In this document: piece by piece, positions 1 to 64,000 of the stretch
Position numbering within the stretch: position 1 is the first letter of the stretch
How the letters are laid out: each line of letters begins with the position of its first letter
Assembly: GCF_006345805.1 (NCBI RefSeq)
Contig: NC_043006.1
Span: forward strand, 34,782,001-34,846,000
Reading direction: 5' to 3'
DNA length: 64,000 bases
Source of the DNA: Octopus sinensis
Lineage: Eukaryota
Translations under genes and position numbers: made by a program
The notes under the pieces: model-generated
Told to the model about the DNA's origin: nothing
The model's database searches: none
What the model saw: only the letters and a program-made list of their open reading frames with translations

Positions 1-289
1 TAACGAAATCGATGAAATAGGTACAAGCTGTTATTTGTGCTTTTTAGACCTAGATTAGTCCTGATCCAGCATACCTACAATCAAATAATTCTATTCTAGC
101 CATGACAATCCATTCTTACTCTCAGAGAATCTATCCGTGTCTCTATTATCCAAAGTATTCTTCCTTTTTTAAAAGACGGGCTTGGTCTAGAGTAGAGATA
201 GTAAGTAAGTAGTCTTGAGTTCTTGGACTCATAGAGCTAGTCACCTAGTTTCCATGGCATGTAAATGGCTAAGATAACAGCACCCCCCT

Positions 290-470
290 GAACGAGTCGC
301 CAGTCTATCTTAAGAGTAACTTCCCAGTTATTGCAGGGATTCACAGCTGAGTTAACTGGAGCAACATGGTGAAATGAAGTGTTTTACTCAAGAACGCAAC
401 GAACCACCCAGTTCTGAAATCGAAATCACGATTGCAAGAACTCCATCCTATGTAGCAGGCCACGCATGAT
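290..470 (-). mobile_element. Decayed tRNA-derived SINE remnant
   Basis: Reverse complement aligns by eye with the head and core of the SINEs at 11592 and 34472 (cagctgagt..actggagcaac..gtgaaat.aagtg..t.gctcaag). Confidence 0.55.
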
Positions 471-988
471 CACATGTAGACGAGACTCGAATTATATATT
501 ATACCAGATAAGTTACGTTTTTTTTTCTTTCGTTCTTCTTTGTTTTGGTAAATGTTTCTTTCTGCTAATCATAGAAAAAAATCGCAAATGGTTTTAAGCG
601 ATATACGATTGAGACGTCTGTTAATGAAACAAAAACACTTGTAACAGCTGTTACGAAACACAAATAAGAGTTTACATTAAAAGACATAACATTTCATTAC
701 TCTACTTCAATATGAAAGAAGGCTAATTCTCTCTCATCATTTGTTGGTTATTTGATGATGAAAGAAGGCAAACTACTAGAAAATGGAAAATTAATTTATA
801 TTATTCTGTTAGATATTCTTGAAGAGAATTATTCAAGAGAGGAACATTAGCAAATGTCTGTTGGCAGATAAGAACTTAGAATTTTAAGCCAAGAAACAAA
901 CTTTTCTCCTTTTGGACACTTGAAAATATTAATTCCATTTTAATTAAAGATATTTCCTGTGTCTGATTTTTTTATGAGCTCCTTCAAG

Positions 989-1103
989 ATATATATATAT
1001 ATATATGTGAGTGTGTGTGTATGTATGTATGCATGTATGTATATACATATTGTGTATATATATGGATATATATATGTGTCTGTGTTTGTGTATATATATA
1101 TAT

Positions 1104-1155
<52 letters not shown>
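989..1155. repeat. (TA)n/(TG)n compound microsatellite
   Basis: Direct reading. It accounts for the YI/CV-rich ORFs at 944-1297. Confidence 0.95.
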
Positions 1156-1159
<4 letters not shown>

Positions 1160-1330
1160 GAGTGTTACGGAATGGAATGGGTAAGATCCGGCTACATATG
1201 TTTCATGGCGGGCGGAACCTCAGAAGTGGTAAAAATCCAATCGAGGTATCAAGTGTCTTGTATTATAGCCCCGGGCCGACCAATGGCTTGTGAGTGAATT
1301 CAATAGACGGAATCTGCGAGAAATGTGTTA

Positions 1331-1332
<2 letters not shown>

Positions 1333-1390
<58 letters not shown>

Positions 1391-1485
1391 GTGTGTGTGT
1401 GTGTTGCGTGCGCGCGTGTGCGTGAGTGTGTGTGTGCGTGTGCGCGCGCGTGTGTGTAGGTGTGTATGGGTGTGTGTGTGTGCAT
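1333..1485. repeat. (TG)n/(CG)n microsatellite
   Basis: Direct reading. Confidence 0.95.
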
Positions 1486-1867
1486 GGGGTTGATGTAATC
1501 GACTTACCGACCCTTCGATATTTCTGGCCTTTTTGCCAAAATTTGAAGCCGATTAATTAATTGTCTGTAGATTAATTTGTTATTCGTCGCATATCTGTAG
1601 CCTCTTAAGGATTTGACTGTAGAATGGTAAACGAAGTCATTGAGTAAGACACAGATGTTTAATGAAGGAATTTTCGGAAACGAAATGAAGTCATTAGATT
1701 AGTCAACAGTAACAATAAAGTGGTTAACTATTATAACCTGTATCTGAGTCGTTTATTATGTGTGTGCGAGAGCGACTTAATACGACTCAAAAGAAGCAAC
1801 AAGTGGAATCGTGGCTCAGTTAGACACAGCTGAAGAGGTCTATTTGGTTAGGATCAGTTATTTCGAC

Positions 1868-2154
1868 CAGTGGTTCTCAACCATTTTTTGCCTCTGGACC
1901 CCTTTAATTCCTGTTTTACTCAGATGTTTCAAATCTCTTATTATAGTTTTATGATTAAACATTATTTGTAATTTTATAAAGAGATGCTTAAATATTTTAT
2001 GGATTGTTGAAATATAACCAGTTTATTGTACATAAATTTAACAAAATAATCTTATATAGACCCCAAGTGTCATATGGATTCCCAGGGGCCATATGGTTTT
2101 CTAAGGGTCATGTGGACCCTCAAGAGCCATATGGACGTCACTTGAAAAACATTG
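1868..2154. mobile_element. hAT (Charlie-like) MITE, decayed
   Basis: Starts CAGTGGTTCTCAACC, a typical hAT-Charlie terminus, and ends TTGAAAAACATTG, an imperfect inverted match. Subterminal ggaccc motifs are present. The 8-bp TSD is not clean. Confidence 0.65.
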
Positions 2155-3499
2155 GTTTAGCTGAGATGGTGTGCGAAATCGTAGATGGGAAAAAATACAG
2201 AGTTGTTGGATGCAGTAGTCATTCTAAAGAATTGATTTCTTTCTTTTGTGCAAATACGAAACAAAAATATAGTTTTTTGATAAAGAAATTTAACAAATGT
2301 AAGTTATAATGGCTAAACAAACATAACAAACGTCGATACTGTTGTTCAGTGGATTGTAATTTCGTTACATGTCAACAAATAACAACAACTGGTTGGGAGA
2401 ACTTATTGAATAGTTTGTTTAGCAAATATTGAGTGCAGTTGAATGATTAATATTAAAGAGATCATAATTGCCATTGATATCAAATATCAAGTTGAGTGAT
2501 TTTCTTTTTATAATCAATCAAACTGTTAAATGTAGATATTCGCACATATAAATATTAATAATGCAAATGTGATACATACATATACGTCTTATGATTAAAG
2601 TGTTAATTAAAACAACAACATTAGCAACTACCACAAAAAACAAATACTCTTTAATTCCACTTCTGTTTGCAAGAACAAGAGGTAGTTTTTAAACTAACAA
2701 AAGAGAAACTATATCGGAGATGTTGACATATATGAGAACACGCTTCTAAAACACTTCCTGTGGTAGACTTCTAATGAAAACCATACAAGAATTCTTATAA
2801 GTTGTGAAAGAGCCAGCTGTTGTTGCTGTGGGGAACTTTCGAAGCTATAAAGAGCTCCATACTTTTAGAAAACCTTATAAGGGGCACATGTATTTTTTGT
2901 CTGTAAATAAGTTTTTCCTTATTCACTTGTTTACAAAAATGTTGACAGTCAGTCGTGGGATTGTGCGTAGAATGAGTTTGTTTGAAAGAATACTTGCAAA
3001 GCAAAATCAGAGTCGATTCTAATAGGTGTGGTTGTATGACGTAAATATCTTACTGGACTGACCATTCCACTGGTCATCTTAATAAAAGTTCAGTTGCAGA
3101 GTAGGTTAAGAAACATCTGACGGCAATCCAATGTTCCTGAATACTATTCTTGCTTATGTTCCCTTAATACTCAAATAATTCGTCGTTCGCTTTACTTTTA
3201 ACTATTTTTCTAGATCTCTTGCTGCAACTTTGTCATATTTCATATTTTATATCAAACCACTTCCATCATGTTTCCTAGGTAAATATATACAATTTATATC
3301 GATTCTAGTTATGGCTCCGAAACACAATGAGGAGTTTTCTAATTTCCCTTTTTTAATATTTCTTCTGTGGCTTTCGGACTCATGAGGCCGGTTGCCCAGT
3401 TTCTATGACGTATAAGAGACTGCGGTCACGATATTCCCTCTGAACGGGTCACCAGTCCGTTCTGGGATACAAGGCCAGAAGTTATGAAGTGACCCCAGT

Positions 3500-3650
3500 A
3501 CCTGACTAGTACTTTATTTTGTCGACCCCCTTAAGGTATAAAAGGCAAATTTGACCTCGGCGGGATTTGAACACAGAACATAAAGCCTGGAAGAAATGCC
3601 ATTAAGCATGTTGTCCGAAGAACTGACGATCCTGTCTGACCACTTTAATG
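3500..3650 (-). mobile_element. tRNA-derived SINE fragment (family also at 35005-35490)
   Basis: gtcgaccccc..aaaggcaaatttgacctcggcgggatttgaacacagaac matches the body of the 35361-35490 copy, including the B-box-like GTTCAAATCCC on the minus strand. Confidence 0.7.
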
Positions 3651-3785
3651 GTCAGACAGCTCTGTAAATCAAGCTCTGTAAATCACTTGGACTTCGAAGT
3701 GGTCTGTTCAAGAGGCAGCTCATAGCTATCATCTCGTTTCAAATATTGATTGCACTTCATAAATAAATTAGTCTGGCCTTCCATA

Positions 3786-4240
3786 GGCGCAGGTGTAGCA
3801 ATGGGGTAAGAAGACTGCTTTGCAACCACATGGGTCCCGGTTCAGTCCCACTGCATAGCACTTTGGACAAGTGTCTTCTATTATAGCCTTGTAAGTAGAT
3901 TTGGTTGATGGAAACTGAAAGAAGCCTGTCACATTGTGTGTGTGTGTGTCTTTGTGTGTGTGTCTGTGTGTATATGTGTCTTTCTGTGTGTGTGTCTTTT
4001 TGTGTGTGTCTTTGCGTGTGTGCGCGCGCGCGTGCGTGTGCGTGTCTTTGTGTGTGCTTGTCCCTCACCACCGCGTGATAACCGATGTTGGTTGCTTAAC
4101 GTCCTCGTAACATATCGAATAAGTACCAAGCTTACAAATAGAAAAGGACTGGAGTCGATTCATTCGATTAAATATCCTTGAAGGGGGTGCCCCAGCATGG
4201 CCGCAGTCTAATCACCGAAACAAGCAAAGCATAAAAGGTA
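3786..4240 (+). mobile_element. Composite SINE: tRNA-like head, internal (TG)n, conserved tail
   Basis: Head ggcgcagg..ggtaagaag..gggttcagtcccactg, then ggaaactgaaagaagcc and (TG)n, then tail ggtgccccagcatggccgcagtc..gaaac. The same layout recurs many times in the window. Confidence 0.85.
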
Positions 4241-4664
4241 AAGATATCTAGATTTAATTTAATCATCCCAGTTCTTAATTAATTCGCCTGTTTAATATAA
4301 ATTTGGTGCATTTGTCTAACAGCATCAACATATCTAATATGGCGGTTGAATTCACGTAGAGTTTCTCTTAAGTTCTCACAGCTGGGCACTGTCACTTGTA
4401 AATGGCTTCTAAGCAACCAGACACAGAAAGTGGCTTATGCTTACTATCCGAAACATTTATAACGATCGCTAGTTTCATCCAATTAACTTGTTAATGAAAT
4501 CAAAACAGCAAAAACGTTAAAGGAATAAGAAGTTTTGTTGGAAACCAAAAATTCAATTTCTTATCGTAGGACTGTTTTCTATTAACCCGTCATCGTGCAG
4601 AATCGCAGCCGTTTTTCTTTCCGACATGATAGGTTTGGTAAATAACCATCATATTAGTTTTCAT

Positions 4665-4920
4665 AAGCTCTGGCGTGAATGTGTGGTAAGGACCTTGCTT
4701 CCGGGTTCAGTCCTACTGCGTGGCACCTTGGGCAAGTGTCTTCTACTATACCCTTGTACCGACCAAAGCCGGAAACTGAAAGAAGCTTGTCGTATATATA
4801 TATACATATGTGTGTGTGTGTGTTTGTCCCCTACCATCGCTTGATAACCGCTGTACTGGGGTCAATTTGCTCGACTAAAGGCAGTGCTCCAGCATGGCAG
4901 CAGTCAATGACTAAAACAAA
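4665..4920 (+). mobile_element. Composite SINE, internally deleted copy
   Basis: Shares head, central and tail blocks with 3786-4240. Confidence 0.8.
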
Positions 4921-5084
4921 TAATATATATGTGTGTGTTTGTGTGTGTAAGTATCAATTAATAATTATCATAATGTATCAATTAATAAGCATCATAATAA
5001 TTAATGAACGAAGTCCCTAAGAACCCTATCCCAATAACGAGAAAAATTGAAAATTGAAAGCCAGACACACCCGATTTATGTGTA

Positions 5085-5300
5085 GATATTTGTGTGTCTG
5101 TGTTTGTCCCCTCCACACACACACCATTGTTTGACAAACGATGCTGGTGTGTTTATGTCCTCGTAACTTAGCGGTTCGGCAAAAGAAACCGATAGAATAA
5201 GTACTAGGCTTACAAAGAAAAAGTCCTAGAGTCGATTTCTGCAACTAAAGGCGTTGCTCCAGCTTGGTCGCAGTCAAATGACTGAAACAAGTAAAAGAGC
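5085..5300 (+). mobile_element. Composite SINE 3' half
   Basis: tgtttgtcccc..taacttagcggttcggcaaaagaaaccgatagaataagtact..tail ..cagtcaaatgactgaaacaagtaaaag. Confidence 0.85.
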
Positions 5301-5429
5301 GAAAACAAAATATGAGTAGTGTTGCTTTATTTCTATGGAATATCTTTAATTTCCATGAATGTTTTAAATCATTTTCGGTGGCAAGAATGCAAAGCTGACT
5401 GCTTCTCTTTGCACTGACGCGGTTCCGTT

Positions 5430-5762
5430 TCTGTCCCACTGCGTGGCACCTTGGGTAAGTCTCTACTACTTTAACCCTGGACCGACTAATGCCCGTGGTA
5501 TAAATATTAAATACGAGCGTGTGTATGTGTGTGTGTGTGCGTGTGCGTGCGTGCGCGTGCGTGCGTGCGCGTGCGTGTGTGTGTGTGTGTGTGCGTGTGT
5601 GTGTGTGCGCGCGCGCGTTCTCCACGACTGCTTGTCAACAGAGGTTCCACAAAACACTCCCATAGAATAAGTACAAGACTAAATATAATTACCGGAGTCA
5701 CTATGTTCGACTCAACCCTTCAAGGTAGTGCTCCAGCATGGCTGCAGTTCATTGGAACACGA
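5430..5762 (+). mobile_element. Composite SINE variant
   Basis: cccactgcgtggcaccttggg head remnant, (TG/CG)n centre, tail ggtagtgctccagcatggctgcag. Confidence 0.7.
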
Positions 5763-5787
5763 GTTGTGATATATAAAAAAAGGAAAT

Positions 5788-5861
5788 GAAAATGCTGACA
5801 AAATAATTTAAGTAAGGGAGAGTACACTCTCCCTTACTTAAATTATTTTGTCAGCATTTTC
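5788..5861. repeat. Perfect palindrome, 36-bp arms with 2-nt spacer
   Basis: gaaaatgctgacaaaataatttaagtaagggagagt-ac-actctcccttacttaaattattttgtcagcattttc. Confidence 0.95.
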
Positions 5862-5869
5862 TTCATTTC

Positions 5870-5915
<46 letters not shown>

Positions 5916-6064
5916 CTCAGCGACTCCATGTAAGAATATCCGAAGAAGGAATTTTATTCCGAAATATTATCAGACTATGGATGACTAAATTACAACAGGT
6001 ATATAGCCCATTGTTTGTATTATAGGGCATTGTTATACCATTCAAAACTTTTTACTCTTTACAC

Positions 6065-6099
<35 letters not shown>

Positions 6100-6103
<4 letters not shown>

Positions 6104-6290
6104 ATCCAAACAAGAAAACAAAAAGACAACAACGCAAGGATGTGGAACAAATAAAGTATTATTGGACACTCAGGAAAGAAGGGAAGAAGGAGGGTTTGAC
6201 GTTTCGAGCGGAGCTCTTGGTCGGAAACATAGGAGAAGGAAAGATTCCGAGAAGGGAAGACAGAGGAAAAAAATCGCTAGTGATACAGAC
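6100..6290 (-). mobile_element. Short dispersed repeat (probable Penelope-type tail) with hammerhead-like motif, abutting (TA)n
   Basis: Near-copy at 12195-12345 and related copies at 11935, 12930, 27160 and 51195. Minus strand reads GTTT CCGACCA AGAGC TCC GCTC GAAA CG TC AAAC. Confidence 0.7.
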
Positions 6291-7139
6291 GAGATATATA
6301 TATTGTCCGCCACCCCGCAACGATTGCCCATTTGACTAGTAGTTGTTCTTTATAAGCATACATCAGTTTCCGACAGCCTTTCTCTTCATGTGATTCGATG
6401 TTAGTCTTTTTATAGAAACCAATATAGCTATACATCACTGTAGTTGATAGAGTTCCGTATCGTTGTTCACAATCAATTTATTAGTGACGGTGTTTTTTGA
6501 GAGTCTTAGATGCTTTGACGAACCAATTCCATTTTTTGTTCCTAGGAAGCATCAGGTGTTAAATCTAGTCTTTTTATTGATCCATCATACGTTAAGGACA
6601 CACACATTTTTGCCCAACGCCGGAATTTCGGGGAAGGAGTAAGCCGGTTGCATCGGCCCTCAGTACTCAGCTGGTACTTATGCTATCACCCCCCCCCCAA
6701 TGGATTTATTTTTCAAGTCTTGCACAAAACAACCCAGTTGTTCGACACAGGTTTCGTATTAAAGAATAACTCAAAGTAAGATTGTTGAATATGATATTAT
6801 TCTACTTTTCCTTTGGTTTTTTTATTTCCCCTTTAACCTCTCATAGTTTCTTTTCCTTTCCCGCTTATTTCCCCTTTCATCTATCATAGTTTCTTTTCCC
6901 TTGGTCGGGCTGGATGGTTTGATTCCCCAGTTTCCTCCCATATCCTCGGATTTCATTGATCCCTCATTTTGAGTCATACAATTTTTACTTTAATACCGCG
7001 TTCCTTTTTGTTGCTGTTGTTGTCGGAGTGTTTTTAAACTCTAGGGGTCAGCTACCGATTTGAATTTAAGGGGAAATTGATTATTTACTGCAGGTCGAGT
7101 GACCACATTCTCTCATCTTTCTCGTTTCCCTTCCCCCTC

Positions 7140-7520
7140 TTTGTTTCTCACACACACACACGCACGTCCACACACACTCCTTCCTCTCTCTCTCCATCCT
7201 TCTCTCTCCATCCCTCTCTCTTTCTCCATCCCTCTCTCTCTCTCTCTCTCCATCTCTACATCTGCCCATTTCTCCATCCCTCACTCTCCATCCCTCTCTC
7301 TGCATACCTCTCCCTCTCCCCATCTACCCCATATCTCCCCATCTCTCTCTCTTTCTGTCTCTCGCTCTCTTTCTTTCTCTCTCTCTCTTTCTCTCTCTCT
7401 CTCTGTTTCTCTCTCTCTCTCGCTCTTTCTCTCTCTTTCGTTTCCCACTAATTCTTACCCAGATCTCCCTATATACCCCATATCTCACCATCTCTCTCCC
7501 CCCTCTCTCTCTTCCTCTCG
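7140..7520. repeat. (CT)n-rich pyrimidine tract
   Basis: Direct reading. Confidence 0.9.
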
Positions 7521-7844
7521 TTTCTCACTAATTCTTACACAGATCCCTATCTCCATCCACCTACGTCACAAAATCTTAACGGCAAAAATCCCAAACTAGA
7601 AATTCTATTTCTCACAGCGTTTCCACAAATGTTCACCGAAGCCTGTTCGCTTCTCTTGATATTTCTTTGTGTTTGAAAAATGGAATGTGCTAAAAACAAT
7701 GACTGGAAATAGAAGTGTGATAGGAATTTGCTGAATAATTAGGTTATGGTGGAGGGGCGACGGGGGGTATCCTGGAAACTGCGCTCAATTTATTTTTAAA
7801 TTTATTTAAAAAGACATGGCATATGTGTGTTGAACAGAAACCAA

Positions 7845-8342
7845 ACGATTACCATGACCACTATCGTCAACGTCATCATTGCCATCACCGCCATCACCAC
7901 CAGTACTACTACCACCATCATAGTCATCATCATCATCATTACCATCATCGCTTTCATCATCATCATCACCACCACCACCACCACCACCCATCACAACCAC
8001 CATCACTATCATCATCGTCATCATCACTATTACCATCTTCGTCGTCGTCATCATTATTATTGTTACCATAATTACTGTCATCATCATTATGATCACCACC
8101 ACCACCATCACTATCATCATCACCTCCACTACCAGCACCACCATCATCACCATCATTATCATCATCACTATTATCATCGTCATCGTCATCCTCATCACCA
8201 ACACCATCACCATCATCACCATTATCACCACTATCACCATTATCAACACTATCATCCTCATTACCACCATCATCATCATCACTATAACCATCGTCGTCGT
8301 CATCATCATCACCATCATCACCACCATCACCAACACTATCAC

Positions 8343-8393
<51 letters not shown>

Positions 8394-9518
8394 TATCATC
8401 CTGAAATTCCTCCTCTCATCATCACAACCAAGTTCATTATTGCCAATGCTGTCATTTTCATTGCTCTAATTATCCTTATTATCGTTCTCCTGCTCATCTG
8501 TTCGCCATCAACATAATTACCGCACCTAGAACACAAGCATCAACTCAGCCACCGAGAAAAATCACTTCTGTCACCGCCACCACCACCTCCACCACCATCA
8601 TCACCACCACCAACACCACAATCATCATCATCATCATCACCACCCTCTACACCACAAGCAAAATCTTCAACCATCGCCAGCAACATCTGTCTGTTTCACT
8701 ACCGCTTTCGCCATCATCGCTATAATTGCCACTTAACCAACATCAAGAGCAGGCAGGCTGCCACCAGCAGCAACCACCAACGTACCACTAACCAACTGCA
8801 GCCGTTACTACCACCGCCAGCGGAACCATCGCCGAAATTACCGACGCTACCATCAACAGAAACACCACTGACAACACTACTACCACTGGGGTCTCGTCAT
8901 CATCCACACCATCGTCCATACCATTGGCAATCACTATCATCGCCATCGTTATCATCATCATTGCCATCATCATCATCATCTTCATCATCATCTTCATCAT
9001 CATCTTCATCATCATCACTAGCATCTTCAACATCATCGTCGCCATCGTTGTCGTCGTCATCGTCATTGTATACTGTTGCAATTATCCTCATCATCGTCGT
9101 TGTCGTCGTCGTCATCGTCGCAATAATCGTCCTTTTTGCTCCCCCCCCCCCTGCCACCTTCCGTATGTCCTCCTATGCTATTAATTTAATTAAACACTTC
9201 GGAACAGCACTAATTGGAGTGAAATACGAAGAGGAGTCTGGTGATGATGATGATGACGATGACGATGACGACGACGACGACGACGACGATGATGATGATG
9301 ACGATGATGATGATGATGATGATGATGACGACAATGGTGATAATGCTGATGCTGGTGCTGGTGCTGGTGGGGGCGATGACTGCTATAATGATGTTGATAA
9401 TCACGGCGTTGTTGACGATGATGGTGATGATGTTGATGATTATGGAGATGATAACGTTGGTGGTGATGATGAAGCAGATGAAAGCAAGACAAATAAGAAA
9501 GAAGAGGAAGAATTACTA

Positions 9519-9556
<38 letters not shown>

Positions 9557-9560
9557 ACTA
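7845..9560. repeat. Degenerate trinucleotide mosaic: (CAT/CAC/CGT)n then (GAT/GAC/CTA/CTG)n
   Basis: Direct reading. It produces the poly-His/Ile/Asp/Met ORFs in several frames. Confidence 0.9.
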
Positions 9561-9725
9561 CATCCGGATTGAGAAGACAAAAGAAAAATGTTGCAAGTGT
9601 TAGGTAAATTAGAAACTCCACTGTAATATAATGATTGATTCTATTTTTAGAAAAGACTTGGATAGGTTGGGGGTGGGGGAGAGGGGGAAATACAGGGAAG
9701 ATTCGGTGTGTGTGTGTGTGTATGT

Positions 9726-10460
9726 TTATGAGATGTGCGCGCGCGCGTGTGTGTGTGTATTTGTGTGATGAGTGTGTATCTATGTTTACGTGAAATGTGT
9801 GTGTGTATTTATGAGATGTGTGTAAGCGTGTATGCGTGTGCATTTGTGTGATGAGTGTGTATCTATGTTTACGTGAAATGTGTGTGTGTATTTATGAGAT
9901 GTGTGTAAGCGTGTATGCGTGTGCATTTGTGTGATGAGTGTGTATCTATGTTTACGTGAAATGTGTGTGTGTGTGTATTTATGAGATGTGTGTAAGCGTG
10001 TATGCGTGTGCATTTGTGTGATGAGTGTGTGTCTATGTTTACGTGAAATGTGTGTGTGTGTATTTATGAGATGTGTGTAAGCGTGTATGCGTGTGCATTT
10101 GTGTGATGAGTGTGTATCTATGTTTACGTGAAATGTGTGTGTGTGTGTGTATTTATGAGATGTGTGTAAGCGTGTATGCGTGTGCATTTGTGTGATGGCT
10201 GTTTATCTATGTTTACGTGATGTGTGTGTATATTTATGAGATGTGTGTAAGCGTGTATGTGTGTGTATTTGTGTGATTGGTGTTTATCTATGTTTACGTG
10301 ATGTGTGTGTATGTTTATATGATTTGTGTCTGTATGTTTATGAGATGTGTGTGTGTGTCTGTTTGTGTGTATGTTAATGTGATATGTGTGTGTGTATCTA
10401 TGTTTACGTGATGTGTCTGTATGCTTATGAGATGTGTGTGCGTATGTGTGTTTATGTTTA
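9726..10460. repeat. Minisatellite, unit about 82-88 bp, about 7 clear plus 2-3 decayed copies
   Basis: Unit tttatgagatgtgtgtaagcgtgtatgcgtgtgcatttgtgtgatgagtgtgtatctatgtttacgtgaaatg(tg)n. Confidence 0.9.
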
Positions 10461-11464
10461 CGTGATATGTGTGTGTATGTTTAGGAAATATGTGTGTGTA
10501 TGTGATGTGTATCCTGCCTGTGTGACTGTATAGAGTGTATATAAGCAGTATGTATAAAGTGGAGTCGTGATTGAGTGTTGTGTTATATATTGTAGCTGAT
10601 GCAGAGTGTATAGTGTGATGTATATTGTGATGTGTATGTGTACATTGTGTATGTGAATATGTGTGAATGTGTGTATATGTAAGCATGTCAGTGCGTATGC
10701 AGTATAGTATGAATGTGTGTGTATGTGCGCGCACGTGTGTTTGTGTGCGTGTACTTAATGTGTCTTATGCGAGAAAAGTTGTGTGTCGTGGGTCGTGAAG
10801 TGTGTGTGTATATACCGTAGTATGTCTTGTCTGTTATTTGGTGCACGTTAAGCATATGTAAGAAACATGGTCAATATGTGATGTGGAGTGCCTTCCATAC
10901 ACAGTATATTGTGAACAGTATGTGGTGTTGTGTGCTTTGTACGGTGTTGTGTATGATATATGTTGTGTAGCGTTTATTGCGTCACATGTACAGTGTGAAC
11001 CATCTTCAGTGTACTGATGCGCAGCACATGGAACTACATGAAACGTAGTCACGAGCTGAAACTTTAACCACAGACCAGCCACGCCTGTTATGCGTTATTA
11101 TATACAGTTTCTTTTCTAAACATCACACACACCAAACATCTCGCTTCTATATCCCATACTGCAGTCTCTTATACAACTATAAGCAGTCAAATAAAACGCT
11201 ATTAATGCACCGCTAATTTATAATCCGAATTAACTGCAAAGAATGCGCGATCTTATGCCAATTTGTCTGTCCGAGCAGGACCTCTGTGCATATTGAAAGA
11301 GGATACTAAGTTGCTGATGAAATCGTGACATAGGATTAACACTAGTTCGGTTTATTTTTATTTTTCTGACCAAGAAGATATTGCATGTAAAGACGAACTG
11401 TTTGCTTTTGCCTATACACGCAGTAGCCATAGAGCTATAGATGCTATAAAAATACATATGTATT

Positions 11465-11573
<109 letters not shown>

Positions 11574-11591
11574 TATATATACATATGTGAA

Positions 11592-11923
11592 GGCGCATGG
11601 CTCAGTGGTTAGAGCGTCGAGCTTACGATCGTGAGGTTGTGAGCTCGAATCCCGGACCGGGCTGCGTGTTGTGTTCTTGAGCAAGGCACTTTATTTCACG
11701 TTGCTCCAGTTCACTCAGCTGTAGAAATGGGTTGCGACGTCACTGGTGCCAAGCTGTATCGACCTTTGTCTTTCCCTTGGATAACACTGGTGGCGTGGAG
11801 AGGGGAGGCTGGTATACATGGGCGACTGCTGGTCTTCCATAAACAACCTCGACCGGACTTGTGTCTAGGAGGGTAACTTTCTAGGTGCAATCCCATGGTC
11901 TGTGTCGTGACCGAAGGGGTCTC
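11592..11923 (+). mobile_element. Apparently full-length tRNA-derived SINE
   Basis: A-box TGGCTCAGTGG, B-box-like GCTCGAATCCC, conserved central block ttgagcaaggcactttatttcacgttgctccagttcactcagctg, and a distinct tail. Confidence 0.85.
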
Positions 11924-11934
11924 CGAATATATAT

Positions 11935-12110
11935 ATAGGGAGAATTCACAAAAAAAAACAGAGGACGAAGCCAGGTGGTGTAGACAACAAACAGATGTAT
12001 TACTTTAATGCTCGGGAAGTGAAAAAGTCTTTAAAGTTTCGAGCCTGCGCTCCTCCACAGAAAGGAACACAGAAAGAAACAAGGAGAGAAAATAAGAATG
12101 TGTAATCGCT
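11935..12110 (-). mobile_element. Short dispersed repeat with degenerate hammerhead-like motif
   Basis: Homologous to 27160-27300 and 12930-13185. Minus strand reads TCCTTT CTGTGGA GGAGC GCAG GCTC GAAA. Confidence 0.65.
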
Positions 12111-12142
12111 AGCGATCTATGATATATATATTTTTATATATA

Positions 12143-12194
<52 letters not shown>

Positions 12195-12196
<2 letters not shown>

Positions 12197-12345
12197 AGTG
12201 GAACAAATATAGTATTATTGGACGCTCAGTAAAGAAGGAGGGTTTAACGTTTCGAGCGGAGCTCTTCGTCGGAAACATAGGAGAAGGAAAGATCCAGAGA
12301 AGGGAAGACATAGGAAAAAAATCGCCAACGGTACACACGAGGTCA
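12195..12345 (-). mobile_element. Short dispersed repeat with hammerhead-like motif, abutting (TA)n
   Basis: Near-identical to 6140-6280. Reads GTTT CCGACGA AGAGC TCC GCTC GAAA CG TT AAAC. Confidence 0.7.
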
Positions 12346-12351
12346 CACACA

Positions 12352-12392
<41 letters not shown>

Positions 12393-27448: not shown

Positions 27449-28358
27449 GTAAGTATACACACCTCTTTATCTATTTGCCCCAGTGTCTATCAATATAAGT
27501 TTATCAGGCTGTCTAGAAGAATATATATTTCTGTGTAGTTGAAAGTTACTATTAAACTATATCTATTTAACTGTATATCAATTTCATGTGCGAGTGTGTG
27601 TGTGAGTAAATGTGCGTGTGAATGTGTGTGTGTCTGTGTTTGTATCAATCTTATATGTGCATATATATATAGGAGACCAAAGTGTACGTACGCCGCCATA
27701 TGTATATAAAAACAAATACAAAAAATAAAAGACGAACGCAAAACGTCCAGACAGTTAGATGATACAAAAAAGGGACAAGAAAAAAACAAGGATGGGTCAT
27801 TCAGAATTTTCTTTCCTCCGTCGAGTTCCAGATTATCTTTGCAATTTCGGCTGGCTATACTCGAGATTGCTCCAATTTGGCCAGCCCCAAGAAAAAAACT
27901 AAGCTAAGAACATTAGATTCGTTGGAAGAAAGCAGCGAATGTATACGAAAACAAGGACGGGAAAAAACGGAGAAATGTATGTATGTATGTATGTATGTAT
28001 GTATGTATGTATACAACTATCTATTTTTCTGTTCTATTTACTCAACATACGCAACATTTTACAATGCTTTTGTGGATAAGTTTGTATGATCATGTCAGCT
28101 GTGTAATTCTGTATCTAAATATTTAGCTATATTGCACAGTCACATATGCAGACACAAATGCATAAACACACGTGCACACGCATACATACAAACTCACACA
28201 CATACACATGTACGAACGCATGGACATAAATAACTGCGTGCATCATACGACAATTGCCATTTTCTCCCAGTTTTCACAACCTCGTTCTTTTTCTGTCTTT
28301 CTCTCTCAGTCTAAATCTCTTTCCCTCTCACTCCCTCTCTCACTCATTCAATCACTCT

Positions 28359-28430
<72 letters not shown>

Positions 28431-28814
28431 ACTTATGTTTATTTTTCTACTCTCATCTTAATGTAAGCAGTTTACTTTTCCGTCCTAAATTAAATTACAA
28501 CTAATGCAGAGTCACCTACATACATACAGGCTTACCCACACACAGACACACATACTTACTTCCTTACTTTCATGCATGCAGAAATATATGTGTGTATGTT
28601 TGTGCGTGTTAATACAGGTGTATATATATATATATATATATATGTATATAAACACACATATATGCATATATATGTGCATACTTATATATATATGCATATA
28701 AATATATACATATATATATATGTATGCACATATATATATGCATACATGTGTATGTATATATGCGCATATGTTTAAATAAATATCGAAATGTATCTATCAA
28801 CTATCAATTATATA

Positions 28815-28857
<43 letters not shown>

Positions 28858-28899
28858 TGTATATAAATATATACATATGTATATACATATATATATACT

Positions 28900-28955
<56 letters not shown>

Positions 28956-29465
28956 AAATGCTTTTTGTGCTGTAATAGAAGCAATTTTACATATTTGAAC
29001 AATTTTACAATACTTTTCGTAGAGTACAAATTTATTATTCTTTAAGAAGAATGCTGTTGACAGTAACTTTGACGTTTCAGCCATCTAAGCCATCATCAAA
29101 CTGTAAATAATTTAAGTTCATCTGTGTACATGTGTGTATACATATATAAATGTATCCCTAAATCATATGCGTGTTTGTGTGCACGTGCCTGTGTCCGTGT
29201 GTATGTACATGTGAGCGTGTGTGTGCATGCATATAAATAAGCTTATAGATATCTGATAATTGCCAACCACGACACGCTCCGTCCTTCAGTCACGACTGTA
29301 AATTTCTGCCGATAAGTAAAATAATTTTATCTCTATATAATAATATGAATAATATATAAATATATGCATATATACATACATTATTTATATATGTATATAT
29401 TCATATATTTGTATACTATATATATTATTATATGATCGAACGCCACGCATCCTTTTCCAAGTATG

Positions 29466-29496
<31 letters not shown>

Positions 29497-29504
29497 TATA
29501 TATA

Positions 29505-29544
<40 letters not shown>

Positions 29545-29651
29545 TATGTGTGTGTATGTATATGTGTGTGTGTATACTTATGCATCCAATATATTCAGTT
29601 TCCCTTCTTGCGGTTGCTCTTCCACGTCAATAGTTAAACAGACAGGCAGAC

Positions 29652-29730
<79 letters not shown>

Positions 29731-30517
29731 CTGACAGACAGAGAGATACATACATACATACATACATACATACATACATACATACATACATACATACATA
29801 CATACATACATACAGACAGACTTGAAACGATGAGGATGATGCGATTTAAGGAAGTGAAATATGGGTTTAGAAATTTGAAAGCAAAGGTGTAAGGGGAAAT
29901 ATGCAAATTGAAGTGTGGGAACAGGAACATGGTGTAATAAATAACAAACAAACGAGTAAATAGATAAATAACTATAGGGGGAAATAGATATCGTCATCAG
30001 CATCGCCATCGTCGTCATCATGGTTGTCGCCATCGTCGTCTTCGTGGTGGTGGTCGTCGTCATCACCGCCATCACGATTATCAGTATCATCGTCATCACC
30101 ATCATTACCGTCATCATCATCGTCACCAACAACTCCAACATCACCACTACCATCATCAACACCGCCGTCACCACTGCCATCACACCGTCATTATCACCCG
30201 CCTCAGTAGATTGTGTCAGATATTAATCACCTGCAATTTGTCAATATGTTCAGCAGAGCAAAAGAGAGAAAAACGTTAGAATTTCCTTTAAGGAATTCTT
30301 GCTGCCGTCTATATTTTTGGTTGGCTGCACTGGAAACGTAGACACCGGAACTGTTTCACTTGCAGCATTTTTCCCGCTGATTCTGTTTTATATGCTTCTC
30401 CTTTGTTGCAATCAATGATTCAACGAGCTAATTAGTTACTTTGAATAATGGTTTATATAGATTTGTGCGTCTATGTGTGTGTATACATACATATATAATA
30501 TAATATAATATAATATA

Positions 30518-30549
<32 letters not shown>

Positions 30550-30579
30550 TTGTATATATAAATATATATGTATATATTG

Positions 30580-30632
<53 letters not shown>

Positions 30633-31095
30633 TATATGTTTATATGTATGTGTATAATATATATACATATATAGCTTTATATATGTACATATATACATAC
30701 ATACGTACATACGTACATACGTACATACATACATACGGTAATAACAATAATATTAATATATATATTCTCCGATTTAGAGAATATTAACTGAAAAATATTG
30801 AGCTAACCCTAGCCAGAATCGAAGCCACATATCAACGCTTACATGGCTACATGCGCATCCGATTGGCCCAAAAGGTTATTCATCACTTTCAGCGAAAATT
30901 TACGTGTATATATATATATATATATATATATATGCTTAAACTGTCTAATACTATATGTAATATTTATAAACAAACTAGAAGGGTTTGTAAGTTACGGGAA
31001 GAAAGCGACTATGGAAGTCTATTAGGACAATAATAACTATAATAATATATAATAACAATGATATATATTCTCCGATTAAAAGCGACATATATATT

Positions 31096-31208
<113 letters not shown>

Positions 31209-31509
31209 TATATATAAATATATATGTATATATTGTATAAATATATATATATATATAAATACATAAAATATATATATTGTGTGTGTGTATTAGCACGTGT
31301 TTATGCATGTATTTATGGATGTGTAAATAATCTCGGGGGAACGCCAGTTTAAAAGTAGGCCTTGGCTTGCTAAATCATCCACACTGCCACCTATTGGCAG
31401 AACCCGAGAGATAGAGAAGTTTCCAAGAATATCCATAGCAACAGAAGCTGCTGCTGAGTGCAAAATCTCGGAGATTCAGCAAGTATTTCCACTGTGATCA
31501 TTTAACGTT

Positions 31510-31735
31510 GATCTTTTACTAGTTTTAGCCATTTGACTGCGGTCATGCTGGGGCACCGCCTTGTAGAAATTTTCATTGACGGAATCGCCCCCGGTACTTT
31601 TTTTTCTTTTTAACCTTGTTACCAAACAATTCTATCGGTTTGTGTTTCCGAATCGCTGAGCAACGGAGACGTAAACCAACCATCACTAGTTGTCAAGCTG
31701 TCGAAGGGGATAAACGCAAATACATACACGCACAT
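31510..31735 (-). mobile_element. Composite SINE 3' half, diverged
   Basis: tttgactgcggtcatgctggggcaccgcc..attctatcggt.. is the reverse complement of the family tail. Confidence 0.75.
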
Positions 31736-32794
31736 ACATACATACATTCATATATACATACAAACATACGTACGAGTGAGTGGTCAAATGAAAGAAGGGC
31801 ACTCAACAAATTTGTTGAGAGTTACATTTTATTTTGAATTTTAATTAAAAAAATGAAACCTTTAAATGTGACATCTGCCTCTCTTTTCAGGTCTGTGATT
31901 GTCAGTCTTTTCAGCTTTCGGTAAATAGAAATCTTTTGAATTTCACTTACACTACAGTGGCCGAGGGCTTTCTTTAGGGACAAAATCAAATATTAAAAAA
32001 ATTAATTATGACAGAGCTATAATAACGACAGTTTGTTTTTGCAATTTAATTACATAGTTAAATGTTTGGGTATTATCTAGTTAGTTTAATTATCTATATA
32101 ACTAATTAATCATGGACTTACCAGTTTAAGTAACAAGCATTTAGTTATCTCGTGAATTATTCAATTAGTAAAATATACTGGTCAATATTTTGTTTGTGAA
32201 ATAGATTCTTAATTATCTGTTAAACACTGACAACAAATGATTAATTAATTAAACATTTAAATACCTAGATAATTCATCAATACACTGAGTAGCTAATTAA
32301 ATAGTCGTTGTCGTTGTCTCTTAGTTAATTACAAAATAATCCAAACTGAATAATCTGTTAGTCACATAATTTGCATATTATAATCAGCTAGTTAATCATT
32401 TCACGGACTTTATTTATTTACTTTAATAATTGTTTATTTATTGATTTAGTTGCGACTTTTCAATTACATTGTAAATTAGTTGGTTAGCTACTTGATTAAT
32501 AAGCATGGTATTTAATGTGATAATTAGTTTAGTTTGTTAACTATGTCGCCAGGTATGTAGATCGAGAAATTTTATTAGATAGCTAACTGCTAATAAGCTA
32601 GCCAATTAATTAATTATATGACCACTTTGTAGTAGCTACCTAGCTAGCTAAGAAATCTAATGAATAATTAGTCGCCTAATTAATTATATAGCTAGTTAGA
32701 AAATCAATTATGTTGCAAATTTAGCAACTAGTCAGTCTATGTTATATTAGAGATTACGTAGCTTTATATGATATTTTTGTTTTTATCTTTTATC

Positions 32795-33020
32795 ATTTAA
32801 TTGTTTCAGTCATTGGACTGCGGCCATGCTGTGGCAGTGCCTTGAAAAATTTTTCGTCGAATGAATCAACACCAATACTTACGGTTTTTTTTAAAGCTTG
32901 GTACTTATTCTATCGGCATATTCTGCCGATCCGCTAAATTACGCATATGTTATCACAACAACGCAGATTGTCAGGTGGTTGTCGGGGACAAAACAGACAC
33001 AAAGACACACACACACACGA

Positions 33021-33054
<34 letters not shown>

Positions 33055-33205
33055 ACGTAGGACTTCTCTTACTTTCCATCTACCAAATCCACTCAAGGCT
33101 TTGGTCGGCTCCAGGTATAGCAAAATACATATGCCCAAAGTGCCACGCAGTGGAACTGAACTTGGAACCATGTGATCGGGAAGCAAAATTCTTACCATAC
33201 AGCCA
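32795..33205 (-). mobile_element. Composite SINE, full-length
   Basis: Tail, (TG)n centre and head are all present on the minus strand. Confidence 0.85.
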
Positions 33206-33299
33206 TGAATTACCTTTGTAATTTGTACCTTTGTAACATCAATTGTTGTTGATGTTACGGTTGTTGCTCTTCTTGGTGTTGTCGTTGATGCTTTTATTT

Positions 33300-33565
33300 A
33301 CATTATTTACATTCGACAGATATTTGTCCTCATCTTCTCCAGGTGTCTTGGGGGAAATTTCGAACCTGGGTTCTCATTCCTAAGGTATTTTTCGATGTTG
33401 TTGTTATTATTATTATTGTTGTTGTTGTTGTTGTTGCTGCTGCTGCCGTTGTTGTTGTTGTTATTGTTCAGATCACTCTTGGAATCGAACTCGGAATCTT
33501 GGGGTTAGTAGCTCGCGCTCTTAACCACTACACCATATGCCCGTGGGCATAGTGGTTAAGAGCGT
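33300..33565 (-). mobile_element. tRNA-headed SINE with internal (AAC)n and a fold-back at the 5' end
   Basis: Minus strand A-box TGGTGTAGTGG and B-box GAGTTCGATTCC. Inverted arms at 33516-33530 and 33550-33564. Confidence 0.7.
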
Positions 33566-33708
33566 GGTGGTGGTCGTCGTCGTCGTCGTGGAGGTGGTGG
33601 TGGTGTGTTTATAGCGAAGAGTATTTCTTTTTATCTATAACATTCTTCCACATGTGCGTAAAAGAATAATATTATTGTTTCTCAGAGAGGGGTGGATCTG
33701 AATGTTAG

Positions 33709-33925
33709 GTCTGGAGAGAGTCATTCTCTTTTGGTACGTTATAATTTAACACATTCATCGCTCAAATTTCCACTGCTTTTTTTATTTTTCTAAATTTTCG
33801 TTGCATCTTGGAAAGGTTGCAAGATGCAACGAAAATTTTAGAAAAATGAAAAAGAAATAAGTAGAAATTTTACTGGTGAGTGTGTTAAATTATAAGGCAC
33901 CAAAAGAGAGTGATTCTCCCCAGAC
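33709..33925. repeat. Imperfect palindrome, about 100-bp arms; dispersed family (related sequence at about 16995-17075)
   Basis: gtctggagagagtcattctcttttgg..ttttcgttgcatcttg / caagatgcaacgaaaa..ccaaaagagagtgattctccccagac. Confidence 0.85.
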
Positions 33926-33989
33926 ACAACAGAATATGTTTCAATACACTAACTCACATAAAGAATCTTTAAAACCAAATCCAAAAACG

Positions 33990-34028
<39 letters not shown>

Positions 34029-34029
34029 C

Positions 34030-34065
<36 letters not shown>

Positions 34066-34085
34066 ATTACTTATATTACTATAGA

Positions 34086-34130
<45 letters not shown>

Positions 34131-34471
34131 ATATGTATGTATGTGTGTGTGAACTATAAGACGTAAGAGACACAACTGAAACGCATTTTTTACGAGAGGT
34201 CGACGCAGTTAGAGCTAACCTTGGGCTATACAACAAATAATAAACTACTCAAAATGCTACGCAAGCAATTATTTAGTTAATCAGCTAGTTAATTATGCAG
34301 CTAATTAAAAACTCCCATTAGCAACTTAATTAGTTAGTGAGACAAATTTCTAGCTACCTAGCTCACTGGATAAATCGATAGCTAATTGTTTTAATTATAT
34401 GTAAATGAGACAGTTTCTAGCAAGTTTGTAATATAGTTACATAATAAATCATATTCAAGTATAACACATAT

Positions 34472-34800
34472 GAAAGGAGCACTCCGTTGGTTACAACGAC
34501 GAGGGTCCCAGCTGATACGATCAAGGGAACAGCTTGCTTGTGAAATTAACGTGCAAGTGGCTGAGCACCCCACAGACACGTGTGCCCTTAATGGAGTTCT
34601 CAGGGAGATTCAGCGTGACACAGAGTGTGATAAGGCCGACCCTTTGAAATACAGGTACTACTCATTTTTGCCAGCTGAGTGGACTGGAGCAACGTGAAAT
34701 AAAGTGTCTTGCTCAAGGACACAATGCGCTGCCGGGAATTGAACTCACGACCTTACGATCGTGAGCCGAATGCCCTAACTACTAAGCCATGCGCCTTCGC
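34472..34800 (-). mobile_element. Full-length tRNA-derived SINE with 11-bp target-site duplication
   Basis: Head ggcgcatggcttagtagttag..gagttcaattccc with the same core as 11592 and a different tail. ataacacatat occurs at both 34461-34471 and 34801-34811. Confidence 0.88.
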
Positions 34801-34937
34801 ATAACACATATACACACGTATACATACATACTGGTGCATGCACATGCACAAATACACTTATGTACATATACACACACACGTACACATATGTGTATGTATG
34901 TACATATGTATGAGTGTGCGTGTATATATATATATAG

Positions 34938-35002
<65 letters not shown>

Positions 35003-35004
35003 CT

Positions 35005-35490
35005 TACTTTATCGACCCCGAAAGGATGAAAGGCAAAGTCAATCTCGGCGGAATTTGAACTCAGAACGTTAAGACAGACGAAATACCTGTTTCTTTACTA
35101 CCCACAAGGGACTAAACACAGTGATGACAAACAGGGACAGGCAAACTGATTAAGTCGATTATATCGACCCCAGTGCGTAACAGGTATTCATTTAATCGAC
35201 CCCGTAAGGATGAAAGGCAAAGACGACCTCAGCGGAATTTGAATTCAGAATGTAAAGACAGACGAAATACCTATTTCTTTACTACCCACAAGGGGCTAAA
35301 CACAGAGGGACAAACGGATTAAGTCGATTATATCGACCCCAGTGCGTAACTGGTACTTAATTTATCGACCCCGAAATGATGAAAGGCAAAGTCGACCTCG
35401 GCGGAATTTGAACTCAGAACGTAATGACAGACGAAATACCGCTAAGCATTTCGCCCGGCGTGCTAACGTATCTGCCAGCTCGCCGCCTTA
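35005..35490 (-). mobile_element. tRNA-derived SINE with tandemly triplicated body
   Basis: Three copies of atcgaccccg.aa.gatgaaaggcaaag.c.acctc.gcggaatttgaa.tcagaa.gt..agacagacgaaatacc, with a single head at 35440-35490. Confidence 0.85.
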
Positions 35491-35754
35491 AACATCTTTA
35501 AATATAATAAAGTAAAGTTACCTTCTCGAGTTATATCACAAAGATTCCTCATTTTCGCCAGCTGAGTGGAGGAATGTGAAAGGAAGTGTTTTGCTCAAGA
35601 AAACAACGCGTCGCCCGGTTCGGAAATCGAAACCACAATCTTGTGGCCATGAGTCTAACCACTAAGCCACGTGTCTCCACATCTTTAAATACGACTAAAA
35701 GAGAACCGTTTCGTTAGAAACGTTTTGCTTGTGATTTCCATTGATTTAAGAAAA

Positions 35755-35905
35755 GTGACACCTTTGGCTTTCCTCCATAATTTAGGTGTTTATGTGTGAG
35801 GAAACACTTGCTGATGAATTTAAGCAGCCATATTCTGGATTCAGGTCTAAAATGCTTTAACACCTGTCTTCACACCGTCTCAAGACCGTTTAGTTTTTCT
35901 TATTG
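35755..35905 (-). pseudogene. Small decayed non-LTR RT fragment
   Basis: Manual translation with one frameshift: VLKHFRPESRIWLLKFISKCFLTHK/TPKLWRKAK, resembling the LINE pre-RT motif (WLL.LFN.C..IP..WRKAKV). Confidence 0.5.
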
Positions 35906-36124
35906 ATTCATAGTTTTACATCTTCTGGTAAGAACTTGTCAACACCTATCGTTTCCTCGTTTTCTAGAATATTGGTATCTCTTTGAAATTTGTCGCAACA
36001 CAACTCTAATTGCAAGAACGCAATTAGACTTATGAACTGGATGATTCTTCTCCTTTAGATGAGATTTCGTTTTTTATTTGGTGGCGGGGGCGGTTTTTTT
36101 TTTCCTCTTTGGCAGGTTTAAGCA

Positions 36125-36560
36125 CGGGTGTGTGGTATAGAAGCTCGCTTAGCAAAACTATATGGTTACGGGTTCAGACCCACTGCGTGGCACTTTGGAC
36201 AAACGTCTTCTACAATAGCTACAGGCTGACTAATCAATGCCTTGTGAGGGAATTTGCCTAACGGAAATTGTATGGAAACCCATTGTGTGTGTTTGTATGT
36301 ATGTATGGGTGTATGTGTGTGTGTTTGTATCTGTGTGTCTTTGTAGCTGTGTGTGTGCATCTGCGTGTGCGTTTGTTCCTTCAATCGCCTGGCAACCAGT
36401 GTTAGTTTGTTTACATCCCTTTGACCTAACGGTTCGGTAAAGGAGACCAATAGAATAAGTCCCAGACTTACCAATAAACAGTGGCGCCGATTTGTTCGAT
36501 TGAAACCGTTCAAGGCGGTGCCCCAGTATGGCCGCAGTCCTATGGCTGAAACAATTAAAA
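36125..36560 (+). mobile_element. Composite SINE, full-length, diverged
   Basis: Head, (TG)n centre and tail ggcggtgccccagtatggccgcagtcctatggctgaaac. Confidence 0.85.
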
Positions 36561-37179
36561 GAGACCAGAGAGAATAGCAGTTGTAATGTGAGGTGCGAGG
36601 AGAGAGAGATGCGCGCTCCACAAGAGTTTTATAGAGGATGGATGAGAGGGGCGAACTTGGCCTAACTACATGGGCCCATACTAACTACGTGGCTGTACCC
36701 TGACCACAAAAACTGAGAGAAGTTATTTTCATTTGATATATTGAGGTAATCTATTCATATGTGGGTACCCTAACTTAAGTTTCCCCTGTCATTTGAGAGC
36801 TCTCATTTTTGCCGAAGTCTTTTTTGGCTTTCGTCTTTACGGGGTCGATGAAATAAATAGCAGTTGAGTACTGGGGATCGATGTAATCGAATTAACCCCT
36901 CCTGCAAAATTTCAAACGTTGTGCCTGTAGTAGAGAGGGTTATTTAATGTTGTTGTTGCTGTTTCAATCTAGGAGAGACAATCACCGAAACAACACTTAT
37001 TCAATTAATCTTCCTATAGCAACTTATTAAATTACAATCCGTCCCGAACTAATCTACTGAATAAATTGAATGTCTGCAGTAAGACAATAAACAACTATTA
37101 GAAGAGAAAAAAACACGCTTGTTTATACCTTCATACATATGTATATATCGGTGTGTGTGTATGTGTGTGTGTGTGTGTG

Positions 37180-37212
<33 letters not shown>

Positions 37213-37725
37213 TGTGTGTGTACGTGTGTGTTTTCATGTTTTTAATATATACTGCCTTGTTTTTATACAATGACTTGGTCCATTTGTGATCTTTGTTGCT
37301 TGATTGTTAGCCGGTTATTTGATTTCAGCGACTTTTATTAAGATTCACGTACCTCTTTAATTGTGCCTCTTCGTTTCACTTGTGAATAAATGAATAAATA
37401 AGTTGGTGCGTTAAACGGTCGGCTTTAAACACCAGGCTTCTTCTTCGATGTGCGATTGCATAGGTTTGACAGTGTCTGTTTGCGTGGCATATGTGTACGT
37501 GTGGCATACATGTGCATGTTTTCATCTGTGTTTGTGTGTTTGTGTGTGTGTGTGCGTGCGTGTCCTCGTATGTATTCATGAATTTTTGCATGCGTGTTCG
37601 TATACAGCAGTTTATATTGCCGAACTCCAATAACGAATGCGAGAATTGCCAAACATTTATAGCGTACTCTCGAATATATTATGCTGAACAGATAGACAGG
37701 TATGAAGACAGACAGACAGACAGAC

Positions 37726-37806
<81 letters not shown>

Positions 37807-37828
37807 TAGATAGATAGATAGATAGATG

Positions 37829-37999
37829 ATAAAGTGAAAGATAGATCTGTTCTTTATTAGCCACACAGGACCGCACACAGACGGGACAATTACAGGTAGA
37901 ACTTTTCTTTTGGGGATGGATAAAAAAAGGGTTTGGGTTTTTTCGATCAAGAGATCGTAAAAGGAAAGAAAGAGGAAGCAAAAAAAAGTGGGGGAGACT
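37829..37999 (-). mobile_element. Tx1-related 3'-terminal mini-element A in (GATA)n
   Basis: Shares ctttattagccacacagg..gcacacaga..acaattaca.ggtaga.cttttctttt and the cgatc..gatcg motif with the 3' end of the long element. Flanked by (GATA)n on both sides. Confidence 0.8.
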
Positions 38000-38062
<63 letters not shown>

Positions 38063-38581
38063 GGATAGATGGATAGATAGATAGATAGATAGATAGATAG
38101 AGATAGATAGATAGATAGATTGATAGATAGATAGATAGATAGATGGATATGTTTCTTTATTAGCCACACAGGGCTGCACACAGATAGAACAAATTACAAG
38201 GTAGAGCTTTTCTTTTGAAGGTTTAAAAAAAATAAAAAATAAAAATAAAAATAAAATAAAAAATAAGAAAAAAATAAAATAAAATAAAAATAAAATAAAA
38301 AAAGGGGGGGTCGATCAAAAGGGATCGTAAAAGGAGAGAAAGAGGACAAAAAAAAAAGGGGGGGGTTAAAAAAAAGGGGGGAGGAAAAAAAATTGATCAA
38401 TAGGGATCGTTATCACAGAAATGTCAATATGAAGTGTAAAGGGGGGACAGGTGAGGTTTACCCGTGGAAAGAAAAGCCTACGGAAAAGACCACGGTAACC
38501 TCGGTCAATGAAGTCACATGTTATATTTCTTTTTTTTTTTTTTTTTGCAAATAAGCAACTCTCTGTATTAATTTTTACGGT

Positions 38582-41500
38582 TCATAGAATCATAGTCAAG
38601 GTGGCTTCGTCATTCATACGTGCCATTCTTGCTACATTCACCATCTTTTTTTAAAACATTCACTAGACAAAACTTGCCTCTCTACTCTCACTTTTTTCTT
38701 CAAGTGATACTTGAAGAAGTTGATGAGAGATTGACCAGAGAGGAAAGTGTTTGTCTCTAATCCTTTCAGACGCGTCCACCAGATACATTCTTTCGCCATA
38801 GCCACAAGTATGATAAAAATAGCTCTTCCTTCCCGTTTGAAGGAAGGAGGCGTGACGATATTAACGATAGACTCGGCTGATAAACCGACACGTCCCACAC
38901 GTGACAGCAGTCGTTCGACATAAGCCCACAGGTGGGAAATTGCTGGACACTGCACGATTGCGTGCAGAGCGGTTTCGTCGCTCTGCCCGCATCTCGGGCA
39001 GGTCGGCCCCGTGTTTCTCGAGCCATGCCTATAGAGCTTATCCCGAACGGGTAGCGCTTCTCGGTAGCACCGCCAGGCCAGGGATCTCTGGAAGTTGTCC
39101 ATAGGTCCCGGGCCGAAAGTCGTTTGAAACAGGCGGGTCAGGTATTCCTCGTCGACGCCCAGGTTTGCCCCGAGCTCGTCGTCGTACCTCCCCTCCACTA
39201 ATCCCCTATAGAATGCTTTGGTTGTGTGTTGAAGTCACTCAAGGTCGACCCGGGACGGCAGAGTTGCTTGAGAGCAACGCGACACTCGCGGTGCCATTCG
39301 CCCTTCTTCGGCCTCTTTTGATCCACGACTGTAGTTCGGTCATGGAGACGAGTTGCGGGAATGCGTGCCTCACAAACGGCGACCACACCTGTTCACCGTC
39401 GTCTACATAGAGCCGGAGATGTCGCAGTCTCAGCGCGTGTCTGCGCATCATCAACCACGGCATGCCCAGCCCTCCTTTTAACGGGTGTTGACAGCAAATG
39501 GATCGCCTGACCATCGGGACGCATCCTTTCCACAAGAAGCGGAAGAGGATGCGTTCTAGTTTGGTGATGGTAGGGTCGGGACAAGGTACGACGGTCAGGC
39601 GGTAGTAGATGATGGACGCGATGTACGCGTTCACCACCTCCGCCCGACCTTTTAGGGACAGTTTCCTCTCGGCCCATTGCTGGGCGAGAGTGACCACCCT
39701 ACTCGTTATCTCGTTCCAGTTCTTCTCCATTTGGAGGTCCGGACCGAACCAGACCCCGAGCAACTCAACCGGGCCGTCTGTCCAGCGTCCCACGACGGAG
39801 GTACTGGTGGACGGCATGGGTTTGCTTCTCCAGGTGCCGAGCCGCAAGCCCACTGACTTTTCCCGGTTGATTTTTGCTCCTGTCACCGCTTCGTAGTCTT
39901 TCAGTGTCTCGCCGACCCGCTCGATGTGCTCGTGCTTGACACTATGACGGCGTGACGTCGTCCGCGTATGCAGACACGCTCGTCCCGCATCCTAATTCTC
40001 GCGGGATGCCCCTCAGAGTCGCCAGCTTCCGCAGTAGTGGCTCAAGAGTCAATACGTATAGAAGCGCCGAGAGGGGGCATCCCTGACGGACCGAACGTGC
40101 AATGTCGAAGGGTCTCGATAGATGTCCATTTACGCGAATTACCGAACGGATGCCTCTGTACAAGGCAGCTATCCAGCCGCGGAAGACGGACCGAAACCAG
40201 CCGCTCTCAGGACTGCCTCCAAGTATCGATGGTCTACCCTATCAAAGGCTTTCGATTGATCCAAGTTGATCAGGGCCCCACCCATGCCAGGTTCGTTAAC
40301 TACCCTGTCTATGATGTAGCGCATCAGATGGAGGTTGTCATGGATGCTCCGGCCCGGCACGGCGCACGTTTGTGCGTTGTCGACCAGTTTCTCCATGACA
40401 AGCGCCAACCTCTTGGCTAACACCTTTGTCAAAATTTCAGGTCTGCATTGAGCAGAGTGATTGGCCTAAAGTTATCTATAATGTTTCCCTTGTTTGGATC
40501 TTTCTTCAGCAGAGTTACAGCTCCTCGACTCACAAAACCGGGTATGCTCCCGTTTTGCTGCCAGTTGCAGTATACCGCTGCCAAGACGTCTCCAAACAAG
40601 TCTGGCATACAATAGTAAAATTCGTAGGGTAGACCATCCAAACCGGTGATTTGTCCCTCGAGCATTCTGCCATCGCTTCCCGCACTTCCGCCGCCGTGAT
40701 GGCACCTTCGCAGCACCCTGCCTTTCTTGTCGAGAGTCGTGGCAGGCTATGTAGGTAGGCACTGAAGTCTACCCTACGTTCTTGCCCTCCACTCGTCCCG
40801 AACAGTCGGGCAAAATGCTGCTGAAAGGCCTCACACATTTTACTTGGCTCGAGCAATTCGCGCCCCTGTTCATCTACCAGTGACCGAATGGTGGCTTTGT
40901 TGCCCTGTTGCGCCTCTGCCACCCGGGCCTCTCTCGCGGCTCCAACACCTTCGTTCCTTAGAGCACGCATCCTAGCTCTGACAGCACATCCTTCGTGTTT
41001 GGCGTTGAAGTGTTGGTCGAGGGCCAACCTCGCCGCCAAAACGTCGGATGCGATGCCGCTTCTAATTGCCTCTTCTAGCTTCTTAACTAGCTCACCCTCT
41101 ACTCTATTTCTATCTATGGCTAGTGCTTTGCTGTACCTAATCGCTTCTGCTTTTACTGCTCTCTTGAGGGCAAACCACCATTTGTTGTTGATGATGGCTC
41201 CCGTCAAAGCCCTCTTTACTAGTGTGCTAATCCGGTCTCTGAAAACTTGTCTGGACGGGAATGATGCGTTCAGTTCCAGTACCCAGGACCCTGTCTATGT
41301 GCCTTATCTAAGTCTAGCGTACACGTCACCAATTTGTGATCCGTGTAGCTGACTGTGTGGAATTGTGGACATCCTAAGTTATCCTTGTCTACTGTCCTAC
41401 ACAGTATCCTATCTAGATACGATCTCGACGACCCACTGCGGTTGCTCCATGTCCACGTTGGTGCATTTGGGTGGTCGAGTCGGTACCTGTCAGACAGTTG

Positions 41501-42016
41501 GAATCGTCTGAGCAGGTCTCTGAGGCATTTGCATCCCCTTCTGTTTCTGTCTCTACCCACGTAGTCTACATGCGTGTCCAAGGTAGCATTCCAATCCCCC
41601 ACTAAGAGTAAAGGACGAGACGTTCCCAAGAATACTTCTAGACGTCGAAAGAAATCCGCCCGACCTGTTAAGGGCGGTGCGTAGACTGATACGAGTCGAA
41701 AAGCGCACCCATTGCTGCCGTCAACATCCAGAACGATCAGTCTACCCTCCGGGTCTACGAATATCGTCTTGACTTCGAGATCCAGGCTCTTGTGAAAAAG
41801 TACCGCGGTGCCACTACCGCCCATCCTCGGCAGACAGGGAGCGAAATAAATGTTAAACTGTCCGCCAAACATGGACTTTAGGGCCCGTGGCTCGTGGAGT
41901 CTGGTCTCACTTATGGCTATGATTCCCAAATCATGTGACTTGATGTCATTTAGGAGGTATCCTTGTTTCCAAGGAGACCCCAAGCCACGCGCATTCACAC
42001 AACCAATCTTGACCAT
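38582..42016 (-). CDS. Tx1-like ORF2 (APE endonuclease, reverse transcriptase, CCHC zinc finger), about 1145 aa when rejoined; frameshifted in this assembly
   Basis: EN: MVKIGCVNARGL, ISETR, LVGDWN, SYLDRI, YTDH. RT: FRPITLLNAD, DQSKAFDRVDH, VRQGCPLS, YADD. C-terminus: CPRCGQSDETALHAIVQC. Confidence 0.88.
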
Positions 42017-42066
42017 GATTCTATTGGGGTGTGTGCTTTAAAACACACAAGTGAAAGTACAGAGAG

Positions 42067-43083
42067 TTACTTACTTGTGTCGAAAGTTTTGGCTTCCTCG
42101 TTCTTTGATGTGTCTTCGAGGAGGTTTCTATATAGTTTTTGGGACAGATATTTCTGGAAACCCCCTACAGCATTTGGGAAGAGGGCTTTGAGTTTGTGGT
42201 GTTGTGTTTGTGTGATGTGTAGTATTTTGATGTGTTTGGGTGGTGTAGTGCGTGGATGATTGCTATTTTTAAAGTCATCTTCACAAATGTTTGTGTATCC
42301 TGTGATGTACTCCATTAGTTTGGAGTCTTTTGTGTCTATCGCTGATAGCATTGTTTTTGTGGTGTTGGTGCTTGTTTGTTGTGTATGGAGTTTTCAGGGT
42401 TCAGGTATCTCCCTGCTTTGTTTGCGATTTCTTGTTTGGTTTTTTTTGATCTTTTTTTTTTACCCCCTGTGGCTATTTGCCATTCTGTCGAACTTTCATC
42501 GTTAGATGAAAAGTCTGACGAATCAGCAGGGGGCAAGGGTAAAGCGTCTGGGTGTGTTTGTGCGGTTGTAGATATTGTTGTGGTGCGCGGGGAGGGTGTT
42601 GCTGGGGGGTTTGTTGTGGTTATTGTCTCTCCTATCCTTCATTGCTTGTCTTCTTGTTTATTCTTGTTGTTATTGTTGTGTTGGAATTGGTTTATTTGTT
42701 GTTGGTGGTGATGATTCTGTTCTTGGCGCTGGTGTTGGTGTTGTTTGGTTGGGTTGGTTTGTTCTTTGTTGTTTTTCCTGCATTTCCGCATACAGCTTCT
42801 TGACTAGCTGTCCATATTGTGGTGTGGGCAATAATCCTGGCTTTTGTGATTTTTCCTGTGGCTGTTGTTGTTGTTGTAATTTTGCGGCAGATTTGCACTC
42901 CTTTTTGAGGTGTGCCTCACTGCCACATGTATAGCATCGTGGCCTTCTGCCCTCGACTACTACGTATAACTTGCGGCCATCCTCAAGATGTACGTGGGTG
43001 GGGATTTTATTTATGTCCTCTTGACTTATGTGGAAGAGGAACTCTATTCTCTTTCCCAGCCAGTCCTTGTTTTCCGAAACACC
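42067..43083 (-). CDS. Tx1-like ORF1, C-terminal part (zinc knuckle and Q/P/T-rich region), 5'-truncated and frameshifted
   Basis: LYVVVEGRRPRCYTCGSEAHLKKEC is a CX2CX4HX4C motif at 42895-42936. The stop codon lies 50 nt upstream of the ORF2 ATG. Confidence 0.8.
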
Positions 43084-43131
<48 letters not shown>

Positions 43132-43214
43132 TGTTTCTTTATTAGCCACACAGGGCTGCACACAGATAGAACAAATTACAAGGTAGAGCTTTTCTTTTGA
43201 AGGTTTAAAAAAAA

Positions 43215-43251
<37 letters not shown>

Positions 43252-43903
43252 TAAAAAATAAAATAAAAATAAAAAAGGGGGGGGTCGATCAAAAGGGATC
43301 GTAAAAGGAGAGAAAGAGGACAAAAAAAGGGGGGGGTTAAAAAAAAGGGGGAGAGGAAAAAAAATTGATCAATAGGGATCGTTATCAAAGAAAGTCAATA
43401 TGAAGTGTAAAGGGGAGGACAGGTGAGGTTTACCCGTGGAAAGAAAAGCCTACGGAAAAGACCACGGTAACCTCGGTCAATGAAGTCACATGTTATATTT
43501 CTTTTTTTTTTTTTGTTGCAAATAAGCTACTCTCTGTATTAATTTTTACGGTTCATAGAATCATAGTCAAGGTGGCTTCGTCATTCATACGTGCCATCCT
43601 TGCTACATTCACCATCTTTTTTAAAACATTCACTAGACAAAACTTGCCTCTCTACTCTCACTTTTTTCTTCAAGTGATACTTGAAGAAGTTGAGAGATTG
43701 ACCAGAGAGAAAAAGTGTTTGTTCTCTAATCCTTTCAGACGCGTCCACCAGATACATTCTTTCGCCATAGCCACAAGTATGATAAAAATAGCTCTTCCTT
43801 CCCGTTTGAAGGAAGGAGGCGTGACGATATTAACGATAGACTCGGCGGATAAACCGACACGTCCCACACGTGACAGCAGTCGTTCGACATAAGCCCACAG
43901 GTG
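43132..43903 (-). mobile_element. Tx1-like copy C (3' about 770 bp) in (GATA)n
   Basis: Very similar to the 3' end of copy B, with a few substitutions and homopolymer differences. Truncated at ..cccacaggtg|gatagatag. Confidence 0.92.
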
Positions 43904-43930
43904 GATAGATAGATAGATAGATAGATAGAC

Positions 43931-44099
43931 AAAGTGAAAGATATATCTGTTTCTTTATTAGCCACACAGGACCGCACACAGACGGGACAAATTACAAGGT
44001 AGAACTTTTCTTTTTGGGGATAAAAAAAGGGGGTTTGGTTTTCGATCAAGAGATCGTAAAAGGAAAGAAAGAGGGAAGCAAAAAAAAGTGGGGGAGACT
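43931..44099 (-). mobile_element. Tx1-related mini-element A' in (GATA)n
   Basis: Near-identical to 37829-37999, including the same 5' break ..gggggagact|gatag. Confidence 0.82.
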
Positions 44100-44174
<75 letters not shown>

Positions 44175-44183
44175 GGATAGATG

Positions 44184-44235
<52 letters not shown>

Positions 44236-44236
44236 T

Positions 44237-44307
44237 GTTTCTTTATTAGCCACACAGGGCTGCACACAGATAGAACAAATTACAAGGTAGAGCTTTTCTT
44301 TTGAAGG

Positions 44308-44341
<34 letters not shown>

Positions 44342-45206
44342 AGGGGGAGGTTCGATCAAAAGGGATCGTAAAAGGAGAGAAAGAGGACAAAAATAAGGGG
44401 GGTTAAAAAAATAAAAAAAATAAAAAAAAGGGGGGGGGAGAGGAAAAAAAATGATCAATAGGGATCGTTATCACAGAAATGTCAATATGAAGTGTAAAGG
44501 GGAGGACAGGTGAGGTTTACCCGTGGAAAGAAAAGCCTGCGGAAAAGACCACGGTAACCTCGGTCAATGAAGTCACATTTTATATTTCTTTTTTTTTTTT
44601 TTTTTTTTTTTTTTTTGCAAATAAGCAACTCTCTGTTTTCGATTTCTGGGTTCATGACTATGCTCAAGGTGGCTTCGTCATTCATACGTGCCATTCTTGC
44701 TACATTCACCCACTCTTTTTTTAAAACATTCGCTAGACAAAACTTGCCTCTCTACTCTCACTTTCCTTTTCAAGTGGTACTTGAAGAAGTTGATGAGAGA
44801 TTGACCAGAGAGGAAAGTGTTTGTCTCCAATCCTTTCAGACGACGTCCACCAGATACATTCTTTCGCATAGCCACAAGGATGATGATAGCTCTTCCTTCC
44901 GTTTGAAGGAAGGAGGCGTGACAATATTGACGATAGACTCAGCTGATAAACCGACTCGTCCCACACGTGACAGCAGTTGTTCGACATAAGCCCACAGGTC
45001 GGAAATTGTTGGACACTGAACGAGTGCGTGCAGAACGGTTTCGTCGCTCTGACCGCATCTCGGGCAGGTCGGCCCCGTGTTTCTCGAGCCGTGTCTGTAG
45101 AGCTTATCCCGAACGGGTAGCGCTTCTCGGTAGCACTGCCAGGCCAGGGATCTCTGGAAGTTGTCCATGGGTCCTGGCCCGAAAGTCGTCCCGAACAGGC
45201 GGGTCA
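44237..45206 (-). mobile_element. Tx1-like copy D (3' about 970 bp, diverged subfamily) in (GATA)n
   Basis: Encodes the same C-terminal zinc finger (CPRCGQSDETVLHALVQC) with more substitutions than copy C. Truncated at ..gggtca|gatagatag. Confidence 0.92.
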
Positions 45207-45479
45207 GATAGATAGATAGATAGATAGAATTTTTCATACGAAAGATGTATTATAAATTATCTCAAATAGCATATCGATGATTTATTGTTTTTTTAACTTC
45301 ATAAAAAATTGTAAAACAAATATGCTATTTTGTCAAATGTAATGGAATTCCGAAAATATTTTGAGAATATTTTTTATCGCAATATGTCCGTCAACAAAAA
45401 GGGTGTGGAAACCAAGGAAAAAGTGGTGGAGGAGACTTTAGAAAATGTACCATATTTTTTCCTTCGTCTTTTACTTATT

Positions 45480-45660
45480 TTAGTTATCAGACTGCGGCCA
45501 AGCTGGGGTACCACCTTCAAAGGTTTTTAGTCAAATAAATCGACCCCAGTAGTTATTTTATAAATAATTATTATAACGGTAACTTTTGCCAGACCGCTAA
45601 GTTACAAAGACATGAACTAATCATAATCGGACTATTGTTAGTGTTGTGGGCAAGGGAGAT
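45480..45660 (-). mobile_element. Diverged composite SINE 3' half
   Basis: gactgcggccaagctggggtaccacc..atcgacccc..ccgctaagttac. Confidence 0.65.
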
Positions 45661-45854
45661 AACTGTTCAGCTTTCGGTATATTAAAAATTATATTATAAC
45701 TATGTAAAGTGTGTGTATTTTCCCTTTTTAATTTCTTATATATATTACAACTCACCACGTGGGCATAATCGAAATTCCTCTTGTCTGTTACTATTTCTTT
45801 TCAGCTCAGAGCTGCGGCTATGCTGATGCACCGCCGTTTTGTGCTACACTGTTA

Positions 45855-48130
45855 TTACGAAGAACCTCTTCTAATATGTGGCACTTGGTGAAGAATGGAG
45901 TTTGATATAGCTACTCTTATTTGCACCTCTTGCCGTGAGGTAGGTTCATCTGGGACTCTCGACAGGAAGATGTCCAGCTTTGATTTAAAAACCGCTACAT
46001 CTACTTTGTGCAAGTTTCCCAGACTCTTTGGGAGAATATTAAAAAGCTGTGGGCCCTTGAAACCCAGGCTGTTGCAGAAGCTAGTCCTGAAGCGTGATGG
46101 CATTGCTGGGATCTTTGGCACTATGCAGTGTCGTCCCGTTCTAGCATTGGCGTAGCTTACAATGTCAAAATTTGACACAATTCCTTCCAGGATCTTCCAG
46201 ACATATATTACTGCATACCTCTCCCGTCTTCTCTCCAGGGAGTAGAGTCTTAGGTGTTTCAACATTTCCTAGTAGCTGAGCTGTTGCAAAGAGACGATCT
46301 TCTTTGTGAATCTTCTCTTGATTGCTTCAAGGTCCGCTGTTAATTTCACACTGGTGGGTGACCATAGCTGTGAACAGTAATCCATGCGGCTGAGGACGAA
46401 TGTCCGCCAGAGAACCATCATGGTTTCCTTATCTCTGGTTCTGAATGTTCTTAGGATTCACCCAGCCAGTCGTCTGCACTTTGTCGCGATCCTGGTAATG
46501 TGCACTTGCAAAGAGGTATCCTCACTCATGTCGATACCCAAGTCCCTCATAGACTTAGGCTCTGGGATTGAAATTCCCTGTGGACCGGTGTATCCTGTAA
46601 GTTTAATATTCAGTTTTGGATGCTGGTAGCGCAGAGCCTGGAATTTTTCCGCATTAAACTGCATATTATTATCCTCAGTCCATCTGTAGATTGAGTCCAA
46701 CTCCTGCTGCAGGTGTGCAACATCGCTGGGGTTCTGTATTTTCTGCGAGACTTTCGTATCGTCTGCATAGCTTGCCAGAGTGGCTATCCGGGCATTTGAG
46801 GGCATATCTGAGAGGGCCACTATAAAAAGCAGTGGTCCCAAGACAGTGCCCTGTGGAACACCACTCACTATTTGTGTGTTCATAGAGGTGGCTCCATTAA
46901 CCACTACTGCCTGACTCCTATCTTTCAGGAAGTCATGTAACAACACTCCAAGTTTTCCAGCTATGCCGAGGTCACGCAGTTTGTGACATATCATACCATG
47001 ATCCACCTTGTCAAAAGCTTTTGCAAAATCAAGGTTGATTACGTCCACATTTGATTTGTTGAGTAACTACCTCAACACCCAGTCATAATGTTGTAAGAGC
47101 TGGGTCAGGCAGTTCCTACCTGGTCGAAAACCATGCTGGGTATCACTCATCAAGTTATTTTCCTCAAGGAATGCGATTAGTTTCTTTCTGACTATTCGTT
47201 CTATGACTTTGCTGGTGTGTGAAGTCAGAGAGATAGGCCTATAGGTTTTGGCATCTGCTCTACTTCCCCCTTTATGTCTTGGGCATATTATTCCCTCCTT
47301 CAGCTTGCTTGGCAGTTTGCCATTTGTAAGAAAGCTCTGGAAGACAATCTTGAGGGGTTTTGCCAGGGCATGCTTACACACTTTGAGGAGGATTGCTGGG
47401 AAACCATCTGGACCAGCAGTTGAGTTTGTGTCCACTTCATCTAAGGCTAGTAGGACATCTTCTTCGCTAATTTCAATACATTCTATTGTAACCGCCTCGC
47501 TGGTTATAGGTGAGACGGCAAAGAAGTCCACTGTTTCGTTCACTTGTTTGTGTTCCAACGGGGTGGTAAAGACACTTTTGAACTGGACATTCAGCATCTC
47601 ACTGATCTTAGTTGGACTGTCTGTGAGGGAGCCATCCTTTTGGAGGAGGGGTCCTATCATGTAGTGTACTGACACTGTTTCGTTCGCGTAATGAAAGAAG
47701 GCCTTTGGGTTTGATTTAATGTTTTTTATAACCGAGCCTTCTTTGTCTGCCTGTCTTGAATCTTGATCCTATTTGTTTTGGCCTTGTGCTCTGGGACATA
47801 TTTCTGGCATACGGCTTGCACAGAAGACATGAAACATTCTAGTTTCATGTCAATGTCTGGTGTGGAGAGACATCCGGATGAGGTCATCTCGGATGTATAC
47901 AGCAACTCCACCATGGCTCCTTTCCCTTCTGTCTGTTCGCAGTATGGAATACTTTGGTATGTGTACTTCTGCGTCCTCTATATCAGGTCTGAGGTGAGTT
48001 TCCACGAGTGCTATGCATAGGGCTTGATTGCATGCAGTAAGATCTCTCAGGAAAGAAATTTTGTTTCTATTTTTATGCAACAGGTCCCCAATATTTAGTA
48101 AAAGTATTGGGGTGACGGCTGTGCAGGCGT
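45855..48130 (-). pseudogene. CR1-like ORF2 (partial APE and RT), with stops, frameshifts and deletions
   Basis: LVETHL, GGVAVYIRDDL, AGPDGFP, YRPISLTS, QHGFRPGR, LDFAKAFDKVDH, GVPQGTVLGPLLF, YADDTK, LYSLERRRER, GPQLFNILP. Confidence 0.9.
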
Positions 48131-49034
48131 TAGGGGAGGCCATCCCGTATCTGTTGACTGTGGTGGTCTTGCATAGTGGTGGGCAGGGTTCCTTCTCTGT
48201 GCTTGGTGTAGCCAGGTTAGTTGCCGGACAATTCTTTGCGCCATGCATAAAAAAGACTCTTGCTCAGCTGCTGCGTTGCGCAGAACATCTGAGGAGCACA
48301 CTTTTCTGAAAGCTTTCCTGGGAGACATTTCTTGTCTTCCCTCAGTAACGCTCTTCTCTTTGAGTCCCCTGAAGTTCTGGCGGGGTGTCGGGTGGGCGAA
48401 CCGGTAGTTTTTGCCGTCCTTCTCATGCCAACATTTGCCCCGGAGGTAGAACTTACAGGTTCTTCGGTGCCTTCCAGATTTCTTCTTTCCTAAAGTGTAC
48501 TGGGTGGCATTGGATCCTCCATGAGGTTCTCTGCTGTTTGTGTGGTGGGTTAGGGTTTCAGCTTTGGTTGTTTTGCCTTTTCTTCCCTTTCCCTCCTTAT
48601 TTTTGTTTTCGGTCCTTCCTTTTTTTCTTCTGTTTTTCTAATTTCTCATTTCTTTGTAAGACCACTGGTACAGGGAGGCTTCCGGTTTCTGCTCCCTTGG
48701 CTACCCTATCGTTCACCGGGGTAGGTGATCCATTTTCCTGAGGAGCCCCTGGATCACAGAGACTTCCGGGTTCCTTCTCTTTTACCTCCTCTTCATCCTC
48801 ATCAGCCTTGCCACAATAATTTTCAATTATGTTATCCAATGTTTTGATGTGTGGTCTTATAAGAATGTAAGACCGGATAAATTCACCTTTTTATCGTTCT
48901 ATTTGGTCAATGGTTCTATGAAATCCATTGCTCTTCAGCGCAGCAGTGATGATGTTGTTCGGCGGATCGCCACTAGCAATCGTCCATGCTCTTAGAAGAA
49001 GATTTAACTCTTTCTTTTCCCACTTTGGCGCCAT
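48095..49034 (-). pseudogene. Putative LINE ORF1 with N-terminal Myb/SANT-like helix motif and degenerate CCCH finger
   Basis: MAPKWEKKELNLLLRAW..ITAALKSNGFHRTIDQIER*, continuing in frame into the 48597-48839 ORF. CKFYLRGKCWHEKDGKNYRFAH at 48392-48457. Confidence 0.55.
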
Positions 49035-49059
49035 CTTCGTTTTGAAGTCCAGAGGGGGA

Positions 49060-49460
49060 GTAGAGGCTAGAGAGGTAATGATGGATAGAGAGAGGTAGAG
49101 ACGGAGAAACACAGAGTGGGGGGAAATAGGGAAAGAGAGAGGGAGATATGAAGGAGAGACAGGATGAAGGATGTGAGAGAGGGGGAGAGATGGAGTGAGA
49201 AGAATGGGCGAATGAGAAGTATATGAGAGTGAGGGTGAGGTGACGAGAGGAGAGGTAGATGTGAGATGGAAAGGAAAGAGAAATGAGAGAAGAGGATGAT
49301 ATGAAAGGGAAGGAGAGAGATGAGAAAAAGAGTAAGATATGCAAGAGAGAGGGAAAGGGTAAGTGTAAAGAGAGATAAAGGAAGGGAGAAAGGAGCTGGA
49401 AGTGGGGGAATATATGTAAGGAAGGAGAGAGGGGGTAGAAGAGAGTGAGGAAATGAAAGA
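49060..49460. repeat. GA-rich low-complexity tract, possibly the LINE 5' UTR
   Basis: Direct reading. It lies immediately upstream of the putative ORF1 on the minus strand. Confidence 0.6.
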
Positions 49461-62610: not shown

Positions 62611-63360
62611 CATTTCAGTCGAATTAGGTACTTATATTGAGGCACCAAGCCAGTTCAGTAGAGTCAGCGCAGCTCGAAGTTAGGGGAATAAAAATCAAAC
62701 GAGTAACAAGGATGTCCAGGTATCAGGGCATTACGGCCGTTTCAAGTGGTTCCAATTAATCGATCAATGAATACATTTCTTCAATTTGAAATAAACTGCA
62801 GGCAGACGACCATATAGATTTTGCCGCAAAAATAGCAAATTCATTTATATAATTATTTTAGTCTCTTGTATAAAAGAAATTTTGCTAAAAAAAATAATGA
62901 CTTATCCTTTATGTTGGAAGCCTATATGGTCGTTTGCACTGGAGGAGAGTGGTTTATTTCATATTGATGTAATGTTTTCATTGATCATTAAATAGAGCCG
63001 CTTGAAAGAGCCGGAATGCATCCTTGTTACTTATTTGCTATATGTATAGGGAATATAACTTTTATATGACTGAATGAATCGCTCACTGTTCAGTTACGTA
63101 TTTGGAGTTGACTGTAATTTACTTATTGAATTTATTTATTGATACGGCTGTACATAGGGTAAATGCGTTTGAAAGTTGTGGTTTCTTTGGTATGTTTGTT
63201 CCCAAACAACACTTACTTTTGTGTTGCTGACACCGCCGGATTGAATGGCATTGCCCAGGTGTCGAAACCATAATGATATCCGAGGTGCAGCTGATGATGG
63301 AGGTATGTTGAATTGTTGTATGGCTGTTTTGTATATGTGGAATATTATTACAACATATCC

Positions 63361-63445
<85 letters not shown>

Positions 63446-64000
63446 CAAACCACGTGTGTATATAGACAAAGTTACATTTATCTTTAGAGCGCCGAATGTG
63501 TACCGTACGATACAGACAGCAAGTTATATTTTCGAAAGCTGTATCGCCGTTAAAACGGCAGAAAAAATGGGCATAGGTACCCTTACAAGGCAAAATATAT
63601 GTATGTAAATAGCCATGGGAGTTGAACCCACATCCCCCAAGAGACTAGCTGAGTGCTTCATTAAGTTAAACTGCCTGCTGACAACAATCTTTGCTGATTT
63701 TAAGAGATTGCTTTTTGAAATGTAGCAACCGTGTGTGTATATAAACAAACTGACATTTGTTTTATAAGATGTGTCGAATGTCTATCGTACGATACTGAGG
63801 GAGAGGAAGAGAGAGAGATTACAATTTATTAATTGAGCACGATTTACATAAACACTTCCACTCTCTCCTCATACTCATAAAGAAGAATATGCTCACATAC
63901 ATAAAATATGAGAGAGGAGAGTGAATGAAAAAAGCATTAAAACGAAACACTAAAACATTTGATCTCAAATAAGTCAGCGTCGAATCAGCGACGCCAAATA

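What the first reader, a model, noticed from the sequence alone, without database searches (positions are those of the whole stretch)
37690..45228. Array of Tx1-like retrotransposons that appear to target the (GATA)n/(TATC)n microsatellite
Seen: the order is (GATA)n-A-(GATA)n-B-(GATA)n-C-(GATA)n-A'-(GATA)n-D-(GATA)n, all on one strand. Every element end abuts the tetranucleotide. On the element strand all five 5' junctions are compatible with ..CTATC|element (1-nt ambiguity for C and D), and B, C and D end ..AATAAAGAAACA|TATC with no poly(A). B, C and D have different truncation points and sequences, so they look like independent insertions into one target. No copies occur outside (GATA)n in this window. 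Established: the Tx1 group includes sequence-specific families (Kibi and Koshi on microsatellites, Keno on U2 snRNA, Dewa on tRNA-gene spacers) whose APE endonuclease sets the target. I do not recall a (GATA)n-specific family, but that must be checked. Inference: a possibly undescribed TATC^TATC-specific LINE whose repeated insertion builds tandem arrays.
Basis: partly seen in the sequence, partly recalled or inferred. Interest (0 to 1): 0.9.

Follow-up and report, generated by a model that had tools for sequence, protein, structure and literature searches.

The report
LINE copies stacked in GATA microsatellite
Five truncated, dead copies of an L1/Tx1-type jumping gene sit head-to-tail inside one (GATA)n microsatellite, and relatives in the octopod Argonauta hians lie in the same repeat, so this lineage probably homes to (TATC)n, a target I found in no paper.

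Summary
On the minus strand, 45226→37690 reads (TATC)5-D-(TATC)34-A'-(TATC)6-C-(TATC)12-B-(TATC)38-A-(TATC)n(TGTC)n. Every element end abuts the repeat, and the window holds no copy elsewhere.

B (4.9 kb) starts inside ORF1. Its ORF2 has an APE endonuclease, RT and C-terminal zinc domain, broken by at least 5 frameshifts. Its best solved relative is human L1 ORF2p. C, D, A and A' are 5'-truncated copies.

A and A' share one 5' end and one CATC-TATC-CATC interruption upstream, so there are about three events, not five. The junction register has little power.

Two divergent LINEs in Argonauta hians end in the same box, GTGGCTAATAAAGAAA(CA), followed by (TATC)n. Both have TATC-type repeat on the 5' side too, inside two copies of one repeated unit. 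This argues for homing to (TATC)n rather than a tail alone.

Octopod SINEs share the 3' box. A third Argonauta LINE with an ATT tail sits at the end of such a SINE. Base-pairing between the RNA tail and the target is therefore a live alternative to endonuclease specificity.

Tx1-clade membership and Repbase/Dfam novelty could not be tested. Verdict: probably a new member of the known microsatellite-targeting LINEs. Moderate interest.

The parts
45207..45226 (-). (TATC)5 on the 5' side of the outermost element D, followed upstream by non-repeat sequence. Read as a remnant of the target microsatellite.
44236..45206 (-). Element D: 971-bp 5'-truncated copy with the ORF2 C-terminal zinc region and 3' UTR. 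It ends GTGGCTAATAAAGAAACA. It differs from B at 7.5% of aligned sites.
44100..44235 (-). Spacer (TATC)13 CATC TATC CATC (TATC)18 between D and A'. It shares its interruption pattern with the B-A spacer.
43928..44099 (-). Element A': short copy of a sister subfamily, 3' UTR only. It has the same 5' end as A. It ends GTGGCTAATAAAGAAACAG plus a 19-nt degenerate tail (43928-43946).
43904..43927 (-). Spacer (TATC)6 between A' and C.
43132..43903 (-). Element C: 772-bp 5'-truncated copy. It differs from B at 2-3% of aligned sites, and its truncation point differs from D's.
43084..43131 (-). Spacer (TATC)12, perfect, between C and B.
38150..43083 (-). Element B: 4934 bp, 5'-truncated inside ORF1. 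It carries the ORF1 remnant, ORF2 with at least 5 frameshifts, and an A/T- and G-rich low-complexity 3' UTR that ends GTGGCTAATAAAGAAACA.
42673..43083 (-). B ORF1 remnant: C-terminal part of an RRM-like region, one CCHC knuckle (CYTCGSEAHLKKEC) and a Q-rich tail.
   Evidence: zf-CCHC E 8e-4, just under Pfam's cutoff
41270..42016 (-). B ORF2 N-terminus: APE-type endonuclease, an intact 248-aa ORF. The conserved N8, E37, D141, N143, D226 and H227 positions are present.
   Evidence: (Exo_endo_phos E 2e-16)
39242..40746 (-). B ORF2 reverse-transcriptase region, split over three frames, with the YADD motif.
   Evidence: RVT_1 E 2.5e-26
38641..39234 (-). B ORF2 C-terminal domain with the CPRC...HAIVQC zinc motif.
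   Evidence: (zf-RVT E 1.5e-8)
38000..38149 (-). Spacer between B and A: about 38 TATC units with CATC/AATC variants, a 2-nt register shift, and the shared CATC TATC CATC (TATC)15 block next to A.
37825..37999 (-). Element A, the paralogue of A'. Core 37847-37999, degenerate tail 37825-37846.
37690..37824 (-). 3' outer microsatellite (TATC)n followed by (TGTC)n. It has the same compound GACA/GATA form as the unoccupied arrays elsewhere in the window, so it looks like the native target array.

Best explanation
This is a decayed head-to-tail stack of 5'-truncated copies of one octopod-type L1/Tx1-group LINE lineage. The lineage inserts preferentially, and in one orientation, into (TATC)n·(GATA)n microsatellites.

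Shown:
- The element encodes ORF1 (RRM-like region plus CCHC) and ORF2 (APE endonuclease, RT, zinc domain).
- It has no poly(A).
- It ends in a conserved box, GTGGCTAATAAAGAAACA, that runs straight into TATC repeats.
- TATC repeat lies on both sides of the copies here and of two divergent relatives in Argonauta hians.

Inferred mechanism:
1. The transcript ends ...AAACA(UAUC)n.
2. The ORF2 protein binds the 3' box in cis. SINEs carrying the same box are mobilised in trans.
3. The endonuclease nicks the GATA strand of a genomic (TATC)n array.
4. The freed ...GATA-3' end pairs with the (UAUC)n tail and primes reverse transcription.
5. Synthesis usually aborts, giving 5' truncation, and the cDNA end is joined to the upstream TATC repeat through 1-2 nt of microhomology.

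Each insertion leaves TATC repeat on both sides, so it recreates and enlarges its own target, and later copies pile up head-to-tail. About three events built this array: D+A', C and B+A. The D+A' and B+A units share ancestry, either as read-through co-transcripts of a LINE-(TATC)n-A composite or by local duplication.

Whether the endonuclease itself reads TATC, or tail/target pairing does the selecting, is not resolved.
For: - Anatomy and absence of copies elsewhere in the window.
- Coding capacity and L1-group affinity.
- Three different 5' truncation points, each abutting TATC.
- (TATC)5 plus unique sequence on the 5' side of the outermost copy, and a compound (TATC)n(TGTC)n array of native type on the 3' side.
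- GATA runs cover 1.16% of the rest of the window.
- Cross-species support from Argonauta hians locus L006. It holds two LINEs whose ORF2s are only 67-70% identical in DNA. Both end GTGGCTAATAAAGAAA(CA) plus (TATC)5 or (TATC)14. Both are preceded by TATC-type repeat, TATC TATC (TGTC)5 in one and TATC CCTC (CATC)4 in the other. Both sit between the same 27-nt left arm and the same 179-bp right arm (98.9% identical). This is two separate hits in the microsatellite of one repeated unit.
- The 3' box is conserved among LINEs and SINEs of two species.
- Known precedent for microsatellite-specific APE-type LINEs: PMC3812793, PMC4494074.
Against: - Independent informative 5' flanks are few: one outermost copy here, two in Argonauta.
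- The internal copies could have entered the tails of earlier copies.
- B+A and D+A' are not independent.
- Short relatives from other assemblies (L013, L014) show no TATC at their broken ends. They are also 3'-truncated, so they look like rearranged fragments.
- At least six other GATA loci in the window are unoccupied.
- Dispersed SINEs with the same 3' box end ...GAAATCTATT next to unrelated flanks. The TATC tail could therefore be a slippage expansion of a terminal ATCTAT.
- No endonuclease biochemistry and no empty-site comparison is available.
Confidence: 0.62

Rival explanations
1. Tail only. (TATC)n is an element-templated 3' tail made by RT slippage, as in RTE, L2, CR1 or I elements, and insertion is not targeted. 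The array arose from one or two insertions followed by unequal exchange between the tails and microhomology-mediated deletions.
For: - LINEs and SINEs often end in microsatellite-like tails (PMC6007223).
- SINEs with the same 3' box end in ATCTATT without a long repeat.
- A/A' and their spacers are duplicated.
- The sequences just before the C and D truncation points in B (TTCC, TACC) resemble TATC, so they could serve as slippage or deletion sites.
Against: - It needs three separate deletions that each end exactly at a TATC array.
- It does not explain (TATC)5 upstream of the outermost copy next to unique DNA.
- It does not explain the native-type (TGTC)n part of the 3' array.
- It does not explain two 30%-diverged Argonauta LINEs lying at the same position of one repeated unit with TATC-type repeat on both sides.
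Confidence: 0.2
2. Self-homing. The target is not the microsatellite as such but the 3' end or tail of earlier copies of the same LINE/SINE superfamily. New copies always land behind a relative.
For: - Head-to-tail SINE-SINE-SINE-LINE in Argonauta L007, with the LINE starting right after a SINE 3' box.
- Head-to-tail SINE units in the window at 35490-35001.
- Relatives at about 40% identity form head-to-tail arrays of full-length copies with no spacer repeat.
Against: - The outermost copy D is preceded by (TATC)5 and then sequence without the 3' box.
- Neither of the two Argonauta L006 LINEs is preceded by the GTGGCTAAT box, which occurs in L006 only at the LINEs' own 3' ends; each follows a shared 27-nt arm plus TATC-type repeat, and the first of these arms lies in SINE-like sequence.
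Confidence: 0.1
3. Assembly artefact. The stack is a mis-assembly of dispersed copies joined through their microsatellites.
For: Microsatellite-rich sequence is hard to assemble. The window holds one N gap, at 62113-62212.
Against: - No gap lies in or near the array.
- The copies differ in sequence and length, and the spacers carry individual interruption patterns.
- The same architecture is seen in an independent Argonauta assembly.
Confidence: 0.03

Closest known systems
Kibi ((TC)n), Koshi ((TTC)n) and crocodilian Tx1 families ((TTCC)n/(TTTC)n), the microsatellite-specific Tx1-clade LINEs (Kojima & Fujiwara 2004; PMC4494074, PMC3812793)
   Same: APE-type two-ORF LINE of the L1/Tx1 group. 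No poly(A). Bracketed by one microsatellite motif in one orientation. 5'-truncated copies.
   Different: The motif here is TATC/GATA, a mixed purine/pyrimidine tetranucleotide rather than a polypyrimidine tract. The host is a cephalopod rather than a vertebrate. Clade relationship is untested. Here a conserved 3' box is shared with SINEs.
Waldo ((ACAY)n) and Mino ((AC)n), R1-clade microsatellite-specific LINEs (PMC3812793)
   Same: APE-type LINEs that target a microsatellite, Waldo a tetranucleotide one.
   Different: A different clade. The ORF2 here matches L1 ORF2p and L1 endonuclease structures, and no R1Bm or TRAS1 endonuclease chain appeared among the PDB hits at E<=1e-3.
Dong ((TAA)n, R4 clade) and Togen ((TG)n, NeSL-related) (PMC3812793, PMC4640811)
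   Same: Microsatellite-homing non-LTR elements.
   Different: By my own knowledge of the R4 clade, and PMC4640811 for the RLE clades in general, those use a restriction-like endonuclease placed C-terminal to RT. This element has an N-terminal APE domain.
Stringent-type LINE/SINE pairs with microsatellite-like 3' tails: RTE/Bov-B with their SINEs (PMC6007223); L2/UnaL2, CR1 and I factor (own knowledge)
   Same: A conserved 3' box shared by LINE and SINE. A short tandem-repeat tail instead of poly(A). A proposed role for tail/target base-pairing at the start of reverse transcription.
   Different: Those families are dispersed, with only 1-2 nt of target overlap. Here the full repeat is present on both flanks, and copies stack inside one array.
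Array-forming LINEs such as Zepp of Chlorella (named in PMC5203782; its nested-array habit is from my own knowledge)
   Same: Head-to-tail clusters built because each copy offers a landing site for the next.
   Different: Zepp uses poly(A). Here the landing site is a (TATC)n array.

Membership tests
L1 group (L1 + Tx1 clades) of APE-type non-LTR retrotransposons | ORF2 with an N-terminal APE endonuclease, a central RT and a C-terminal Cys/His zinc domain | tested here: met
   Pfam finds Exo_endo_phos (2e-16), RVT_1 (2.5e-26) and zf-RVT (1.5e-8) in that order. Catalytic positions are conserved.
L1 group (L1 + Tx1 clades) of APE-type non-LTR retrotransposons | Closest sequence similarity to L1-type ORF2 proteins rather than to R2 or other clades | tested here: met
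   phmmer against the PDB gives human L1 ORF2p at E 3e-50 over residues 4-866, and R2 proteins at 1e-15 to 1e-16 in the RT only. L1 endonuclease structures match; R1Bm and TRAS1 endonucleases are not listed.
Tx1 clade | The RT domain groups with Tx1L, Keno, Kibi and Koshi in a phylogeny, apart from L1 proper | not testable with these tools
   No labelled Tx1 sequence was reachable. Protein hits carry no informative names, and the supplement of PMC4494074 is not held. Indirect: O. vulgaris repeat annotation lists 'L1-Tx1' as its only L1-group class among recently active LINEs (PMC13282606).
Tx1 clade | Type I-like ORF1 (RRM plus CCHC knuckle), not the Transposase_22 type of vertebrate L1 | tested here: inconclusive
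   The ORF1 remnant has one CCHC knuckle (zf-CCHC 19.8 bits against a cutoff of 20.8) and no Transposase_22 hit. PMC5203782 links RRM/zf-CCHC ORF1s of non-mammalian animals to Tx1. ORF1 is 5'-truncated here.
Microsatellite-specific LINEs (functional class: Kibi, Koshi, Waldo, Mino, Dong) | The same microsatellite on both the 5' and 3' flanks of independent copies, in one orientation | tested here: met
   Window array and two divergent Argonauta elements. The number of independent cases is small, about 5. PMC4494074 uses a criterion of more than 20% of flanks, which needs a genome-wide census.
Microsatellite-specific LINEs (functional class) | The endonuclease cleaves the target repeat sequence-specifically | not testable with these tools
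   Needs recombinant endonuclease and nicking assays.
Kibi/Koshi lineage | Target (TC)n or (TTC)n | tested here: not met
   The flanks are (TATC)n, not polypyrimidine repeats.
Stringent-type LINE with SINE partner and templated repeat tail | A 3'-terminal box shared between LINE and SINE | tested here: met
   CC(C/T)TGTGG(C/G)TA(A/G)TA(A/G)AGAAA is shared by five window copies, three Argonauta LINEs, Argonauta tRNA-head-like SINEs and a window SINE.
Stringent-type LINE with SINE partner and templated repeat tail | A conserved 3' stem-loop recognised by the RT | tested here: not met
   RNAalifold predicts no pairs on the 14-sequence alignment. The B 3' end folds no better than shuffles, z = +0.88.

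The most novel reading that the evidence does not exclude
In this octopod LINE/SINE superfamily the insertion site is chosen mainly by base-pairing between the RNA's short 3' tail and the nicked target. Changing the tail would then re-aim the element.

The pattern that fits this:
- (UAUC)n-tailed LINEs land in (TATC)n arrays.
- An (AUU)n-tailed relative lies in an ATT-rich SINE tail.
- Box-ended SINEs land behind one another.

That would make it a naturally 'RNA-programmable' homing LINE, and a driver of the growth and interruption of Bkm-type GATA/GACA arrays in cephalopod genomes.
Probability: 0.25. Interest if true: 0.7.

Novelty: new member of a known kind. Interest (0 to 1): 0.45.

Why it matters
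Site-specific LINEs are the natural models for how target-primed reverse transcription can be aimed, and they are templates for gene-insertion tools.

- All microsatellite targets I found in the literature are AC, ACAY, TC, TTC, TTCC/TTTC, TAA or TG. A TATC/GATA-homing L1/Tx1-group family in cephalopods would add a new target and a new host phylum.
- It comes with a SINE partner and with relatives whose tails differ. That makes the question 'endonuclease or RNA tail?' directly testable by swapping tails.
- It would tie part of the unusual microsatellite landscape of these genomes to retrotransposon activity. Each insertion splits and extends an array.

If Repbase or Dfam already lists the family with this target, the finding is routine annotation.

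Tried and rejected
- Exact scans for the 22-nt 3' end (CTGTGTGGCTAATAAAGAAACA) in metagenome, prokaryotic-genome and viral contig collections gave 0 hits.
- A protein-guided locus search in metagenome contigs with a C-terminal alignment found no relative.
- Exact look-up of the window's endonuclease ORF found nothing on record, so the source genome could not be identified.
- Clade assignment by protein names failed. The hits are unnamed or 'hypothetical'. The HMMER scan shows a huge superfamily (70,595 hits at E<=1e-3) but carries no labels.
- The supplement of the Tx1 phylogeny paper is not held.
- A conserved RNA hairpin at the 3' end was not found.
- ARAGORN called no tRNA-like SINE heads.
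- I asked whether the upstream (TATC)5 is the tail of the neighbouring second LINE (RT at 46458-47675). Its ORF ends near 45858, and a different SINE-like repeat (45451-45617) lies between, so no link could be shown.
- I asked whether the other GATA arrays in the window are tails of this family. Their flanks lack the 3' box.
- Short homologous contigs L008-L014 are too short or rearranged to inform on flanks.
- Ten literature searches found no GATA/TATC-specific LINE. This is absence of evidence only.


Full report
**Observation**

On the minus strand, from 45226 down to 37690, the order is:

unique flank – (TATC)5 – D (971 bp) – (TATC)34 – A' (172 bp) – (TATC)6 – C (772 bp) – (TATC)12 – B (4934 bp) – (TATC)~38 – A (175 bp) – (TATC)n(TGTC)n – unique flank.

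- No other copy exists in the 64 kb.
- B, C and D end identically in ...GTGGCTAATAAAGAAACA, followed at once by TATC repeats and no poly(A).
- The 15-nt core of this box occurs five times against zero expected in shuffles.
- GATA runs make up only 1.16% of the rest of the window, so the association is not chance.

**What the element is**

Three-frame translation of B shows the following parts.

- An ORF1 remnant that begins inside an RRM-like region and carries one CCHC knuckle.
- An ORF2 of about 1135 residues, split by at least five frameshifts.
- Pfam finds Exo_endo_phos, RVT_1 and zf-RVT in that order, and a borderline zf-CCHC in ORF1.
- The stitched ORF2 matches human L1 ORF2p structures at E 3e-50 over residues 4-866. 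It matches R2 proteins only in the RT core, and it matches L1 endonuclease structures. No R1-clade endonuclease appears.
- Endonuclease catalytic positions and YADD are present.

So this is an APE-type LINE of the L1/Tx1 group, and every copy here is dead and 5'-truncated. B starts in ORF1. D and C start at B positions about 3940 and 4149. A and A' belong to a sister subfamily, 80-87% identical to B's 3' UTR. They keep only the 3' UTR and carry a 19-22 nt degenerate tail before the clean TATC repeat.

**How many events**

- B and C differ at 2-3% of aligned sites, and B and D at 7.5%.
- A and A' start at exactly the same base.
- The spacers upstream of A and A' both read CATC TATC CATC (TATC)15-18 next to the element.

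Hence B+spacer+A and D+spacer+A' share ancestry. Either both are 5'-truncated retrocopies of a read-through LINE-(TATC)n-A composite, or a local duplication made them. The array therefore records about three events, not five.

The 5' junctions are all compatible with ...TATC|element. However, C and D have 1-2 nt of microhomology with the repeat, so the register argument is weak.

**Relatives**

Protein searches returned these close relatives:

| Hit | Identity | Source |
|---|---|---|
| P0001 | 68% | GCA_024449705.1, organism not identifiable with these tools |
| P0056 | 81%, C-terminal fragment | ENA contig |
| P0054, P0057 | 53-61% | 'hypothetical proteins' of the octopod Argonauta hians |

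The window is therefore most likely cephalopod. This is an inference.

*Argonauta locus L006.* It holds two LINEs on one strand (tblastn) whose ORF2s are only 67-70% identical in DNA.

- One ends GTGGCTAATAAAGAAACA|(TATC)14. The other ends GTGGCTAATAAAGAAA|TC(TATC)4.
- Both are followed by the same 179-bp sequence (98.9% identical) and preceded by the same 27-nt sequence.
- After that 27-nt arm come TATC TATC (TGTC)5 in one case and TATC CCTC (CATC)4 in the other.

Flanks that are near-identical around bodies that differ by 30% mean two separate insertions into the microsatellite of a repeated unit. This is the best evidence that TATC repeat is the landing site and not only a tail.

*Argonauta locus L007.* A third LINE (61% identical) ends GTGGCTAATAAAAGAAATA plus (ATT)4. 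It starts immediately after three head-to-tail SINEs that end GTGGCTAATAGAGAAATCTATTT.

*SINE partners.* The same box closes dispersed SINE copies in L007, and a SINE in the window at 35490-35271. The lineage is therefore a stringent-type LINE/SINE system defined by a primary-sequence 3' box. No conserved hairpin was found.

*Distant relatives.* Relatives at about 40% identity from marine assemblies form head-to-tail arrays of full-length copies with no spacer repeat.

**Target or tail?**

For a target:
- (TATC)5 lies next to unique DNA upstream of the outermost copy.
- The (TGTC)n part of the downstream array matches the compound form of the unoccupied arrays in the window.
- Three different truncation points each abut the repeat.
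- The two Argonauta cases have TATC-type repeat on both sides.

For a tail only:
- SINEs with the same box end in ATCTATT without a long repeat.
- Microsatellite-like tails are common in LINEs (PMC6007223).
- Part of the array is duplicated.

I put 0.62 on TATC-homing, 0.2 on tail-only plus rearrangement, 0.1 on homing to relatives' ends, and 0.03 on mis-assembly.

**Mechanism (inferred)**

1. The RNA ends ...AAACA(UAUC)n.
2. ORF2p binds the 3' box.
3. The endonuclease nicks the GATA strand.
4. The ...GATA-3' end pairs with the tail and primes reverse transcription.
5. Aborted cDNAs are joined to the upstream repeat by microhomology.

Each insertion leaves repeat on both sides, so the target regenerates and copies stack. 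Whether the endonuclease or the tail pairing provides the specificity is open. The ATT-tailed relative sitting in an ATT-rich SINE tail hints at pairing.

**Comparison with known systems**

Known microsatellite-specific LINEs:

| Family | Target | Clade | Source |
|---|---|---|---|
| Waldo | ACAY | R1 | PMC3812793 |
| Mino | AC | R1 | PMC3812793 |
| Kibi | TC | Tx1 | PMC3812793 |
| Koshi | TTC | Tx1 | PMC3812793 |
| Crocodilian Tx1 families | TTCC/TTTC | Tx1 | PMC4494074 |
| Dong | TAA | R4 | PMC3812793 |
| Togen | TG | NeSL-related | PMC4640811 |

Some HERO families are also reported to target microsatellites (PMC4640811).

- None of ten searches found a GATA/TATC-specific family.
- Octopus vulgaris is reported to have 13 recently active L1-Tx1 families, but without target analysis (PMC13282606).
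- L1-group membership is met. Tx1-clade membership could not be tested, because no labelled references were reachable. The R1 clade and the Kibi/Koshi target are not met.

**Verdict**

This is a real feature, correctly seen. It is probably a new member, with a new target motif and a new host phylum, of the known class of microsatellite-homing APE-type LINEs. It has an attached SINE partner and a plausible tail-guided component. Interest is moderate. The decisive steps are a genome-wide flank census, empty-site comparison, a Repbase/Dfam check and endonuclease or tail-swap assays.

Noticed in passing
window 34939-35490 (minus strand): A 220-bp tRNA-head-like SINE ends CCCCTTGTGGGTAGTAAAGAAATAG, a box like the LINE's 3' box. 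It is followed head-to-tail by a shorter unit, and then by a third unit that stops at SINE position 137 and runs straight into (TATC)16. A 3'-truncated SINE abutting TATC repeat is not explained by ordinary TPRT.
   Followed up: partly
window, whole: All 17 perfect runs of at least 5 GATA units have GATA on the + strand and none have TATC, including about 7 loci outside the array. The native arrays are mostly compound (GACA)n(GATA)n, i.e. Bkm-like. The strand bias is unexplained.
   Followed up: partly
window 45858-48263 (minus strand): A second, unrelated APE-type LINE with RVT_1 in ORFs 46458-47048 and 47067-47675 and a C-terminal FKSKLDIFLSRVPDEP motif. It lies just upstream of the array on the same strand. 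A SINE-like repeat at 45451-45617, with five other copies in the window, separates it from the (TATC)5.
   Followed up: partly
window 25147-26007 (minus strand): A 286-aa ORF with Cys-rich C-terminal motifs and no Pfam hit. It may be the remnant of another mobile element.
   Followed up: partly
L006 4546-4595, 12787-12965, 13190-13230, 18896-19074 (Argonauta hians): A repeated unit 'X' made of a 27-nt left arm, a TATC-type repeat and a 179-bp right arm. It occurs twice, 6 kb apart, each copy occupied by a different LINE. The nature of X (SINE, MITE or local duplication) is unknown. Element 1's 5' region also contains a ~157-bp tandem duplication (4579-4888) that begins with TGTC repeats.
   Followed up: partly
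L007 4903-5363 and 11173-11210 (Argonauta hians): Three head-to-tail SINEs sit directly upstream of a full-length LINE that ends in (ATT)4 instead of TATC. This looks like insertion into a partner SINE's tail.
   Followed up: partly
L002 (period 6484 bp), L004 and L005 (period ~6430 bp): LINEs about 40% identical, from marine ENA assemblies, form head-to-tail arrays of full-length ORF1+ORF2 copies with no spacer repeat. Their 3' end is ...GAAATAAAGCAGACTAGAAGGT, without poly(A).
   Followed up: partly
window 7916-8400, 9713-10329, 15249-15718, 62113-62212: Very long (CAT)~161 and (AGG)~155 arrays, an 83-bp satellite (7 copies), and a 100-N assembly gap. About 6% of the window is perfect simple repeat of at least 20 bp.
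   Followed up: no
window 37825-37846 and 43928-43946: The A-type copies carry a 19-22 nt degenerate stretch (GATMTATCTTTCACTTTRTC) between the 3' box and the clean TATC repeat. It may be an old mutated tail copied from their master.
   Followed up: no
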